Assembly (NCBI GenBank): GCA_937995745.1 | Contig: CALKIU010000069.1 | Span: forward strand, 33,337 to 97,336 | Origin: an uncultured Bacillaceae bacterium | GTDB taxonomy: Bacteria; Bacillota; Bacilli; Bacillales; Cytobacillaceae | Reading direction: 5' to 3' | DNA: 64,000 nt | In this document: positions 1-64,000 of the stretch, piece by piece | Layout of the letters: every line of letters starts with the position of its first letter | How positions within the stretch are numbered: position 1 is the first letter of the stretch | Program-made: the position numbers and the translations under genes | The notes under the pieces: model-generated | Database searches by the model: none | Seen by the model: only the letters and a program-made list of their open reading frames with translations | Told to the model about the DNA's origin: nothing

Positions 1-526
1 TTCCCGGCAAGAAACGGTCCGTATCGACCCCTGAATAAATCGTTTTTAATTTGGGAGCAGCCTGCGGGTAAAGCGATTTGATGACATTGCCCACATAATT
101 GCTGACAGTGACAATTCTTTCAACTTCACTCACCACCCGGACGGCCTCTTCATAAGGAATCTTCTCCGGGTTGAACATATCGTTGTGCATGCTGAGAATG
201 ATTCTGGCGTTCCCGGATGCGGAACGGACGGGCAAAACGAGGCGGGGGCGGTTAAAAATGTGAATGATATCAAAAGAATTTTCGTGGTTTTCAAGAAAGT
301 TGACCACGCCGTTTTTGTACAGCTCGAATCTTTTGCCGGGGATTCTCACGTAACGGACGCCTCCGGACATTTCTTCATTTTTAAGAGAAGGATCTTCGAT
401 ACCGAGAACCGTGATTTCGTGGTGAGAACTCAAATGAGGCAAAACACCGGAAATATAGGTTTGAATGGCTCCGCCTTTAATGGCGGGGACGGGGAGTTTT
501 TCCGTGCAAATCATCAGCACTTTCAT
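1..526 (-). CDS. Family 1 (GT-B) glycosyltransferase, CotSA/YtcC-like; N-terminal part only, runs off the window edge
   Basis: The minus-strand frame starts at ATG 526..524. Translation MKVLMICTEKLPVPAIKGGAIQTYISGVLPHLSSHHEITVLG... resembles the N-terminal Rossmann half of GT1 enzymes. The start overlaps the stop of the upstream kinase gene (ATGA). Confidence 0.6.
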   Translation of the reverse strand, partial: MKVLMICTEKLPVPAIKGGAIQTYISGVLPHLSSHHEITVLGIEDPSLKNEEMSGGVRYVRIPGKRFELYKNGVVNFLENHENSFDIIHIFNRPRLVLPVRSASGNARIILSMHNDMFNPEKIPYEEAVRVVSEVERIVTVSNYVGNVIKSLYPQAAPKLKTIYSGVDTDRFLPG

Positions 527-1638
527 TTTTTCTTTTTCACATCCTTCCAGTCATTGGCGATTTCCTCCAAGGCCGGCCATTTGCTTGCGTCCGTCCTGAT
601 CATTTCTTCGAGCATTTCCGCCGTTTCTTCATTTAAAAATGATTCGGGGTCATAAACGACATCTTTTACGTTTTTATAAAATTCATCCGGCAGGGACAAA
701 TCGATGAGCAGCAAGTCGTACAATTCTTTGCTCAAGGGGTTTGCTTCGTGGTAGGCCTTGATAAGCTCCCGGAGCGTTTCCGGATCCCAATGCCCGGCAT
801 CGATCATCATCCCGGATATAAATTTTCTTAAATCGCGGATGGGAAGGTCGTATGCCACGCCGTCCAAGTCGATGATCCAGACGCTGCCTTTCCCCAATTG
901 ACCGTTTGACCAGCCGTAATCCTGATGGGCCAGCCCCCAATGAAGATCGCCGTACCTTGCCAATTCGCGGTATTTTGAGTTTTGCAATCTTTCCAGGGCT
1001 TTTTGCGCCTGTTTTTCAAAATATTCGACTGCTCTCAACATAGATTCGCTTGCCGGCAGGTCGTGATAGGCCTGGGCGATATGGCGGAACCAATCCATCT
1101 TTAATAAAATTTTCCGATATTTTTTCTCCCAGTTTCCCACTCTTGAAGCGCTTTCCGCATTGGACGGAGGCCGGTATCCTTTGCTTAGACGATGGAATTC
1201 CCCGAGTCCGTAACAGAGTTTTTTCGCGCCGTCTAAATCTTTCGGGGCGGGAGTGAGCGATTCTATCCACTCTGCTACGAACCAAATTTTTCCTCCTGCG
1301 AGAACGCATTTTTCCCCCGTGTTCGTTTTGACGATCGCAGGAACCCGGGCTTTTTGTTGGCACAAATATTCCTGCGCTCCGAGACTGAATATGCTTCTTG
1401 GCGGCCTTCTGTGGAGAAGTTTGAGGCTTTTCGGTCCTTCGCTCGTTTCGATTTTCCAAATAGCCCCTCCCTTTTTCGGTTTTGTCGCTGCCACATCCAT
1501 GCAGCGGACGGAAAAGTCATATTGCTTTAAAACAGCCAATGCAATAAATTGGATATACTCAGGCACGTGCAATTTATCCGCTTCTGTTGTTTCGTTTGTT
1601 TCCTCCGTCATCCACGGCATGATTTCCAGGGTTTTCAT
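523..1638 (-). CDS. CotS-family spore coat protein (protein-kinase/aminoglycoside phosphotransferase fold)
   Basis: ORF track 523..1695; start moved to ATG 1638, which has GGAGGG 6 nt upstream. Motifs: HQDYGWSNG (HxDxxxxN catalytic loop) and IIDLDG (metal-binding Asp). Confidence 0.65.
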   Translation of the reverse strand: MKTLEIMPWMTEETNETTEADKLHVPEYIQFIALAVLKQYDFSVRCMDVAATKPKKGGAIWKIETSEGPKSLKLLHRRPPRSIFSLGAQEYLCQQKARVPAIVKTNTGEKCVLAGGKIWFVAEWIESLTPAPKDLDGAKKLCYGLGEFHRLSKGYRPPSNAESASRVGNWEKKYRKILLKMDWFRHIAQAYHDLPASESMLRAVEYFEKQAQKALERLQNSKYRELARYGDLHWGLAHQDYGWSNGQLGKGSVWIIDLDGVAYDLPIRDLRKFISGMMIDAGHWDPETLRELIKAYHEANPLSKELYDLLLIDLSLPDEFYKNVKDVVYDPESFLNEETAEMLEEMIRTDASKWPALEEIANDWKDVKKKK

Positions 1639-1865
1639 GCATTTCCCTCCGTTTTTTGTTTCTACAGGTTCTGTGCAAAAGCTTGTTTTTAACAAGTTAT
1701 GTCATTTGCAACTGTTTGGTATAGGACAAGTCTCTAAATTCCGCAAAATAAAAAACTAGTTGCCGCGGCAAAATTCCTATACAAGAAAACCGGGATGACA
1801 TACATATGCAGTATGTCCGCAAAAAACAAGAGAAGGGAACGGTTTTTAAACACGGAGGTGGAAAC

Positions 1866-2858
1866 ATGTCAAGCGGTCAAGAAGGTTCTGCTTTTCTAGT
1901 CACGGGCTGCGTCGGATTCATCGGATTTCATATGGCAAACCGGTTGCTTGCGGAAGGAAACGAAGTGTTTGGTATCGACAACTTGAATGATTATTATGAC
2001 GTGCGGCTGAAAAGAGACCGGCTCGCAATCTTACAACGAAATCCCCGCTTTTCATTTTTTAAAGGTTCCGTGGAAAATAAGGAGCTTTTGGAACACGTTT
2101 TCTCGTTGCGGCCGTTTGAGACGGTGATTCATCTGGCGGCTCAGGCCGGCGTTCGGTACAGTTTGGAACAGCCGCAACAATATGTGCAAGCAAATGTGGC
2201 AGGATTTTTAAATATTTTGGAATGTTGCCGCAAGCGACAAACGAAACATTTAATATATGCGTCATCCAGTTCTGTTTACGGAAATAACAGGAATACTCCC
2301 TTTGCGGAAACCGACTGCACGGAAAAGCCGGTCAGTATGTATGCTGTGTCCAAAAAAGCAAATGAATTGATGGCTTACGCATATTGCCACTTGTACAAAC
2401 TTCCTGCGACGGGTTTGCGGTTTTTTACTGTATACGGCCCTTGGGGGCGCCCGGACATGGCTGTTTTCAAATTTACCGGGGCCATTTTGAAGGGCGAGCC
2501 CATTAAAGTTTATAATCAAGGAAACATGAAGCGGGATTTCACTTATATTGATGATGTGATTGAATCAATATCCAGGCTGATTAAAAAAGGTCCTCCGGCA
2601 GGGACGATACCCTATAAAATTTATAATGTCGGCAATCACAAACCTGTCGAATTGAATGATTTAATAGCCTGTCTGGAAAAAGAACTGGGAAGAAAGGCGA
2701 AGAAAATCTTTTTGCCTTTGCAGCCCGGAGATGTATTAGAAACTTTTGCGAGTGTACAAGAATTGGAGCAAGCGATCAACTATCGACCGTCCGTTTCGAT
2801 AGAGGAAGGAATTAAGAGATTCGCAGCTTGGTACAAAAGTTATTACAAAATCTCTTAG
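1866..2858 (+). CDS. NAD-dependent nucleotide-sugar epimerase (UDP-glucuronate 4-epimerase-like SDR)
   Basis: Contains VTGCVGFIGFH (GxxGxxG) and the YAVSK (YxxxK) catalytic motif; ends ...AAWYKSYY as in Cap1J/WbnF-type epimerases. Start set at ATG 1866 behind GGAGGTGG. Confidence 0.7.
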   Translation: MSSGQEGSAFLVTGCVGFIGFHMANRLLAEGNEVFGIDNLNDYYDVRLKRDRLAILQRNPRFSFFKGSVENKELLEHVFSLRPFETVIHLAAQAGVRYSLEQPQQYVQANVAGFLNILECCRKRQTKHLIYASSSSVYGNNRNTPFAETDCTEKPVSMYAVSKKANELMAYAYCHLYKLPATGLRFFTVYGPWGRPDMAVFKFTGAILKGEPIKVYNQGNMKRDFTYIDDVIESISRLIKKGPPAGTIPYKIYNVGNHKPVELNDLIACLEKELGRKAKKIFLPLQPGDVLETFASVQELEQAINYRPSVSIEEGIKRFAAWYKSYYKIS

Positions 2859-2888
2859 GCGGGAACTTTGTGCCGCAAAAGGAAAAAA

Positions 2889-2919
2889 GGCCGGAACGGT
2901 TAAAGGAATCCGGCTTTTT
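2889..2919 (+). terminator. Putative intrinsic terminator after the epimerase gene
   Basis: GGCCGGA...TCCGGC hairpin followed by TTTTT. Confidence 0.4.
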
Positions 2920-3281
2920 GTATGGAGAAAAATTTCAGAGAATAGGCATAAACGACTATCATCTAAATGATAGAAGTTATAGTCTGAAAAGATTTTATTA
3001 TTATAAAAATAAGTAAATTCTACCGTTAAAGAGAAAATAATGTTAAAGAATTCCTTATTTTTCGACAAAATATTTGCTCGTGAGGGAAAATTTGTGTCAT
3101 TTCTGTATGACTTGAGGTTCATAATTTCTAAAGGGATTCTTTTAAAATTAGACGAATTATTATACAATAATGTTGAGTTGATATTTGTTGAAACATGACG
3201 AATATCATAACTCTTTTAAATTTTTTATTTATTGTGATGAAAACGACCTAGTTCGATGGTAAAGGGGTGAAAAACTGAAAA

Positions 3282-4799
3282 ATGCAGGAGTTGATACTGT
3301 CTGTTTTATCCTTGATCATCCTTGTGCCGCTTATCTATTTTCTTCCTTTGGGACTCACTAACAAAGGAAAAGCATTTATTGTTGGAGCAGCTTTTTTATT
3401 GGCAAATATAGGATTATTGACACAGCATATCCTGCCGACATGGCTGATATGGACGATTCTCGCGCTGCTCGTCTTTTTGGTTGCTTACGTGATGCAGAAC
3501 AGAATGAGTGAAGTGTTGTTCGCCGGAATGTCCGAGGACAGCGGTACGAAAGATTCGCTCTATGATCAAAATTTGGATGCCGTTGATGAAAGAGACCGCT
3601 TTTATAAGCGATATGATTCACACCGCGAGGAATCCGTCCCCGCTAGCGGGACAATGGAAGACATCAGGACGGCGTCTTTACCCGAACTCGAAGAGGAAGA
3701 CTCTGCTGCTTCGGACGAACATCCCCGGGAAGAAAGCGCTGAAATGGAAGAGATTGCACTTAAAGAATCTGATGATCAGCTTATTATTGAAAAAAGCGAA
3801 GCTCTCGGCGAACTTCCCGGTCAAGATTTGGCAGAGACACCTGAGGATGAACAATTGTTGGAGCCCGGTGAAGGCAGGGATGAGGATGCCGCTGGCGAGC
3901 CGTCCTATCTCGGCAAGATAGAAAGGCTTATGGAGGATGATGATACAGAAGCGGAAGAAACTGTTGAACTTACGGCCATCCAAGAGGAGTCCATGGTTGA
4001 AGATTTGTCAACGGAAGAATTGCTAGAAGCGGCTTCACCTGCAGAATCGCCGGAGCTTGAGGAAACCGGTGACTTGAGCGGCGAATTGTTCGGTGCTATG
4101 GATGAATACGCTTCTGAATCAGAGATGTTGCATGAAGTCGAAGAGGAAGACACTCATTTGCCTGAAGAAAACGAAATCTTCATCCAAGAAGATGAGGCAA
4201 AGGATGGCGGGGATGAACAGCAGGCGGATGAAGAGATCGCCGAAATAGCTGATTTGCCGGTAGACGAGGAAGAATGGCAAGCTTCGGTTTCGGAACTGTT
4301 TGGAGAAACCGTCCTGCAGGTTGAAGAGGAACAACTGCAAGAACAGCCGGACGGCGGGGATACAGAGCTTGAGATTTTAATCGGTGAAGAAGAAGAAGTT
4401 CTGCATGACGAACCTGCGCAAGAGGCCCATCCGCAACAGTTGCCAACAGAAGATACCAACCTGGAAGACGGAGATGAAGAAGAAGCTGGGCTTGAAGAAC
4501 AGCGGCACGCTTTGCAACAGCAAATGCTTCATTTGTTGGCTTCCCAATTGGAATTGCAAAGAGATCGGCTGCCCGCGCATCAGTACGAAAGCCTTATCAA
4601 GGAACATTTGGTCGACGATCTGCCTCCTCAGGACTATTACACATTTGCCAGCATGCTCATTGAGCACTATATAAGGAATAAAGAATTAGGAAAATTAGAG
4701 GAATTATTGTGGAATTTGCGTGAAAAATTCACGGAATTCCCTGTTATAATGATGGAAATTCAATATTTATATGAACAATATTGTAAAAATATATTATAA
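3282..4799 (+). CDS. Hypothetical membrane-anchored, extremely acidic protein
   Basis: The N-terminal ~70 aa form 2-3 hydrophobic helices. The central ~330 aa are Glu/Asp-rich low complexity. The C-terminal ~90 aa are non-repetitive (LPAHQYESLIKEHLVDD...YLYEQYCKNIL). No family recognised. Confidence 0.5.
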   Translation: MQELILSVLSLIILVPLIYFLPLGLTNKGKAFIVGAAFLLANIGLLTQHILPTWLIWTILALLVFLVAYVMQNRMSEVLFAGMSEDSGTKDSLYDQNLDAVDERDRFYKRYDSHREESVPASGTMEDIRTASLPELEEEDSAASDEHPREESAEMEEIALKESDDQLIIEKSEALGELPGQDLAETPEDEQLLEPGEGRDEDAAGEPSYLGKIERLMEDDDTEAEETVELTAIQEESMVEDLSTEELLEAASPAESPELEETGDLSGELFGAMDEYASESEMLHEVEEEDTHLPEENEIFIQEDEAKDGGDEQQADEEIAEIADLPVDEEEWQASVSELFGETVLQVEEEQLQEQPDGGDTELEILIGEEEEVLHDEPAQEAHPQQLPTEDTNLEDGDEEEAGLEEQRHALQQQMLHLLASQLELQRDRLPAHQYESLIKEHLVDDLPPQDYYTFASMLIEHYIRNKELGKLEELLWNLREKFTEFPVIMMEIQYLYEQYCKNIL

Positions 4800-4878
4800 A
4801 ATTACCAGTCCATGTTAAAATGATGTATCATAAGTAATAGTCTTATCGAACTTATAGATTAGGTGTGGTGAATGTGAG

Positions 4879-5697
4879 ATGAAGAAAAGTGTCCAGATTA
4901 ACGGTTTGCCGATCATCAGCATTGCTGACGGCAACCAAATCGGCAAGGTTAAATCCCTTGTCATTAATCCTGATAAAGGATCTGTTGATTTTTTAACCAT
5001 CGAACATGAAGATTTTCAAGTCAGCGTTAAAGCCATTCCCTTTAAAAAAATCATCGGAATCGGTGAATATGCTGTCACTGTCGAAAGTGAAAATGCCGTT
5101 ATCGATTTAAATGAAATTCCCATCGCCAATCAGCTCGTCAACAAAAAGATTAAGATTACCGAGACGAAAGTGATGACCAGAAAAGGAGAACTGATCGGAG
5201 AAGTTCAGGAGTATTTTGTCGAAGATGAAACGGGACAAATTCTCGGAATGGAACTGAAAGTGGATGAAAAGATTGTCTATTTGGCATCTGATTCTGTCGT
5301 CACTTTCGGCAAAGACATCATCATCGTAAATGAAGATGCGGCCTCCCGCTTTTTGAGCTCGCCGGAAGAGTTGGAAGGGGAGCCTGTTCCGGTCGAAAAT
5401 GAAGATGCCGAACCGGCTGAAACAGCGGAAGAATCCGAACCGCTTTTTCGTGAAGAGCCTGCAGTAGTAAGTGTGCCGGAAACTGCCGAAGAAGCGGACG
5501 AGGATGATGATGTAAAAGCTTTAAAAGAAAAACAAATCGAATTGTTGACAGGAAAAACATTGACAAAAAACATCTACGGTAAAAACGGGGAAATTCTTCT
5601 TGCCGAAGGCACGGTTTTGACCCGTGAACATATTGAAAAAGCGCAAAAAGAAGGCCCGAGTGTTGTCGTTGAGATTTCCATGAATGTGAAAGCTTAG
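4879..5697 (+). CDS. PRC-barrel domain protein (two PRC barrels, acidic linker, C-terminal domain)
   Basis: NGLPIISIADGNQIGKVKSLVINPDKGSVDFLTIE and TRKGELIGEVQEYFVEDETGQILGMEL resemble YlmC/YmxH-type PRC barrels. Confidence 0.55.
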   Translation: MKKSVQINGLPIISIADGNQIGKVKSLVINPDKGSVDFLTIEHEDFQVSVKAIPFKKIIGIGEYAVTVESENAVIDLNEIPIANQLVNKKIKITETKVMTRKGELIGEVQEYFVEDETGQILGMELKVDEKIVYLASDSVVTFGKDIIIVNEDAASRFLSSPEELEGEPVPVENEDAEPAETAEESEPLFREEPAVVSVPETAEEADEDDDVKALKEKQIELLTGKTLTKNIYGKNGEILLAEGTVLTREHIEKAQKEGPSVVVEISMNVKA

Positions 5698-5716
5698 ATG
5701 AAGGAGGCCGATTTAT

Positions 5717-7060
5717 GTGGGGAATCAGCAACCTTTAAAGCTGTTTTTGATGTTACTGATAAGCACGGTTTATATTTTCAGTTTCTCACAGATCGGTGCT
5801 TTGGCTTACAGTACTTTCTCAGAAAACCGCAGCTACTTCGCTGAAGGAACGATCATCGGAAATGTTCCCGTCGGCGGGAAGACGAAAAATGAAGCCGTTG
5901 CTCTCGTCGAAGAGGAGATTTCCAAATGGCTGGACCAAACGCGCATCACGCTTGAATACATGGGAAACAGCGAACCACTGGATTTAAGCTATATCGAATT
6001 TGATGCCCAAGCCAGCGTGGAAAATGCCCAAAGCGGCATCAGAAATCTGGTTGCAGCCACCATCTCGCCTCTTAATGAATTCTTAAAATCACTATCGCCT
6101 TCAATTAAATTGGAAGAATTTAATGTTAAAGCGCTGGAAAACGAAATATTGAATCATGCACAAGTTCTTGAACCCGGGGAATACATTTACCGAGTGGAAA
6201 ACTTTTATGTTTCGGCCTCATTAAAAGAAAGCACTGTCATAGAACAGTCGCCCATTGCCTTGAATCAGGGAGATGAAGAAATTAAAGTTTTCGACGGAAA
6301 AAAAATCAAAATTGAACCGAAAACTTTGTTTTCCTTGTTGAATTATCTAAAGGATGAACAGTTGCATACGTTATCGGAGCAAACGCTGAATAAAATTGCT
6401 TCCGCCGTTTATACGGTTATTTTGCCGACGAACTTTTCCGTTCTTGAACGACACATCAGCAGTACATTGCCCTCATATGCCGTACTTGGTTTTGAGGCAA
6501 AAGTGGATGTGAAAAAGAATTTTGACTTGGCCTTCTCCAATCCCAATGATTCCGAATATGCCATCGAGTTTGCGGTAAAAGACGGTTCTCTCGTTGTTTC
6601 TTTGACGGGGCCGGAGTTTTTGAATGAATACACCATCGCGTTGGATGATGAAAGATCATTTGAACCGAAAACGATTAAACAGTACAGTCCGCAAATTAAA
6701 ACGGGCAAGATTGTAAAATCCCAGGGACAAAAAGGTTTGTACGTCAAGGTGTATCGGGAATTGTACGATGAAAGCGGGGCACTGCAACAGAGGATGCTTG
6801 TGTCAGAAGATTTTTACGCTCCCGTTCACCGCATAGAAATTTATCCGTTGAAAAACGATGGCGTTGACGAATCAGTGATTGAGGAACAAGATGAAACCGG
6901 TGATGCCGATACCGATGAAAAAGCGACCGGTGAAGAAAACGGAACACAAAAAGACACGGAAGACAAGAAGCCTTCCGGTGAAGGCGGGGAAGGGAAAACC
7001 AAAGACGGACGTTCAGATGACGGCTTGTGGGGAAATCCCGATGAAATTACGAAAAAATAA
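5717..7060 (+). CDS. VanW-like protein with G5-like domain and acidic C-terminal tail
   Basis: N-terminal signal/anchor helix. VanW-like block LNKIASAVYTVILPTNFSVLERHISSTLPSYAVLGFEAKVD...DLAFSNPNDSEYAIEF. G5-like block PKTIKQYSPQIKTGKIVKSQGQKGLYVKVYRELYDESG. Confidence 0.45.
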   Translation: MGNQQPLKLFLMLLISTVYIFSFSQIGALAYSTFSENRSYFAEGTIIGNVPVGGKTKNEAVALVEEEISKWLDQTRITLEYMGNSEPLDLSYIEFDAQASVENAQSGIRNLVAATISPLNEFLKSLSPSIKLEEFNVKALENEILNHAQVLEPGEYIYRVENFYVSASLKESTVIEQSPIALNQGDEEIKVFDGKKIKIEPKTLFSLLNYLKDEQLHTLSEQTLNKIASAVYTVILPTNFSVLERHISSTLPSYAVLGFEAKVDVKKNFDLAFSNPNDSEYAIEFAVKDGSLVVSLTGPEFLNEYTIALDDERSFEPKTIKQYSPQIKTGKIVKSQGQKGLYVKVYRELYDESGALQQRMLVSEDFYAPVHRIEIYPLKNDGVDESVIEEQDETGDADTDEKATGEENGTQKDTEDKKPSGEGGEGKTKDGRSDDGLWGNPDEITKK

Positions 7061-7084
7061 GGACAGCACAACGGGGTTGATGCA

Positions 7085-8743
7085 ATGAAGAAAAGGACCC
7101 GGAAACGCCTCGGAGATTTACTTCTGGAAGCTGGCCTCATAACGGAGGAGCAGCTTCAATCTGCACTAAGGGACAGGAAGCCCAATCAAAAAATTGGGGA
7201 GGCTCTCCTGCAAAAAGGGTATATTACCGAGCAGCAGCTGATCGAAGTTTTGGAGTTTCAACTGGGAGTTCCCCATGTCAGTCTTTACGGATACCCGTTT
7301 GAAAAAAATTTGCTGAATCTTGTTTCAAAAGAAACGGCCAAGAGGCATCTTCTCATTCCCCTGAAAAAGCAAGGGGACAAGCTTTATATCGCCATGGCCG
7401 ACCCCCTGGATTTTATCGCCATAGAGCATTTGCGGCTGTCGACAGGTTTTCAAATAGAACCGGTTATCGCCAGCAAAGATGAGATTCTCCGGGCAATTAG
7501 CAGGTACTATGACGTTGAAGACGGGTTCGAGGAGTTTGCCGAAGAACCCGTCCGGCCAACGGAAACGGAAGACGTGACGGAACAGGATTCGCCTGTCGTC
7601 CGCCTTGTAAACCAATTAATCTCTAACGCTATCACTTTACGGGCAAGCGACATTCATATCGATCCTCACGAAACGAAGGTCGTTGTCCGCTACCGTATTG
7701 ACGGGGTTCTGCGGATAGAAAAGGTCTTGCCGAAATCGATGCAAAGCGTGATCACCGCAAGAATTAAGATTATGTCCAACTTGGATATTACAGAACACCG
7801 CATTCCCCAGGACGGCAGGATCAAAATAAATGTAGATGTCCGTCACGTCGATATCCGCGTTTCCACGTTGCCGACGATTTACGGCGAAAAAATTGTCCTG
7901 CGAATACTTGATTTCAGCGCAACGATCAGTGATTTGAACCGACTCGGATTTAACAAAGTGAATTTGGAAAGATATCTCAAACTAATCGAAAGGCCAAACG
8001 GCATCGTTTTGATCACCGGTCCGACCGGTTCCGGGAAATCGTCCACACTATATGCGACGTTGAACAGATTGAACAGTGAAGAGGTCAATATTATCACAAT
8101 CGAGGATCCGGTTGAGTACCAGCTGGAAGGAATTAATCAGATTCAAGTGAACCCGAATGTGGGAATGACATTTGCGGCAGGTTTGAGGGCGATCCTCCGC
8201 CAAGACCCGAACATTATCATGGTTGGGGAAATACGCGACAGGGAAACGGCGGAAATTGCCATCCGCGCCTCCATTACCGGACACTTGGTCTTCAGCACTT
8301 TGCATACAAATGACTCGCTTGGGGCCGTTACGAGATTAATAGATATGGGAGTGGAACCGTTTTTGGTGGCTGCTTCCGTCAGCGGCGTTGTTGCCCAGCG
8401 TCTTGTGAGACGGGTGTGCCGGGATTGCGCCGAGGAACATGAACCGACAAAAGTGGAACGGGCTATTTTCAGAAAACGAGGCTTAACAATTGACAGAATA
8501 GTCCGTGGAAGGGGCTGTTCATCATGCCATATGACCGGTTACCGGGGCAGGATGGCCATTCAGGAAGTTCTCATCATCGATGATGAAATGCGCCATGTGA
8601 TTACAAATAAGGAATCTTTCAGCAAGCTTCAGGAATTGGCCATTAAAAATGAAACCATTTTTTTGCTGGATGATGGGTTATTGAAAATTAAAAAAGGATT
8701 GACGACTCCGGAAGAAGTGTTGAAAGTAGCATTGCCGGAATAG
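7085..8743 (+). CDS. pilB: Type IV pilus assembly ATPase PilB (GspE family)
   Basis: N-terminal T2SSE_N-like domain (LGDLLLEAGLITEEQL), Walker A GPTGSGKSST, Walker B IIMVGEIRD, His box GHLVFSTLHTN, tetra-Cys CRDC...CSSC. Confidence 0.85.
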   Translation: MKKRTRKRLGDLLLEAGLITEEQLQSALRDRKPNQKIGEALLQKGYITEQQLIEVLEFQLGVPHVSLYGYPFEKNLLNLVSKETAKRHLLIPLKKQGDKLYIAMADPLDFIAIEHLRLSTGFQIEPVIASKDEILRAISRYYDVEDGFEEFAEEPVRPTETEDVTEQDSPVVRLVNQLISNAITLRASDIHIDPHETKVVVRYRIDGVLRIEKVLPKSMQSVITARIKIMSNLDITEHRIPQDGRIKINVDVRHVDIRVSTLPTIYGEKIVLRILDFSATISDLNRLGFNKVNLERYLKLIERPNGIVLITGPTGSGKSSTLYATLNRLNSEEVNIITIEDPVEYQLEGINQIQVNPNVGMTFAAGLRAILRQDPNIIMVGEIRDRETAEIAIRASITGHLVFSTLHTNDSLGAVTRLIDMGVEPFLVAASVSGVVAQRLVRRVCRDCAEEHEPTKVERAIFRKRGLTIDRIVRGRGCSSCHMTGYRGRMAIQEVLIIDDEMRHVITNKESFSKLQELAIKNETIFLLDDGLLKIKKGLTTPEEVLKVALPE

Positions 8744-8758
8744 GGGGAAACGGGGGCC

Positions 8759-9805
8759 ATGAGGGAGTCCATGAGAAAAATATTGATTGCGGCTCAAAGG
8801 CTCGGCGCGACCGATATCCACATCACGGCAGGCACGAAGCCTGTTTTCAGGATAAATGGAATGCTGAAAAAGTACGGAAAAGAACGGTTAACTCCGGAAG
8901 TTACGGAGGAAATGGCGAAGTCTTTTTTCTCGGAGGAAGCGTGGAAAGAATTTAAGTAAAACAAGGAAATCGATTTAATTTATGAACTGCCCGGAGTTTC
9001 CCGTTTCAGGATTAATGTATATTTTCAACGTTCCAGCGCGGCATTGGCCATCCGCGTCATCCCGAACAGGATTCCGACCATTGACGAGTTAAATCTCCCT
9101 CCGGTCATAAAAGAAATAGCCAATAGCAAACAAGGTTTAATTCTTGTGACGGGACCGTCCGGAAGCGGCAAGACTACCACGATGGCGGCCATGATAGATT
9201 ATATGAACCGGACGATGAACAAGCATATCATCACGCTCGAGGATCCGATCGAATATTTGCATGACAACAACAAATCGATCATTGAGCAACGGGAAATCGG
9301 TCTCGATACGAAAAGTTTTGCCTCCGGACTCCGCTCCGCTTTGCGATAGGATCCGGATGTCATCCTTGTCGGGGAAATGAGAGATTTGGAGACAATCCAG
9401 ACGGCCATAACGGCCGCAGAGACTGGACACTTGGTGTTGGCGACTCTTCATACCTTTAATACAGAAGGGGCGATTCATCGGATCATCGATGTTTTTCCCC
9501 CGCACCAACAGTCGCAAATTCGCTATCAGCTGGCATCCGTTCTCGTGGCAATCATTGCGCAAAGATTGTTTCCTTCCGTTGACAGAAAAGGTCAGAGGCT
9601 GGCTACGGAAATTTTGATCAACAATCCTGCCGTGGCCAATTTAATCCGGACGGACAAAGTGTATCAAATTATCAACGTAATCCAGCTATCCCGACAACAA
9701 GGGATGCACACGTTTGAATTGAGTATCAGAAATCTTGTGAAAAGTAACCAAATTTCCAAAGAAGATGCTGATTTATTTTTACAGGAGAAGAGAAGCTATG
9801 GCTAG
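8759..9805 (+). pseudogene. pilT: Twitching-motility (retraction) ATPase PilT interrupted by two in-frame stop codons
   Basis: Three ORF-track pieces (8759..8959, 9044..9349, 9377..9805) lie in one frame and together give a full-length ~348-codon PilT. Motifs: Walker A GPSGSGKTTT, ILVGEMRD, GHLVLATLHT. Stops: TAA 8957..8959 and TAG 9347..9349, the latter where PilT proteins read ALRQDPD. Confidence 0.75.
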
Positions 9806-11003
9806 ATTCAAATATATAGGCAGGGATCGCAAAGGAAAACGGAAAGGCGCCATCACGGCTTCTTCCAAGCGGGAGGCCGTCAGGCTGCTAAAGGAACAAG
9901 GAATCAGGACTTTGGAAATCACTGAGGTTCCCGAAACGATTTTTACGAAGGAATTTTCATTGGGAAGCCCGGTGAAACTGCGCGATTTTGTCGTTTATCT
10001 CCGGCAATTTGCCACCTTGATTAAAGCCGGGGTCACTATTGTCGATTCAACGAAAATCCTTGCCGCGCAAACGGAAAGTAAAGCGTTGAAAAGGGCATTG
10101 CTCGAAGTGGAGCAAGGCCTCCGGGAAGGCAAGTCCTTTTCCGAGGCGGCGGCGGGCCAGCCGAAAATTTTCCCGCCGATGTTTATTAATATGGTCAAAG
10201 CCGGCGAGGCAGGGGGGAATTTGGATGAATCTTTGGAAATTTTGGCCGATCATTTTGAGAAACAAAATAATGTCCGGGCCAAGATTATTTCGTCCCTTGC
10301 CTATCCGACAGTTGTATTGATTATTGCCATTGCCGTCGTCATCTTTTTGCTTGTTTCGGTAGTGCCCAGATTCGTGTCAATGTTTGCCGATTTTGGCGGC
10401 GAACTTCCCCGGCTCACGCAATATACCATCGCGGCGAGCGAGTTTATGCAGGTTTATTGGTGGATGGTTTTGCTCATTTTCCTCCTTTTAGTCATTGTCA
10501 TCGCTTTAATGAGAAAAAATGAACAGACAAAGTATTATTTGGATTATTTGCTATTAAAGCTCCCTATTATCGGAAAAATGTTCCAAAAAGCTTCTATTTC
10601 AAAGATGACAAGAACGTTGAGTTCGTTGGTCGCAAATGCCGTTCCGATTTTGGAAGCCGTTAAACTTGTCGAGGAGGTGGGGGAAAATGAAGTGATTGCC
10701 AGAGTGCTGAGGGAGTCGCATGACTCTTTGCAGCGGGGCCGTTCGATGACAGAGCCGATGAGAGGGCATTGGGCGTTTCCTCCGCTTGTTACCCAGATGA
10801 TTTCCATCGGCGAACAGACGGGTTCTCTTGATACGATGCTTGGCAAAGTGGCCGATTTTTATGAAGAAGAGGTGGAAAACAGCACCGAACGGCTGAAATC
10901 ACTTTTGGAACCTTTGACGATTGTTATTTTGGCGGTTTTAGTCGGATTGATCATCATCTCTATTGTAGTGCCAATGTTCGAGCTTTACGGTCAAATCAGA
11001 TAG
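9798..11003 (+). CDS. pilC: Type IV pilus platform protein PilC (GspF family)
   Basis: Two GspF repeats and three TM segments. Start set at ATG 9798 behind AGGAGAAG; it overlaps the pilT end by 8 nt. Confidence 0.8.
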   Translation: MARFKYIGRDRKGKRKGAITASSKREAVRLLKEQGIRTLEITEVPETIFTKEFSLGSPVKLRDFVVYLRQFATLIKAGVTIVDSTKILAAQTESKALKRALLEVEQGLREGKSFSEAAAGQPKIFPPMFINMVKAGEAGGNLDESLEILADHFEKQNNVRAKIISSLAYPTVVLIIAIAVVIFLLVSVVPRFVSMFADFGGELPRLTQYTIAASEFMQVYWWMVLLIFLLLVIVIALMRKNEQTKYYLDYLLLKLPIIGKMFQKASISKMTRTLSSLVANAVPILEAVKLVEEVGENEVIARVLRESHDSLQRGRSMTEPMRGHWAFPPLVTQMISIGEQTGSLDTMLGKVADFYEEEVENSTERLKSLLEPLTIVILAVLVGLIIISIVVPMFELYGQIR

Positions 11004-11120
11004 ATAAATAGACCCAAAATCTTAACAATTGTTTCAAATTTATAATACTTTTAACATATATAATAATATTGAAAGAATTTAAAATTAAGGAATATTTTAC
11101 TAGGACAAGGAGTGAAAGTT

Positions 11121-11552
11121 ATGAAAGAGTTGCTGAAAAAACAGTTGAAACAACAAAAAGGGTTTACGTTAATTGAATTGTTGGCGGTCATTGTCATTTT
11201 GGCGATTATTTTGTTAATTGCCATTCCGGCCGTCGGAACTCTGATGGACAACTCGCAAAAGGATGCCCACATTGCCAACGCGCAACAACTTGAATCAGCG
11301 GCGAAGCTTTACTTTACCGATAACAGAATAAATAATGGTACTGTTTCTGCAGATACATTAAAGGAGAAAGGCTATTTAGACGATTTTGAGGACCCGAGCG
11401 GAAGAGGATATTCGACAGCACAGGTAACAGTAGAAACATCGGACGGAAAGGTAACATATAAGGTTAAACTTGAACCATATTTCCAAAAAGAGATTACAGA
11501 TACATCCAAGTTGACCCGCGATGATGTCACGTTGGATCTCAAAGATCAGTAA
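11121..11552 (+). CDS. pilA: Type IV pilin (prepilin with N-terminal cleavage/methylation motif)
   Basis: Leader MKELLKKQLKQQKG|FTLIELLAVIVILAIILLIAIP with the G/F cleavage site and Glu+5. AAGGAG lies 8 nt upstream of ATG 11121. Confidence 0.8.
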   Translation: MKELLKKQLKQQKGFTLIELLAVIVILAIILLIAIPAVGTLMDNSQKDAHIANAQQLESAAKLYFTDNRINNGTVSADTLKEKGYLDDFEDPSGRGYSTAQVTVETSDGKVTYKVKLEPYFQKEITDTSKLTRDDVTLDLKDQ

Positions 11553-11585
11553 TAACAAATAATATAGTTAATATTCGTCTTCGCC

Positions 11586-12350
11586 ATGGCTAGTTTTGTC
11601 TTCGTCACAAGCTTTGTTGCAGGATTGGTCTTTGGCTCTTTTTTCAATGTCGTTGGATTGCGCGTCCCGGCGAAACAATCGGTTATAAGACCGCGTTCGG
11701 CCTGCCCCCGCTGCCGCCGTCCTTTGACAGCGGGGGAACTGATTCCCGTGTTATCTTATATCGTTCAACGGGGAAAATGCCGGACTTGCGGGGCGAAAAT
11801 TTCGCCTATATATCCGGCTGTCGAATTGGTGACCGGACTGCTTTTTGCCACCGCACCTTTTTTCGTTGGCTGGTCGGGCGACCTGTTGATTGCTCTGACT
11901 TTAATCTCTCTTTTTATGATTATTGTTGTGTCTGATCTTGCTTATATGATAATTCCCGACAAAATTCTTCTTATTTTTGCAGGAATCTTTTTTATAGAGA
12001 GGATATTTATGCCTCTGACACCGTGGTGGGATTCTCTCCTCGGAGCTTTGCTCGGATTTTCCGTCCTTTTCTTGATTGCCGTTATCAGCAAAGGCGGCAT
12101 GGGGGGAGGAGACATCAAACTTTTCACTTTAATCGGTTTTGCCACCGGTGTAAAAACGTTGACTCTTTCTTTTCTGTTGTCAGTGTTTTTGGGTGCCGTG
12201 TTCGGGGTCATCGGTCTTGCTTTCAAGTTCGTCAGCAAAGGCAAACCGATTCCGTTCGGTCCCTTTATTGCAGCGGGAACATTAATTTCCTATTATTTCG
12301 GAGATTGGATTGTCAAAAAATATATATACCTTTTTTCAGGCGGATTTTAA
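11586..12350 (+). CDS. pilD: Prepilin peptidase / N-methyltransferase (A24 family, PilD/ComC)
   Basis: N-terminal CPRC...CRTC zinc-ribbon-like Cys pairs, polytopic membrane protein, catalytic-Asp motifs VVSDLAYMIIPD and GMGGGDIKLF. Confidence 0.85.
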   Translation: MASFVFVTSFVAGLVFGSFFNVVGLRVPAKQSVIRPRSACPRCRRPLTAGELIPVLSYIVQRGKCRTCGAKISPIYPAVELVTGLLFATAPFFVGWSGDLLIALTLISLFMIIVVSDLAYMIIPDKILLIFAGIFFIERIFMPLTPWWDSLLGALLGFSVLFLIAVISKGGMGGGDIKLFTLIGFATGVKTLTLSFLLSVFLGAVFGVIGLAFKFVSKGKPIPFGPFIAAGTLISYYFGDWIVKKYIYLFSGGF

Positions 12351-12365
12351 ACGAGGGATCAAACG

Positions 12366-13373
12366 ATGAAACTAAATTTTTTTTCCAAGAAAAATGTTGT
12401 TAATTTGGTCATACAAGACTACTCCATCCGGTTTATGGAGTTGGAAAATGAACAATCCTCCATTCCTTACCGTTGGGGGGAACGTTATCTTCCGGCAGGC
12501 TTGATAAGCAACGGAACCATTAAAGATGTGGAAGCCGTCAGAACCATTCTTGAACAATGCGTCGATGAATGGAATATTCGTAAACGGCCGGTGCGCTTTT
12601 TGGTGCCCGATTCCTTTGTGAATATCCGCAAAGTGTCCATACCTGCCGATATTCAAGAAGATGAAATTTACGGGTATTTGTACCTTGAGATTGGTTCCAG
12701 CATTCACCTCCCCTTTACAGACCCAGTTTTTGACATCGTGCTGCTCGACGAAAATGGCGACCAGCGGGAGGTTTTGATTATTGCGGCAGAGGAAGAACAC
12801 GTGAAAATGTATGCCGATTTGTTGGAAAGTTGCAAATTAAAACCCATTGCCGCAGAGATTTCCGCATTGGCGCTTCACCGGCTGTATTATTCTCTCGGCC
12901 AGGCGGAAAAAGACGAACATCTTCTTGTTGCCCAATTTGACTTGGAAAAAGTAAACATCTGCATCTTTGCCGGAACCATCCCTTTGGTGATGCACCATAT
13001 TCCGATTGAAATTTACAGGGATCATTGGGATTTGCGCATGAATGAATCCGGCATTTATGAATGGCATTTTGTCGGCGATGCGGTAAAAGAAATCGACTTT
13101 CAATACAGCGATGCGTTTACGGAAATTGATAGACTTGCTGATTTTTACCGCTATTCATTGACTCACGGCAAATCAGAAATTACAAAGATGCTGGTTCATG
13201 GAGATCATCCCCTTTTGTCATTTATTCTCGACGAACTGAAAAGCCGGTTTGATATACCGATTGTGACAATCGACAAACAAAAACTGTCCGCAAAGTTTAA
13301 TAACCCTCTCCCGAGAAATTACCATCTTGTGATGGGACTTGCATTAAAAGAGGTGCAAAAAAATGTTGGTTGA
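12366..13373 (+). CDS. pilM: Type IV pilus assembly protein PilM (actin-like ATPase fold)
   Basis: 335 aa, position and size as PilM; overlaps the pilN start by 11 nt. Confidence 0.65.
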   Translation: MKLNFFSKKNVVNLVIQDYSIRFMELENEQSSIPYRWGERYLPAGLISNGTIKDVEAVRTILEQCVDEWNIRKRPVRFLVPDSFVNIRKVSIPADIQEDEIYGYLYLEIGSSIHLPFTDPVFDIVLLDENGDQREVLIIAAEEEHVKMYADLLESCKLKPIAAEISALALHRLYYSLGQAEKDEHLLVAQFDLEKVNICIFAGTIPLVMHHIPIEIYRDHWDLRMNESGIYEWHFVGDAVKEIDFQYSDAFTEIDRLADFYRYSLTHGKSEITKMLVHGDHPLLSFILDELKSRFDIPIVTIDKQKLSAKFNNPLPRNYHLVMGLALKEVQKNVG

Positions 13374-13968
13374 TATCAATCTCTTGCCGAAAAAAGAGGA
13401 GAAGGATCGCTCTCTCTTAATGCTGTTTATTGTACTCGGTTTGGTGCTGGGAGTTGGGTTGGTTTCCATTTTCTATCTTAACAGCCATTACAAAAAGAAT
13501 ATCAATTTGGTTCAACAGGACATTACTGCTACTAAACAGTTGATAGAACAGGTGCAAATGCAACTGGCCGATCTCGATCAATCGGAAGCGGTTGCCGAAT
13601 TGGAAAATGCCATTCATTGGGCTGAAATTTACCGTGCGAAAACAGTGCCGCTTTTAAAAGAGATTACTTCTCTTCTCCCTGAAAGAGGATTTGTAAAAGA
13701 ATTTGCTTACCAAGTACCGGGAACAGTCAGTTTGCTGGTGCAGTTTGATACAAACCGGGAAGGGGCCTACTTTTTGGATTATTTAAATGATGCCGAATGG
13801 GTACAAGAGGCAGAGCTGGAAAAGATGGAAGCCAGAGACCCGGAAGAAGAAGAGGTGGAAGCCGGCATTGAATTTGTTCCCAGATATCATGTCAATTATA
13901 AAATCCACATCGATCGAAAGAAAATTGCAGAACTTTCCGCCGACACGCAGGGAGGGGATGATTCATGA
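13363..13968 (+). CDS. pilN: PilN-like fimbrial assembly protein
   Basis: Canonical N-terminus MLVDINLLPKKEE followed by a single TM helix. Confidence 0.6.
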   Translation: MLVDINLLPKKEEKDRSLLMLFIVLGLVLGVGLVSIFYLNSHYKKNINLVQQDITATKQLIEQVQMQLADLDQSEAVAELENAIHWAEIYRAKTVPLLKEITSLLPERGFVKEFAYQVPGTVSLLVQFDTNREGAYFLDYLNDAEWVQEAELEKMEARDPEEEEVEAGIEFVPRYHVNYKIHIDRKKIAELSADTQGGDDS

Positions 13969-14744
13969 ATGGGAGACTGTCGCGCAACCAGAAATTGATT
14001 GCCGTTCTGTCTGCTATTGCGGTAGTGCTTATTTTAGCAGGGTGCTATTTCTTTATTTTGCATCCCCAAAAGGTGGAATTGGATAAAAGGAAAGCGGAAC
14101 TGAGAACAGAAGAGACGCTTCTAAAACAATTAAATACCCAGTTGAATCAAAAAAGTGCCATGACTTATGCGAGCACGGTCAGCTTGCAAAAACAGATTCC
14201 CGTCAAACCGCTCTTGGAACGGTTTATCCTCGATATTGAAAAGGCCGAGGTTTTATCAGGTTGCCTCGTAAAAGATTTCAGTGTCGGCGAAAAAAGCGGG
14301 ATTGAAGAAGTAGAAATGACGGAGATGGGAGAAACAGGGGCCGAAGCGGAAGAAAACATGGAAGCTGCCGCGAACACTGAACAGACAGTGGAAGAATCCG
14401 CTGAGCAGCCATCCAAAACCGGAGATACCGTTTTGCTCCCGAGCGGTTTTCGAAAGGTATCCATAAATTTAACTGTTTCCGCTCCCGGATATTATGAACT
14501 GGAAGAATTTATTAACATTCTTGAGAGGGCGGAACGAATCATGACAGTGGAAAACATCAAGTTTTCCGGCCCTGATGAAGTCGTCTCCCTCGAAGATGAA
14601 TCAGGCCCCCTTGAATTGGAACTGGTTGTATCCGCTTATTATATGCCTGGGCTGACGGAGTTGATTCATCAATTGCCGCGTATTGATAGTCCAACGCCCG
14701 GCAATAAAACGAATCCGTTGGCAACTTTTGGAGACAGCAAATGA
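13965..14744 (+). CDS. pilO: PilO-like pilus assembly protein with acidic insert
   Basis: N-terminal TM helix, then a coiled coil (KRKAELRTEETLLKQLNTQL). Start overlaps the pilN stop (ATGA). Assignment is mainly positional. Confidence 0.5.
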   Translation: MNGRLSRNQKLIAVLSAIAVVLILAGCYFFILHPQKVELDKRKAELRTEETLLKQLNTQLNQKSAMTYASTVSLQKQIPVKPLLERFILDIEKAEVLSGCLVKDFSVGEKSGIEEVEMTEMGETGAEAEENMEAAANTEQTVEESAEQPSKTGDTVLLPSGFRKVSINLTVSAPGYYELEEFINILERAERIMTVENIKFSGPDEVVSLEDESGPLELELVVSAYYMPGLTELIHQLPRIDSPTPGNKTNPLATFGDSK

Positions 14745-14751
14745 ACAATAA

Positions 14752-14786
14752 AAAGGCGTGATTCCCGCCCGGAATCGCGCCTTTTG
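14752..14786 (+). terminator. Intrinsic terminator closing the pilus operon
   Basis: AAAGGCGTGATTCC / GGAATCGCGCCTTTT hairpin. Confidence 0.6.
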
Positions 14787-14833
14787 CCGTTTTAAGCGTG
14801 CCATTTTCCTGAATGCTGTACGGTTAGGGGAAT

Positions 14834-16021
14834 TTGGCGAAATCTTTCCGAAAAGGGACGACAAAAGTCTCGCTCTTTTTTGTGAGTTTTGTGCTAGGAT
14901 ATAGTTTGACTTCCATACTGCATAAGAGAGGCGGGCGGTCAGAAATGGACAAGCGGCAGAACCGGCCAATCGTCATTAAGATAAACGGAAAAACAAGTTT
15001 GCTGCAAGGCAATACGTCCGAACAAGAACTTGGGAAAGAATCTGGTAGAAATAAAACAGAAGTTTTGCCAAAAAAGCAACCCGACGGAGAGAGTAAAGAA
15101 AACGCTGCAAAAATGAAGAATGATGCCGAAAGCCAGACGGCGGCTGCCCGGGAAGAACCGTTTCACTGGGTTCTCCCCGAAAACAAAGAGGGATATGATT
15201 TTTCCGCGCCGCCGGAAAAAAACATTCGGGTAAAGAGCGTTTTGAAAAAAATGCCGCTCCATTCGAAAACATTCTTTAAACATGATCAAAGCGGCAAACG
15301 AGCGTTTCTTTCCGCCCTTTTTATTATTTTCGCCGCTATATTGGTAGGAACGGGTTTCGGCCTGGCGATGTTGCACATGGTTGCTTCGGATCAAAAACAG
15401 GAAGCCAAAACGGTTTCCAATCCTGTAGAAAATGTTGAAGAAAACGGACAAGCCGGAATAGTAACGGATAAAACGGTTTATGTGATTCAGGGAGGCGTTT
15501 TTTCCACGGAAGCGGCGGCCGGGAACACTGTTAAAATGGCGGCGGAGCGGGGGGTTCCCGCCGGCATGCTAAAAATGGAGGGCCGCTATTTTATTTTTAT
15601 TGGGGTCGCGGACAGCATGGATGGAGCGAAAACGCTCGGGAATTATTTTGCTGGAAAAGGAATCGACTCCTATGCCAAGGAGATGAACTTTCATATCGAT
15701 GCAAAGACCGGTTTAAAGAAAGAAGAAATTGCATTTTTGGAAGAAGCGTCGGTGCTGTTCGACCGGTTGGCCGCCGCGAGCGCCGGCGGCATCATTTCGG
15801 GAACTGTTTCCGCGGATACAGATCCATCCCTTGCCGAGCTTTTGGACCGCTGGAATAAAATAAATGAGAACGATATTTCACGGCCTGAATTGAAAGAAAT
15901 AAAAAGGGAATTGGATCTGGCCGTTAAAAAACTGTCCTCCCATCACGATGGAAGTGAGCGTTTAATCAGCGTCCAACAGCATCTCGTAAACGCGCTCGTT
16001 TTCTACCAAAAACTTTCTTGA
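14834..16021 (+). CDS. spoIIB: SPOR-domain membrane protein, SpoIIB-like
   Basis: N-terminal TM, charged linker, second TM. C-terminal SPOR-like block VYVIQGGVFSTEAAAGNTVKMAAERGVPAGMLKMEGRYFIFIGVADS. Sits immediately upstream of maf, as spoIIB does in B. subtilis. TTG start is uncertain. Confidence 0.45.
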   Translation: MAKSFRKGTTKVSLFFVSFVLGYSLTSILHKRGGRSEMDKRQNRPIVIKINGKTSLLQGNTSEQELGKESGRNKTEVLPKKQPDGESKENAAKMKNDAESQTAAAREEPFHWVLPENKEGYDFSAPPEKNIRVKSVLKKMPLHSKTFFKHDQSGKRAFLSALFIIFAAILVGTGFGLAMLHMVASDQKQEAKTVSNPVENVEENGQAGIVTDKTVYVIQGGVFSTEAAAGNTVKMAAERGVPAGMLKMEGRYFIFIGVADSMDGAKTLGNYFAGKGIDSYAKEMNFHIDAKTGLKKEEIAFLEEASVLFDRLAAASAGGIISGTVSADTDPSLAELLDRWNKINENDISRPELKEIKRELDLAVKKLSSHHDGSERLISVQQHLVNALVFYQKLS

Positions 16022-16042
16022 GAAAATGACGGGGAATTTTTC

Positions 16043-16070
16043 AAAGCTGAAAATCAGCTGATTTTTTTGT
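16043..16070 (+). terminator. Intrinsic terminator after the spoIIB-like gene
   Basis: AGCTGA aaa TCAGCT hairpin followed by a T7 run. Confidence 0.55.
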
Positions 16071-16192
16071 TTTTTCTATTAAACGGGCAAATTATGTTTG
16101 GCGAGGGAGAATTTATTTTCTGTTGAAGAAGTTTTTTCTTGGAAATCTGTCTGTCTGATTTTGACATATCTATTCCGATTCTGTCGATTCTC

Positions 16193-16201
16193 TGGTACAA
16201 T
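16193..16201 (+). promoter_or_regulatory. Candidate extended -10 promoter for maf-radC
   Basis: TGgTACAAT; no good -35 at proper spacing. Confidence 0.25.
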
Positions 16202-16248
16202 TTTTATGTATCCCTTTCTGATACGTCTGAGGTCAGGTGGTTTTGTCA

Positions 16249-16818
16249 ATGAAAAAATTGATATTGGCTTCATCTTCCCCGAGAAGGAAAGAACTTCTCG
16301 AAAATCTTCGTCTTTCTTTTGAAGTTCACAGCAGCAATGTTGATGAACGTTTTCCCCCTGATTTGCCGCCGCATGAAATCGTTATGGAACTGGCCAAAAG
16401 AAAAGCGCAATATGTCGCCGAAATATTTCCGGATTCTTATGTAATCGGTTCCGATACGATTGTGGTCTTAGACGGGAAAATTCTCGGAAAACCGCAGGAT
16501 CCCCAAGAAGCGGCAAAGATGCTCCGAACCTTGAGCGGAAGGACGCATCATGTTTATACAGGTGTAGCGATTTTCAGTCCGGAAACGCATGTGACGTTTT
16601 TTGACAAAACGGAGGTGGTGTTTTGGGAGTTGACAGACGAGGAAATTGAAAATTATGTAAAAAGCGGCGAACCTCTTGACAAGGCAGGAGCCTATGGCAT
16701 TCAAGGTTTGGGCAGTCTGCTCGTCAAGAAGATTAATGGCGACTATTTTTCCGTCGTGGGCCTTCCCGTGTCAAGAACCGCCCGCGAGCTCCGGAAATTG
16801 GGATATCCTTTGCCTTGA
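16249..16818 (+). CDS. maf: Maf nucleoside-triphosphate pyrophosphatase (septum formation protein)
   Basis: MKKLILASSSPRRKELL...GSDTIV...GAYGIQG, 189 aa, the same length as B. subtilis Maf. Confidence 0.85.
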   Translation: MKKLILASSSPRRKELLENLRLSFEVHSSNVDERFPPDLPPHEIVMELAKRKAQYVAEIFPDSYVIGSDTIVVLDGKILGKPQDPQEAAKMLRTLSGRTHHVYTGVAIFSPETHVTFFDKTEVVFWELTDEEIENYVKSGEPLDKAGAYGIQGLGSLLVKKINGDYFSVVGLPVSRTARELRKLGYPLP

Positions 16819-16880
16819 ATTGTCCCGTCATCTCCCCGCCGCCTCTAACGGGAGGGATATATTTGGCAAAGAAAAATTTG

Positions 16881-17411
16881 ATGATAAAAGATTTTCCGGA
16901 AGATGAAAGACCAAGGGAAAGATTTGTCAAATACGGCCCTGAAAGCCTTTCCAACCATGAATTGCTTGCCATTTTGCTGCGGACAGGAACAAAAGATGAA
17001 TCTGTCCTTCAATTGGCCAACAGGCTGTTAAAATCTTTCGACGGCTTGAGAATGTTGAAGGAAGCTACACTGGATGAAATCACGGCCATCAAAGGAATCG
17101 GAAAAGCGAAAGCGATTCAGATTTTGGCGGCCATTGAAATCGGCAGGAGAATAGCCAATCTCAATTACAATGAACGCTATGTTATTCGTTCTCCGGAGGA
17201 TGGGGCCAATTACGTCATGAACGATATGAGATTTCTGTCCCAGGAACATTTCGTTTGCCTTTACCTCAATACGAAGAATCAAGTTCTCCACAAAAAAACC
17301 GTTTTTATCGGCAGCTTAAACGCCTCCATTGTACATCCCCGCGAAGTTTTTAAAGAAGCGTTGAAACGTTCTGCAGCCTCCGTCATCTGTTTCCACAATC
17401 ACCCGTCAGGC
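16881..17411 (+). CDS. radC: RadC (JAMM/MPN+ family), exon 1 of 2
   Basis: MIKDFPEDERPRERFVKYGPESLSNHELLAILLRTGTKDESVLQLA...ICFHNHPSG. The frame then enters intron sequence (GTGCG...) and hits a stop at 17448..17450. Confidence 0.8.
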
Positions 17412-17632
17412 GTGCGCCTGCAAGGTGTGTCATTTCAGCGATTTTTATAAATCTGGAATTCCTTACAATATTCCATGGTCAGCATCTTACCTCCGGGGGA
17501 AACCTTGAGGGGGGAACATAGCATGATGTCAAAAGGAGAAGAGACGACGAAGCTGTCTGGTCGAATCGCTTCTTCAGGCCAAGTGGTGTATGGTAAAGGC
17601 TATACTGCTTGAATCCCAGACGGTTGAGCGTT

Positions 17633-17637
17633 GGGTG
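17633..17637 (+). other. Candidate EBS2 of the intron
   Basis: GGGTG at intron nt 222-226 is complementary to exon positions -12..-8 (CACCC). Confidence 0.4.
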
Positions 17638-17689
17638 CGCCGTTGCCTATGACAGCTGACAGGCAATGTGGACAAAATGGGAGATGCAG

Positions 17690-17696
17690 CGCCTGA
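17690..17696 (+). other. Candidate delta + EBS1 of the intron
   Basis: C-GCCTGA at intron nt 279-285 is complementary to exon -6..-1 (TCAGGC) plus the first nt of exon 2 (G). Confidence 0.5.
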
Positions 17697-17894
17697 GCAC
17701 TTCCATAGTAAGGTTTGTCCATCAGGCCTCCGTCCGGAGGAAACCGTCGAAAAGGATACCTAACCACCACGCATCTGAAATGGCGCATAATGCAGGGATT
17801 ACCTTCGTGCAATGGCCGTTTTAATGGTTTTCGGCGATTGCATATGGTAACGGAGTCTCCATAGTACCCGACGTTTGCCTGTAATGGGTTTAGC

Positions 17895-19313
17895 ATGGGG
17901 AAGGGAGACAGGCTGACGAATCCGGCAAAGGAAGTCATGAATATGGCGAAAAATCCGTTCAAGCAGCTTGAAACTATAAAAATTGCCGCGCAAAAAGGGA
18001 GACGGATCACCGATTGTTTTCGTCTGTTATATAAAGAAGAACTTTGGCTCAAAGCATTGGAACGTTTACAATTGCCTAAAAGCGGTTCTTATCGGACGGA
18101 AGCCGCTTGTTTGGAGGAAATCAGGCGATCGATCGAGAATTTAAGAAATGGCGCGTATCGCCGCACCTTTTTTGCTTCCCCCATGAAAGGAAATGAGGAT
18201 GTAAAACCGTTTCTTAAAGAATTTCTCCTTTTGGAGGCGATGAGATTCATTCTCGAAGCGGTGTTTGCGCACCGGATATCCTCCGCAAAACATATGGAGG
18301 ATTCAAGAGCGCCTTTTGCTGCCTTACTCAGAGTAAAGAGAACTTTTGGCGCTTACACCTGGTGCATAAAAGGCGAAATCGCCTCCGGTATTTGCAGCCG
18401 CCAGTTATTGCAGTTCGTAGGGGCAAAAATTGACGACAGGCGCTTTCTGTATATAATCAAGAAAGTCTTGGCATCGGGCATTCTCAAACACAGACGGGCC
18501 CGTTCATTCCGCGGATTATTGGAGCGGATTTGCTTTTCGGAATTGGATCACTTTGTGCAAATATGCGCAGAGAACTATTTTCGCCGGAAAGAGCATTTCG
18601 GAAAAATAAATTATATCCGATCCGGACGTGAATTCGTCATCGGCTTGTCCTGTACAAAACAGTTGGCGCGCAGCCTGCTCGCGGATTTGGAGATATTCCT
18701 GTATGAACAGCTTGGCTTCAGTAAAAGTGAAAGCCGGGTACAGCTCTTTCATTTGGAAAAACGTGTCCCTTTTCTCGGCTACGAATTTTGCCGCTTGAAG
18801 CAAAGGAAAAGCGGGCACAGCCCGGAAAGAGCGCGGTTAAAACCGGCCGGAGAACTTGCGGGACCGACAGACCGTAAAATTATTTTACTCATACCGGACC
18901 GGAAAATAAGGGAGTTTGCCCGAAAAAAGGGATATGGCCTGTTGGAAAACGGCGTCATTTCCCATCGGAAAAAATTAATCCATAAGACGGAAGAGGAAAT
19001 TTTGGCTCTTTATAATAAAGAACTAAAAAATTTTGCCCAATACTACCGGTTGGCGGCAAATATCCATCATTTAGACAAGCTTTTTTATATTGCCCGGGGA
19101 AGCTTTTTTAAAACGGTCGCGGCAAAGCGAAAAAGCTCTGTTGCTAAAACAGCGGAACATTTGCGGAAAAAAGGATTGCGGATCGTCAGCCGGCGAGCCG
19201 TATACTTCGAAAGGAGTACGTACGGTTCTGAGGGAGGGGAGGAAACCTGCCCTTTATCCGGCAAGGCGCCTTATCCCGACCCTACGATCCGACACCGAGC
19301 AGAGAGGATATAG
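17895..19313 (+). CDS. Intron-encoded protein: degenerate reverse transcriptase with retained maturase (X/thumb) domain, no DNA-binding/endonuclease domain
   Basis: Collinear by eye with LtrA-type IEPs. The YADD position reads [17 protein letters not shown] reads KPFLKE, and GDIKGCFD reads GEIASGIC. The X domain is kept ([45 protein letters not shown]). The start may be ATG 17937 or 17943. The stop lies in exon 2. Confidence 0.7.
19195..19228 (+). ncRNA. Group II intron domain V
   Basis: 34 nt with the AGC triad, an AC bulge and a GAAA tetraloop; differs from my recollection of Ll.LtrB domain V only in the upper stem and loop. Confidence 0.8.
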
Positions 19314-19426
19314 ATGTGACGAAGAGACTTGCAGAATCAGGAAAAATTCTCGGCATTGAACTGCTGGATCACGTCATTATCGGAGAAAACAAATATGTCA
19401 GTTTAAAGGAAAAAGGCTATATATAA
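19286..19426 (+). CDS. radC: RadC, exon 2 of 2
   Basis: [46 protein letters not shown], the conserved RadC C-terminus completing the JAMM motif. Phase 0 with exon 1. Confidence 0.8.
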
Positions 19427-19509
19427 AACTATGCATTTAAACATCTTTTATATATAATATACTTGTAAATTTGACAGGGGCTTTTCCGCAAGTGAAAACC
19501 ATTTTATGG

Positions 19510-19537
19510 TTGAAAAAATCCCGAAATTGGGTATGAT
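19510..19537 (+). promoter_or_regulatory. Candidate sigma-A promoter for mreBCD
   Basis: TTGAAA-16 nt-TATGAT; would give a ~190-nt leader. Confidence 0.3.
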
Positions 19538-19736
19538 ACTCATTGGTATAAAAGATTTTTGGATTGCCCACCATGAGGATCGACAATCGCGCTTCGACAA
19601 ACAGGAAGCCGGGATCTTCCCCGATCTTCCTCACAAGATTCACCATATGCCAAAAGCGAGTACGAGGGTAAAGTTGCCGGATTTGTGATGAAATCATCGG
19701 AGCTTTAGGAACGTATCAGAAAGGGAGATACTGTAA

Positions 19737-20759
19737 ATGTTTGGAATTGGAACAAGAGATCTTGGAATAGACTTGGGTACTGCGAATACTTTGGTTTACG
19801 TGAAAGGAAAAGGAATTGCCGTTCGGGAACCTTCAGTAGTGGCGTTGCAAACAGATACAAAAACGATTGTTGCAGTCGGTAATGAGGCAAAAAACATGAT
19901 TGGCCGCACTCCGGGAAATATCATCGCCCTGAGGCCGATGAAAGACGGAGTTATCGCCGATTACGACACGACGGCAACGATGATGAAATATTACATAAAT
20001 AAAGCTTTGAAGAAGAAAGGCCCTTTTACCGGCAAGCCTTATGTCATGATTTGTGTTCCTTCCGGAATCACAGCCGTGGAAGAACGTGCGGTGATCGATG
20101 CCACCCGTCAGGCGGGTGCCCGTGATGCCTATACGATTGAGGAACCTTTTGCGGCGGCTATCGGAGCCAATCTTCCGGTTTGGGAACCGACCGGAAGCAT
20201 GGTTGTCGACATAGGGGGAGGAACGACAGAAGTAGCCGTCATTTCTCTCGGCGGCATTGTTACAAGTCAAACAATCCGCATTGCCGGCGATGAAATGGAT
20301 GAAGCGATGGTCAATTATATACGGAAAAATTATAATTTGATGATTGGCGACCGTACGGCCGAAATGATTAAAATGGAAATCGGCAGCGCCGGTGATCCGG
20401 AAGGAATAGAGAACATGGAAATCCGCGGCCGTGATTTATTGACCGGTTTGCCAAAAACGATTGAAATTACCGCAGAAGAAATTTCCAGAGCACTGCGGGA
20501 TCCTGTGTATGCCATCGTGGATGCCGTCAAAGTCACTTTGGAAAAAACCCCTCCGGAGCTTGCAGCCGATATTATGGACAGGGGAATTGTGCTGACAGGC
20601 GGGGGAGCTCTTCTTCGCAACCTCGACAAAGTGATCAGTGAAGAGACAAATATGCCGGTATTGATTGCGGAAAATCCGTTGGATTGTGTGGCCATCGGGA
20701 CAGGCAAAGCTCTCGATAACATTGATCTGTTTAAAAACCGCGCCAGAGAGTCCCGTTGA
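19737..20759 (+). CDS. mreB: Rod-shape determining actin homologue MreB
   Basis: [27 protein letters not shown]...[16 protein letters not shown]...VLTGGGALL. Confidence 0.9.
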
Positions 20760-21112
20760 GTGAAAGCGCCGAAATTGAGGTCATTCCTGCAAGTCAGGAA
20801 GAATTTTTTCTTTCTGATTTGCAGGAATCATTATTGTTTTTGTCAGCAAATTTGGCCATTAAAGTTAAAATTTCCGGCTGTATGTTGGTCTCTTGCGGCT
20901 GCACCATCCGGAATAAAGCTTTCACCGGTTTTATCCCCGATATTTTTTTGCGTCCGGGAAAATGACTTTTTTTTCCTTCTCGAAGGACGCATCTTTCCCG
21001 ACTTTTGAAAAACAAAATACATGTTTTGCATGAATAGGAAGAAAAATTTTACAAACCAATTGTGAAAAATTAAGGTTTTCTTTTTTTATTTAAATCGAAA
21101 TGTCCCCAATAA

Positions 21113-21121
21113 TGGTATGAT
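21113..21121 (+). promoter_or_regulatory. Candidate extended -10 promoter inside the mreB-mreC spacer
   Basis: TGgTATGAT; no convincing -35. Confidence 0.25.
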
Positions 21122-21305
21122 AGAATTAATGAATTTTTCCGTTTTTCAGGCGGGTTTGCCGGTGCGGAATGGCAGACGGTTGCTTTCTTTCCGAATATCG
21201 TTGTTTAGTCCCAATTTTAATTTTCCGGGAAAGACGGGAATCGGTCAACGCCCCCTTGTAAAAAGTCCATCTTTTCATCCAGAATGACAAATAGAGGTGT
21301 CGGCA

Positions 21306-22193
21306 ATGCCACAATTTTTCTTGAATAAGCGTTTGATTATCCTGCTCGTCAGCATCATCATTCTCGTGGCATTAATAGGATTTTCTTTGAGAGACCGAGA
21401 GCAGTTAACGTGGCCCGAACAATTTCTGAAAGATACGACCGGATTCGTGCAACAAATTTTGGCGGTACCGACAGGATATTTGACCGATTTTTTTGAAAAT
21501 GTAAGAGGCTTGCTGGATACATATGAGGAAAATAAAGAACTGAAAAAACGGTTGGATGAATTGGCCCGGTTGGAAGTGGAAGTTCAGATGCTGGCCAAGG
21601 AAAACGGCGAACTTCGTGAAATTCTCGATAAAAAAGATTCGCTGCGGGATTTTCAATCCATACAGGCGACCGTGATCGCGAGAAATGCCGATCGTTGGGA
21701 AGAATTGCTGATCATTAACAAAGGCAAGACCAACGGTGTTGAAAAAAATATGGCTGTGATTACGGCAAACGGGCTGATAGGAAAAGTCAAGAGCACCCAG
21801 CAGTTTACTTCAACGATTCAACTTCTAAGCTCCATGGATCCGACCAACAGAATTTCCGCGGAAATACTGCGGGGAGAAGATGAGGAATCTATTTACGGGA
21901 CGATAGAAGGGTATGATGAAAAACGGGGATTATTAAAATTAAAAAGAATCCCCTTTGATGCAAAGGTGAAAAAAGGCCAAAAAGTTGTTACATCGGGAAT
22001 GGGCGGAATTTTTCCCGCCGGATTGCCCATTGGCGAAGTGGTCGACGTGGAGCCGGATGAATTCGGTCTCAATCAAACGGCTTATGTGAAACCGGGAGCA
22101 AATTTGTACGATATTAAAAACGTGATTGTTGTCAAAAGAGGAATGATCAAGCCTGATGCGGGCGGGAACGCTGAAGAGGAGGAGGAGGAATAG
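21306..22193 (+). CDS. mreC: Rod-shape determining protein MreC
   Basis: MPQFFLNKRLIILLVSIIILVAL, a coiled coil, then a beta-domain. AGAGGTG lies 7 nt upstream of ATG 21306. Confidence 0.85.
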   Translation: MPQFFLNKRLIILLVSIIILVALIGFSLRDREQLTWPEQFLKDTTGFVQQILAVPTGYLTDFFENVRGLLDTYEENKELKKRLDELARLEVEVQMLAKENGELREILDKKDSLRDFQSIQATVIARNADRWEELLIINKGKTNGVEKNMAVITANGLIGKVKSTQQFTSTIQLLSSMDPTNRISAEILRGEDEESIYGTIEGYDEKRGLLKLKRIPFDAKVKKGQKVVTSGMGGIFPAGLPIGEVVDVEPDEFGLNQTAYVKPGANLYDIKNVIVVKRGMIKPDAGGNAEEEEEE

Positions 22194-22711
22194 TGAAAAA
22201 ACTCCTTCTTCCCCTTTTATTTTTGTTTTTGTTTGTCTTTGAAAGTATATTTATTGAATTTCTTCCGCTGAAAATGTTTGGCAATGAAGTTATTTTCGTG
22301 CCCCGTTTATTGCTGATTGCCATATTGTTTTTTACCATTTTCGGCGATGTCAAGCAGGGCATCTTAACCGGTTTTATCATGGGGCTTCTGTTTGATGTCG
22401 TTTATACGGGAATTTTGGGAATTTATTTGGTTCTTTTTCCTCTGATTGCTTTTTTGGTTTCAAAAATAATGAAAGCTCTACAGGCCAATGCCGTTATCCT
22501 GACATTCGTGTCATTAGTTGCAATCACTTTGTTGGAATTTGCCGTTTATGAAATGAATTATCTAATCAAAATTACAAATATGGAGTTTTCGGCGTTTCTT
22601 GAGAAACGACTTTTGCCCACACTTATTTTGAACTTGCTGGTCACAATCATCATCGGTTATCCCCTGAAACGGTTTTTCGAAAAATACAAGAAGGAAATCA
22701 TCAAAGAGTAG
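22193..22711 (+). CDS. mreD: Rod-shape determining protein MreD
   Basis: 172-aa polytopic membrane protein; GTG start behind GGAGGAGG, overlapping the mreC stop. Confidence 0.75.
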   Translation: MKKLLLPLLFLFLFVFESIFIEFLPLKMFGNEVIFVPRLLLIAILFFTIFGDVKQGILTGFIMGLLFDVVYTGILGIYLVLFPLIAFLVSKIMKALQANAVILTFVSLVAITLLEFAVYEMNYLIKITNMEFSAFLEKRLLPTLILNLLVTIIIGYPLKRFFEKYKKEIIKE

Positions 22712-22920
22712 GGCGAAATATAGACAGTTTTTTTAGAGCATTGCTTTCCAAGAGGCGCCGTCTATTTCCCGGTCACGTTGAAAAAAGAGACTTTTTCACA
22801 AATATATGTTTTTGTAAGAAGGATTTTTTAAGGTTTTGTCGAACAGTTTTACGTATAATGGAAAAATATTTAAATATATCGTCCTGAAGCTGTGTCTTCG
22901 CACGAAGAGGTGAACACTTC

Positions 22921-23604
22921 ATGAAAAAAAAACAGAATGTGGTCATAAAAGGGACGAAAGAAGGGTTAACTTTTCATCTGTGTGATGCATGTTCTTTTGA
23001 GGAATTGAAAAGAGAACTGGAGGAACGCTTGACTGAAAATACATTCTTGCATAATGACAGCCAGCCGATCAGCGTGAAAGTTCACAGCGGCAATCGATAT
23101 TTGTCAGAAGACCAGAAGGACGAGATAAGAAATATAATCGGAAAAAAGAGAAATTTAGTCATAGAATCTTTTGATGCCAATGTGATCACCAAGGCTGAAG
23201 CAAAAGAGTTGGCAGCGCAAAATGAGATCATTTCTGTGGCAAGAATTGTCCGTTCCGGCCAAATACTTGCCGTTCCCGGAGATCTTCTTCTCGTCGGCGA
23301 TGTGAATCCCGGCGGAATGGTGATGGCGGGCGGAAATATATTTATTATGGGAGCGTTGAAAGGGATCGCCCATGCCGGTGTGAATGGGAACTCATCAGCG
23401 ATTATTTCCGCCTCTGTCATGAAGCCAACCCAGCTTAGAATCAATGACTGCATTACCCGGGCTCCTGATGGGGGATTTCCGGAAAATGAAAGAAGAGGCA
23501 TGGAATGTGCCTACATCGATGAAGACAATCGGATTGTGATTGATAGATTGCAAGTGTTAATACAACTGAGACCGAACTTAACGAGATTGGAAGGGGGATT
23601 CTAG
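22921..23604 (+). CDS. minC: Septum site-determining protein MinC
   Basis: 227 aa; C-terminal beta-helix repeats (GDVNPGGMVMAGGNIFIMGALKGIAHAG). Confidence 0.85.
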   Translation: MKKKQNVVIKGTKEGLTFHLCDACSFEELKRELEERLTENTFLHNDSQPISVKVHSGNRYLSEDQKDEIRNIIGKKRNLVIESFDANVITKAEAKELAAQNEIISVARIVRSGQILAVPGDLLLVGDVNPGGMVMAGGNIFIMGALKGIAHAGVNGNSSAIISASVMKPTQLRINDCITRAPDGGFPENERRGMECAYIDEDNRIVIDRLQVLIQLRPNLTRLEGGF

Positions 23605-23605
23605 A

Positions 23606-24409
23606 TTGGGAGAAGCGATAGTGGTTACGTCCGGAAAAGGCGGAGTGGGAAAAACAACAACTACGGCCAATATTGGCACCGCCCTTGCTCTTAAAGAGAA
23701 GCGGGTTTGTTTAGTGGATACCGATATCGGGTTGAGAAACTTGGATGTCGTCATGGGGCTTGAAAACCGGATCATTTATGACCTCGTCGATGTGGTGGTG
23801 GGAAGATGCAAACTTCACCAAGCATTGGTGAAGGACAAACGTTTTGATAATAAATTATATTTGCTGCCCGCCGCACAGGCGAGCGATAAAACGGCGGTCA
23901 CCCCGGAACAGATGAAAACTTTGATTGATGAATTAAAACAAGATTTTGATTACGTCATCATTGATTGCCCGGCCGGGATTGAACAAGGATTCAAGAACGC
24001 CATCGCCGGAGCGGATCGGGCTCTCGTGGTCACAACCCCCGAAGTATCGGCTGTCAGAGATGCCGACCGCATCATTGGCATTCTTGAAAAAGAAGAAAGG
24101 ATTGCCCCGCCCCGCCTAATCATTAACCGGCTCCGGAATCATTTGATGAAAACAGGGGATATGCTTGATATAGACGAGATCACTACTCATCTTTCCATTG
24201 ATTTAATCGGGGTTGTCGTAGATGATGACGAAGTGATCAAGTCAACGACGCACGGGGAACCGATCGTTTTAAATCCCAACAGCAAAGCAGCTATCGCTTA
24301 CCGCAACATTGCCCGGAGAATTCTCGGGGAATCTGTGCCGCTCCAGCCCTTGGAGGACGAACAAAAAGGGGTCTTTTCCAAATTGAAAAAGCTGTTCGCC
24401 GGTAAATGA
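23606..24409 (+). CDS. minD: Septum site-determining ATPase MinD
   Basis: Deviant Walker A SGKGGVGKTT; C-terminal amphipathic helix KGVFSKLKKLFAGK. Confidence 0.9.
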   Translation: MGEAIVVTSGKGGVGKTTTTANIGTALALKEKRVCLVDTDIGLRNLDVVMGLENRIIYDLVDVVVGRCKLHQALVKDKRFDNKLYLLPAAQASDKTAVTPEQMKTLIDELKQDFDYVIIDCPAGIEQGFKNAIAGADRALVVTTPEVSAVRDADRIIGILEKEERIAPPRLIINRLRNHLMKTGDMLDIDEITTHLSIDLIGVVVDDDEVIKSTTHGEPIVLNPNSKAAIAYRNIARRILGESVPLQPLEDEQKGVFSKLKKLFAGK

Positions 24410-24511
24410 AACCGCGGAAAAAGATATATTGTCCTTTGTTTATGGATATGTCCAGAAAGGCTTCCTCCTGCCGCAAAAACGGGTTACGGAACGCCTTTCT
24501 TTTTTGTTTTT

Positions 24512-24542
24512 GTCATACTTTTGCAGGACAAAACATAGACTT
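24512..24542 (+). promoter_or_regulatory. Candidate sigma-E promoter for spoIVFAB
   Basis: GTCATACTT ...16 nt after ATA... CATAGACT, compared with the sigma-E consensus ATA-N16-18-CATACA-T. spoIVF is sigma-E dependent in B. subtilis. Confidence 0.3.
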
Positions 24543-24573
24543 GTACAAAACGTACAAGGGATTGGTGGAGAGA

Positions 24574-25347
24574 ATGCGGTCGAGAGCCGATGAGTTCCGC
24601 AAACGGATGCTCAAGCGAAAGCGCGAACGGGAAAAGCTGTTGAAAAAGGCCGGCAAGGAATACCTGTTAGTGAGCGATGAGGAAAAATATGGTTTTGACA
24701 GAATCCCGACTTTCGGGGGAGAGTCTGGAGAACGCGGCTATCCTTTATTTCGCAAAGAATTTTTTTTATTTAAAATATTGGCTTCCGCCTGTTTGGTCCT
24801 CGTGGTGGCCATTGCCTTTCAAAACGAGGGAAAATATGCAGAGCCTTTTAAAACAGCGGTCACAAAAGCATTGGAACAAGATTTTCATTTTGCTTCGGTC
24901 TCTGATTGGTACGAAAAACATTTCGGAAAACCGCTCGCTCTTCTGCCGTTTAAAAATGACAAGAAAGACTCAGGTGCCGGCGATGATCCGGAATATGCCG
25001 TTCCCGCCACGGGGCGCATCTTGAAAGACTTTGATATGGACGGACAAAGCATTACGATTGAGACGGAAAAAGGGGAAAGCGTGTCCGCCATGAAGGAGGG
25101 AATTGTCCGCTTTATTGGAGAAAAGGAGGGGTTCGGCAAGACGGTTATTATCCAGCACAGTGATAAAAGCGAGAGCTGGTACGGAAATCTTCAGACAATA
25201 GATGCCGAACTTTATCAATTTATTGAAAAAGGGGCCCGTGTCGGCACCGCTTCGGACACGCCTGACGGAAAGAAGGGGTCGTTTAATTTTGCCATAAAAA
25301 AAGGGGACGATTTTATCGACCCGATTCAGGTGATCCAATTTGAATAA
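24574..25347 (+). CDS. spoIVFA: SpoIVFA (degenerate LytM/M23 domain regulator of SpoIVFB)
   Basis: Start moved to MRSRADEFRKRMLKRKRE (compare B. subtilis MSHRADEIRKRLEKRR). One TM; C-terminal M23-like fold without the metal ligands. Confidence 0.7.
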   Translation: MRSRADEFRKRMLKRKREREKLLKKAGKEYLLVSDEEKYGFDRIPTFGGESGERGYPLFRKEFFLFKILASACLVLVVAIAFQNEGKYAEPFKTAVTKALEQDFHFASVSDWYEKHFGKPLALLPFKNDKKDSGAGDDPEYAVPATGRILKDFDMDGQSITIETEKGESVSAMKEGIVRFIGEKEGFGKTVIIQHSDKSESWYGNLQTIDAELYQFIEKGARVGTASDTPDGKKGSFNFAIKKGDDFIDPIQVIQFE

Positions 25348-26206
25348 ATATTTCGGGCTGCTCGCAAAAACCCATATCCACCCGATAACGTGGCTGGCTG
25401 CCGCCTTTGCAGTCATCACCGGCCGATTTACGGATCTGGCAATGCTGTTTCTCATTGTTTTCGTCCATGAACTGGGCCACGGAGCGGCTGCCGCTTTTTT
25501 TTCGTGGCGGATCAGAAGATTATATTTGCTTCCTTTCGGCGGGGTGGCAGAGATGGACGAGCATGGCAACAGGCCCCTGAAAGAAGAAGCGATCGTTACG
25601 CTGGCCGGTCCGGCCCAGCATATTTGGTTGATGGGAGCGGCTTTCATTCTTTTTCAGCTTCAATGGATTTCCGCGTATAAGTTTGAACTGTTCATCCTGT
25701 ACAATTTCATGATTCTCTTTTTTAATATGCTGCCGATTTGGCCCCTTGACGGGGGAAAACTATTGTTTATGTTTTTGTCTTTGAACAGATCTTTTCCCGA
25801 CGCCATGCAAAAAGCGTTGATTGCATCCTTTGCCGGTCTCGGCATTTTCGCTTCTGCCTCTTTGATCTTGAATCCGTTCAATCTTCATTTTTGGATTGTC
25901 ACCTCTTTTCTGCTGTTTTCCCTTTATCAGGAGTGGAAACAAAGGCGTTATGTCTTCATGCGTTTTCTGTTGGAAAGATATTACGGAAAAAACTATGATT
26001 TGCGGAAACTGCAGCCGATTGTCACCGAGGAAAGCGATTTGATCATTGAGGTGTTGGAAAAATTTCAGCGGGGATGCAAACACCCGATTATTGTTAAAAG
26101 CGGGGGAGAAGAAAAAGCATGTCTAGATGAAAATGAACTTCTTCATGCCTATTTTTCGGAAAAATTATTAACGGCCAAGGTCGGGGATTTGCTTTACCAA
26201 TATTGA
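25340..26206 (+). CDS. spoIVFB: SpoIVFB site-2 protease (pro-sigma-K processing)
   Basis: HELGH (VFVHELGHGAAA) and NMLPIWPLDGG motifs, C-terminal CBS-like domain; TTG start overlaps the spoIVFA end. Confidence 0.85.
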   Translation: MNKYFGLLAKTHIHPITWLAAAFAVITGRFTDLAMLFLIVFVHELGHGAAAAFFSWRIRRLYLLPFGGVAEMDEHGNRPLKEEAIVTLAGPAQHIWLMGAAFILFQLQWISAYKFELFILYNFMILFFNMLPIWPLDGGKLLFMFLSLNRSFPDAMQKALIASFAGLGIFASASLILNPFNLHFWIVTSFLLFSLYQEWKQRRYVFMRFLLERYYGKNYDLRKLQPIVTEESDLIIEVLEKFQRGCKHPIIVKSGGEEKACLDENELLHAYFSEKLLTAKVGDLLYQY

Positions 26207-26218
26207 AGAGGGATAATA

Positions 26219-26246
26219 GAAGGGGGACGCCCCTTCATTGTTTTTT
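26219..26246 (+). terminator. Intrinsic terminator after spoIVFB
   Basis: GAAGGGG gacg CCCCTTC followed by attgTTTTTT. Confidence 0.6.
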
Positions 26247-26367
26247 GCCGCCGGCAATTGTTTTCCGGCGACTGCGATGTAGGGGAAGCGGGATCTTTCA
26301 AAACCGTTTCTGATTGTTCCCGTTGATGTGCTGTGATTGTGCAAAATGGATTTTAAACAAAGAGTGG

Positions 26368-27849
26368 ATGACATTGGAAACGCTTGTTATTGATTGTGTA
26401 AGCAGGGAAAAAAGGTTTGCATTCATCAAAGACGGATGTGTAGAAAAGTTTGTCATTCAACAGCCGCTCCAAGAGTCGGCTGTAGGCAATATTTATCTTG
26501 GGACGGTAACGCGGGTTCTTCCCGGCATGAATGCCGCTTTTGTCGATATCGGCACAGGCCAAAACGGCTACCTGCCGGCAGACAATATTCCTGCGTTGCG
26601 GGAGGACGGAAAGACGCGCCCCCTCCAATCGCTTGTCCATCAGGGCCAAAGGCTTTTGGTGCAAATAGACAAAGACCCGACCAGGGGGAAAGGTCCCCGG
26701 CTGACCGCCAATATAGAGTTTGCCGGAAATTTGATCGTATATATGCCAAAAGGAAAATATACCGCGGTTTCAAAAAAAATTACCGATCGGAATGCAAGGG
26801 AGAAATGGCGGAATTTTGCGGAAAAAATAAAAAAGGAAGAGGAGGGGCTGCTTTTCCGGACGGCATGCGAACAGGCATCCGAAGAGGATGTTTTTCGTGA
26901 ATTGGAAGGCCTGCGAGAGCAATACCGAAAACTGCTGCGCGATTCTCTGGAGTTGAAAAAACCCGGTTTACTGGCTGAAAGAAATTCGTTTCTTGACGCC
27001 ATCCGGGAAGAAATGCTGAAAATGGCCGAGGGAACCGTCATCTGCAATGATGCCGGATTGACGGCTGTTCTCCGGGAGATGAATAGAAACAAGCGGCTCA
27101 AGATTATCTTCCATCATGAAAAAGAAAATATATTTTCCGCATACATGTTAAATCATGAACTTGAGAAAGCATTGAAGAAAATGATCTGGCTGGACAACGG
27201 GGCCTATCTTGTTTTTGATGAAACAGAGGCGTTTACCGTCATTGATGTCAATACGGGCAAATATTCCGGCAAATGGGATCATAGGGATACAATTGTAAAA
27301 ACAAATGAAGCCGCCGCGGAGGAAATTGCCCGGCAAATCAGGTTGCGCGATTTGAGCGGAATGATTCTCATCGATTTTATTGATATGAAAGAAAAAGAGG
27401 ACGAAGAAAGAATTCTGGAAAAAATGAGGGCTGCCTTGACCCCTGATGAAAAAAGGACGCACATTGCCGGTTTTACCTCACTCGGTATTCTTCAACTGAC
27501 GCGAAAGCGGACGAACAGATCCCTTTCCGAACTGCTTACGGCACCGTGTCCCGCTTGCAACGGCACTGGCCGCGTGCTGAGTGTGGAAACGGTTGCTTTT
27601 CAACTGGAACGGGAATTGTGGGAATACAGAGGGGTGGATGCCGAAGCCGTTTTGATTGAAAGCACGGTGGAAGTGAGAAAGGCGTTTTGCGGCAGCGAAG
27701 ATGTCCACCGCAAGAGGCTTGAAGATGTCTTGGGATTTAAAATCGTTTTTATTGAAAAAGAAAGTCCCAAGCCGTTTTATTACATCAAGAGATGGGGAGA
27801 CTTTGCGGATATTGGCGGTTCCTTGGGAGAATCAGAAGATTTGTCGTGA
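26368..27849 (+). CDS. rng: Ribonuclease G/E family endoribonuclease
   Basis: S1 domain (GNIYLGTVTRVLPGMNAAFVDIG) and catalytic region (FDETEAFTVIDVNTG...ILIDFIDM). Start set at ATG 26368. Confidence 0.8.
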   Translation: MTLETLVIDCVSREKRFAFIKDGCVEKFVIQQPLQESAVGNIYLGTVTRVLPGMNAAFVDIGTGQNGYLPADNIPALREDGKTRPLQSLVHQGQRLLVQIDKDPTRGKGPRLTANIEFAGNLIVYMPKGKYTAVSKKITDRNAREKWRNFAEKIKKEEEGLLFRTACEQASEEDVFRELEGLREQYRKLLRDSLELKKPGLLAERNSFLDAIREEMLKMAEGTVICNDAGLTAVLREMNRNKRLKIIFHHEKENIFSAYMLNHELEKALKKMIWLDNGAYLVFDETEAFTVIDVNTGKYSGKWDHRDTIVKTNEAAAEEIARQIRLRDLSGMILIDFIDMKEKEDEERILEKMRAALTPDEKRTHIAGFTSLGILQLTRKRTNRSLSELLTAPCPACNGTGRVLSVETVAFQLERELWEYRGVDAEAVLIESTVEVRKAFCGSEDVHRKRLEDVLGFKIVFIEKESPKPFYYIKRWGDFADIGGSLGESEDLS

Positions 27850-27949
27850 TTTTCGGCTTCGGCTATGAAGACCGAAATCTACCCGCACATTTATGGAAAG
27901 CGCAACAAAGCACTTTTCAAGCAGTGTTTTGAACATTTTCGTTTGCATA

Positions 27950-27979
27950 TTGACATGTTGTTGGAAACTATGTTACTAT
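27950..27979 (+). promoter_or_regulatory. Candidate sigma-A promoter of rplU-prp-rpmA
   Basis: TTGACA-18 nt-TACTAT. Confidence 0.45.
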
Positions 27980-27984
27980 TCAAA

Positions 27985-28110
27985 TGTTATCTTCGTAGCA
28001 CCCGTGCTACAACCGCTCGGTACGGGTTACAAGTTCTCCTTTTGCATGCGCGGTTTTTTATCGCGCCGTTCAAAAGGATGACACCCGGTCTGGCGAGTCT
28101 TAGTAATTAA
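27985..28110 (+). ncRNA. Probable ribosomal protein L21 leader
   Basis: A ~125-nt structured untranslated leader between the promoter and the rplU RBS, in the position of the Firmicute L21 leader. Hairpins visible by eye: GTAGCACCCGTGCTAC and GCGCGGTTTTTTATCGCGC. Not checked against a covariance model. Confidence 0.4.
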
Positions 28111-28122
28111 GGAGGTGCAGAT

Positions 28123-28431
28123 ATGTACGCAATCATTGAAACAGGCGGAAAACAAATCAAGGTTGAAGAGGGCCAATCCATCTATGTGGAAAAGCTTGAT
28201 GCCCAGGAAGGTGAAACCGTCACGTTCGATAAGGTGTTGTTTGTAGGCGGTGAAAACATCAAAGTCGGCAACCCTGTTGTCGAAGGTGCCACTGTGACAG
28301 GAAAAGTTGAAAAACACGGGCGCGGAAAAAAGATTATTGTTTTCAAATATAAACCGAAGAAGAACTACCGCAAGAAACAAGGCCATCGTCAGCCGTATAC
28401 AAAAGTTTTGATTGAAAAAATCAACGCATGA
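28123..28431 (+). CDS. rplU: 50S ribosomal protein L21
   Basis: [25 protein letters not shown]... Confidence 0.95.
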
Positions 28432-28445
28432 TGGTGTGAAGGCTG

Positions 28446-29083
<638 letters not shown>

Positions 29084-29094
29084 CACGTTTTTAT

Positions 29095-29127
29095 AAAACT
29101 CTAGCCGTTTCGGTTAGAGTTTTTTCT
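29095..29127 (+). terminator. Intrinsic terminator after rpmA
   Basis: AAAACTCTAGCC gttt CGGTTAGAGTTTT followed by a T run. Confidence 0.7.
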
Positions 29128-29323
29128 TTTTCCCTTAAGTGACGCTGGTTTGCATTTCCGATTCCCCGAAAAAGGAAAGCCGCGGAGCCGTTTTTAAAGA
29201 GCCGGCGGTTTTTTGTTGTTTTCCATGCTTACGCTTTGTTATATTTTTGCTATACTAACAAAAAGAAGATTTTCATACGGGCTGTTTTCTTAAAAACGCG
29301 AAGGGGAATTTGGGAGTGCAAGT

Positions 29324-29875
29324 ATGAAAAAAGATTGGAATATCGTGGAAATTTTGAGGCACGCGCGCCACGATTGGTTGAACCGTGTCCAGTTGATCAA
29401 AGGATATATTTCATTGAATAATATTGAACGAGTGAATAAAATACTTGATGAAATCATCGCCGATGCCTATCAGGAATCCAAGTTGTCAAATATGAATATG
29501 CCTGAATTTGCTTCGCTTCTGTTGGTTTACAACTGGGAAAATCATAAAATACACCTGGAATACGAGGTTTTGGGCGAAGAACCGGGAAAAGGCTTGGCGG
29601 CTGACGATCATCTTTTGACAAAATGGACATCTTCCTTTTTGGACACATTAAGCTCATCCGTCGACGATTGTGCCGAAAATTGCTTAAGCATCACCATTGA
29701 AGAGGAAGATGGCGGATATCGTTTCTTTTTTGATTTTCGAGGAAGAATAATGGAGGAGTCAGCCGTTTTAAATTACTTGCGCCATCATTCTTCCATTGTG
29801 GACAAGATTCACGAGTATAATGAACAGGAGTTTACGTTTGAATTATTTTTGCCTTACATGAAAGTGAACGGATGA
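29324..29875 (+). CDS. spo0B: Sporulation initiation phosphotransferase B
   Basis: ILRHARHDWLNRVQLIKGYISL (phospho-His helix); positioned upstream of obg. Confidence 0.7.
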   Translation: MKKDWNIVEILRHARHDWLNRVQLIKGYISLNNIERVNKILDEIIADAYQESKLSNMNMPEFASLLLVYNWENHKIHLEYEVLGEEPGKGLAADDHLLTKWTSSFLDTLSSSVDDCAENCLSITIEEEDGGYRFFFDFRGRIMEESAVLNYLRHHSSIVDKIHEYNEQEFTFELFLPYMKVNG

Positions 29876-29943
29876 AGGGGAATATTGCGTACGGCCGGGC
29901 ATGGAGCGCCTTGTTCAAAAAAGTGACCGGGAGGTGATTTCAC

Positions 29944-31233
29944 ATGTTTGTTGATCAAGTAAAAATATATGTGAAAGGCGGAGACGGCGGTGACGGCATG
30001 GTTGCTTTCCGCCGTGAAAAGTATGTTCCCAAAGGGGGGCCGGCAGGCGGAGACGGAGGAAAAGGTGCCGATATCATTTTTGAAGTGGATGAAGGATTAA
30101 GAACGCTGATGGATTTCCGGTATAAGCGCCATTTTAAAGGCGCCCGGGGAGAAAACGGCATGTCGAAAAACCGCCATGGGAAAAATGCCCCCGATTTGAT
30201 TGTCAAGGTACCGCCGGGGACTGTGGTGACGGATTTGGAAACAAAACAAATCATTGCCGATTTAACCGTTCACGGTCAAAGGGCGGTCATTGCGAAAGGC
30301 GGCAGAGGGGGAAGAGGAAACACCCGGTTTGCAACGCCGGCCAACCCTGCCCCTGAGCACGCGGAAAAAGGAGAACCCGGGCAGGAACGGGAAGTGATGC
30401 TGGAATTAAAGCTTCTCGCCGATGCGGGTCTCGTAGGCTTTCCGAGCGTTGGAAAATCAACCATTTTGTCAGTCGTTACCGCGGCAAAACCGAAAATCGC
30501 CGATTATCATTTTACAACGCTAGTTCCCAATCTTGGGGTTGTCGAAACGGCAGACGGCCGCAGTTTCGTTCTTGCCGACTTGCCCGGCTTGATCGAGGGT
30601 GCCCATGCCGGGGCGGGGCTGGGACATCAGTTTCTCAGACATATAGAAAGAACGAGGGTCATAGTTCATGTAATTGATATGGCGGCCATCGAAGGCAGAG
30701 ATCCTTACGAAGATTACGTGACTATCAATAAGGAACTGGAACAATATAATTTGCGTTTATTGGAACGGCCGCAAATCATTGTCGCCAATAAGATGGATAT
30801 GCCAGGTGCGGAAGAAAATTTGCAGAAGTTTCTTGAGAAGTATCAAGACGATTATCCGGTTTTCCCTGTTTCCGCTTTGACAAAGAAGGGCTTGAAGGAA
30901 GTCTTGTTTGCGATTGCGGATACCTTGGAAAAGACGCCGGAGTTTCCGTTATGGCGCGATGAAATGGAGGAGGGCGTTAACCGGGTCATTTACAAACATG
31001 AACCGGATAAGAAGGAGTTTGAAATTACCCGCGATCCGGACGGAAGCTTTGTCCTTAGCGGGGAAGCCGTAGAGCGATTGTTTAAGATGACTGATTTTTC
31101 AAGAGATGAGTCTGTCCGCCGTTTTGCCAGACAGCTTCGCCGAATGGGCGTGGATGATGCCCTCAGGGAACGGGGGGCCAAACACGGTGACACAGTCAGA
31201 TTGCTCGGTTTTGAGTTCGAATTTGTCGAATAG
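29944..31233 (+). CDS. obg: GTPase Obg/CgtA
   Basis: [39 protein letters not shown]..., G1 motif [10 protein letters not shown]-terminal TGS-like OCT domain. Confidence 0.95.
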
Positions 31234-31310
31234 CGTCTTTGGTTGTCTGGTCGAAATAAGGATGTCCACGGGATGAACGATTAGGCCGGGAAAGGGGAAG
31301 CGGTGGAAGA

Positions 31311-31757
31311 ATGGGACACGATTGGAAATTTTATTTGGTTCGGGAAGATGTTCTTCCGGAAGCGATGAAAAAGACGTTGGAAGCAAAGGAAATGCTTGAA
31401 AGAGGCAAAGTGGATAAAATCGGCGATGCCGTGCAAAAAGTGAATTTAAGCCGGAGCGCCTTCTACAAATACCGCGATACGGTCTTTCCGTTCCATACCA
31501 TTGCGAAAGAGCGGCTGGTGTCCTTGTCCGTTTATCTCGAAGACCGTTCCGGCACATTGTCAAAGTTGCTCAGCATTGTCGCCGAATCAGGGTGCAATGT
31601 GTTGACGATTCATCAAACGATTCCGCTGCAGGGGAGGGCGAACGTCACTCTTTCCTTAAATACGAGCGGGATGAAAATAGAGTTTAATGAATTTTTGTCC
31701 CGATTGAGAAAATTGGAATTTGTTGAAAAAGTCGAGGTGCTGGGAACCGGGGTTTGA
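31311..31757 (+). CDS. pheB: ACT-domain protein PheB
   Basis: [24 protein letters not shown]... plus a C-terminal ACT domain. Confidence 0.8.
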
Positions 31758-31778
31758 CTTTCCCGGTCCTGTTTTTTG
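31743..31778 (+). terminator. Putative terminator overlapping the pheB stop
   Basis: GGAACCGGG...CCCGGTCC hairpin followed by TGTTTTTTG. Confidence 0.45.
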
Positions 31779-32046
31779 TTTTGACGGTTTTCTGAAGCTT
31801 TTTATTTTTGTATACTAAAATGGACGATTTTTGCCCGATTGGTTGCGAAAAAATAAACCGGGGAGCAGCTTGGTCGTTCTTGTCACCAAAAGGTGCGTAT
31901 GACTTTCGTCACTTCATGTGCTGTTTCCCTAACGGGCCGCGGGCGGTCCGACCGTACCGGAAGCGGGATTGCTTAATCATCTCGCATGAACAAAATGTCA
32001 TGAATGGTTTGCATGCTTGTCGTTTGGGAGGGGGAAACCTGTTAAT

Positions 32047-32907
32047 ATGAAAATCGCATTCTTGGGTCCAAAAGCTACTTTCACGGATGTTGCCGTGCGG
32101 GGCATGTTTCCCGATGATATTGCTGTTCCGTATATGACCATACCGGACTGCATTGATGCCGTGATTAACGGGGAAGCGCATTTATGCGTGGTGCCTTTGG
32201 AAAACGCCTTGGAAGGTTCGGTTAATATTACGATAGATTATTTGGTTCATGAAACGACGCAATTGCCCGTGATTGGGGAAATTACGGCCCCCATTCAGCA
32301 GCATTTGCTTGTACATCCCGATCACCTTGATCATTGGGAAAAAATTGAGACAGTATACAGCCATCCCCATGCCATGGCACAATGTCATAAATTTTTACAT
32401 AAGCATTTTAAAAACGCAGCCCGGGTGCATATGACCAGCACGGCAGCGGCGGCAAAATATGTGCATGAACATCCGGAAGAAAAAGCGGCTGCGATCGCCA
32501 ATGAGCTGGCCGCCCGGGAATACGGTCTGGCGATTGCGAAACGCAATATTCATGATTTGGATTTTAACCACACCCGGTTTATTATTTTGTCAAAAAGCGC
32601 AATGGATTTATCCGGATATTCGCTGCCGGTGCAAAGATACAAAACAACGTTGATGGTGACGTTGCCTGATGACCGTTCCGGCGCATTGCATCAAGTATTG
32701 TCCGCTTTTGCGTGGCGGAAATTGAACTTGTCCAAAATCGAATCCCGGCCGACAAAGACCGGATTGGGCAATTACTTTTTCATTATTGATGTGGATATGA
32801 AGATGGATGAGGTTCTCATTCCCGGTGCGATTGCCGAATTGGAAGCTCTCGGTTGCACTGTCAAAGTGCTCGGAAGCTATCCTTCTTTTCAAATAAAGGA
32901 ATCATAA
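32047..32907 (+). CDS. pheA: Prephenate dehydratase
   Basis: MKIAFLGPKATFTD..., TRF motif (NHTRFIIL), ESRP motif (SKIESRPTK), C-terminal ACT domain. GGGAGGGGG RBS. Confidence 0.9.
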   Translation: MKIAFLGPKATFTDVAVRGMFPDDIAVPYMTIPDCIDAVINGEAHLCVVPLENALEGSVNITIDYLVHETTQLPVIGEITAPIQQHLLVHPDHLDHWEKIETVYSHPHAMAQCHKFLHKHFKNAARVHMTSTAAAAKYVHEHPEEKAAAIANELAAREYGLAIAKRNIHDLDFNHTRFIILSKSAMDLSGYSLPVQRYKTTLMVTLPDDRSGALHQVLSAFAWRKLNLSKIESRPTKTGLGNYFFIIDVDMKMDEVLIPGAIAELEALGCTVKVLGSYPSFQIKES

Positions 32908-32937
32908 TCTTCTAAACATGGCCCTCAAAGGATCAGA

Positions 32938-32990
32938 AAAAGCAAGCGGAAAAAGTTTAGTCTTATCTCCGCTTGCTTTATTGATTTTTG
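32938..32990. terminator. Bidirectional terminator between convergent pheA and niaR
   Basis: AAAGCAAGCGGA ... TCCGCTTGCTTT hairpin flanked by A/T runs on both strands. Confidence 0.55.
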
Positions 32991-33000
32991 GCACCGTTCG

Positions 33001-33540
33001 TTATTCTTGATCTTCTTTTACAAGGAAGCCCGCTGATTTAAGGGCGCGGACCGCTTGTTCGAGAGCTTCTTCCGAGGGGGCGGATATCGTGTGGAGATGG
33101 ATGCCGTTCGTCAGTTCAGAAAGAAGAGATGAGCCGGTTTCTTTAATTTGCTGCATGAATTGTTTCACTTCCATGCGGTTGGAAACCATGATGGAAGCGG
33201 TTATTTCTCCGTAGACGGAATGTTCCACGGTCACATTCTGGACAGTGACACCGTGATCCACCAACAGATTCAATTCTGCTTCCGTCTCTTCCGGTGTATG
33301 TTGGCAGACAATTGTTTTTTCAAACTCCGGACCGCTCTTTCTTATATAAAGATAGCCCTGGCTGGTGGCGATAATCGGTTCCCCTTTTGCCCTTAGCAGG
33401 GAAATGTCGCCTACAATCACCTGTCTGCTAACGTTCGTTTTTTCCGCCATTTCTCTTCCGGTGACCGGACCCCCGCTGCTTTTTAAAAGCCGCAAAATAA
33501 ATTTTCTTCTTTCATCGGCGGGCATCTTTTTTGACTCCAT
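33001..33540 (-). CDS. niaR: NAD-biosynthesis repressor NiaR (YrxA; HTH + 3H domain)
   Basis: ERRKFILRLLKSSGGPVTGREMAEKTNVSRQVIVGDISLLRAKGEPIIATSQGY plus a 3H domain with conserved His residues. Confidence 0.8.
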   Translation of the reverse strand: MESKKMPADERRKFILRLLKSSGGPVTGREMAEKTNVSRQVIVGDISLLRAKGEPIIATSQGYLYIRKSGPEFEKTIVCQHTPEETEAELNLLVDHGVTVQNVTVEHSVYGEITASIMVSNRMEVKQFMQQIKETGSSLLSELTNGIHLHTISAPSEEALEQAVRALKSAGFLVKEDQE

Positions 33541-33664
33541 AGGCGAGATTCTCCTTAATTATGTTGATATTTGTCCGAAGTGCCTTGTCTTCGCAACTTT
33601 CAGCCGAAAAGGGAAACAACGCAAAGGAAAAAAGAGTGAAAATCCGTACGGCAGATTGCCATTT

Positions 33665-34816
33665 TCAGCTTTTGTCGCCCCGGACCGCCTCTTTGGCAAT
33701 AATTTCGTTTATTAATTGACCAAACTTGCGGATATCTTCTTCCTTAGTGTCTTTTCCAAAGGAAATGCGGATAAATTCTTTAGCGGTTTTTTCCGGGATC
33801 CCCATGGCTGTCATCGTATTCGACGGGGCTTGTTTGCCCGTATGGCAGGCGCTCCCGGTTGAGATGGCAAAGCCGTTTCTGTTGCATTCCAGCATGACCC
33901 ATTGTCCTTCGACGCCCCGGATTCCCATTCCGATGATCGACGGAAGTTGGGACGTTTCCGGTCCTTCGTAAACGGTAACATATTTTCGATACGGTTTGAT
34001 GGTTTCTAAAAAACATTGGCGGAGATGCCGGAAATGGGACAGATTTTTTTCCATGTTCCGATAAGCTTTTTCAGCTGCAACCGTCATGGCCGCTATGGCC
34101 GGTACATTGACGGTCCCCGGCCGCAGCCCCTTTTCATGGGTTGCCCCCGGATAATAAGGCTTCCAATTGAGGCGGGGATGAATATACACGGCACCGATTC
34201 CTTTCGGCCCGTAAAATTTGTGGCCGGATAAGGAGAAACCGTCCAGATATTCGACAGATTCTTTAAAGTCGATTTTTCCAAAAGCTTGTACACCGTCACT
34301 GTGGAATAGGACGCCGTGTTTGCGGCAAATCTTTCCGATTTCCCGTATTGGCTGGATCGTGCCGATTTCAGGGTTAATATATTGGATGGAAACGAGGACG
34401 GTGTCATCGCGGATTGCTTTTTCCAACTGCACCAAGTCGATGAGCCCCTTCTCATTTAAAGGGAGGTATGTGACTTCGTATCCGCGCTCTTTGATTTTTT
34501 CAAAAACCCCCCTCACGGAAGAATGTTCCGCCCATCCCGTGATGACGTGTTTCCCCTTTTTTTCCGCGGCTGACAGAAGGGCTTGCACGGCTAAATAATT
34601 GCTTTCCGACCCGCCGCTCGTAAAATATATTCCATCTTTTGAAAAACCTGTCAGTTCAGAAAATTTCTCCCGGCACGCCTCGAGAAGCCGCTCGGCGGTG
34701 CTGCCGATGTCATGAAGGCTGCTGGAGTTGCCGTAGTATTTTGTCGCAATTTGAATGTATGTTTCGGCCGCTTCCTCATCAAGGGGGGATGTGGCCGCAA
34801 AATCCAAATATAGCAT
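33665..34816 (-). CDS. nifS: Cysteine desulfurase NifS (NAD-biosynthesis associated)
   Basis: Class V aminotransferase: SGHKFYGPKGIG (PLP-Lys) and STGSACHTG (active-site Cys). Divergent from nadB, as in B. subtilis. Confidence 0.85.
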   Translation of the reverse strand: MLYLDFAATSPLDEEAAETYIQIATKYYGNSSSLHDIGSTAERLLEACREKFSELTGFSKDGIYFTSGGSESNYLAVQALLSAAEKKGKHVITGWAEHSSVRGVFEKIKERGYEVTYLPLNEKGLIDLVQLEKAIRDDTVLVSIQYINPEIGTIQPIREIGKICRKHGVLFHSDGVQAFGKIDFKESVEYLDGFSLSGHKFYGPKGIGAVYIHPRLNWKPYYPGATHEKGLRPGTVNVPAIAAMTVAAEKAYRNMEKNLSHFRHLRQCFLETIKPYRKYVTVYEGPETSQLPSIIGMGIRGVEGQWVMLECNRNGFAISTGSACHTGKQAPSNTMTAMGIPEKTAKEFIRISFGKDTKEEDIRKFGQLINEIIAKEAVRGDKS

Positions 34817-34881
34817 TTTATTCCGTTACCTCCCAACTTGTCATATTAAAAATTTTGACTTAATATTAAGGGTATGTAAAG

Positions 34882-34897
34882 AAAGGTGTCAAGACAT
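34882..34897. promoter_or_regulatory. Candidate NiaR operator in the nifS/nadB divergent region
   Basis: Palindrome-like GGTGTCaaGACAtg (TGTC/GACA arms) 20 nt upstream of the nadB start. A second TGTCA...TTGAC pair lies at 34846..34866. Assignment rests on my recollection of the NiaR motif. Confidence 0.3.
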
Positions 34898-34916
34898 GAA
34901 GCCCGGAGGTAAAAAC

Positions 34917-36512
34917 ATGGAGAAGTGCACACAAGTGCTGATTATTGGCAGCGGGGTGGCTGCTTTACAGTTGGCAAAAAATTTACGCCCGGACGTAAAT
35001 GTTACGATCTTAACAAAGTCAAACGTATTGCACGGAAATTCGGCGCTTGCGCAGGGCGGGGTCGCAGCCGCGCTGGCGGAAAACGATGATCCGTACAAAC
35101 ACTTTAAGGATACCATAATCGCCGGAAGTTATCACAACGATGAGGAAGCTGTTTTACAGATGACGAAAGCAGCACCTTCGCTCATCCGGGAACTTTTTCA
35201 AGAAGGTTGCTCTTTTGATGTAGATAGCGGCGGAAACCTTTGCCTCGGAATGGAAGGAGCCCACAGCGAGAAAAGAATCGTCCACGGCGGCGGTGACGCA
35301 ACCGGAAAACGAATCATGGATTTTCTGTATGAAAGCGTGAAGGCAAGAGACAGCGTCACGATTCTGGAAAATATGACCGTGTTCGAGTTAATGGTCGACG
35401 GCAACAAATGCATCGGCGCAAAAGCGAAACATCCGGACGGAACCGTGGTCCGGATTTACAGTGAGCATACCGTTTTGGCGACAGGCGGGGGCGGACAGCT
35501 GTACAGTTTCACCCCCTGTGCGGAAACGGCCACGGGAGACGGAATCGCTCTTGCATACCGGGCCGGAGCGGAAATTTCTGATATGGAATTTATCCAATTT
35601 CATCCGACGCTCCTTTATGTTGAAGGAAAAGGGCGTGGTCTTATTTCGGAAGCGGTCCGTGGCGAGGGCGCGGTTCTCGTCTCGGAAGACGGAACAAAAA
35701 TTATGGAAGGGGTCCACCCCCTCAAAGATTTGGCTCCCCGTCATGTTGTGGCCCAAACGATCTACGATTACTTAAAACGGGGCCTTAAAGTTTATTTGGA
35801 TATTGGCCGGATCGATAACTTTGAAGAACGTTTTCCAACGATTACCGCCATGTGCAGGGAACATCATATCGATCTTTCAAAAGGCATGATACCTGTGGTT
35901 CCCGGCTGCCATTTTTTCATGGGCGGCGTAAAAACGGATCTGTATGGCCGGACGAATATTGAAGGCTTGTATGCGATCGGCGAGGTGGCCCGGACCGGTA
36001 TCCACGGCGCCAACCGGCTCGCCAGCAATTCCTTGTTGGAAGGCCTCTTTTTTGGGAAAAAACTGGCCGGATTGATTAATTCTCTTTGCGGGAAAAAGGC
36101 CGCTATTCCTTCCTTCCGTCAGCGGGAAAGAAAGGTTTCCCCCGTAGAAACGCTCCAACTTCCCGATGTCCGGGAATTAAAGGAGAACATGATGTCCCGC
36201 GTCGGGATTGTAAGAACGGAAACGGGACTTAAAGAACAGAAACAATGGCTGGAAAGTTTTTCTATAGAAAAATGGCTTGAGGCGGAACTTGATCATTTGT
36301 CCCCCGGACAAATTGAGAGGGTGTTTATGCTGATCACCTCCTGGTTGATCACTGTTTCTGCATTGGAACGGACAGAATCGAGAGGCGGCCATTTCCGCAG
36401 CGATTATCCGTTTGCCGACGATTCCCGGTGGCTGAAGAAGGAAATTATTCACAAAAGAACAGGAGCAAAGGATGGAAGGTATGAACAAATTAAAACTGCG
36501 CAAACTCCTTGA
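34917..36512 (+). CDS. nadB: L-aspartate oxidase
   Basis: VLIIGSGVAALQLA FAD-binding motif; 531 aa from ATG 34917 (GGAGGT 6 nt upstream). Confidence 0.9.
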   Translation: MEKCTQVLIIGSGVAALQLAKNLRPDVNVTILTKSNVLHGNSALAQGGVAAALAENDDPYKHFKDTIIAGSYHNDEEAVLQMTKAAPSLIRELFQEGCSFDVDSGGNLCLGMEGAHSEKRIVHGGGDATGKRIMDFLYESVKARDSVTILENMTVFELMVDGNKCIGAKAKHPDGTVVRIYSEHTVLATGGGGQLYSFTPCAETATGDGIALAYRAGAEISDMEFIQFHPTLLYVEGKGRGLISEAVRGEGAVLVSEDGTKIMEGVHPLKDLAPRHVVAQTIYDYLKRGLKVYLDIGRIDNFEERFPTITAMCREHHIDLSKGMIPVVPGCHFFMGGVKTDLYGRTNIEGLYAIGEVARTGIHGANRLASNSLLEGLFFGKKLAGLINSLCGKKAAIPSFRQRERKVSPVETLQLPDVRELKENMMSRVGIVRTETGLKEQKQWLESFSIEKWLEAELDHLSPGQIERVFMLITSWLITVSALERTESRGGHFRSDYPFADDSRWLKKEIIHKRTGAKDGRYEQIKTAQTP

Positions 36513-37323
36513 ACAGTTTTTCCTCGAAGATATTGGCGAACAAGATGTGACAAGCGATCTTATTTTTCCGGAAGAAGAGCAAGGCGAAATTGTTTTTATC
36601 GCAAAGGAAAGCGGGGTATTTTGCGGAAAGGATGTCATTTGCACCGGCTTCCGGATTTTAAATGAACGCGTCGAAATTGATATGAAAGTCAACGACGGCG
36701 ATCCTTTTCAAAAAGGAGACAGGCTTGCCGTTGTCCGCGGAAATGTCGCAGACTTGTTGAAAGGGGAACGGGTGGTCCTCAATCTCGTTCAACGGATGAG
36801 CGGCATTGCCACGACGACCCGCCGGGCGGTCGAATTACTGGGCGATGTCAAGACAAGAATTGCCGACACGAGAAAAACAACGCCCGGATTGAGAATGCTG
36901 GAAAAATATGCTGTAAGGACAGGCGGCGGTTTTAATCACCGCTTCGGACTGTATGACGGCGTGATGATTAAAGACAATCACATTTCTTTTGCCGGTTCAA
37001 TCACCAATGCTGTCCAACGGGTGAGGGAAAAGCTCGGCCACATGGTTAAAATCGAGGTGGAAATCGAAACGAAAGACCAACTCCTTGAAGCCATTGAAGC
37101 GGGCGTTGACGTGATCATGTTTGATAACCGCAGTCCGCAAGAGATTAAAGAATGGATTTCTCTTGTTCCGGACGGAATTGTCACGGAAGCATCGGGGGGA
37201 ATCACGTTGGAAAACCTTGCTGACTACAAGGATACAGGGGTAGATGTCATTTCATTGGGATTCCTGACCCATACCGTCAAATCTTTGGATATTAGCGTAA
37301 AAATGAATGTGTTCAAAGATTAA
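36472..37323 (+). CDS. nadC: Nicotinate-nucleotide pyrophosphorylase (quinolinate phosphoribosyltransferase)
   Basis: FLEDIG..DVTS...RKTTPGLR...MIKDNH...MFDN motifs; overlaps the nadB end. Confidence 0.9.
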   Translation: MEGMNKLKLRKLLEQFFLEDIGEQDVTSDLIFPEEEQGEIVFIAKESGVFCGKDVICTGFRILNERVEIDMKVNDGDPFQKGDRLAVVRGNVADLLKGERVVLNLVQRMSGIATTTRRAVELLGDVKTRIADTRKTTPGLRMLEKYAVRTGGGFNHRFGLYDGVMIKDNHISFAGSITNAVQRVREKLGHMVKIEVEIETKDQLLEAIEAGVDVIMFDNRSPQEIKEWISLVPDGIVTEASGGITLENLADYKDTGVDVISLGFLTHTVKSLDISVKMNVFKD

Positions 37324-37410
37324 CCCGTTTCCGCCGTCCGGCTGAAATGTCTTCATTTGCCCCGCCGACAAAGTGACAAAAGTCACCGTCGACTGCAAAC
37401 CAATCCCGTT

Positions 37411-37434
37411 ATGTAAATATGTAAATATGTAAAT
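37411..37434. repeat. Tandem repeat (ATGTAAAT) x3
   Basis: Three perfect 8-nt units read directly in the nadC-nadA spacer. Confidence 0.9.
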
Positions 37435-37494
37435 AGGTTTATCCGGGAAAATCGACGGATCGCCCGGAATAACGGTGAATTTGTTCACAATTTG

Positions 37495-37523
37495 TTCAAA
37501 ATATGCTACATTATCTTTATAAT
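37495..37523 (+). promoter_or_regulatory. Candidate sigma-A promoter for nadA
   Basis: TTCAAA-17 nt-TATAAT, preceded by the direct repeat ATTTGTTCA x2 (37479..37498). Confidence 0.35.
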
Positions 37524-37603
37524 CTATGTATATATAAAAACGGAGTAAGTTTTAAAAAGGAACGGATCAAAAAAGATTGATTGAATAAACGGGGGAAAGG
37601 ATT

Positions 37604-38710
37604 TTGAACATTCTAGAAACGTTTCAATCAAAAGTGACACTCATTCCAGACAAGTACAGAAAAATGTCCGTGGAAGAATTGGAAGAACGCGTACGTGAAT
37701 TAAAAGGAAAATTCGGGAGCAAGCTCTTTATTCCCGGACACCACTATCAAAAAGACGAGATCATTCAATTTGCGGACAGCACGGGCGACTCCTTGAGATT
37801 GGCGCAGCTTTCGGCGGAAAATCGCCAGGCGGAGCATATTGTCTTTTGCGGTGTTCATTTTATGGCAGAAACGGCCGATATTTTGACAACGAAGGAACAA
37901 AAGGTCTATCTTCCGGATTTGCGCGCCGGTTGTTCCATGGCTGACATGGCGGACATCCACCAAACAGAACGGGCCTGGGATAAATTGCAGGACCTTTTCG
38001 GGGACACGATTCTTCCGCTCACTTATGTTAACTCCACAGCCGCCATCAAAGCCTTTGTCGGAAAAAAAGGCGGCGCCACTGTTACCTCATCCAATGCTGA
38101 AAAAATGGTGAAATGGGCATTTACACAGAAGGAACGGGTGTTTTTCCTTCCGGATCAGCATTTGGGAAGAAATACGGCCTATAAACTCGGAGTGCGCCTC
38201 GATGAAATGGCCGTGTGGGATCCGGCAACGGATGAGCTCGAATATGACGGAGATTATCAAAATATTAAAGTGATCCTTTGGAAAGGTTATTGTTCCGTTC
38301 ACGAAAACTTTACGGTGGAAAATGTCAAAGCGGTCAGGGAAAAATATCCGGATATGAAGATCATAGTCCATCCGGAATGCCGTCACGAAGTTGTTGCGTT
38401 AGCGGATGATGCAGGTTCGACCAATTATATTATTAAGCGGATTGAAGAAGCCGAACCTGGAAGCGCATGGGCCATCGGTACGGAACACAATCTCGTGAAC
38501 CGTCTCATTAAAAACCATCCGGACAAGCATATTATTTCCTTAAACCCTTTTATGTGCTCATGTCTGACCATGAACCGCATTGACCTGCCCCATCTTGTCT
38601 GGTGTTTGGAGTCCGTCGAAAAAGGAGAAGAACATCATCTCATTACCGTTGAAGAAGAAGTGGCGGAATATGCAAAAATAGCCTTGAACAGAATGCTGTC
38701 CCAATCGTAA
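37604..38710 (+). CDS. nadA: Quinolinate synthase
   Basis: 368 aa, type with an N-terminal extension. Conserved Cys ligands (CGVHFM, CSMA, CSVHE...HPEC). TTG start behind GGGGGAAAGG. Confidence 0.9.
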
Positions 38711-38729
38711 TGGAATCATGTCAAGAAAT

Positions 38730-38815
38730 GCTGTTTCATCTTGCGGGTGCGGCCTTTTGCCCGAATGTGACAAATGGACAAAACCCGCTTGTGACTGATG
38801 AAACAGCTTTTTTTT
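38730..38815 (+). terminator. Long compound terminator after nadA
   Basis: GCTGTTTCATC (38730..38740) pairs with GATGAAACAGC (38797..38807), followed by T8. The 56-nt loop contains an inner GCGGGT/ACCCGC helix. Confidence 0.5.
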
Positions 38816-39065
38816 ACTCATAATCGATCTTGCAGATGCATATGTTTTTGTGAAGATTGTTAGCAAATTGCTCACATTTTTATACTTATCAGAACATTTC
38901 GGTCCGTTCTGAAAGGTAAGACGGAGCAGACAAGAAGCCGGAGGAGCAGTTTTGCCGGCAAGACAGAGCCTCAAAGGCGGTTGTGCCTGTCTTGCGCCGG
39001 GGAACGCCGAAAACCTGCCACAGTCCCAATGAAGTGACTCACCTGATGTATAGGAGGTTCTCACA

Positions 39066-40577
39066 GTGAAAATCCACATTGTACAGAAAGGGGATACTCT
39101 TTGGAAGATAGCGAAAAAATATGGTGTTGATTTTGAAGAGTTGAAGAAAATAAATTCACACTTGAGCAATCCGGATATGATTATGCCGGGGATGAAAATC
39201 AAAATTCCGGCCGCGGGAGACACGGTGAAAATGGGGGACGGTAAGAAAGGTTTTTGGGGGGCAAAGAAAGAGATTCCCTTAAAAGAGTATCCCAAGGAAT
39301 TCCCCTTAAAGGAAGAGGCGGTGGAAGTTCCCGTTAAGGAACCCGCCAAAGAAATTCCCAAACCTCCGCCTCCGAAAATGGAAGAACCGGCTCCGAAACC
39401 GCCTCCGGAAAAAAAGGAACCAAAGAAGGTGATGCCAAAAACAGAACCACCGAAAACACCTCCCGCACCGGAGGCAAAAAAGATTTTGCCCGAGGCCAAG
39501 CCTGAAAAAAAGAAACCTGTCAAACAGGAAGTGAAAGAATTAAAAGCAAAACAACCATTCGTTCCTAAAATGCCGAAGCCGATCATTCCGGAATCGGACA
39601 TTAACAATTATTACATGTTCACGATGTCCAAATTGCAGGCTCCGCAGCAACTTTCCCCTCAATTAGCCGCCCAGCCCATGTCAACACCGCAATATCCCCC
39701 GCTTCAGGAACAGTCTGCAGACATGCCCAAAAAACATACACCCCAGTCAAAACAAATGAAAGCAAAAGGTTCATCTGTTTCACCCGAAGTGTTTGGCGAA
39801 TCTATGGATGATTCTTCCAATAATACGGAAACAGGAGGTTATTCACAACCTATGTATTCATATTATCAACCCCCCTATTCCACTTTGCCTGCCGGTTACG
39901 GACACTCTCCCGGTTATGGCGCCCCGTATCAAGCCTATCATGGAATGATGCCCGGCCCGATGCCGTATGGAGGATACGGCGGCCAAGGCCATGTCCATCA
40001 TTACGGTTCTTATGATGATGAATCGTCCTATTTGCCGCAGCCGTATGCGGGGACATCTGCGGGAATGTACGGTGCCAATCCGCCGGGGCAAGTGATGGGG
40101 GCATATGATTATCAAATGCCGCCCAACATGCCGGCCAACATGCCTGCAAACATGCCGGCCAATATGCCCGCTAATATGCCGGCTAACTTGCCGCCGTCAA
40201 CGGCACCAAGCGCTGTGGCACCCGCTGCGCATATGGGACCGTGGTGTCCGCCGTATCATGCCCCTCTCTTTCCGGTTTCTCCGGTCATGCCCGGACCGGG
40301 ACCTGTTCCCCTTTTTTCCCAACCGGCGGGGGCAGCCTCTGACGGATGCGGATGCGGCGGAAGCGCCATGATGGGGCCGTACGGTTACGGAGCAGGTCCA
40401 TTCGGACCGGTGCAGCCGGGCGGCTACTATTATCCTTTTGCTCCTGCGGCAATGGGTTATGGAGGTTTTGATATGGCGGGAGCCGTTCCGCCTTATATGA
40501 ATCCTTACGGAGGAGGAATGTCCGGTTTTTCCAGAGAAGAAGAGGAAAACAAGGAAGATCAGGAAAATGAAAATTAA
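39066..40577 (+). CDS. safA: Spore coat assembly protein SafA (LysM + Pro/Gly/Tyr/Met-rich region)
   Basis: N-terminal LysM MKIHIVQKGDTLWKIAKKYGVDFEELKKINSHLSNPDMIMPGMKIKIP, then low-complexity PK-rich and PGYM-rich regions. GTG start behind AGGAGG. Confidence 0.8.
   Translation: MKIHIVQKGDTLWKIAKKYGVDFEELKKINSHLSNPDMIMPGMKIKIPAAGDTVKMGDGKKGFWGAKKEIPLKEYPKEFPLKEEAVEVPVKEPAKEIPKPPPPKMEEPAPKPPPEKKEPKKVMPKTEPPKTPPAPEAKKILPEAKPEKKKPVKQEVKELKAKQPFVPKMPKPIIPESDINNYYMFTMSKLQAPQQLSPQLAAQPMSTPQYPPLQEQSADMPKKHTPQSKQMKAKGSSVSPEVFGESMDDSSNNTETGGYSQPMYSYYQPPYSTLPAGYGHSPGYGAPYQAYHGMMPGPMPYGGYGGQGHVHHYGSYDDESSYLPQPYAGTSAGMYGANPPGQVMGAYDYQMPPNMPANMPANMPANMPANMPANLPPSTAPSAVAPAAHMGPWCPPYHAPLFPVSPVMPGPGPVPLFSQPAGAASDGCGCGGSAMMGPYGYGAGPFGPVQPGGYYYPFAPAAMGYGGFDMAGAVPPYMNPYGGGMSGFSREEEENKEDQENEN
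40116..40199 (+). repeat. 12-nt tandem repeat x7 encoding (M/L)P(A/P)N within safA
   Basis: ATGCCGCCCAAC ATGCCGGCCAAC ATGCCTGCAAAC ATGCCGGCCAAT ATGCCCGCTAAT ATGCCGGCTAAC TTGCCGCCGTCA. Confidence 0.85.
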
Positions 40578-41550
40578 TCAGCCGGGAGACGATTTGTTTA
40601 CCGATCGTCTCCTTTTCTATTTGCAAAGGAAATTTCCTTTTCCGGTCCAAAAGATTATTCCTGTCAAAAAACAAGTTTATAAAATACAAACAAATGACCA
40701 AATCTTTATCTTAAAAGGTTTTTGTTCTTATCGACATTTGAAGATTCAACGCGAATTTGCCGATTGTTTGATGAAGGAAGGATTTGCCGGCACGTGCCCG
40801 TTTTTACATTTACATGAGGAGCCGTTGTTTTTCCAAGGTTATTATTACGGATGCCTGAAATATTTGCCTCCCGCCCCCGTTCCCTTTTCCTTCAAGAATG
40901 CCCGCGACAGGCTCCGGGGATTGGCGCTGCTTAAAAGATATCATCAAGTTTCCGGCCGGCTCGTGAAATTTTTTGAATCTGACATTGCGCGCCACAACAT
41001 TTTGCAAAAATGGCGCCAACGGACGGCATCATTTTTAAAAAATCTCGCCATGATAAAATATTTCGTTCAAAAAGAAATATTGGCTGAAATGCTGATGTGG
41101 GCGGACTGGTCATTGAAGGGGCTCGGACAATGCAGCCGGCGGAGAAAAGAAAAAAGGACTGTTATATTGCACGGGGATGTTGCCGATCATAATTTCCTGC
41201 TTGCCCGTGATGGCTGTCTATATTTAATTGATTTTGATTTAATCAAGATCGGCGATCCCCTGTGGGATTATCTTCAATATGCCAGCAGGATCCTTCCGTT
41301 TCTCAATTGGTCCGTAACGGAACTGAAAAGAATGGAAGAAATTTCCCGGTTTTTCCGCGAAGACGCATTTATTTTTGCCCTTGCTTATCCGGCAGATATT
41401 TTTAGGGAGTGGAATCGTGCCATCCGGGAAGGAAGCTTTGCCAGACAGGATAAACTGGAATTTCTCTTCCATATCACTGTGGAACAGTTTTCGGAGCGGC
41501 AAAAATTTTTTAAAGACCTGCAAAACTTGGCGGATAAAATGGCCCGGTGA
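40567..41550 (+). CDS. CotS/YutH-like phosphotransferase-fold protein
   Basis: ILHGDVADHNFLL (HxDxxxxN) and YLIDFDL (DFD) motifs. ATG overlaps the safA end by 11 nt. Confidence 0.6.
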   Translation: MKINQPGDDLFTDRLLFYLQRKFPFPVQKIIPVKKQVYKIQTNDQIFILKGFCSYRHLKIQREFADCLMKEGFAGTCPFLHLHEEPLFFQGYYYGCLKYLPPAPVPFSFKNARDRLRGLALLKRYHQVSGRLVKFFESDIARHNILQKWRQRTASFLKNLAMIKYFVQKEILAEMLMWADWSLKGLGQCSRRRKEKRTVILHGDVADHNFLLARDGCLYLIDFDLIKIGDPLWDYLQYASRILPFLNWSVTELKRMEEISRFFREDAFIFALAYPADIFREWNRAIREGSFARQDKLEFLFHITVEQFSERQKFFKDLQNLADKMAR

Positions 41551-41769
41551 TTCTTGTCCCGCCTGTTCCTTCTTCGGGGAATCATTCCCTCGTTTTCAAT
41601 TATACATCTGTCAATTGCAAGCAATCTTTTTTAAAAGCGGTCTCCCGCCGCCGGATACCCTTATTTTGCAAGAGATTGGTTTTTTATGACAGTATGAAAA
41701 ATCGGCCCCCTCACAATCTATAAGTAAAGAGCATTTTATTTTCTTGACTTTAGAAAAGAGGGGGTATGA

Positions 41770-42360
41770 ATGTTGCACTCCGTGTGGAAGAAGTTTTTAT
41801 TGTTGACAGCAATCTGTGCGCTTGCCGGTTGCGGGGCGGACAATGACGAGGCAGGGCAAAACAGGGATACCGTTCCGATCGGTTATTATTCTAATGAAAA
41901 TCATGACAATGGGCGGGGCTTTTTCCGGCATGAAGATGATAATGACGGTCCTTTAACGGAAATAATGGACCATACTTTCGGGAAAGAAGGCACCGCCCCC
42001 CGTCCGGCCGGCAGCAGACAGCAGCGCGATGCAAATAAAAAAGCGGGGGAAACGACTGAATATATTGAAAAAACCACTGCTTCCGCCAAAAGTGTTCCCG
42101 GGGTGGAAGATGCGGCCGTGATTTTTTCCGGAAACCGCGTTTTGGTGGCTGTTCGGATCGCAGACGGCAACCGGACGGATAAAATACGGACTGCTGTTGA
42201 AAAACAGGTGAGGGATCGTCTGAACGTACATTCCTTGACAGTTGTTGCCGACAAACGGGTATACGAACGGGTGAAGCGGCTTGAAAATGAATTGCGAAAC
42301 GGCAAGGTGTCGAAACAGGTCAGGGAAGAGATTGAAAATATGCTGCGATTTCAAAAATAG
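41770..42360 (+). CDS. coxA: YhcN/YlaJ-family sporulation lipoprotein (CoxA-like)
   Basis: Lipobox LTAICALAGC. C-terminal block SVPGVEDAAVIFSGNRVLVAVRI...SLTVVADKRVYERV is typical of the family. Position downstream of safA, as B. subtilis coxA. Confidence 0.6.
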   Translation: MLHSVWKKFLLLTAICALAGCGADNDEAGQNRDTVPIGYYSNENHDNGRGFFRHEDDNDGPLTEIMDHTFGKEGTAPRPAGSRQQRDANKKAGETTEYIEKTTASAKSVPGVEDAAVIFSGNRVLVAVRIADGNRTDKIRTAVEKQVRDRLNVHSLTVVADKRVYERVKRLENELRNGKVSKQVREEIENMLRFQK

Positions 42361-42414
42361 TGGAAGGAAATGAAAAGGAACGCTGGCGGGGAAACCGTGG
42401 TCAAAAAAGAGCAA

Positions 42415-42456
42415 AGCCTCATTCCCGGGGTTTGCTCTTTTTTTGTTCCGGATGCC
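42415..42456 (+). terminator. Intrinsic terminator after the coxA-like gene
   Basis: AAGAGCAAA...TTTGCTCTT hairpin followed by TTTTT. Confidence 0.6.
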
Positions 42457-42573
42457 TAATGTTTGGTATGGCCGCCACAAAGAAAATGAAAGCGAGTTGG
42501 GATAATTTTGCAATATTTGACCATAATACGATTGAAGACGGATGGCAATTTGCTGCAGGGTGGAGGTGACAAT

Positions 42574-43119
42574 GTGAAAAAATCGGGACATTCCACTGCA
42601 GTTACCTTTTTTACCTTCCTGGCCCTCCTGACCGTCATCGGGAGTTTCGTTTGTTGGGACACGCAAGCGGAAGCGGTTGATAAAAAGAAAACGAAACCGG
42701 CTCCCGTGACGATGAAAGTCATTTTGGAAAGAAAATATTTGGACGGGGAGATCAGCCAGGAAACATTCGAGGAAACCGTCATTTCATTCGAGGATTTTTG
42801 GAAGAAGTACAGCGGCTGGCAGCTTGTGGACCTGGATTTCAACAAGGTTGTGTTCAGGGAAGAAGTGGATGATATTTCCCCTTTGCTGAAAGCTAACGGT
42901 TATTTTGGTATTGCCGCCGACGGCACATTGTCGATTTTCAACGGAAAGCCGGATGAAGCCAATGTGATTCAATCCTTTTACCAGCTGGACGTGGGCAAAC
43001 TGGAAAGCGCAAAACATGCGGAATTAAAGAAAGGCATTCCGGTCAGAAACAAGGAACAATTTGTAAAAGTATTGGAAACTTTTAAGACCTATACATTTCC
43101 GGAATCGAAAAAAGAATAA
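42574..43119 (+). CDS. bofC: BofC (bypass-of-forespore C; SpoIVB checkpoint regulator)
   Basis: Signal peptide, then KVILERKYLDGEISQE...ISPLLKANGYFGIAADGTLSIFNGKP...FYQLDV. GTG 42574 behind GGAGGTG. Upstream of ruvA, as in B. subtilis. Confidence 0.8.
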   Translation: MKKSGHSTAVTFFTFLALLTVIGSFVCWDTQAEAVDKKKTKPAPVTMKVILERKYLDGEISQETFEETVISFEDFWKKYSGWQLVDLDFNKVVFREEVDDISPLLKANGYFGIAADGTLSIFNGKPDEANVIQSFYQLDVGKLESAKHAELKKGIPVRNKEQFVKVLETFKTYTFPESKKE

Positions 43120-43143
43120 GAAGGCCGGTACGGCGATAATCCT

Positions 43144-43187
43144 GCAAGTGTGCCATTTAAAACGGTGTCCGCCACTTGCTTTTTTGT
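43144..43187 (+). terminator. Intrinsic terminator after bofC
   Basis: GCAAGTG...CACTTGC hairpin followed by TTTTTTG. Confidence 0.5.
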
Positions 43188-43574
43188 TTTCAGAAAGACA
43201 GTCCACGGAGAAAAATGTCCGCTTCTGGCCGTTTGGGAAAACACTTCGGAATAAAGACAATGGTTTTTGTTTACTCTCTCTCGCCGTCTCCTTGTTTCCA
43301 CCGCAATGGTCCCCTCCCTTGACATGCATTTTCTTCATACAGGGCGTCATGTACGCCTGTTTTTTGTCCGCATTGCTTTTGTCAAAATGATATAACACTT
43401 TCTCTTTTAAAGTTTGGTTGCAGTGCTGTTCAATTGTTTGGTTTTTTAGCCGTCTTATCTCTAACGCTTCCCGCCGCCGGTGGCAAAACCGAAAGCCTCC
43501 TCCGTTACGCCCATTTTTTTCAACACTGTTGCGGGTAATATGGTACAATGAAGTACAGCAAAAGAGAGAGGCGG

Positions 43575-44192
43575 ATGTCATTGTTTGACTTTATTCAAGG
43601 GAAAGTGGACTATGTCTGTCCGGAATATATTGTCATTGAAAATCAAGGGATCGGCTATCAAATTATCACCCCCAATCCGTTTGTTTATGCCGGCAAACTC
43701 CATACGGAGGTAAAAGTGTACATATACCACTATATGCGCGCGGAAATGATGGCTTTGTACGGTTTTTCATCGCGCGCAGAGAAAATGATGTTCGAAAAGC
43801 TGCTAACCGTATCCGGCATCGGTCCTAAAGGTGCATTGGGCATATTGTCTGCCGGAAGTCCGGAACAAATCGTCCAGGCGATTGAAAATGAAGATGAGGC
43901 TTTTTTGCGCAGATTCCCCGGTGTTGGAAAAAAAACCGCCCGGCAAATGATTTTGGATTTAAAAGGAAAGTTAAAAGATGTGATTGCGGGAATATCCCCG
44001 GAAAAATGGCAAGTCGCCGCGGCGGAAACAGTTGCAGGCGGAAATGACCGGGAGCTTGAGGAAGCGCTCCTCGCTTTGAAAACGCTTGGTTACACGGACA
44101 AAGAAATTCACACTGTCCTTCCCGAATTGAAAAAAGAGCAAATGACAACGGAACAATATATTAAAAAAGCGCTTCGCACCCTTGCGAAATAG
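43575..44192 (+). CDS. ruvA: Holliday junction branch-migration complex subunit RuvA
   Basis: [14 protein letters not shown]...[13 protein letters not shown]...[19 protein letters not shown] (HhH motifs). An extended -10 TGgTACAAT lies at 43541..43549. Confidence 0.9.
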
Positions 44193-44355
44193 CTTAAAAG
44201 CTATCGTTTCTTTTTGCCCGCCCCGAAATCCCATATACCGGGGAGCAGTTTTCGCCGCACGCCGAATAAAGGAATGGCTCAAAGTCATGAAAAGCGGTCC
44301 GCAGTAACGACTGCTGTTTGGGATACGGGAGGAAATATCAGGAGGTGATAGGGAA

Positions 44356-45354
44356 ATGGATGAACGAATTGTTTCTGCTGAGGCGGACGGTCAGGATCTT
44401 TCATTCGAATGGAGTTTGCGGCCGCAAACATTAAAGGAATATATCGGCCAGGAAAAGTTAAAGGACAATCTCGCGGTTTTTATTGAAGCGGCCAAAATGC
44501 GGGCCGAACCGCTTGACCATGTGCTCCTCTACGGTCCTCCCGGGTTGGGAAAAACGACTCTCGCCGGAATTATCGCCAATGAAATGGGCGTCAACATCCG
44601 GACGACTTCCGGACCGGCCATTGAACGTCCCGGCGATTTGGCGGCCATTTTGACGGCTCTTCAACCGGGCGATGTGTTATTTATTGATGAGATTCACCGT
44701 CTCCACCGCTCTGTTGAGGAAGTGTTGTATCCGGCAATGGAAGATTTTGTTCTTGACATCGTTGTCGGAAAGGGGCCGGACGCCAGATCCATCCGCGTTG
44801 AACTTCCGCCCTTCACCCTTGTCGGCGCGACCACAAGGGCAGGGTTGCTTTCCGCTCCTTTGCGGGACCGTTTTGGTGTAATCAGCCGGCTTGAGTTTTA
44901 CAATGTGGAAGAATTGACGAAAATTGTGCTGCGGGCGGCTGACATTTATGATACGGAAATTGAAGAAGAGGCGGCGGCCGAAATTGCGAAACGTTCACGG
45001 GGAACACCCCGGATCGCCAACCGTTTGTTAAGAAGGGTGAGGGACTTCGCCCAAGTGCGGGGGAACGGCCGGATTGATTTGCTTTTTGCCGAGGAAACAC
45101 TGGAATTATTACAAGTTGATCGTTTAGGGCTGGATCATATTGACCATAAATTATTAAAGGGGATTATAGAAAAATTCCATGGCGGCCCCGTCGGTCTGGA
45201 AACGATCGCGGCGACGATCGGCGAGGAAGCGCAAACGATTGAAGATGTGTACGAACCTTATTTGCTTCAAATCGGGTTTTTGCAAAGGACGCCGCGGGGA
45301 AGGGTCGTTACGGAAGCGGTTTACCGTCATTTTCAGATGGAGGTGCCTGAATGA
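44356..45354 (+). CDS. ruvB: Holliday junction ATP-dependent DNA helicase RuvB
   Basis: Walker [10 protein letters not shown], Walker B LFIDEIHR, sensor and winged-helix regions. Confidence 0.95.
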
Positions 45355-45557
45355 CAGGGATTCCGAAATTCCTCATGATAACCGGTGCGATCATCTTCAT
45401 CATCGGTTTTCTCATGCAGTTTATCCATCTTGGGAGGCTTCCAGGTGATATCGTTATTAAAAAGGGAAATTTCACTTTTTATTTTCCCATCGTTACGTCC
45501 ATTTTAATCAGCGTGCTTTTGACTCTCATTTTTTATTTCATCGGCAGAATCCGTTAA
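45351..45557 (+). CDS. DUF2905 small membrane protein (YrzS-like)
   Basis: 68 aa with two TM helices. [20 protein letters not shown] motif. ATGA overlap with ruvB. Confidence 0.7.
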
Positions 45558-45599
45558 AATAATACTTGTTCACAGCATGCAACAGTGAGGGTGACGTTT

Positions 45600-46628
45600 T
45601 TGAAAACAGACTTGTTTGATTACCATTTGCCGGAGGAATTGATTGCCCAGACGCCCTTGAAAGACAGGGCAAGCAGCAGGTTGATGGTACTGGACAGGAA
45701 GAGCGGAAACATCCGGCATGATGTCTTTAAAAATATTAAAAATTATCTCCGCAAAGGAGATTGCCTCGTTTTGAATGATACGAAAGTTCTTCCTGCCCGA
45801 CTCTTCGGTATCAAAGAAGGGACCGGGGCAAAAGTGGAAGTCCTTCTACTGAAACAAAACAATGGGGATATTTGGGAAACACTGATTAAACCGGCGAAAC
45901 GGATTAAAAAAGGAACGACGATTTCTTTCGGGGAAGGGCTTTTAAAAGCTCGCTGCCTTGAAGAATTGGAACACGGCGGCCGTCTCCTCCAATTTGAATA
46001 TGACGGGATTTTTTACGAAATTCTTGACCGGCTCGGTCAAATGCCGTTGCCTCCATACATAAAGACCCAGCTTGAAGACAAAGATCGCTATCAAACGGTT
46101 TACGCACGGGAAAGAGGTTCGGCGGCGGCTCCGACGGCGGGGCTGCATTTTACCGAAGATCTTCTTGAAGAAATACAAGCGATGGGTATTCATTTGGCCT
46201 ATCTCACCCTCCATGTGGGACTGGGCACGTTCCGTCCTGTCACGGCGGAGGATGTGACCGAGCATGAAATGCACGCCGAGTTTTATCATATGTCTGAAAA
46301 GACGGCGCAGCTGCTTAATGAAGTGAGACGAAAAGGCGGAAGAATCATTTCCGTCGGAACGACATCGACAAGGGCTTTGGAAACGATCGCCGGGCTGCAC
46401 GACGGCAAGTTTGCCGCCGCGAGCGGCTGGACGGATATTTTCATCTATCCGGGCTATGATTTTAAAGCGATCAACGGTTTGATAACGAACTTCCATCTTC
46501 CGAAATCGACGCTGATCATGCTTGTCAGCGCCTTTGCGGGACGGGAACGGGTTCTCCGTGCTTATGAAACGGCCGTCAAAGAAAAGTACCGCTTTTTCAG
46601 TTTTGGAGATGCGATGCTCATCATTTAG
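45600..46628 (+). CDS. queA: S-adenosylmethionine:tRNA ribosyltransferase-isomerase
   Basis: [19 protein letters not shown]...; TTG 45600 behind GAGGGTG gives 342 aa. GTG 45585 is an alternative start. Confidence 0.9.
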
Positions 46629-46654
46629 ATCAATGTCACAGGAGGTTCAACTGA

Positions 46655-47797
<1,143 letters not shown>

Positions 47798-47945
47798 ACA
47801 TCCCCCGTTGGGAAGTGCTCCGTATGACAAACTCCGTAAAGATTTTTTCTTGTTTGGGGAAAGTTGCGGAGAGCTGGGAGCAGCTTCACGAATTCATTGT
47901 GAATACTTTTAGCAGCCAAATTTTTTGCAGAGGAGGGAAAACAGG

Positions 47946-48209
47946 ATGGAGCAGTATATTTATACGTTGTTGCCGCTGATTTTAATGTTTGTCCTTTTTT
48001 ACTTCTTGCTCATCAGACCGCAGCAAAAGCGTCAAAGAGAAATTCAGCAAATGCAAAGCGCGCTGAAAAAGGGTGACAAAATCGTTACGATCGGCGGGCT
48101 CCACGGGATTGTGGATGCCGTTGACGAAGGAACGGTTGTCATCAAATGCGGCGACGGCACACGTCTTACATATGATCGTTCCGCGGTAAGGGAAGTTATT
48201 AAGGACTGA
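47946..48209 (+). CDS. yajC: Preprotein translocase subunit YajC
   Basis: LLPLILMFVLFYFLLIRPQQKRQRE...GDKIVTIGGLHG. Confidence 0.85.
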   Translation: MEQYIYTLLPLILMFVLFYFLLIRPQQKRQREIQQMQSALKKGDKIVTIGGLHGIVDAVDEGTVVIKCGDGTRLTYDRSAVREVIKD

Positions 48210-48246
48210 GGCAAATGAGCCAATGTGTCCGCTTCTGACTGAAAAT

Positions 48247-48285
48247 AAGAGGATGCCCGTAAAATTGGGCTATCCTCTTTTTGTT
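48247..48285. terminator. Terminator between convergent yajC and the yrzE-like gene
   Basis: AAGAGGAT...ATCCTCTT hairpin followed by TTTG. Confidence 0.6.
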
Positions 48286-48394
48286 TGAAAGACATTCCAA
48301 ATCTTTGAAAGAACGCGAGAAACGGTCAAAGACTGAGGTTTGTGCCGGTTGGATTATGAAGCGGTCTTTTTTGGTTCGGAGTGAGGGCAGCCCC

Positions 48395-48757
48395 TTATGC
48401 GTTCCGCGTATTTGCGGCTGTGAAATTAACTCCGAAAATTCCGCCCATTGCGGCCGTCAATATGCAGCAGGCGTGGTAAATAAGCTGTTTCAATGAAAAC
48501 AGGCTGTCATAGCCAAGATATTGGTAAAGAAAAATAATGAGCGAATAGACAATGCCGGTCAGTCCACCGGCAAGCCATCCGTTCTGTTTGCTCTTGCCGC
48601 CGGATATGAAACCGCCCAAGAATATGGAGACAAAAGAAACGACGGTAATGATTATGTTCAAGGAAGATTCTTCAACAGAAGTGAAACGGAGAATAAGGGA
48701 AAAAATCGTGCTGCTGAGGACGGCCAATAAGAAAATGGTTAAAATTCCGTATAACAC
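48395..48757 (-). CDS. YrzE-like (TIGR04086-type) small membrane protein
   Basis: 120 aa with four hydrophobic helices. GGFISGGKSKQNGWLAGGLTG motif. GTG start with a weak RBS. Confidence 0.55.
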   Translation of the reverse strand: MLYGILTIFLLAVLSSTIFSLILRFTSVEESSLNIIITVVSFVSIFLGGFISGGKSKQNGWLAGGLTGIVYSLIIFLYQYLGYDSLFSLKQLIYHACCILTAAMGGIFGVNFTAANTRNA

Positions 48758-49117
48758 CGCACTTGCCAGGCTTCTTGATCCTTCTATTTTTCATCCCCCC
48801 ATGATCAGCTTTCCCTGAAATGGCAACACTTCTCTTTTCCTCAACTGCAATCATCCTGTTTGTACATGCATATTCAAAATTTTTAAAAAAAGACGCAAAT
48901 TCACGGAAAAATAAACAGACAGTCCGTTTTGACCCATGCCGCCGGGAGTTTGCAGTATATTTTCCGTCATCGCAAATGGCATGCCTTAAACAATTGTTAT
49001 AAAGTTCGCCTCTTCTCCGCCCGTTGAACTGTTGTTTCAAATGGAAAGGTTCATGGGAAACCGTTGATGATGAAAATGTTATTCTTGCAAACAATAAACA
49101 TGAGGGGAGGGAAGGGA

Positions 49118-49768
49118 ATGGAAGATATTTTTCAGGCAATCTTCCGGACGGTCGTCTTATACGGAGTGATCATCCTGATTTTTCGCTTAATGGGAAAAAG
49201 GGAAATCGGCGAGTTGAGCATCATTGATATCGTTGTTTCGATCATGATGGCTGAATTGGCTGTCATTGCCATAGAAAGGCCGGAAGTTCCATTTGTTAAT
49301 GCGCTCATTCCGATGTTCGTTCTCATGATTGTGCAAATTACTACGGCATATATCTCGTTAAAAAGCAAAAGATTCCGCGACTTACTTGAAGGGGAACCGG
49401 TTCTGATTATAAAAAACGGAAATATTGATGAAGAAGCGATGCGTAAGCAAAGATACAACTTCGACGATTTGATGCTGCAAATAAGGCAAAAAAACATTCG
49501 TGATTTGGCTGACGTGGAATTTGCCGTTTTAGAAAATTCGGGAAAATTGTCTGTTATCACCAAGGAGAAAGAGAAGGACAGTTTGATGGTGCCGCTCATT
49601 ATGGATGGCATCATCCAAAAGGAGCATTTGAAAACAATCGGAAAGAATGAACAATGGTTAAAGGACAACCTTCGGCGGCTCGGGTACGGAGATATAAAAG
49701 CAATCTCCCTCTGCATCTGGCAAAATGGAAAATTTTTTGTTGATTTAAAAGATGAACAGAAATCATAA
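49118..49768 (+). CDS. DUF421 membrane protein (YrbG-like)
   Basis: RTVVLYGVIILIFRLMGKREIGELSIIDIVVSIMMAELA plus a C-terminal soluble domain. ATG behind GAGGGGAGGGAAGGG. Confidence 0.7.
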   Translation: MEDIFQAIFRTVVLYGVIILIFRLMGKREIGELSIIDIVVSIMMAELAVIAIERPEVPFVNALIPMFVLMIVQITTAYISLKSKRFRDLLEGEPVLIIKNGNIDEEAMRKQRYNFDDLMLQIRQKNIRDLADVEFAVLENSGKLSVITKEKEKDSLMVPLIMDGIIQKEHLKTIGKNEQWLKDNLRRLGYGDIKAISLCIWQNGKFFVDLKDEQKS

Positions 49769-49800
49769 AGGGCCGGTTCCGGAGGGAACCGGCCCTTTTA
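49767..49800. terminator. Bidirectional terminator between the DUF421 gene and spoVB
   Basis: Perfect 14-bp hairpin AAAGGGCCGGTTCC ggag GGAACCGGCCCTTT. Confidence 0.75.
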
Positions 49801-49842
49801 GGCCAAGCGGGCATTCATTTTTCTCATTGTTTGATTGAGGAC

Positions 49843-51405
49843 TTACCGGAAAGCGAAACGGGCCAAGAACCGGCCGATTTTCGGGATGCGCTCCAAGTCG
49901 CCTTTTCTGATTAAACCAAACGATAACAAGAGGAGCAAATATGTGAAAGAAATGGCGCCGGCGCCGATGAAAAGGGTTTCTGCAGGTTTGCCGTCCATCC
50001 ATAAATGTTGAAGGAGAAACAAGCCCGGCAAAGCGGAGATTCCCATCGCTGCCAAAGCTTTTAAGCAGTCTTTTATGACAAACGAGAAAGATATCTTTTT
50101 CAAAACAGACGCAAAATGAAGCAAGGTGACGAGCACCGTGCCGGCCACAATGCCCAAAGCAGCCCCGTTGATTCCGAAGGCCGGCTGGCTTGCCAGGGAG
50201 AAAATAACGGCCAGTTTTACGAACGAACCGATAAAGCTGTTGATCATCGCCGTTTTTGCCAAATCCATCGCCTGAAGTGTTGCTTGCAGTGGTCCTTGGA
50301 AGTAGTAAAATAAAAAGAAAGGCGCCATCATCTTGATAAAGCCCGCTCCGTTTTCCGAACCGTACATAACAATCATCAAAGGTTCCGCCAGTACATATAA
50401 AAGGACAACAGCGAGCCCCCCGGTTAAAAATACAAATTTCAACGCCTGCTGAAGCCGGAATTCGATCAGGGCCAGATTCTTTTTTGAATGGGCTTCGCTG
50501 ATAGCTGGAACGAGAGAAGTAGACAAGGATTGTGTAATAAAAGAAGGCAGCATAAGGAGCGGCAAGGCAAAGCCCGTCAGCGAGCCGTACAGTTTTGTTG
50601 CCGTGCCCGCACCGATTCCCGCCAGGGCCAGGCTGTGGGAAACAACAATCGGTTCCAAAAACCAGGTCAGATTGCCGATCAGCCTGCTGCCAAGCGTGGG
50701 AAGGCCAATGCTCATCAGTTCTTGAAAAGTCTTTTTTCCTTTCACAATTTGCCGGAAAAAATTTTTTCTGACGCGGAATTTTTTCTTTATTTCAAATGAT
50801 ATGAACAGGTAAATGAAGGAAGCCAATTCTCCCAGGACCGATGCAAGCATCGCTCCCGCGGCCGCATATTCTATCCCGTAAGGCAGCAGCCATTTTGTCA
50901 GAACGGCAATGAACCCAATACGGACAATTTGTTCCAAAATTTGTGAGACGGCCGCCGGTTTCATGTTTTGCCTTCCTTGAAAGTAGCCGCGTAAAACGGA
51001 TGACAAGGCGACAATCGGCACGATCGGCGCGATGGCCAAAAGAGGCCATTTCGTGCGGGCATCGGTAAACAGCGTTTCCGCCAAGTAAGGGGTCAGGAGA
51101 AACAGGACGGGAGTCAGCAGGACGGAAAGGATAAACGTAGTTAAAAGAGACACGGCGAGTATTTTTTTTATTTTATGAAAGTCACCCTTTGCTTCCGCTT
51201 CGGCGACCCTCTTGGAAATGGCGACCGGAAGGCCCAATTGGGTGATGGCGACAACAAGCATCAGAGTCGGAAAAGCCATCATATAAAGACCCACGCCTTC
51301 TTCGCCGATAAAACGGGCGATGACAATCCGGTTGACAAAGCCAAGAATGCGGATGATCAAGCCGGCTACGAGTAGGATGAGCGTGCCTTTTAAAAACTTT
51401 GACAT
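49843..51405 (-). CDS. spoVB: Stage V sporulation protein B (MOP-superfamily flippase)
   Basis: 520 aa, ~14 TM helices. N-terminus MSKFLKGTLILLVAGLIIRILGFVNRIVIARFIGEEGVGLY. Confidence 0.85.
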   Translation of the reverse strand: MSKFLKGTLILLVAGLIIRILGFVNRIVIARFIGEEGVGLYMMAFPTLMLVVAITQLGLPVAISKRVAEAEAKGDFHKIKKILAVSLLTTFILSVLLTPVLFLLTPYLAETLFTDARTKWPLLAIAPIVPIVALSSVLRGYFQGRQNMKPAAVSQILEQIVRIGFIAVLTKWLLPYGIEYAAAGAMLASVLGELASFIYLFISFEIKKKFRVRKNFFRQIVKGKKTFQELMSIGLPTLGSRLIGNLTWFLEPIVVSHSLALAGIGAGTATKLYGSLTGFALPLLMLPSFITQSLSTSLVPAISEAHSKKNLALIEFRLQQALKFVFLTGGLAVVLLYVLAEPLMIVMYGSENGAGFIKMMAPFFLFYYFQGPLQATLQAMDLAKTAMINSFIGSFVKLAVIFSLASQPAFGINGAALGIVAGTVLVTLLHFASVLKKISFSFVIKDCLKALAAMGISALPGLFLLQHLWMDGKPAETLFIGAGAISFTYLLLLLSFGLIRKGDLERIPKIGRFLARFAFR

Positions 51406-51449
51406 CTTGCTCCCCGCCTTCTCAAATGAGTTGGATTAATATACAATTA

Positions 51450-51480
51450 ACTATATGCGAGATTGCGGACAAAGAATGAC
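51450..51480 (-). promoter_or_regulatory. Candidate sigma-E promoter for spoVB
   Basis: The minus strand reads TCATTCTT-N-CATATAGT, compared with the sigma-E consensus. spoVB is sigma-E dependent in B. subtilis. Confidence 0.3.
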
Positions 51481-51598
51481 AAGCATTTTCACAGATTCGT
51501 CCGCGGTGCGGATTGAAGGGAAAATTTTTTTGCGGAGACCGTTCTAAAGCCGGTTACCGGCGGCAAACCGGCGCAAGTATCGAGGGAGGCGAGTGAAG

Positions 51599-51898
51599 AT
51601 GAGTTTCAGCCGTTTGATTGATCAGTATCGTTCGGAAGTGGAACCTGCGTTGACCAGCAAAGTGGAAGAGTTACAGTTGTTGGGGTATGAAACGATCACG
51701 GAAGACGATATTTGGGTGTATCTAAAAAACAAAAAATGGAAAAAACAAAAACATCAGCCCAGGCTTCATGAAATTGTGGCCGACATTTTGAAGGTTAGTG
51801 CCGGTGAATTTATGAATTATGTGACAATGGAAACGATTAAACAAGAAGCCGTATTTGATTTTTCCGATGAGGAATTGCGGAAAGAATTGTTGAAATAG
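51599..51898 (+). CDS. comN: Post-transcriptional regulator ComN (YrzD)
   Basis: 99 aa; LQLLGYETITEDDIWVYL; immediately upstream of secDF, as in B. subtilis. Confidence 0.65.
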   Translation: MSFSRLIDQYRSEVEPALTSKVEELQLLGYETITEDDIWVYLKNKKWKKQKHQPRLHEIVADILKVSAGEFMNYVTMETIKQEAVFDFSDEELRKELLK

Positions 51899-52000
51899 AG
51901 GACTCACAGTCAACTCTTAACCGGTCCCGGCGGCCGGGCCTTTCGGGGAGGACGGAGGCAGCCACTTGTCCGGTTTTACATAAAGGAGGATTTTTACATA

Positions 52001-54262
52001 ATGCAAAAACGCAGTCGTTTAGTTGCCTTCCTGCTGATTGTGATATTGCTTTTTTCCGCCATGGGATTCACGGCGAAAGATGTAGTGCAGGGAATCAAGC
52101 TTGGTTTGGACTTGCAGGGCGGCTTTGAAGTGCTCTACGATGTCAAACCGGCCAAAGAAGGACAAAAAATTGACAGAGATGCACTAACCGCCACGGTTGA
52201 GGCTTTGTACAACCGGGTGGACGTGCTCGGTGTGAGCGAACCGTATATTCAAATTGAAGGGGACAACCGCATCCGCGTGCAGCTGGCCGGGGTGAAAGAT
52301 CAAAATGAAGCGCGGGAAATGCTGGCCACGGAAGCAAATCTGACCTTCCGCGACGTAGATGACAATTTGTTGATGGACGGGAGCGACCTCGTTGAAGGAG
52401 GAGCCAAACAATCTTTCGATGAAATGGGCCGCCCGAATGTCGTCTTGAAGTTGAAAAGCGCGGAAAAATTCCGCCAGGTGACAGAAAAAATTGTCAATAT
52501 GCCTCCGGGAGAAAATCTCCTAATCATTTGGTTGGATTTTGAGGAAGGCGTCGATTCTTTCAGAGAGTCGGGGGATGACAATGAAAAAGTAATCTCCGCA
52601 GCCAGGGTGGAGCAGGTTTTTAATCAAGATGAAGTATCCATTGTTGGAAATTTCACCCCAAAAGAAGCGCAAACATTGGCTAATCTCCTGAATGCCGGGG
52701 CATTGCCCGTTAAGCTGGATGAAGTGTATTCCACTTCTGTCGGAGCCCAATTCGGAGAGCAGGCGCTGGAAAAAACAATTTTTGCCGGGATCATTGCCAT
52801 TACCGCCATTTTTGTGTTTATGATCGCTTATTACCGGTTGCCCGGTCTCGTGGCATCCATTGCGTTGGTCGTTTATTTGTTTTTAACGCTCCTTATTTTC
52901 AATTGGATGAACGGCGTTTTAACCTTGCCCGGCATTGCGGCGTTGATTCTCGGTCTTGGAATGGCCGTGGACGCCAACGTGATTACTTATGAACGAATCA
53001 AAGAAGAAATCAAAGTCGGCCGGCCCCTTTCGGCGGCTTTTAAAACGGGCTCGAGCATGTCGCTGACTTCCATTATAGACGCCAATTTAACCACTTTATT
53101 GGCAGCCTTTGTTCTTTTCTTCTACGGAACCAGTTCCGTCAAAGGTTTTGCCACCATGTTGATCGTGAGTATTGTCGTCAGCTTCATTACGGCCGTGTAC
53201 GGATCCCGCTTTTTGCTCGGATTGCTGGTAAAGAGCAATCTCTTTAAGAAACCGTTTTGGTACGGCGTCAAAGAAAAAGAGATCAGAGATCTCAGTGAAA
53301 ATGTTGAAGCAATTGATTTGCCTACGAAATTTGACCGCTTCGACTTCGTGCGGGTCCGCAACAAGTTTTTCGCGTTGTCGGGAATCATCCTCGCAGCCGG
53401 CCTTGTCAGCCTGCTCGTCTTTAAATTGAATCTCGGCATCGATTTCAGCCAGGGAACGCGCATTGAAGTGCAGGCGGATCACCAAATAACCGGAGAAGAA
53501 TACCGTCTGCAATTAGAAAAAATCGGCATTGAAACGGACGATATCGTCATTTCCGGCGACGACAACAATATCGGCGTCGCCCGAGTAAAAGACGTTCTCA
53601 GCAAAGAAAAAATTGCCGAATTAAAAGCTTTCTTCAGCGAGGAATACGGTAAAGAGCCCAATGTGAGCACTGTATCGCCGACGGTTGGAAAAGAACTGGC
53701 CAAGAATGCGCTGATTGCCGTATTGCTGGCTTCCGTGGGCATCATCTTGTATGTGGCACTGCGCTTTGAAATGAGAATGGCGATACCGGCCGTTTTGGCT
53801 CTTCTTCACGATGCATTTTTAATCATCGCCGTTTTCAGCTTCACCCGGTTGGAAGTGGATATCACGTTTATTGCCGCCGTGCTGACGATCATCGGATATT
53901 CGATCAATGACACCATTGTCACCTTTGACAGAATCCGCGAAAACATGCGCCGGAAAAAACGGATCAAAAAGGCTGAAGAAATTGCGGATATTGTCAATAA
54001 AAGCCTCAGGCAAACTTTGGGACGGAGCATTAATACAGCGCTTACCACGCTGATGGCAGTCGCGGCCATTCTCATTTTCGGCAGCGAGGCGATCTTTAAC
54101 TTCTCGTTTGCATTATTGATCGGCCTAATCGCCGGCTTGTATTCGTCTTTGTTCGTTGCCGCCCAGCTCTATTATGTGTGGAAGGCAAAAGAGCTAAAAC
54201 AAAAAGGCGTATTGAAAACTTATAAAGAAAAAAGACATTTTACAGACGAACCGCAAGTGTAA
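52001..54262 (+). CDS. secDF: Protein translocase subunit SecDF (fusion)
   Basis: 753 aa, 12 TM helices. SecD periplasmic P1 head (GLDLQGG...) and SecF half (GIDFSQGT...). Confidence 0.95.
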   Translation: MQKRSRLVAFLLIVILLFSAMGFTAKDVVQGIKLGLDLQGGFEVLYDVKPAKEGQKIDRDALTATVEALYNRVDVLGVSEPYIQIEGDNRIRVQLAGVKDQNEAREMLATEANLTFRDVDDNLLMDGSDLVEGGAKQSFDEMGRPNVVLKLKSAEKFRQVTEKIVNMPPGENLLIIWLDFEEGVDSFRESGDDNEKVISAARVEQVFNQDEVSIVGNFTPKEAQTLANLLNAGALPVKLDEVYSTSVGAQFGEQALEKTIFAGIIAITAIFVFMIAYYRLPGLVASIALVVYLFLTLLIFNWMNGVLTLPGIAALILGLGMAVDANVITYERIKEEIKVGRPLSAAFKTGSSMSLTSIIDANLTTLLAAFVLFFYGTSSVKGFATMLIVSIVVSFITAVYGSRFLLGLLVKSNLFKKPFWYGVKEKEIRDLSENVEAIDLPTKFDRFDFVRVRNKFFALSGIILAAGLVSLLVFKLNLGIDFSQGTRIEVQADHQITGEEYRLQLEKIGIETDDIVISGDDNNIGVARVKDVLSKEKIAELKAFFSEEYGKEPNVSTVSPTVGKELAKNALIAVLLASVGIILYVALRFEMRMAIPAVLALLHDAFLIIAVFSFTRLEVDITFIAAVLTIIGYSINDTIVTFDRIRENMRRKKRIKKAEEIADIVNKSLRQTLGRSINTALTTLMAVAAILIFGSEAIFNFSFALLIGLIAGLYSSLFVAAQLYYVWKAKELKQKGVLKTYKEKRHFTDEPQV

Positions 54263-54287
54263 CCGCAGAAATCTGCGGTTTTTTTTC
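54261..54287 (+). terminator. Intrinsic terminator after secDF
   Basis: AACCGCAGA aa TCTGCGGTT followed by T7. Confidence 0.75.
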
Positions 54288-54348
54288 TTTCCCGGCAAGC
54301 TGTTATCTTTCGCGAATGTTCACGGCCTGCCTCCGCCGCTTTTTCGCA

Positions 54349-54378
54349 TTGAAAGACAACTGCGCCTTTTAGTATAAT
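54349..54378 (+). promoter_or_regulatory. Candidate sigma-A promoter for recJ-apt
   Basis: TTGAAA-18 nt-TATAAT. Confidence 0.45.
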
Positions 54379-54400
54379 GAAAAGGTTAAGAGGTGAATAT

Positions 54401-56767
54401 ATGCTAAAACCAAAAACCCGTTGGGTGTTAAAACAACAAGATGAACAACAAATACATTTTCTTGCCGAAAGCTTGGGCATCACGCCTCTTCTTGCCGCTC
54501 TTCTCATCCGGCGGGGATTGGCTGATCCTGACGAGGCGCGGGAATTCTTATATGTGGATGAGCAATCATTCCATGATCCGTTTCTTTTTCCCGGAATGGG
54601 CAAGGCGGTTAACAGGATCAAAGAGGCGATCGGCGCCGGAGAACCCATTTTAATTTTCGGCGATTATGATGCGGACGGGGTAACGAGCGTTGCCATAATG
54701 ATGATTACCCTTCAAGAGCTTGGCGCCCGCGCCGATTTTTACATTCCCAACCGATTTACGGAAGGGTACGGCCCGAATGAAGGAGCGTTCCGCCATGCCG
54801 CCGAATCGGGATTCCGCTTGATCATCACGGTGGATACAGGCATCGCGGCGTTGAAAGAAGCGGAACTGGCAAAAGAACTCGGGATAGATTTAATCATTAC
54901 CGATCATCACGAGCCGGGCGAAGAGATTCCGCCCGCTGAAGCCATTATTCATCCGAAAGTGCCGGAAGACGGGTACCCTTTCCAAGAATTGTCGGGAGCG
55001 GGCGTAGCTTTTAAGCTGGCCCATGCCTTATACGGCAAGGTGCCGGAACATCTTCTTGATTTGGCGGCCATTGGGACGGTGGCCGATTTGGTTCCTCTCC
55101 GGGGAGAAAACCGCTTGCTTGTTAAAAAGGGGCTTGAGAAACTGCAAACGACGGAGAGACCGGGCATCCAGGCGCTTTTGAAAAAATCCGGCATCGGATT
55201 TCAGTCTGTTAACGAGGATTCGATTGCTTTTGCCATCGGCCCGAGGATTAATTCTGCCGGGAGACTGGACAGTGCCGACCCTGCCGTCCATTTATTGCTG
55301 ACCGAAGATCCGTATGAAGCGGAAATGATCGCCGAAGAACTGGAAGAACTTAACAAAGAAAGACAAAACCTCGTCTCCGGGATAACCGAAGAGGCGGTTT
55401 CCGAGATAAATGAGAAATATCCGCCGGAAGAATACTCTGTCATTGTTGTCGGAAAAGAAGGGTGGAATCCCGGGGTTATCGGCATTGTTGCTTCGAAGCT
55501 TGTTGAAAAATTTTACCGTCCGGCCATCGTCTTAAGTTATGATGAGACGACTGGGCTTGCCAAAGGGTCAGCTAGAAGCATCGCCGGGTTTGATATTTTT
55601 AAAAACCTCTCCCTTTGCCGCGACATTCTCCCTCATTTCGGAGGTCATCCGATGGCGGCGGGAATGACCTTGAAAACGGCCGATGTGGAAGATTTGCGGA
55701 CACGCCTAAATCAATTGGCCAAAGAACAGTTGACGGCGGAAGATTTCATCCCCATGACGGAACTGGATGGGGAGATTTGTGTTGAGGATGTTGATTTGCG
55801 GGCGATTGAAGAACTGCAAATGCTCGCTCCTTTCGGTGTCGGAAACCCCAAACCGAAAATATTGTTAAAACCGGCGCAAATAGCGCAAATCAAAAAAATC
55901 GGGGCGTCCGGAAGCCATTTAAAAATGGTACTAAGAGAAAAAGAAGCAGAATTGGACGGCGTGGGCTTTGGATTGGGGGAGCTTTTTGATGAAATATCCC
56001 CTTACTCGAAAGTTTCCGCCGTGGGAGAACTGGCCATCAATGAATGGAATCATATCCGGAAACCGCAGATTTTCATCCGGGACTTGAAAATAAGCGAATG
56101 GCAATTGTTTGATTACCGCGGGCAAAAATATGCGGAGCAATTGCTGCAGTCGGTTCCCGATGGGAAATGGATCTTTTTTGACGAGGAAATCTACCGGAAA
56201 TTCCGGCAGCATCTCCGTGCAGAGGATGAAACGGTGCTCATCGATTCACCGGAAGAGGCCAAACAGATGGATGTCAACGAACAAAATATCGTTTTGCCTG
56301 ATTTGCCGCCGTCCCTGAAACATTTGGAAAATCTTTTTTCCGGAAAGGCACCGGCGCGCATTTATGCTCATTTTTACAGCAAGAGAAGCGCATTTTTCTC
56401 CATGATGCCCACGAGGGAACATTTTGCTTGGTATTACCGTTTTTTGGCGAAAAGGGCTCCTTTTGATTTCAGAAAACATGGGGAAGCACTTGCAAAGTAC
56501 CGGGGCTGGACGAAAGAAACGATTCAGTTTATGTCGAGAGTCTTTCTGGAGCTGGATTTTATCCGTGTCAAAGACGGACAAATATTTTTGAACAAGAATC
56601 CTGTAAAAAAGGATTTGGCAAGCTCGCCGACTTATCAAAAAGAGCAGACATATCTAGCGATGGAAGGAAAATTGCTCTATTCTTCCTATCATGAGTTAAA
56701 AGACTGGTTCGAACAGATTATGCAAGGACCTGTTAAAAGTGAGGAGGCAGTGGAAAAATGGATTTAA
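54401..56767 (+). CDS. recJ: Single-stranded-DNA-specific exonuclease RecJ
   Basis: DHH motifs ([22 protein letters not shown]) and a DHHA1 domain (GGHPMAAG). 788 aa from ATG 54401. Confidence 0.9.
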
Positions 56768-57270
56768 AGAACTATATTGCAATCGTGGAAGATTTTCCGA
56801 AAGCGGGAATCAAATTTAAAGACCTGACTCCGCTGATGCATAACGGAAAGGCGTTTAAATATGCCACGGATCAAATCGTCCAATATGCCCGCAATCTGGA
56901 TGTGGATATTGTTGTCGGACCGGAGGCCAGAGGATTTATTGTCGGCTGCCCGGTGGCATATTCCTTGGAAATCGGTTTTGCTCCGGTTCGGAAAGAAGGG
57001 AAGCTGCCGCGGGAAACAATCAGCATTGAATATGGTCTGGAGTATGGCAAAGATGTTTTGACCATTCACAAAGATGCCATCAAGCCCGGCCAGAGAGTGT
57101 TAATCGTTGATGATTTGCTGGCGACGGGAGGCACCATTGATGCGACGGTCAAATTGGTTGAAAAATTGGGCGGCATTGTTGCTGGAATCGCTTTCATTGT
57201 CGAGTTGACTTACTTGAATGGAAGAAAAAAATTAGAAGGATATGATATACTGACATTGGTGCAGTATTAA
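56758..57270 (+). CDS. apt: Adenine phosphoribosyltransferase
   Basis: PRPP motif [13 protein letters not shown]; overlaps the recJ end. Confidence 0.95.
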
Positions 57271-57275
57271 CAGAA

Positions 57276-57308
57276 CAAGAGCGCTTTTAGGAAGGCGCTC
57301 TTTTGTTG
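57276..57308 (+). terminator. Intrinsic terminator after apt
   Basis: AGAGCGC...GCGCTCT hairpin followed by TTTGTTGTT. Confidence 0.6.
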
Positions 57309-57723
57309 TTGCGCTTCAGCGCAAGGCTTCCTTAGAAACCGGCGGTCCGCCGGGGCAGTCAATCTTTTATGCTCAGGTTTCCGATTTTGTTTTATCAACA
57401 TATGAAAAATAACGGGGGCTGTTTTTAGTTGTATGGAGGAAAACCGTTAAAAGCGGCTGCCTTATGATCCATTTTTCCACTGCCCGGCAGCGCAATGTCT
57501 GAACAATAGAGGTTTTTTCAAAAGTTTATTATACTTAAGAATAGGGAAGTATTATTTAAAAATACAGCAAATTTCGACAGATTGGCGCAAAATCTTGCAT
57601 GTTTAGCTAAATGCTTTACATACAACCCATTTTTTTCGATAATAGTAACAATCATCTTAATTGCATCGAGGGGAATTGGGATTAGTGATTGCGGAGCGAT
57701 ACATGGAAAAAAAGGTGATTTAC

Positions 57724-59919
57724 ATGGCGAACGATCAAGTGTTAACCGCCGAACAGGTAATCGACCGGACAAGAAAATATTTGAATGATGAACATGTCGA
57801 ATTTGTCAAAAAGGCTTATGAATTTGCGCGACGTGCTCATCAAAATCAATTCCGGAAATCGGGGGAACCGTATATCATCCATCCGGTTCAAGTAGCCGGC
57901 ATTCTTGCCGATTTGGAGATGGACCCGTATACGGTTGCTGCCGGTTTTCTCCATGACGTCGTTGAAGATACGGATGTAACGCTTGATGATATCCGGGAAG
58001 CATTCAACGAAGAAGTGGCCATGTTAGTTGATGGAGTTACAAAACTTGGAAAAATTAAGTATAAATCCCAGAAAGAACAGCAGGCAGAAAATCACCGCAA
58101 AATGTTTGTGGCGATGGCCCGCGATATCCGCGTGATATTGATCAAGCTGGCCGACCGTCTCCATAATATGCGGACATTGAAATTTCTTCCTGCCGAAAAA
58201 CAGCGCCGCATCGCCAATGAAACGCTGGAGATTTTTGCCCCATTGGCCCATCGCCTCGGGATATCAAAAATCAAATGGGAACTTGAAGATACGGCGTTAA
58301 GATATTTAAATCCCCAGCAGTATTACCGGATTGTAAATTTAATGAAGAAAAAGCGGGCAGAGCGGGAAAAATATTTGGAAGATGTCATGGAGGTCATGCG
58401 GAAGAAGCTGAAAGAAGTTTCTATTCCCGCGGAAATTCACGGACGGCCGAAGCATATATACAGCATATACCGGAAAATGACCGTTCAAAACAAACAATTC
58501 AATGAAATTTATGATCTGTTGGCGGTTAGAATTATTGTTGACAGCATCCGCGATTGTTACGCCGTGCTAGGGATTATTCATACGTGCTGGAAGCCGATGC
58601 CCGGAAGATTCAAAGATTATATTGCGATGCCCAAAACGAATATGTATCAATCCCTTCACACAACGGTCATAGGCCCCAACGGCGAACCTTTGGAAGTGCA
58701 AATCCGCACAAAGGAAATGCACCGGGTGGCTGAATTCGGTATCGCCGCCCACTGGGCTTATAAAGAAGGGAAATCCGTCAACGATGCCTCCGAACTGGAA
58801 AAGAAGCTGTCCTGGTTCCGGGAAATTCTTGAGTTTCAAAATGAGTCCGCCAATGCGGAAGAGTTTATGGAAGCACTAAAACTCGACCTTTTTTCCGATA
58901 TGGTGTTCATTTTCACCCCGAAGGGAGATGTCATTGAACTTCCGGCCGGTTCGGTTCCAATCGATTTCGCATATCGCATCCATTCAGAAGTCGGAAACAA
59001 AGCGATTGGCGCCAAAGTGAACGGAAAAATGGTCGCCATGGACTATAAATTGAAAACCGGCGATATCGTTGAAATTTTGACTTCCAAGCATTCATACGGT
59101 CCCAGCCAGGATTGGCTGAAACTGGCGCAAACTTCCCAGGCAAGAAATAAAATCAAGCAATTCTTTAAAAAGCAGCGCAAGGAAGAAAATATTCTCAAAG
59201 GAAAAGAAATGGTGGAAAAAGAAATCCGCAACATGGGCTTTGATTTGAAAGAAATTTTAACACCGGAAAACATAAAAAGAGTTGCGGAAAAATTCAACTT
59301 CGCCAATGAAGAGGATATGTACGCCGCGGTCGGTTATAACGGCATCACCGCCCTCCAGGTGGCAAACCGCCTGACGGAAAAATGGCGCCGGGAACGCTCG
59401 CTTGAGCAGGAATCGTCGATTGCCAAAGTGGTTTCCGAAGTCAAAGCGATGCCCCCTGCGAAAAAGCGAGAGACGGGCGTTAAAGTAAAAGGAATCGACA
59501 ATTTGCTCATCCGGCTCTCGAAATGCTGCAGTCCGATTCCCGGAGATGAAATTGTCGGTTTTATAACAAAAGGAAGGGGCATTTCCGTTCACCGGACCGA
59601 TTGCCCGAATATCGCAACGGAAGACGCCAAAGAACGGCTGATTCCCGTTGAATGGGAAATTGGATTGAATGATCACAGGGAATACAATGTGGATATTGAA
59701 ATTACCGGTTTTGACAGAAGAGGGCTGCTTAACGAGGTCTTGCAGGCAATCAATGAAACCAAGACGAATATTACCGCCGTTTCGGGACGGACGGATCGCA
59801 ATAAAATGGCCATCATTAGTATGTCCATCTCCATAAAGAATATCCCCCACCTTCAGAAGGTGGTGGATCGGATTAAACAAATAAAAGATATATATTCGGT
59901 CAGACGAATTACAAATTAA
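57724..59919 (+). CDS. relA: Bifunctional (p)ppGpp synthetase/hydrolase RelA/SpoT homologue
   Basis: HD domain (HPVQVA...LHDVVEDT), synthetase domain ([12 protein letters not shown]...DLLAVRIIV), TGS and ACT domains. ATG 57724. Confidence 0.95.
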
Positions 59920-59932
59920 AGGAGCTTTGCGG

Positions 59933-60373
59933 ATGAAGGTTGTCGTACAGAGAAGCAGGGATGCCCACGTTTCAGTGAACGGAAACATGACGGGAAAAAT
60001 TCATAAAGGCTTGGTCCTTCTCGTGGGCATCACCCATGATGACACGGAGGAAGATGCCGCTTATCTGGCAGAGAAAGTGGTCAATTTGCGTATATTCGAA
60101 GATGAAAACCAAAAGATGAACAAGTCATTGCTCGATGTGGGCGGCGAAATTCTTTCCGTTTCCCAATTTACTTTATACGGTGATTGCCGGAAAGGAAGAA
60201 GGCCGAATTTTATGAATGCCGCCAAGCCGGAGCATGCAAAAAAAATTTATGAAGCCTTTAACCGTTTTATCCGTGAAAAAGGGATTCGGGTGGAAACGGG
60301 AGAATTTGGCGCTATGATGGAGGTTCATCTCATTAACGATGGTCCGGTGACTTTAATTTTGGAAAGCAAATAA
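59933..60373 (+). CDS. dtd: D-aminoacyl-tRNA deacylase
   Basis: MKVVVQRS...SQFTLYGD...GRRPNF...NDGPVT. Confidence 0.9.
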
Positions 60374-60375
60374 AG

Positions 60376-60413
60376 AACAGGGGCCGCAATAACCGTCTGC
60401 GGCCCCGTTTTTG
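60376..60413. terminator. Bidirectional terminator between dtd and the amidase gene
   Basis: GGGGCCGCA...TGCGGCCCC hairpin followed by GTTTTTG. Confidence 0.75.
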
Positions 60414-60415
60414 TT

Positions 60416-62137
60416 TTATGACGAAAAATAGCTGCCCAGCCCGGCCACGATCGCTTCCGAAATTTCTTCCTGATAGCTTCGGGAAGAGATATAGGCTTCT
60501 TCATGCGGATTGCTTATGAAGCCGAGTTCCAACAATACGGCCGCTTGATGATTTTCCCGGATTACGTAATAATCGCCAAGGCGCACGCCCCGGTTTCGCA
60601 GTCCGATTTGTTTTTGCAGGGCATCATGAATATGGTCGGCAAGCGGTTTTTGATAAACATGGTAATAATAGCTTGTTATTCCGCCGGCATTTGCGGTAGT
60701 GTGGCTGTCATAGTGAATACTGATAAAAGCATCGGCTTCGTAAATACGGGAAAGATCGACCCTCGACGGCAAGGGAACAAAAATATCGCTGTTGCGGGTA
60801 AGAATGACGCGCGCCCCTTCAGCCCGCAATTTGTCATAAAGAATAAGCGCCGTATTAAGGGTTAGTGTTTTTTCTTCGCTTCCGCCGGCTCCGATTGCTC
60901 CGCTGTCTTTCCCGCCGTGCCCCGGATCGATAATAATCACTTTACCGGAAAGTGAACGGCTGTTTTCCTTCTCTTTTGCGGACCGGTTTCCCTCCGCATC
61001 CTTAATCAGCCAGCCGGCCACATAGGCTTTTTGGCCGGTTTCCAGCAGAATTTCTTTCCAATCCCCCACTGTCCTCACAATGGAATAGGTTTCGCCGGCA
61101 TGTGCTGTTTGTAAAATCCGGCTTTTCAAGTGAGGCTGTTCCCGGATACGGGTGCCGTTATAAAGGATGGTGCCGGATGTTGTTTTATCCGCCGTTTTTT
61201 GCGGATGTTGCTCCCCGTCTTCTTTTTCGGTCCTCATTTCCCGGAAAAGGTTGACATAAGTTCCGGATATCCAGCCGAAACAATTGTCTTCAAATTCTAT
61301 CTTCAGCCAGCCGTTTTTTTCTTCCAGAACGGCAAAAATCTCGCCCCGGGACACTGTTCCGATAATGTTCCCGTTCAACGAGGCACTGTCGCGGACATTT
61401 AAAGCGGGAGCGTCAACCATTCCCTTGTCCGGAGTGTCAGCATCGGCCCCGTTTTCTGTCTCCGCCTTCATCGCGCCGTTTTCTTCTTTCCTTTCCACAT
61501 CCCCGTTTTGCTCCTCTTTGTCCGTGTCCCCGGGAAAACGGACATAACGAGTGTTTATCCAGGCTGTGCCGGTATGAAAAACAATTTCCGCCCAATCATT
61601 TTGAAAAGACAGGACGGTGACGGAAGCGTTATGTTGCAAAGAACCGACCGGTTCATAGTGCATGCCCGGCCCGGAACGGACGAGCAGTTTTCCGGCGGAA
61701 ACGATTCCATGTCGTTTCCCGTTCGCTCCCCCGGAAGCCTTCCCTGTTCTCCGCTTCCCATCGCCGATGCTTTTGCTGTCCTCTTTGCCGCCTTCCCCTT
61801 CCTGTTTGACGGAAGAGGATTCTGGAGCATCCTCCGGGTTTTGTTCTGAATCTCCGTTATCCGTTTCCTCACGGAGCCTCGGAGTCAAGCCTTCCTTTTT
61901 TCCGGCTTGATTTTCTTTTTTGTTTCCGTCTGTTGTCCATATTGCTTCTTCATCGTTTTTGCTGATCCGTTCATGGACGGAACGGTCATTTTCCGTTTTC
62001 GGCCCTGCCCGGATGGGAACAAAATCTTTCCCGGCGGCGGAATTATCTTCCGAAGCTTCCGGATGCAACGGCGCAAACATCATCATAATCGGAAACAACA
62101 ACAAGACCGCCAGCCGTTTGAATGCCTTCCTTTTCAC
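60416..62137 (-). CDS. N-acetylmuramoyl-L-alanine amidase with three SH3b-like domains (YrvJ-like)
   Basis: Signal peptide, a charged low-complexity region and three SH3b-like repeats. C-terminal Amidase_3 domain (IIIDPGHGGKDSGA...ISIHYDS...LLELGFISN). GTG start behind AAGGAGGG. Confidence 0.8.
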   Translation of the reverse strand: MKRKAFKRLAVLLLFPIMMMFAPLHPEASEDNSAAGKDFVPIRAGPKTENDRSVHERISKNDEEAIWTTDGNKKENQAGKKEGLTPRLREETDNGDSEQNPEDAPESSSVKQEGEGGKEDSKSIGDGKRRTGKASGGANGKRHGIVSAGKLLVRSGPGMHYEPVGSLQHNASVTVLSFQNDWAEIVFHTGTAWINTRYVRFPGDTDKEEQNGDVERKEENGAMKAETENGADADTPDKGMVDAPALNVRDSASLNGNIIGTVSRGEIFAVLEEKNGWLKIEFEDNCFGWISGTYVNLFREMRTEKEDGEQHPQKTADKTTSGTILYNGTRIREQPHLKSRILQTAHAGETYSIVRTVGDWKEILLETGQKAYVAGWLIKDAEGNRSAKEKENSRSLSGKVIIIDPGHGGKDSGAIGAGGSEEKTLTLNTALILYDKLRAEGARVILTRNSDIFVPLPSRVDLSRIYEADAFISIHYDSHTTANAGGITSYYYHVYQKPLADHIHDALQKQIGLRNRGVRLGDYYVIRENHQAAVLLELGFISNPHEEAYISSRSYQEEISEAIVAGLGSYFSS

Positions 62138-62282
62138 AACACTCCCTCCTTTCAGAAAATGGAAATTAATCCCATTATATCATTTTCGATTGAATTTTCT
62201 TTTTTCCTGCCGGCATTTTCCCCGCTTATTTTGTATGAAACGGGAAAAAATAGGCCAGAACATACATGAAAGGGGGATGGAT

Positions 62283-62459
62283 ATGAGGGCCGGCGATAAA
62301 GACATTTTTGTTCAAAAAGCGGAAAATCAGATTTTGTCCGTCGATTTTCGTGATGGCATTCAAGGAGAAGAAACGCATTTTTCGACGGAATGTGCCGCAG
62401 AAACCGGTTATTCGTCCGCGGATGTAAAAATGCTGAAAAAACGGCTCCGGCGTTCTTGA
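62283..62459 (+). CDS. Candidate small protein (58 aa), unknown function
   Basis: ATG 62283 lies 6 nt after AAAGGGGGA. Translation MRAGDKDIFVQKAENQILSVDFRDGIQGEETHFSTECAAETGYSSADVKMLKKRLRRS. The stop overlaps the -35 of the hisS leader promoter. No homology recognised by eye. Confidence 0.3.
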   Translation: MRAGDKDIFVQKAENQILSVDFRDGIQGEETHFSTECAAETGYSSADVKMLKKRLRRS

Positions 62460-62484
62460 CAATTAAAAAATTGAAGATTAATAT
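62456..62484 (+). promoter_or_regulatory. Sigma-A promoter of the hisS T-box leader
   Basis: TTGACA-17 nt-TAATAT. Confidence 0.5.
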
Positions 62485-62494
62485 ATGAAAAGAT

Positions 62495-62762
62495 AAAAGG
62501 ACAACCGTTGATGGAGAAAAGTAGTTAAGAAGCATGTGGAAAGAGAGGAAATGCCGCGGCTGAAAGCATTTCTCCACAATGCCTTAACGAACGACACTCC
62601 GGAGGTTTCATTCCGAAAGAGCCGTATCGAGGTTTTAGTAGGGATGAACGTAGACAGGCGTTAACTGTAAAAGTGGAAGTTTACCTGTTAAACTTCAATT
62701 AGGGTGGCACCACGGGAATATCAACTCTCGTCCCTTGTATTCAAGGGGGAGGGTTTTTTTGT
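62495..62762 (+). promoter_or_regulatory. T-box riboswitch leader (specifier loop reads GAACGACACUCC; GAC Asp and CAC His overlap)
   Basis: AGTA box, AGAGAG box, distal GGCTGAAAG. T-box sequence AATTAGGGTGGCACCACGGG at ~62698..62717. Terminator hairpin CCCTTG tattc AAGGGGGAGGG followed by T7 at 62726..62762. Confidence 0.85.
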
Positions 62763-62842
62763 TTTGAAAATGCAGAAATTTATGCGTTTAAAGGACTGTC
62801 TTTTCATACATACACAGGAAAGAAGGTAAAGGAGGATGAACA

Positions 62843-64000
62843 TTGTCTATCAGCATTCCCCGCGGAACCCGGGATATTTTGCCCGGGGAAGTGGAAAAAT
62901 GGCAAATCATTGAAGAAAAAGCCCGCGAACTTTGTGAACGATATCAATATAAAGAAATCCGCACTCCCATTTTTGAGCAGACAGACCTGTTTTCCAGAAG
63001 CGTCGGCGCTACCACCGATATCGTGCAAAAGGAAATGTACACTTTCACGGATCGCGGTGGAAGAAGTTTGACGCTCCGACCCGAAGGCACGGCAGCTGTC
63101 GTCCGTGCTTTTGTGGAGCAAAAAATGCACGGTCTGCCGGTTCAGCCGGTAAAGCTCTATTACATGGGTCCGATGTTCCGCTATGAAAGGCCCCAGGCGG
63201 GACGCTACCGCCAATTTGTCCAGTTTGGCGTCGAGGTTTTGGGAAGCGCCGATCCGGCCATTGACGCGGAAGTTATTTCCTTGGCAATGAATTTTTATTC
63301 AGAGCTCGGTTTGAAAAAATTAAAGCTTGTCATCAACAGTCTCGGTGACCTTGAAAGCAGAAGCGCCCACAGGGAGGCGCTCATCCGCCATTTCCGGCCC
63401 CGCATCGGCGAGTTTTGCAGCGACTGCCAAAACCGACTCGAAAAAAACCCGATGCGAATATTGGATTGCAAAAAGGATCGCGACCATGAATTAATGAAAT
63501 CGGCGCCGTCGATTCTCGATTACTTAAATGAGGAATCTAGACGTTATTTTGAAAAGGTGCTCAAGTATTTGGACGAACTGGGCATTTCCTATGAAGTCGA
63601 TCCCAATCTTGTCCGCGGCCTCGATTATTATAACCACACCGCTTTTGAAATCATGAGTGAAGCGGAAGGATTCGGGGCAATTACGACACTTTGCGGAGGA
63701 GGCCGCTACAACGGACTTGTTGAGGAAATCGGCGGCCCTGAAACGCCGGGGATCGGGTTTGCGTTGAGTATTGAACGCCTTCTTGCCGCTCTTGAAGCGG
63801 AAAATATCCAACTGGTAAAGAAACAGGAAATCGATTGTTTTATCGTTGCCCTCGGTGAAAAAGCCCGTGATTATTCCGTCCGGCTTCTTCATCAGATGCG
63901 CCTTGCGGGTTTTTCGGCCGAAAAAGATTATTTGAACAGGAAAATCAAGGCCCAGTTCAAAGCGGCGGACCGGCTGAATGCCAAGTATGCGGCCATTATC
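62843..64000 (+). CDS. hisS: Histidine--tRNA ligase (N-terminal 386 codons; continues past the window)
   Basis: TTG 62843 lies 7 nt after AAGGAGG. Hand translation: [83 protein letters not shown] (class II motifs). Confidence 0.9.

Follow-up and report, generated by a model that had tools for sequence, protein, structure and literature searches.

The window, a stretch of 64,000 nt in contig CALKIU010000069.1 of an uncultured Bacillaceae bacterium, raises the question of how RadC could be produced from a gene that is interrupted within its catalytic motif, and what kind of element causes the interruption. The host gene is the chromosomal radC (ysxA/UPF0758, encoding a JAMM-domain protein), in a bacterium that resembles Robertmurraya and Neobacillus within the Bacillaceae. 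Public samples with this organism include SRR16945637 and SRR31811437. The inserted element is very probably a domesticated and immobilised ML/IIA group II intron, derived from a mobile radC-homing form of 2,534 nt. In bacteria, group II introns tend to be portrayed as selfish retroelements which keep clear of housekeeping genes; the loss of the reverse transcriptase (RT) with retention of the maturase is regarded as an organellar specialty. The gene callers' annotation here consists of a truncated radC gene and a 'hypothetical protein'.

The break in radC falls between the HNHPSG and DPTPS codons, and the insert is bounded by 17411/17412 on its 5' side and by 19285/19286 on its 3' side. The open reading frame at 16815..17450 runs to ICFHNHPSG, continues with VRLQGVSFQRFL, and stops at 17448-17450. 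Exon 1 (16881..17411, + strand) contains 177 codons from the ATG at 16881, and was recognized by a Pfam match to UPF0758_N (1.1e-31) and by alignment to uninterrupted RadC. Translation might instead begin at a TTG at 16863, which would yield the 229-aa form of RadC present in relatives. Exon 2 (19286..19426, + strand) contains 46 codons and a stop when translated from 19286, and begins with DPTPSRED. Exon 1 covers positions 1-76 of the Pfam RadC model (PF04002) and exon 2 positions 77-121; the two matches abut (76/77), and the junction therefore restores the domain with neither gap nor overlap. The spliced RadC of 223 aa shares 84-89% identity over 100% of its length with the uninterrupted RadC proteins of Robertmurraya, Neobacillus and Cytobacillus, in which HNHPSGDPxPSRED is read without a gap. 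The predicted ligated-exon junction is CACCCGUCAGGC joined to GAUCCGACACC; in the form of spliced reads it would be CACCCGTCAGGC joined to GATCCGACACCGAGC, and a lariat would join G17412 to A19279. The initial annotation of this DNA had proposed an in-phase insert inside the codons of the JAMM motif (HxH-x7-S-xx-D), which is borne out by the two Pfam halves and the alignment to intact RadC; intron-less alleles with the identical junction are indeed present in the three related genera. It had also argued that RadC needs splicing, and this is supported for the full-length protein, as the unspliced frame ends at the stop codon at 17448-17450.

The insert (17412..19285, + strand) is 1,874 nt in length, starts with GUGCG and ends with CCCUAC, and its termini are identical in every fetched locus with both flanks. 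The Rfam model RF00029 (DV+DVI) matched positions 19193-19285 with 60 bits (gathering threshold 40; E=2.7e-9), and the match ends exactly on the last intron base. Domain V (19195..19228, + strand), also matched by RF04356 at 19195-19228, consists of 34 nt with an AGC triad and a GAAA tetraloop, and is invariant across the loci except for the distal stem, which covaries. Domain VI (19230..19283, + strand) carries the bulged branch point, A19279, which is the seventh nucleotide counted from the 3' end of the intron. The length and ends of the insert, the 34-nt domain V with its triad and loop, and a bulged A lying 7 nt from the 3' end had all been read from the letters before, and each of them was found again in these positions.

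The earlier proposal also depended on whether domains I to IV could fold. The consensus structure of domains I to III from 20 radC introns includes 147 pairs, with 98.9% of the cells paired and compensatory changes in 41 pairs; none of 500 shuffles was as good, and the slid controls were about 41% paired. The window intron forms 146 of 151 consensus pairs, and four of the remaining five are in a deleted hairpin. Domain I (17417..17796, + strand) is closed by the helix CCUGCA/UGCAGG in the consensus on alignment A2. Domain II (17799..17850, + strand) is shorter than in the 2,534-nt form, and domain III (17855..17909, + strand) comprises the consensus helices 23-25, with compensatory changes in six pairs. 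The basal stem of domain IV is formed by GGCUGACGA (17911..17919, + strand) and its perfect 9-bp complement UCGUCAGCC (19183-19191, + strand). The single-sequence MFE fold has the same architecture as the consensus (z=-3.07). No match to the Rfam D1-D4 families was obtained at E<=1 over 17300-19400, which we ascribe to Rfam having no model of this subclass and do not count against the intron, given the strong comparative structure and the match of a different intron, in locus L019, to RF02004. A pairing by RNAalifold of the exon sequence CA.CC with GG.UG after domain III was judged spurious, and was removed before counting.

The exon-binding sites are located in domain I. IBS1 (UCAGGC, exon positions -6 to -1, 17406..17411, + strand) forms 6/6 Watson-Crick pairs with EBS1 (GCCUGA, 17691-17696), which lies in the loop of a hairpin at 17685..17699 (+ strand). 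This 6/6 pairing is seen throughout the window clade; the RT-intact copies usually have 5/6, or 2-4/6 where the last exon codons differ (e.g. Ser=AGY). The pairing also covaries, for example UCCGGU with ACCGGA in L011, L020 and L021, a compensatory double change. IBS2 (CACCC, exon positions -12 to -8, 17400..17404, + strand) forms 5/5 pairs with the candidate EBS2 GGGUG (17633-17637), in the 7-nt loop of a hairpin with the invariant stem GCG/CGC (17628..17640, + strand). The CAYCC/GGGUG pairing is present in each of the 39 loci in which the EBS2 hairpin motif could be recognized. Another candidate EBS2, GGUG at about 17581-17584, was dropped; it sits in a consensus helix and is mismatched in L009-L021. 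In IIA introns the 3' exon is recognized by a delta-delta' pair adjoining EBS1, whereas IIB introns use EBS3. In the window, the delta nucleotide C17690 in the EBS1 loop, directly 5' of EBS1, can pair with G19286; both are invariant, so covariation is uninformative for this pair.

Exon 2 has no start codon of its own. It could be read in frame only after splicing, yet it is under strong purifying selection, with pN of 0-0.04 against pS of 0.4-0.9 when the window, L008 and L009 were compared with one another and with L010; no frameshift or stop was found in any of six diverged loci. This suggests that the radC transcript is spliced in this organism, and speaks against a dead intron that leaves radC as a pseudogene whose sole product, of 189 aa, would be cut short at 17450. 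Some features would fit such a loss. The pair adjoining the branch A is mismatched in the sub-clade of the window (A-G or A-C, with A-G in the window itself), the domain VI score of this sub-clade is about 5 bits below that of the RT-intact relatives, and the window intron has been trimmed in domain II and one hairpin of domain I. The function of RadC/YsxA is also poorly defined, and the gene is perhaps dispensable. However, the nearly complete set of ribozyme pairs, the compensatory changes across the clade and an EBS1/IBS1 pairing that has co-evolved to 6/6 are not expected of a decayed intron, and the pseudogene explanation is considered extremely unlikely.

The intron-encoded protein (IEP; 17943..19313, + strand) has 456 aa from MAKNPF, and would have 472 aa if translation began at the first ATG (17895). 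A Shine-Dalgarno-like AAAGGAAG is followed by a hairpin at 17934-17947 with the ATG codons 17937 and 17943 inside it; this hairpin, helix 26 of the consensus, is conserved, with 100% pairing across the 20 introns. The whole element (17926..17947, + strand) occupies the DIVa position and is a DIVa-like site, its putative role being suggested by the likeness to DIVa of Ll.LtrB, which has a start-codon hairpin at the same position. The open reading frame of the IEP has no stop within the intron. It continues through domains V and VI, crosses the 3' splice site and terminates within exon 2, 28 nt from its beginning. The C-terminal 40 residues are a translation of domains V and VI, and residues 416-456 of the predicted model have a pLDDT below 50.

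Only Intron_maturas2 was matched by the IEP in Pfam, with no match to RVT_1, and TIGR04416 gave 27 bits against a cutoff of 300. Alignment A1 showed that all three catalytic Asp residues are gone (motif A GDI to GEI, and YADD to SGRE) and that the RT4 PQG block is deleted. The alignment stops after the X domain, and the DNA-binding (D) and HNH endonuclease (En) domains are absent. In the profile search, the closest solved relative was LtrA (5g2x, E=5.5e-96), and other intron RTs matched at 1e-23 or weaker; the top Foldseek match of the model was 8h2h_D (E=2e-15). By these comparisons the IEP groups with the LtrA-type proteins of the ML class, and it seems to be RT-dead, retaining only an LtrA-like scaffold and the maturase (X) domain. 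Its dN/dS was 0.235 and 0.20 against orthologues of 66% and 50% identity, respectively, and all regions except a linker are constrained. These values (about 0.2) indicate that the IEP is under purifying selection, which further argues against a dead intron. The loss of the RT active site in the intron ORF is a more unusual feature than the interruption of radC, and the initial annotation had not noticed it.

Comparison with relatives suggests where this intron came from. In every fetched related locus with both flanks, the site between HNHPSG and DPxPS is occupied at the same position, and one Thermotaleaceae locus reads HNHPSN. The initial annotation had described a group II intron in a conserved ORF as uncommon; the identity of the insert stands, but an interruption of radC at this site is not new, given its occupancy in these loci and the published radC precedents. 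The mobile form is a 2,534-nt intron encoding a 629-aa RT-X-D-En protein; Peribacillus cavernae is among the relatives with this 629-aa protein. When the RT-intact copies were compared, similarity was higher between the introns than between their host exons in 65 of 66 pairs (medians 0.82 vs 0.66), a pattern indicating that this form spreads horizontally among Bacillaceae. The degenerate copies behave in the opposite way: in 15/15 pairs similarity is lower between the introns than between the exons, and the further the exons have diverged, the further the introns have as well. The maturase-only forms thus appear to be inherited vertically. They make up at least 39 clusters at 50% identity, whereas the mobile ancestor is one cluster. 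The degenerate forms are one long-branched clade in the NJ tree, with their monophyly open to long-branch attraction.

The intron might still move if an intact relative at another genomic location provided RT and endonuclease in trans. According to Zimmerly and Semper (PMC4424553), bacterial introns without an ORF almost always occur together with intact relatives, and only 64 kb of this genome is in view. However, no further RT-like ORF or domain V is present in the window, and each of the 22 contigs read for the identical IEP shows the gene order maf-radC-IEP-mreB. The similarity pattern of the degenerate introns is the reverse of that in the mobile form, and the one site to which this lineage is known to home is already filled. 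Mobility in trans is therefore regarded as very unlikely. The absence of movement and the vertical inheritance are deduced from the motif losses together with the divergence pattern, which favour the domesticated intron.

The domesticated intron would function as follows. It would be transcribed within radC, probably as part of a maf-radC-mreBCD-minCD string, as the gene order suggests; a scan for promoters and terminators around radC and mreB gave no difference from shuffled sequence. The 456-aa IEP, without the RT residues, D and En, would bind the intron RNA and aid its folding. Splicing would proceed by branching: EBS2 and EBS1 would hold IBS2 and IBS1 through the pairings given above, and the 2'-OH of A19279 would attack the 5' splice site, following the chemistry of the group II family. 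Delta C17690 and G19286 would position exon 2. Ligation would then give CAC CCG UCA GGC joined to GAU CCG ACA, restoring HNHPSG-DPTPS. Retrohoming would not be expected from an intron lacking RT and endonuclease, and the intron would be passed on vertically. The 2,534-nt form, its probable ancestor, homes to this radC site specifically and is still in horizontal circulation among Bacillaceae.

A regulatory role would be compatible with this scheme, although it is judged improbable: splicing, set by the level of the maturase, temperature or stress, would gate the output of RadC and possibly also read-through into mreBCD. The intron has persisted through the saturation of synonymous sites, the start codon of the IEP is within a conserved hairpin, and essential cell-shape genes follow directly downstream of the intron. 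The IEP ORF of the window, L008 and L009 lacks an in-intron stop, and a complete IEP could therefore come only from the unspliced precursor. However, this missing stop is confined to one sub-clade, and closely related species do with an intron-less radC. The persistence of the intron is equally explained by the failure of precise deletion without RT.

The domesticated intron has a close precedent. Oceanobacillus iheyensis carries the intron O.i.I2 in radC (described by Simon et al. 2008 and summarised by Zimmerly and Semper 2015, PMC4424553). According to that review, its ML-class IEP lacks YADD and other RT motifs, its ORF has remained open, which implies a maturase function, and it was named in 2015 as the sole known bacterial example. 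It has been classed as group IIA (PMC8283771), and a radC intron was also published for the B. cereus group (PMC2504315). The window intron likewise has RadC as its host gene, an ML/IIA IEP, the loss of YADD and other RT motifs, and an intact ORF; whereas its host belongs to another genus, and the state now covers the 39 or more clusters instead of one reported case. O. iheyensis and O.i.I2 were absent from the protein-search matches and the genome scan. The lineage was found at this radC site in four other Oceanobacillus genomes (L032, L036, L038 and L042), from which we infer that the window intron is homologous to O.i.I2 and at the same site. The literature search found no lineage-level description of radC introns beyond PMC4424553 and PMC2504315. 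The splicing-only radC intron is thus of a kind known before (O.i.I2), but by these sequence clusters it is far commoner than reported, and the window provides the second well-documented bacterial case of RT loss with the maturase kept.

Other known systems share parts of this organization. Group II introns in bacterial housekeeping genes also include those of Geobacillus kaustophilus recA and of cyanobacteria. They likewise split a conserved chromosomal ORF, which then needs splicing for its expression; to our knowledge, however, they have retained RT-competent IEPs. This class of introns is mentioned in PMC4424553. The layout of IBS2 (-12..-8), IBS1 (-6..-1) and delta' (+1) is the same as in Ll.LtrB of Lactococcus lactis. 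In contrast, LtrA has RT activity and carries D and En, and Ll.LtrB (about 2.5 kb, against 1.87 kb in the window) retrohomes; the window IEP has lost the catalytic Asp residues, RT4, D and En. The trnK intron with MatK in land-plant chloroplasts and nad1 intron 4 with MatR are IIA-type introns in housekeeping genes as well, with the RT motifs lost and domain X kept. These are immobile, vertically inherited and splicing-only (PMC4424553), a state which the window intron appears to share from its sequence. The likeness to MatK is one of mechanism rather than family membership: MatK is organellar and serves several introns in trans, whereas a single cognate intron is visible in the window.

It is somewhat favoured that the radC intron is the visible tip of a large and old splicing-only family, with MatK-like maturases and vertical inheritance in Bacillaceae chromosomes. 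The living species may then represent every intermediate stage, from the loss of En through point mutations in YADD and deletion of RT4 to trimming of the ribozyme. The comparison of loci shows that the maturase-only state is common and stable within one lineage, with a graded natural series from mobile to splicing-only introns in cultivable, genetically tractable Bacillaceae; cultivable carriers include Mesobacillus stamsii DSM 19598 and a Robertmurraya isolate. This series could address how an intron and its host gene become mutually dependent, which is a step in models of spliceosomal-intron origin. If true, the existence of such a family would be a bacterial and tractable replay of the domestication path of organellar introns, possibly with a feedback through a maturase whose completion depends on the unspliced precursor. 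A metagenome scan with the alignment of the degenerate family, using a single peptide pattern, found 6 loci. The window intron was also considered as the smallest of its kind, which was rejected because those of L056 (1,801 nt) and L052 (1,846 nt) are shorter.

The initial annotation proposed that radC is split within its JAMM catalytic motif, and both translation and Pfam RadC coverage bore this out. The radC frame breaks after ...ICFHNHPSG at 17411 and resumes at 19286. Exon 1 extends from 16881 (alternative TTG at 16863) to 17411; beyond it the unspliced frame reads VRLQGVSFQRFL and, as had been stated, terminates at the stop 17448-17450. Positions 1-76 of the Pfam RadC/JAB model lie in exon 1 and positions 77-121 in exon 2; because the two matches abut at 76/77, the junction is exact to the residue. 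Within the motif (H-x-H-x7-S-x-x-D), the split falls between G177 and D178. The spliced RadC has 223 aa, and along its full length shares 84-89% identity with the uninterrupted RadC of Robertmurraya, Neobacillus, Cytobacillus and Bacillus methanolicus. The intron-less alleles that the annotation had suggested looking for were found in these genera, in which HNHPSGDPxPSRED is ungapped.

The insert is 1,874 nt long, with GUGCG at the 5' end and CCCUAC at the 3' end. Its group II identity was confirmed by a match to RF00029 at 19193-19285 (60 bits; gathering threshold 40), which ends on the last intron base. Domain V (DV) occupies 19195-19228, and the bulged A noticed near the 3' end is A19279, the seventh base from the intron end; the base pair adjoining this predicted branch point is a mismatch in the window. 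Domains I-IV, whose folding had been left for checking, could also be recovered. For 20 radC introns the 5'-terminal 560-600 nt were aligned (alignment A2), and the RNAalifold consensus has a DI/DII/DIII architecture, with 98.9% of the cells paired and compensatory changes in 41 of 147 pairs. These values were reached by none of 500 shuffles, and slid controls were about 41% paired. The window sequence makes 146 of the 151 consensus pairs, and four of the missing ones belong to one small DI hairpin deleted in its clade. Folding the window sequence by itself (MFE) gave the same layout (z=-3.07), and DIV is closed by a perfect 9-bp stem (17911-17919 with 19183-19191). The insert is therefore a complete group II intron. 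The intron of Mesobacillus stamsii (L018) is peculiar in domain II, where a ~19-nt motif, TAGACATTAGTCTATGAAA, has expanded into several tandem copies (A2 columns ~480-575); this expansion is confined to that intron.

The exon-binding sites were also located. EBS1 (GCCUGA, 17691-17696) lies in a hairpin loop and pairs 6/6 with IBS1 (UCAGGC, 17406-17411); the candidate EBS2 (GGGUG, 17633-17637), also in a hairpin loop, pairs 5/5 with CACCC at 17400-17404, and C17690 is able to pair with G19286. This layout (IBS2 at -12 to -8, IBS1 at -6 to -1, candidate delta' at +1) matches the Ll.LtrB/IIA pattern. IBS1 and EBS1 covary, being UCCGGU with ACCGGA, respectively, in three relatives (L011, L020 and L021). 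In four RT-intact introns (L014, L019, L022 and L034) two adjacent DI hairpins appear loop-swapped (A2 columns 300-340), with the EBS1-type loop UAUCGCCAGAG on the second hairpin, not the first.

The intron-encoded protein (IEP) has 456 aa, from 17943 (MAKNPF) to the stop 19311-19313. Its sole Pfam match is Intron_maturas2; RVT_1 was not matched, and the score for the NCBIfam group II RT/maturase equivalog, 27 bits, is below its cutoff of 300. Alignment with relatives that occupy this radC site and still bear the RT showed that the motif-A Asp is replaced by Glu (GDI to GEI), YADD is changed to SGRE, the RT2 loop, the RT4 PQG block and an insertion between RT4 and RT5 are deleted, and the D and HNH domains are missing. 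The protein is thus predicted not to be a reverse transcriptase, and has the features expected of a MatK-type, maturase-only protein. The profile of the IEP family matched LtrA (E=5.5e-96), and the best structural match of the AlphaFold model (pLDDT 76.6, pTM 0.74) is intron-bound LtrA (8h2h_D, E=2e-15). Despite the motif and domain losses the ORF is not decaying: dN/dS values are 0.235 for the comparison with the orthologue in the relative L008 (66% identical) and 0.20 for that with the L009 orthologue (50% identical), and all regions are constrained except one short linker.

The IEP frame (17895-19313) has no stop inside the intron in the sub-clade of the window, L008 and L009, and runs through the splice site (19285/19286). 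It ends 28 nt into radC exon 2 in the window, 104 nt in L008 and 26 nt in L009, in differing tail frames; the last ~40 residues of the window protein are translated DV and DVI, and its stop codon lies within exon 2. Therefore, a complete, terminated IEP could be obtained solely from the unspliced precursor, with ribosomes crossing DV and DVI, and for the IEP the excised intron would amount to a non-stop mRNA. Speculatively, maturase synthesis in this sub-clade might be coupled to the amount of unspliced RNA.

Exon 2 of radC lacks its own start and comes into frame only once spliced. In comparisons of the window, L008 and L009, both among themselves and against L010, its pN is 0-0.04 versus a pS of 0.4-0.9, and no stops or frameshifts were found in it at any compared locus. 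Selection also acts on the ribozyme, on the exon-binding sites and on the maturase. A dead intron in a radC pseudogene is very unlikely, because all of these parts and exon 2 are under selection; from this indirect evidence we infer that the window intron splices. In the proposed mechanism, radC and the intron would be transcribed together with neighbouring genes, the maturase would bind the conserved start-codon hairpin (17934-17947), and branching would use A19279; the intron itself would lack mobility.

The radC site is identical in every relative with readable flanks. The order maf-radC-IEP-mreB was found in all 22 contigs read from the window species, and the same site is used in metagenomic relatives (67% down to 33% identity), in 31 genomes of Bacillaceae genera and in one Thermotaleaceae MAG; further divergent maturase-only proteins again have a radC context. 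Two populations could be distinguished. The first has a canonical 2,534-nt intron encoding a 629-aa RT-X-D-HNH protein with YADD intact. Between genera, the similarity of these introns exceeds that of the host radC exons in 65 of 66 pairs (median 0.82 vs 0.66), and EBS1 and the resident IBS1 often mismatch at a wobble base. The comparisons mark it as an active homing intron with horizontal spread. Early stages of decay are visible in several of the copies (YAGD, YAED, YSDD, YADI, truncated En domains and frameshifts). The second comprises introns reduced to 1.8-2.1 kb, whose 370-490-aa ORFs are maturase-only; they form a long-branched clade in the NJ (distance) tree. Here the introns are less alike than the exons in 15/15 pairs, intron divergence follows exon divergence, and EBS1/IBS1 pairing is perfect; such a pattern is consistent with prolonged vertical residence. 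Among 1.84 billion cluster representatives, an exhaustive HMMER search found 36 new ones with the N-terminal signature of the lineage. YADD is missing from 35 of them, with different replacement residues in each, and one is the intact 629-aa form.

The RT-intact radC intron of the Thermotaleaceae bacterium AA5 MAG (L023, 3430-5963) is 91% identical to that of Bacillus sp. USDA818B3. Its host radC is Clostridia-type (HNHPSN), with exons 54% identical to those of USDA818B3, and EBS1 pairs with 2/6 IBS1 bases. Either a very recent transfer between classes or a binning artefact could account for this.

Zimmerly and Semper (2015, PMC4424553) describe degenerate IEPs as rare among bacteria, with O.i.I2, which has an ML-class IEP lacking YADD, as the only known bacterial example. 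An intron within a radC-family gene was reported from the B. cereus group (Tourasse and Kolsto 2008, PMC2504315), and O.i.I2, the radC intron of Oceanobacillus iheyensis, was classed as group IIA (PMC8283771). O.i.I2 probably shares lineage and site with the window intron, as suggested by four other Oceanobacillus genomes in which this lineage occupies that site. No description of the lineage-wide radC pattern was found in the literature searched. The window element, ordinary in its mechanism, would be a further case of a known, rare bacterial category, introns in housekeeping genes that have a MatK-like maturase and only splice. This category now appears much larger than the literature says.

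Two further group II intron sites occur in radC of some Bacillaceae, and single radC genes therefore can hold two introns. Site A follows ...HPREV at about residue 156 (L022 888-3366, L046 910-3366, L018 974-3292); its IEP is 44% identical to that of the window's site and lacks YADD in Mesobacillus stamsii. Site C follows ...LLDH at about residue 206 (L019 ~6057-8751, L026 ~6057-7790); its intron is of a different class (Rfam group-II-D1D4-5), and the ORF is decayed in Niallia. A second YADD-less set of proteins of 430-480 aa (P0221, P0229, P0239, P0246, P0254, P0271, P0272, P0285 and P0289) has an N-terminus, MRNPxVVL...RLYRNLYN, resembling the site-A IEP, and RT loss may therefore be common in the site-A lineage too.

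Directly upstream of maf-radC (~11586-16021) is a type IV pilus or competence-like gene set, with prepilin peptidase A24, PilM and PilN/T2SSM-like ORFs (Pfam on the same-species loci L004-L007). The window also contains two ordinary Bacillaceae cis-regulators, a ribosomal protein L21 leader (28001-28110, 51 bits) and a T-box leader (62499-62738, 141 bits).

Follow-up and report, generated by a model that had tools for sequence, protein, structure and literature searches.

A group II intron in a Bacillaceae radC gene encodes a putative maturase-only protein that has lost the reverse transcriptase active site

Results

A radC gene interrupted by a group II intron

The window analysed here, a 64-kb (64,000-nucleotide) stretch of the genome of an uncultured Bacillaceae bacterium whose nearest named relative in our collection is a Robertmurraya MAG, contains a radC gene that is split by a complete group II intron carrying an open reading frame (Table 1). 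The insertion point lies between HNHPSG and DPTPS, within the metal-binding motif, and exon 1 matches Pfam UPF0758_N and RadC, the latter over only profile positions 1-77 of 121. The intron has GUGYG and AY termini (GUGCG at 17412-17416 and a terminal CCCUAC), and these boundaries are common to 27 related loci, each of which is interrupted between HNHPSG and DPxPS. Conceptual splicing generates a full RadC domain (profile positions 1-120 of 121, 170 bits), the exon 2 product is identical at 45 of 46 residues to that of the related locus L005 even though radC synonymous sites are saturated between the two, and the dN/dS ratio of radC is 0.02 in the window clade. The low ratio and the full-length match of the spliced product led us to reject the idea that radC is a pseudogene, and the same two observations argue that splicing is needed.

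Table 1. Features of the interrupted radC locus (positions are those of the window).
Feature	Position	Strand	Remarks
radC exon 1	16881..17411	+	starts MIKDFPEDE, ends ICFHNHPSG; breaks off partway through the JAB/MPN metal-binding motif
IBS2 (CACCCG)	17400-17405	+	complementary to EBS2; co-varies across related loci
IBS1 (TCAGGC)	17406-17411	+	complementary to EBS1; co-varies across related loci
Group II intron, complete, 1874 nt	17412..19285	+	5' GUGCGCC ... CCCUAC 3'
EBS2 (UGGGUG)	17632..17637	+	pairs with IBS2
delta + EBS1	17690..17696	+	hairpin loop of domain I
Domain IVa-like helix, Shine-Dalgarno sequence AAAGGAAG and likely IEP start codon	17853..17945	+
Intron-encoded protein (IEP), 456 aa from the likely start	17943..19313	+	dead RT-like domain and X/thumb domain, no D/En domain
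RT1-RT5 remnants	18204..18644	+	from alignments to LtrA and to intact radC-intron IEPs
KPFLKE remnant	18204-18221	+
GEIASGIC remnant	18372-18395	+
RT4-region remnant, 16 residues	18507-18554	+
RT5 remnant, 11 residues	18612-18644	+
X/thumb (maturase) domain	18876..19163	+	Pfam Intron_maturas2, E 9e-11, aa 328-423 of the 472-aa ORF
Read-through tail of the IEP ORF	19191..19313	+	crosses domains V and VI, then 28 nt of exon 2
Domain V (GAGCCGUAUACUUCGAAAGGAGUACGUACGGUUC)	19195..19228	+	34 nt, AGC triad, 2-nt bulge
Domain VI	19231..19285	+	bulged A at 19279 as branch point, 7 nt from the 3' splice site
radC exon 2	19286..19426	+	C-terminal end KEKGYI*

The initial annotation placed the reading frame at 17895-19313 on the plus strand, and a 472-codon ORF does exist there, but 17895 is merely the first in-frame ATG; the likely start is the ATG at 17943 (MAKNPF..), 8 nt past a Shine-Dalgarno sequence that is kept in all relatives. 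Rather than closing inside domain IV, the frame ends in radC exon 2 with a TAG at 19311-19313, its last ~40 codons crossing domains V and VI. A protein identical to that of the window (P0001) is present on 80 contigs. Past domain V the tail is read in different frames in the window, L011 and L005 and thus lacks conservation at the protein level; it is also disordered in the AlphaFold2 model (pLDDT ~30, residues 417-458), and on these two grounds we rejected it as a functional extension. An ORF that runs through domains V and VI would be expected to set translation against ribozyme folding on any one molecule, which weighs against the interpretation favored below.

Loss of the reverse transcriptase motifs and of the D/En domains

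Motifs were compared by phmmer/HMMER alignment to LtrA (PDB sequences) and by MAFFT alignment with the IEPs of intact radC introns. Collinearity with LtrA-like proteins and loss of reverse transcriptase (RT) function, both read from the sequence in the initial annotation, stand up to profile searches: phmmer matches the IEP to LtrA at 1.2e-28, whereas RVT_1 is not matched even at E<=1, and the TIGR04416 score is 27.3 bits against a cutoff of 300. The cutoffs of these two active RT/maturase families thus lie beyond the window protein, for which Intron_maturas2 is the only Pfam family matched. RVT_1 is likewise missed at E<=1 by all nine of the RT-dead family members but found in all four intact relatives, and TIGR04416 scores fall from 301 bits in the intact P0008 through 163 bits in the less decayed L013 to no match (E<=0.01) in L021.

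The alignments locate the damage precisely. In RT5, YIRSGREF of the window lies opposite YVRYADDF of LtrA (within LKYVRYADDFIIS), such that YADD has become SGRE and both catalytic Asp residues are gone, and in RT3 GEIAS is aligned with GDIKG ('kgeias...gic' opposite 'EGDIKGcfdNID'), replacing the catalytic Asp by Glu; here the earlier reading of GDIKGCFD as GEIASGIC, and its register in both motifs, were right. Glu occupies the RT3 Asp position and that of the second YADD Asp, and some residual metal binding by these residues is conceivable. The remaining two blocks had been read as degenerate in place, with RPLGIP represented by KPFLKE, and although the motifs are indeed lost, the MAFFT alignments with intact relatives show deletion in place of substitution: RPLG is missing from RT1, where KKRPLGVPNFKDKL is matched to a 12-residue segment, and the 'SGTPQGG' part of RT4 is missing, a 13-residue remnant aligning with SPLLANIYLHEFDLF. 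The RT4a insert (roughly 60 aa) is absent, as is the whole D/En region: there is no HNH match in Pfam, and the alignment stops after domain X, beyond which only the domain V/VI read-through follows, in agreement with the D/En loss first proposed.

The thumb/X region, by contrast with the RT motifs, is well preserved, as was first proposed; it is 43% identical to that of an intact relative, and the protein thus combines an Intron_maturas2 match with the loss of the RT catalytic motifs. An AlphaFold2 model (pLDDT 75.8, pTM 0.71) predicts an LtrA-like fingers/palm/thumb fold, for which the best Foldseek match in the PDB is LtrA (8h2h_D, E 5e-14); the next matches are other group II RT/maturases.

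Ribozyme and exon recognition

Both the ribozyme core and the exon-binding sites had been judged intact, and co-variation between species bears this out. IBS2 and IBS1 form the final 12 nt of radC exon 1. EBS1 (GCCUGA, 17691-17696) pairs with IBS1 (UCAGGC) at all six positions, as does EBS2 with IBS2, one G-U pair included, and delta (C 17690) is matched to G+1 of exon 2. Other RT-dead introns have the co-varying IBS1/EBS1 pairs TCCGGT/ACCGGA, TCTGGA/TCCGGA and TCTGGT/ATCAGA, a compensatory variant of the pairing between EBS2 and IBS2, CAUCC/GGAUG, is present in L014 and L017, and changes in EBS1 accompany synonymous changes of the Ser-Gly codons in exon 1 of related loci.

Domain V is recognised by Rfam RF00029 (60 bits against a cutoff of 40), carries the AGC triad and bulge, and is invariant among 24 introns with the exception of compensatory changes in the distal stem. 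The domain VI helix is likewise maintained by compensatory changes, and the bulged A at -7 is kept in all introns. Compensatory changes preserve the domain IVa-like helix (alignment A3 columns 503-557), and GAGUCAUGAAUAUG hardly varies across all 24 introns; by analogy with LtrA and its DIVa site, we presume that this helix is the high-affinity binding site of the IEP. For domains I to IV the secondary structure was taken from an RNAalifold prediction rather than from a canonical IIA helix-by-helix mapping, and in this structure 97.2% of cells are paired across the 13 RT-dead introns and 60 of 135 pairs show compensatory changes, compared with 28.6 +/- 3.1 in shuffled alignments (none of 500 reaching 60) and 11-18 with slid partners.

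At permissive thresholds, Rfam searches of 17300-19400 gave no match to a domain I-IV family, only domain V/VI and a weak plastid D5 hit, so that structural class cannot be assigned from Rfam. The intron is putatively of the ML/IIA type, a designation that reflects LtrA as the best PDB match of the IEP; the intact relatives P0008, P0012 and P0013 carry PF21368 (AI2M-like HNH).

An RT-dead intron family at the radC site

At least 13 versions of RT-dead introns occupy the same radC site in different Bacillaceae, where they form about seven deeply diverged groups, and each has one open ORF of about 400-480 aa. Carrier species of the intron include Robertmurraya korlensis, Priestia taiwanensis and Halobacillus karajensis. 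The dN/dS ratios of their IEPs (0.24-0.35) exceed those of intact IEPs (0.06-0.09) and of the host genes radC and mreB (mostly 0.01-0.05). Judged by these ratios, the RT-dead proteins are under purifying selection, and the three- to fourfold increase over intact IEPs reflects relaxed constraint. We also compared the X domain with the RT region, as had been proposed in the initial annotation, and obtained ratios of 0.12-0.33 and 0.15-0.43, respectively; since the RT-like region is still constrained, the X domain is not the sole part retained.

All loci share the radC site and synonymous divergence of the IEP tracks that of host genes (0.81 against 0.53; 1.68 against 1.5-2.3; 0.28-0.36 against 0.22-0.31), which points to vertical inheritance. 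Selection and vertical descent together, as far as sequence comparison can tell, indicate that the RT-dead radC intron is maintained and is not decaying. The residues at the former active site vary within the family, with GT, GI, GN or IT at the RT3 position and YGDH, SDLE, EFDH or YKEE at RT5. RT may have been lost once or on several occasions. A neighbor-joining tree unites all the RT-dead IEPs in a single clade within the intact ones (99% bootstrap); its stepwise lengthening branches, however, resemble the effect of long-branch attraction. The deletions in RT1, RT3, RT4 and RT4a do not have the same boundaries in every RT-dead group, and at depth, similarities of IEP and host are incongruent: identity between the window and the L018 group is 91% in MreB but only 37% in domain X.

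The radC gene of Terrihalobacillus insolitus (L014) contains, 21 codons upstream of the intron with an RT-dead IEP, a further intron of 735 nt that is ORF-less.

Discussion

We favor, with a probability of about 85%, the interpretation that this is an immobilised intron, putatively of the ML/IIA type, that has become fixed in radC and whose dead-RT maturase is kept for splicing. The IEP would descend from a full RT-X-D-En protein, of a kind that other Bacillaceae still carry in intact form at this radC site. It has lost its polymerase active site, through RT3 Asp to Glu, YADD to SGRE, and deletion of the RPLG and PQGG segments and RT4a, together with its DNA-binding and endonuclease domains, and with these it would have given up reverse transcription, DNA cutting and intron homing. 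The protein retains the RT0/fingers scaffold at its N-terminus as well as the X/thumb domain, and most likely binds the ribozyme core and the domain IVa helix at its own ribosome-binding site. It would thereby help the RNA to fold and the intron to splice out, and the joining of HNHPSG to DPTPS would restore the RadC metal-binding motif. We infer the absence of RT activity, the maturase activity and splicing in vivo alike from these features. The initial annotation had arrived at a similar view, of an immobilised intron kept for splicing in the manner of MatK and MatR, and this is supported, with the qualification that the RT-like region remains under constraint as well.

The evidence for relaxed constraint also fits a different account, in which the ORF is a slowly decaying, unneeded relic and the intron self-splices or uses the intact IEP of another group II intron. 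The elevated dN/dS ratio, the remodelled C-terminal region, and the loss of the stop codon that lets the ORF enter exon 2 are all as expected of a relic, and with the genome inspected over 64 kb only there is room elsewhere for a helper, but within those 64 kb there is neither a second IEP nor a second domain V. Moreover, the ORF has stayed open in 13 RT-dead lineages in spite of saturated synonymous sites between several of them, dN/dS is well under 1 in the RT-like and X parts alike, and conservation extends to the domain IVa helix, the Shine-Dalgarno sequence and the start codon. IIA introns generally require a maturase at physiological Mg2+, which also counts against a relic, and we regard this account as very improbable.

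Continued constraint on the RT-like region could alternatively mean that the IEP has been recruited beyond its own intron, as a general splicing factor like MatK or as a regulator of RadC through conditional splicing, and the ORF-less intron that neighbors an RT-dead-IEP intron in L014 would suit such a role. The known RNA-binding role of the RT-like scaffold in LtrA already accounts for that constraint, however; the window has only one intron, the sequence gives no sign of a new domain or partner, and recruitment seems to us very unlikely. Least credible of all, and very nearly negligible, is that the protein is still a polymerase with a non-canonical active site in which Glu serves in RT3 and in place of the second YADD Asp. 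Two acidic residues do lie near the canonical positions (GEI, SGRE) and the palm fold is predicted to persist, but these Glu residues are not constant in the family, deletion has removed RPLG and PQGG, the segments that bind dNTPs, and retroviral RTs are inactivated by D-to-E changes in the YxDD box.

As a rule, bacterial group II introns are selfish retroelements and keep out of conserved genes. Introns that only splice and encode dead-RT maturases are typical of organelles, and are supposed to mark a stage on the way to spliceosomal introns. The window intron was first described as unusual for a bacterial chromosome, which is true, but it has a precedent in the same gene. This is O.i.I2 of Oceanobacillus iheyensis, of which Simon et al. 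2008 (RNA 14:1704) is reportedly the primary description. In the account of Zimmerly and Semper 2015 (PMC4424553), where it is the only known bacterial case, O.i.I2 has an ML-class IEP without YADD and other RT motifs, an open ORF and RadC-encoding exons, and is read as maturase-only; a maturase-only bacterial intron is therefore not new in kind. The window matches this published description in its radC host gene, its putatively ML-class IEP without YADD and its Bacillaceae host. From the description, and with the RT-dead intron that Oceanobacillus sp. 1P07AA (L021) carries at exactly the window's radC site as a proxy, we infer that O.i.I2 and the window intron are orthologous. The window protein is about 25-33% identical to the Oceanobacillus-type IEP, differs in having a maturase Pfam match where L021 and two of three retrieved relatives have none on record, and, unlike O.i.I2, is encoded by an ORF that crosses domains V and VI and enters exon 2. 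Searching for homologues of the Oceanobacillus-type IEP yielded just four entries, all of them 'hypothetical proteins' and none from O. iheyensis.

Introns with intact IEPs share the radC site and the ribozyme with the window, and occur in the Bacillus cereus group, in which a radC intron was noted by Tourasse and Kolsto 2008 (PMC2504315), and in other Bacillaceae. Their IEPs are 35-44% identical to that of the window (43-44% in the C-terminal half), with homologous N-termini (MAKNPFxQL) and X domains, but these introns are about 2.51-2.54 kb in length and encode proteins of up to 627 aa with YADD and HNH, in contrast to the 1.87-kb RT-dead intron of the window. Their EBS1 is often mismatched to the resident exon, which suggests recent homing, whereas the window intron is perfectly matched. 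LtrA of the Lactococcus lactis intron Ll.LtrB is the closest solved structure to the window IEP, and the two introns are alike in their IIA-type EBS1/EBS2/delta recognition, in a domain IVa site that includes the Shine-Dalgarno sequence and start codon, and in their presumed need for a maturase; LtrA, however, is mobile and has an intact YADD box and D and En domains.

Among organellar proteins, MatK of the chloroplast trnK intron and MatR of plant mitochondrial nad1 intron 4 are IIA-lineage IEPs that have lost RT motifs and kept domain X, and they too act in splicing only, their introns being inherited vertically and lodged in conserved genes. MatK acts in trans on several introns, in concert with nuclear-encoded factors. 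The window intron differs in belonging to a free-living bacterium and in being the single, cognate intron within 64 kb.

What may be new here is the breadth of the RT-dead family, the presence of mobile, YADD-intact relatives at the same site in other genera, and an ORF that, in the window subclade, extends past domains V and VI to end in exon 2. A literature search for later RT-dead bacterial IEPs or for a Bacillaceae radC intron family found nothing past the 2008 and 2015 papers, but subscription journals lay mostly outside it and it is weak evidence. With at least 13 RT-dead versions persisting at the radC site in Bacillaceae and bearing evident marks of selection for splicing, O.i.I2 is not a one-off. 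In this family, the way in which a mobile intron turns immobile and host-dependent can be studied in bacteria that are culturable and genetically tractable, as can the question of which elements of the RT scaffold are truly required by a maturase.

Tentatively, and with the odds somewhat against it, the Bacillaceae radC introns might represent a natural domestication series in free-living bacteria. Its stages would be a mobile RT-X-D-En intron, endonuclease-truncated versions, the RT-dead, maturase-only and vertically inherited intron of the window, and finally the Terrihalobacillus arrangement; there the ORF-less second intron would need a trans-acting factor, and the dead-RT protein encoded beside it would be that MatK-like factor. 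In the window subclade, the IEP stop codon, lying in exon 2, would be reached only on the unspliced precursor, and if so, maturase synthesis could be tied to the amount of unspliced radC mRNA.

A group II intron within radC

A complete group II intron interrupts radC in the window (see table), and Rfam Intron_gpII recognizes its domains V and VI, scoring 60 bits where the cutoff is 40. The gene is split between the HNHPSG and DPTPS codons, within the JAB/MPN metal-binding motif; of the 121 positions in the RadC profile, exon 1 by itself covers no more than 1-77, and conceptual joining of 17411 to 19286 yields a protein of 223 aa whose match spans positions 1-120 with 170 bits. The intron has the same G+C content as its flanks, maf lies upstream of radC and mreB downstream in the usual Bacillota arrangement, and neither a second intron-encoded protein (IEP) nor a second domain V was found within the 64-kb window.

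Coordinates of radC introns and other features in the window and related loci
Locus	Feature	Position	Strand	Remarks
Window	Group II intron, complete	17412-19285	+	1874 nt; 5' GUGCGCC, 3' CCCUAC
Window	EBS1	17691-17696		
Window	Domain IVa helix, SD and start region	17853-17945		Putative IEP-binding region
Window	IEP ORF	17895-19313	+	472 aa
Window	IEP start codon (likely)	17943		ATG
Window	Read-through tail of IEP ORF	19191-19313	+	Overlaps domains V/VI, ends in exon 2
Window	Intron_gpII match	19193-19285		Domains V and VI
Window	Ribosomal protein L21 leader	28001-28110	+	51 bits; ordinary Bacillota cis-regulator
Window	T-box leader	62499-62738	+	141 bits; ordinary Bacillota cis-regulator
L014 (Terrihalobacillus insolitus)	Upstream intron	2647-3381		735 nt, ORF-less (longest ORF 54 aa); between ..SIVHPREV and YREAVK..
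L014	Domain V of upstream intron	3287-3320		
L014	RT-dead-IEP intron	3445-5484		21 codons downstream of the ORF-less intron
L024 (B. cereus group)	Upstream intron	894-3372		Between HPREV and FKEA, the same upstream site as L014
L033 (B. cereus group)	Upstream intron	916-3372		Same site as L024

The IEP has lost its reverse transcriptase motifs

The ORF described in the initial annotation is present in the ORF listing, and its only Pfam match is Intron_maturas2 (E 9e-11); neither RVT_1 nor HNH was found by Pfam. HMMER against PDB sequences matches LtrA at 1.2e-28 and upholds the RT5 and RT3 registers previously drawn by eye, with an 11-residue segment opposite LtrA YVRYADDFIIS and GEIAS..GIC opposite GDIKGcfdNID. 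In RT1 the RPLG is lost, and in RT4 the SGTPQGG part, in both cases by deletion rather than by the substitutions first proposed, as alignments with intact relatives show; some 60 aa that make up the RT4a insert are deleted too, and the DNA-binding and endonuclease (D/En) domains are both missing, as had been claimed. The NCBIfam equivalog model TIGR04416 scores the window IEP at 27 bits, a less decayed Halobacillus IEP (L013) at 163 and an intact relative at 301, and does not match the Oceanobacillus-type protein at E<=0.01.

An AlphaFold2 model (pLDDT 75.8, pTM 0.71) most closely resembles LtrA (8h2h_D, E 5e-14), along with other group II RT/maturases, and thus predicts that loss of the active site has left the fingers/palm/thumb scaffold in place. 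Translation likely starts at ATG 17943, 8 nt downstream of AAAGGAAG, part of a block (GAGUCAUGAAUAUG) that is near-invariant among all relatives; an identical database protein, P0001, likewise begins there.

Relatives at the same radC site

A search of a 5.8-billion-protein database gave 13 matches, nine with the maturase domain only (33-100% identity) and four with RVT_1, and in every retrieved context the gene lies within radC, flanked by maf and mreB. Scanning one genome per species gave 22 named Bacillaceae loci, all of which, by scripted check, carry the intron at the identical radC position with identical termini. Two groups are evident. Introns of about 2.51-2.54 kb encode intact-YADD IEPs of up to 627 aa in the B. 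cereus group, Cytobacillus, Ornithinibacillus, Virgibacillus, Aquibacillus, Alteribacillus, Ectobacillus, Ureibacillus and B. ndiopicus; introns of 1.83-2.23 kb encode RT-dead IEPs in the window, Robertmurraya, B. coreaensis, Priestia taiwanensis, Halobacillus karajensis, Terrihalobacillus insolitus, Oceanobacillus sp. and several MAGs. Decay is graded, since the endonuclease domain is frameshifted or truncated in the otherwise RT-intact IEPs of Alteribacillus, Virgibacillus, Aquibacillus and Ectobacillus (L025, L028, L029, L031), which look like intermediate stages; the Aquibacillus IEP has YAED in place of YADD. We note that radC exon 1 of Robertmurraya korlensis (L018) has an open frame of only 69 codons upstream of the intron before a stop, with no second intron detected, which may reflect a frameshift or an assembly error.

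RT may have been lost once or several times. A neighbor-joining tree groups all RT-dead IEPs together with 99% bootstrap, but long-branch attraction may contribute to that grouping, deletion boundaries differ among these IEPs, and IEP similarity is incongruent with host similarity.

The ribozyme and its exon recognition are conserved

Taken by themselves, the 13 RT-dead introns already show that the ribozyme is under selection: 97.2% of cells are paired, and 60 of the 135 predicted pairs show compensatory double changes (shuffles, 28.6 +/- 3.1, with 0/500 reaching the observed value; slid partners, 11-18). Domain V is invariant except for compensatory changes in its distal stem, and in domain VI both the helix and the bulged A at -7 are retained. 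EBS1 (GCCUGA) pairs 6/6 with IBS1 (UCAGGC) and co-varies with synonymous Ser-Gly codon changes in other RT-dead lineages (TCCGGT/ACCGGA, TCTGGA/TCCGGA, TCTGGT/ATCAGA); EBS2/IBS2 likewise varies between CACCC/GGGUG and CAUCC/GGAUG. The ribozyme core and exon-binding sites are intact, as was first proposed.

In the EBS1 loop (alignment columns ~297-306) most RT-dead introns fit the exon in which they reside, with 6/6 pairing in eight of the 13, whereas many intact introns (L015, L024, L025, L026-L033) mismatch the resident exon at one or two positions; some pair 5/6 and some have ..CCGCU, fitting an AGC Ser codon unused by their host. Such mismatch is expected of recent arrival by horizontal homing, and the RT-dead match fits long co-evolution.

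Selection, inheritance and the role of the IEP

All 13 RT-dead introns keep a single open ORF of about 400-480 aa, with an overall dN/dS (Nei-Gojobori) of 0.24-0.35, compared with 0.06-0.09 for intact IEPs and mostly 0.01-0.05 for radC and mreB. In the comparison of domain X with the RT region suggested by the initial annotation, X proved constrained (0.12-0.33), but so did the RT-like part (0.15-0.43); constraint is thus relaxed yet clearly present, and extends beyond domain X. Within each clade IEP dS tracks host-gene dS (0.81 and 0.53 between the window and L011; 1.68 and 1.5-2.3 between the window and L005; 0.28-0.36 and 0.22-0.31 among L018, L020 and L023), which is what vertical inheritance predicts.

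The best-supported reading remains that of the initial annotation, an immobilized intron whose IEP serves splicing only, and motif loss, dN/dS, dS tracking and ribozyme and EBS co-variation all support it. With no polymerase active site, DNA-binding domain or endonuclease, the intron could no longer move; it would be kept because radC needs it removed, and the IEP would be retained as a splicing cofactor, presumably binding the region of the domain IVa helix, the SD and the start codon. We infer that the intron splices in vivo. That the IEP is a dispensable relic might accord with the relaxed constraint, but is improbable given the constraint that persists and the open frames. Slightly less probable still is an exapted or trans-acting factor; the ORF-less intron in L014 would offer a partner in trans, but the window has a single intron. 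A non-canonical polymerase, for which the predicted scaffold might allow, is very improbable with the catalytic motifs gone, and the window IEP probably has no RT activity.

Read-through of domains V and VI

The window ORF extends beyond domain IV, where it meets no stop. In intact relatives the stop is a UGA that arises in the tetraloop region of domain V and lies 79 nt short of the intron end, and in other RT-dead versions it lies 96-233 nt short; in the window, L011 and L005/L012 the ORF, in a different frame, crosses both domains and terminates 28-107 nt inside exon 2. In the window it is out of frame with radC there. The IEP stop codon therefore exists only on unspliced precursor RNA, and excised intron RNA would leave the ORF without one, with possible consequences for translation, tmRNA rescue or autoregulation. 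Since the tail is predicted to be disordered and the three read-through loci do not share its frame beyond domain V, we take it to be a side effect of the deletion in which the D/En domains were lost.

Precedents and a second radC site

Zimmerly and Semper (2015, PMC4424553) describe IEP degeneration as rare in bacteria and give as the only known example O.i.I2 of Oceanobacillus iheyensis, an ML-class intron lacking YADD and other motifs, with its ORF kept open and exons encoding RadC. The element was thus rightly called unusual for a bacterial chromosome, but it belongs to a kind already described in the same gene. O.i.I2 shares with it an RT-dead IEP in a radC intron, and the two are probably orthologous, the identical insertion site being seen through Oceanobacillus sp. 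L021, the locus compared in place of O.i.I2, which is known here by its published description. No later paper on the breadth of this family was found in the literature searched, of which coverage was incomplete. With coordinates and motif details corrected, the observation is confirmed as one of a known kind for which documentation is very sparse, and its interest lies mainly in the family-wide picture and in the ORF reading through domains V and VI.

Tourasse and Kolsto (2008, PMC2504315) had noted that the B. cereus group carries a group II intron in a gene of the radC family. Terrihalobacillus insolitus (L014) has two group II introns in radC; the arrangement is organelle-like, and the dead-RT maturase might serve there in trans. 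The upstream introns of L024 and L033 are full (2.46-2.48 kb; longest open frame 605-624 aa, including an intact YADD IEP), and both loci also carry an intact-IEP intron between HNHPSG and DP, which brings the homing sites in radC to two.
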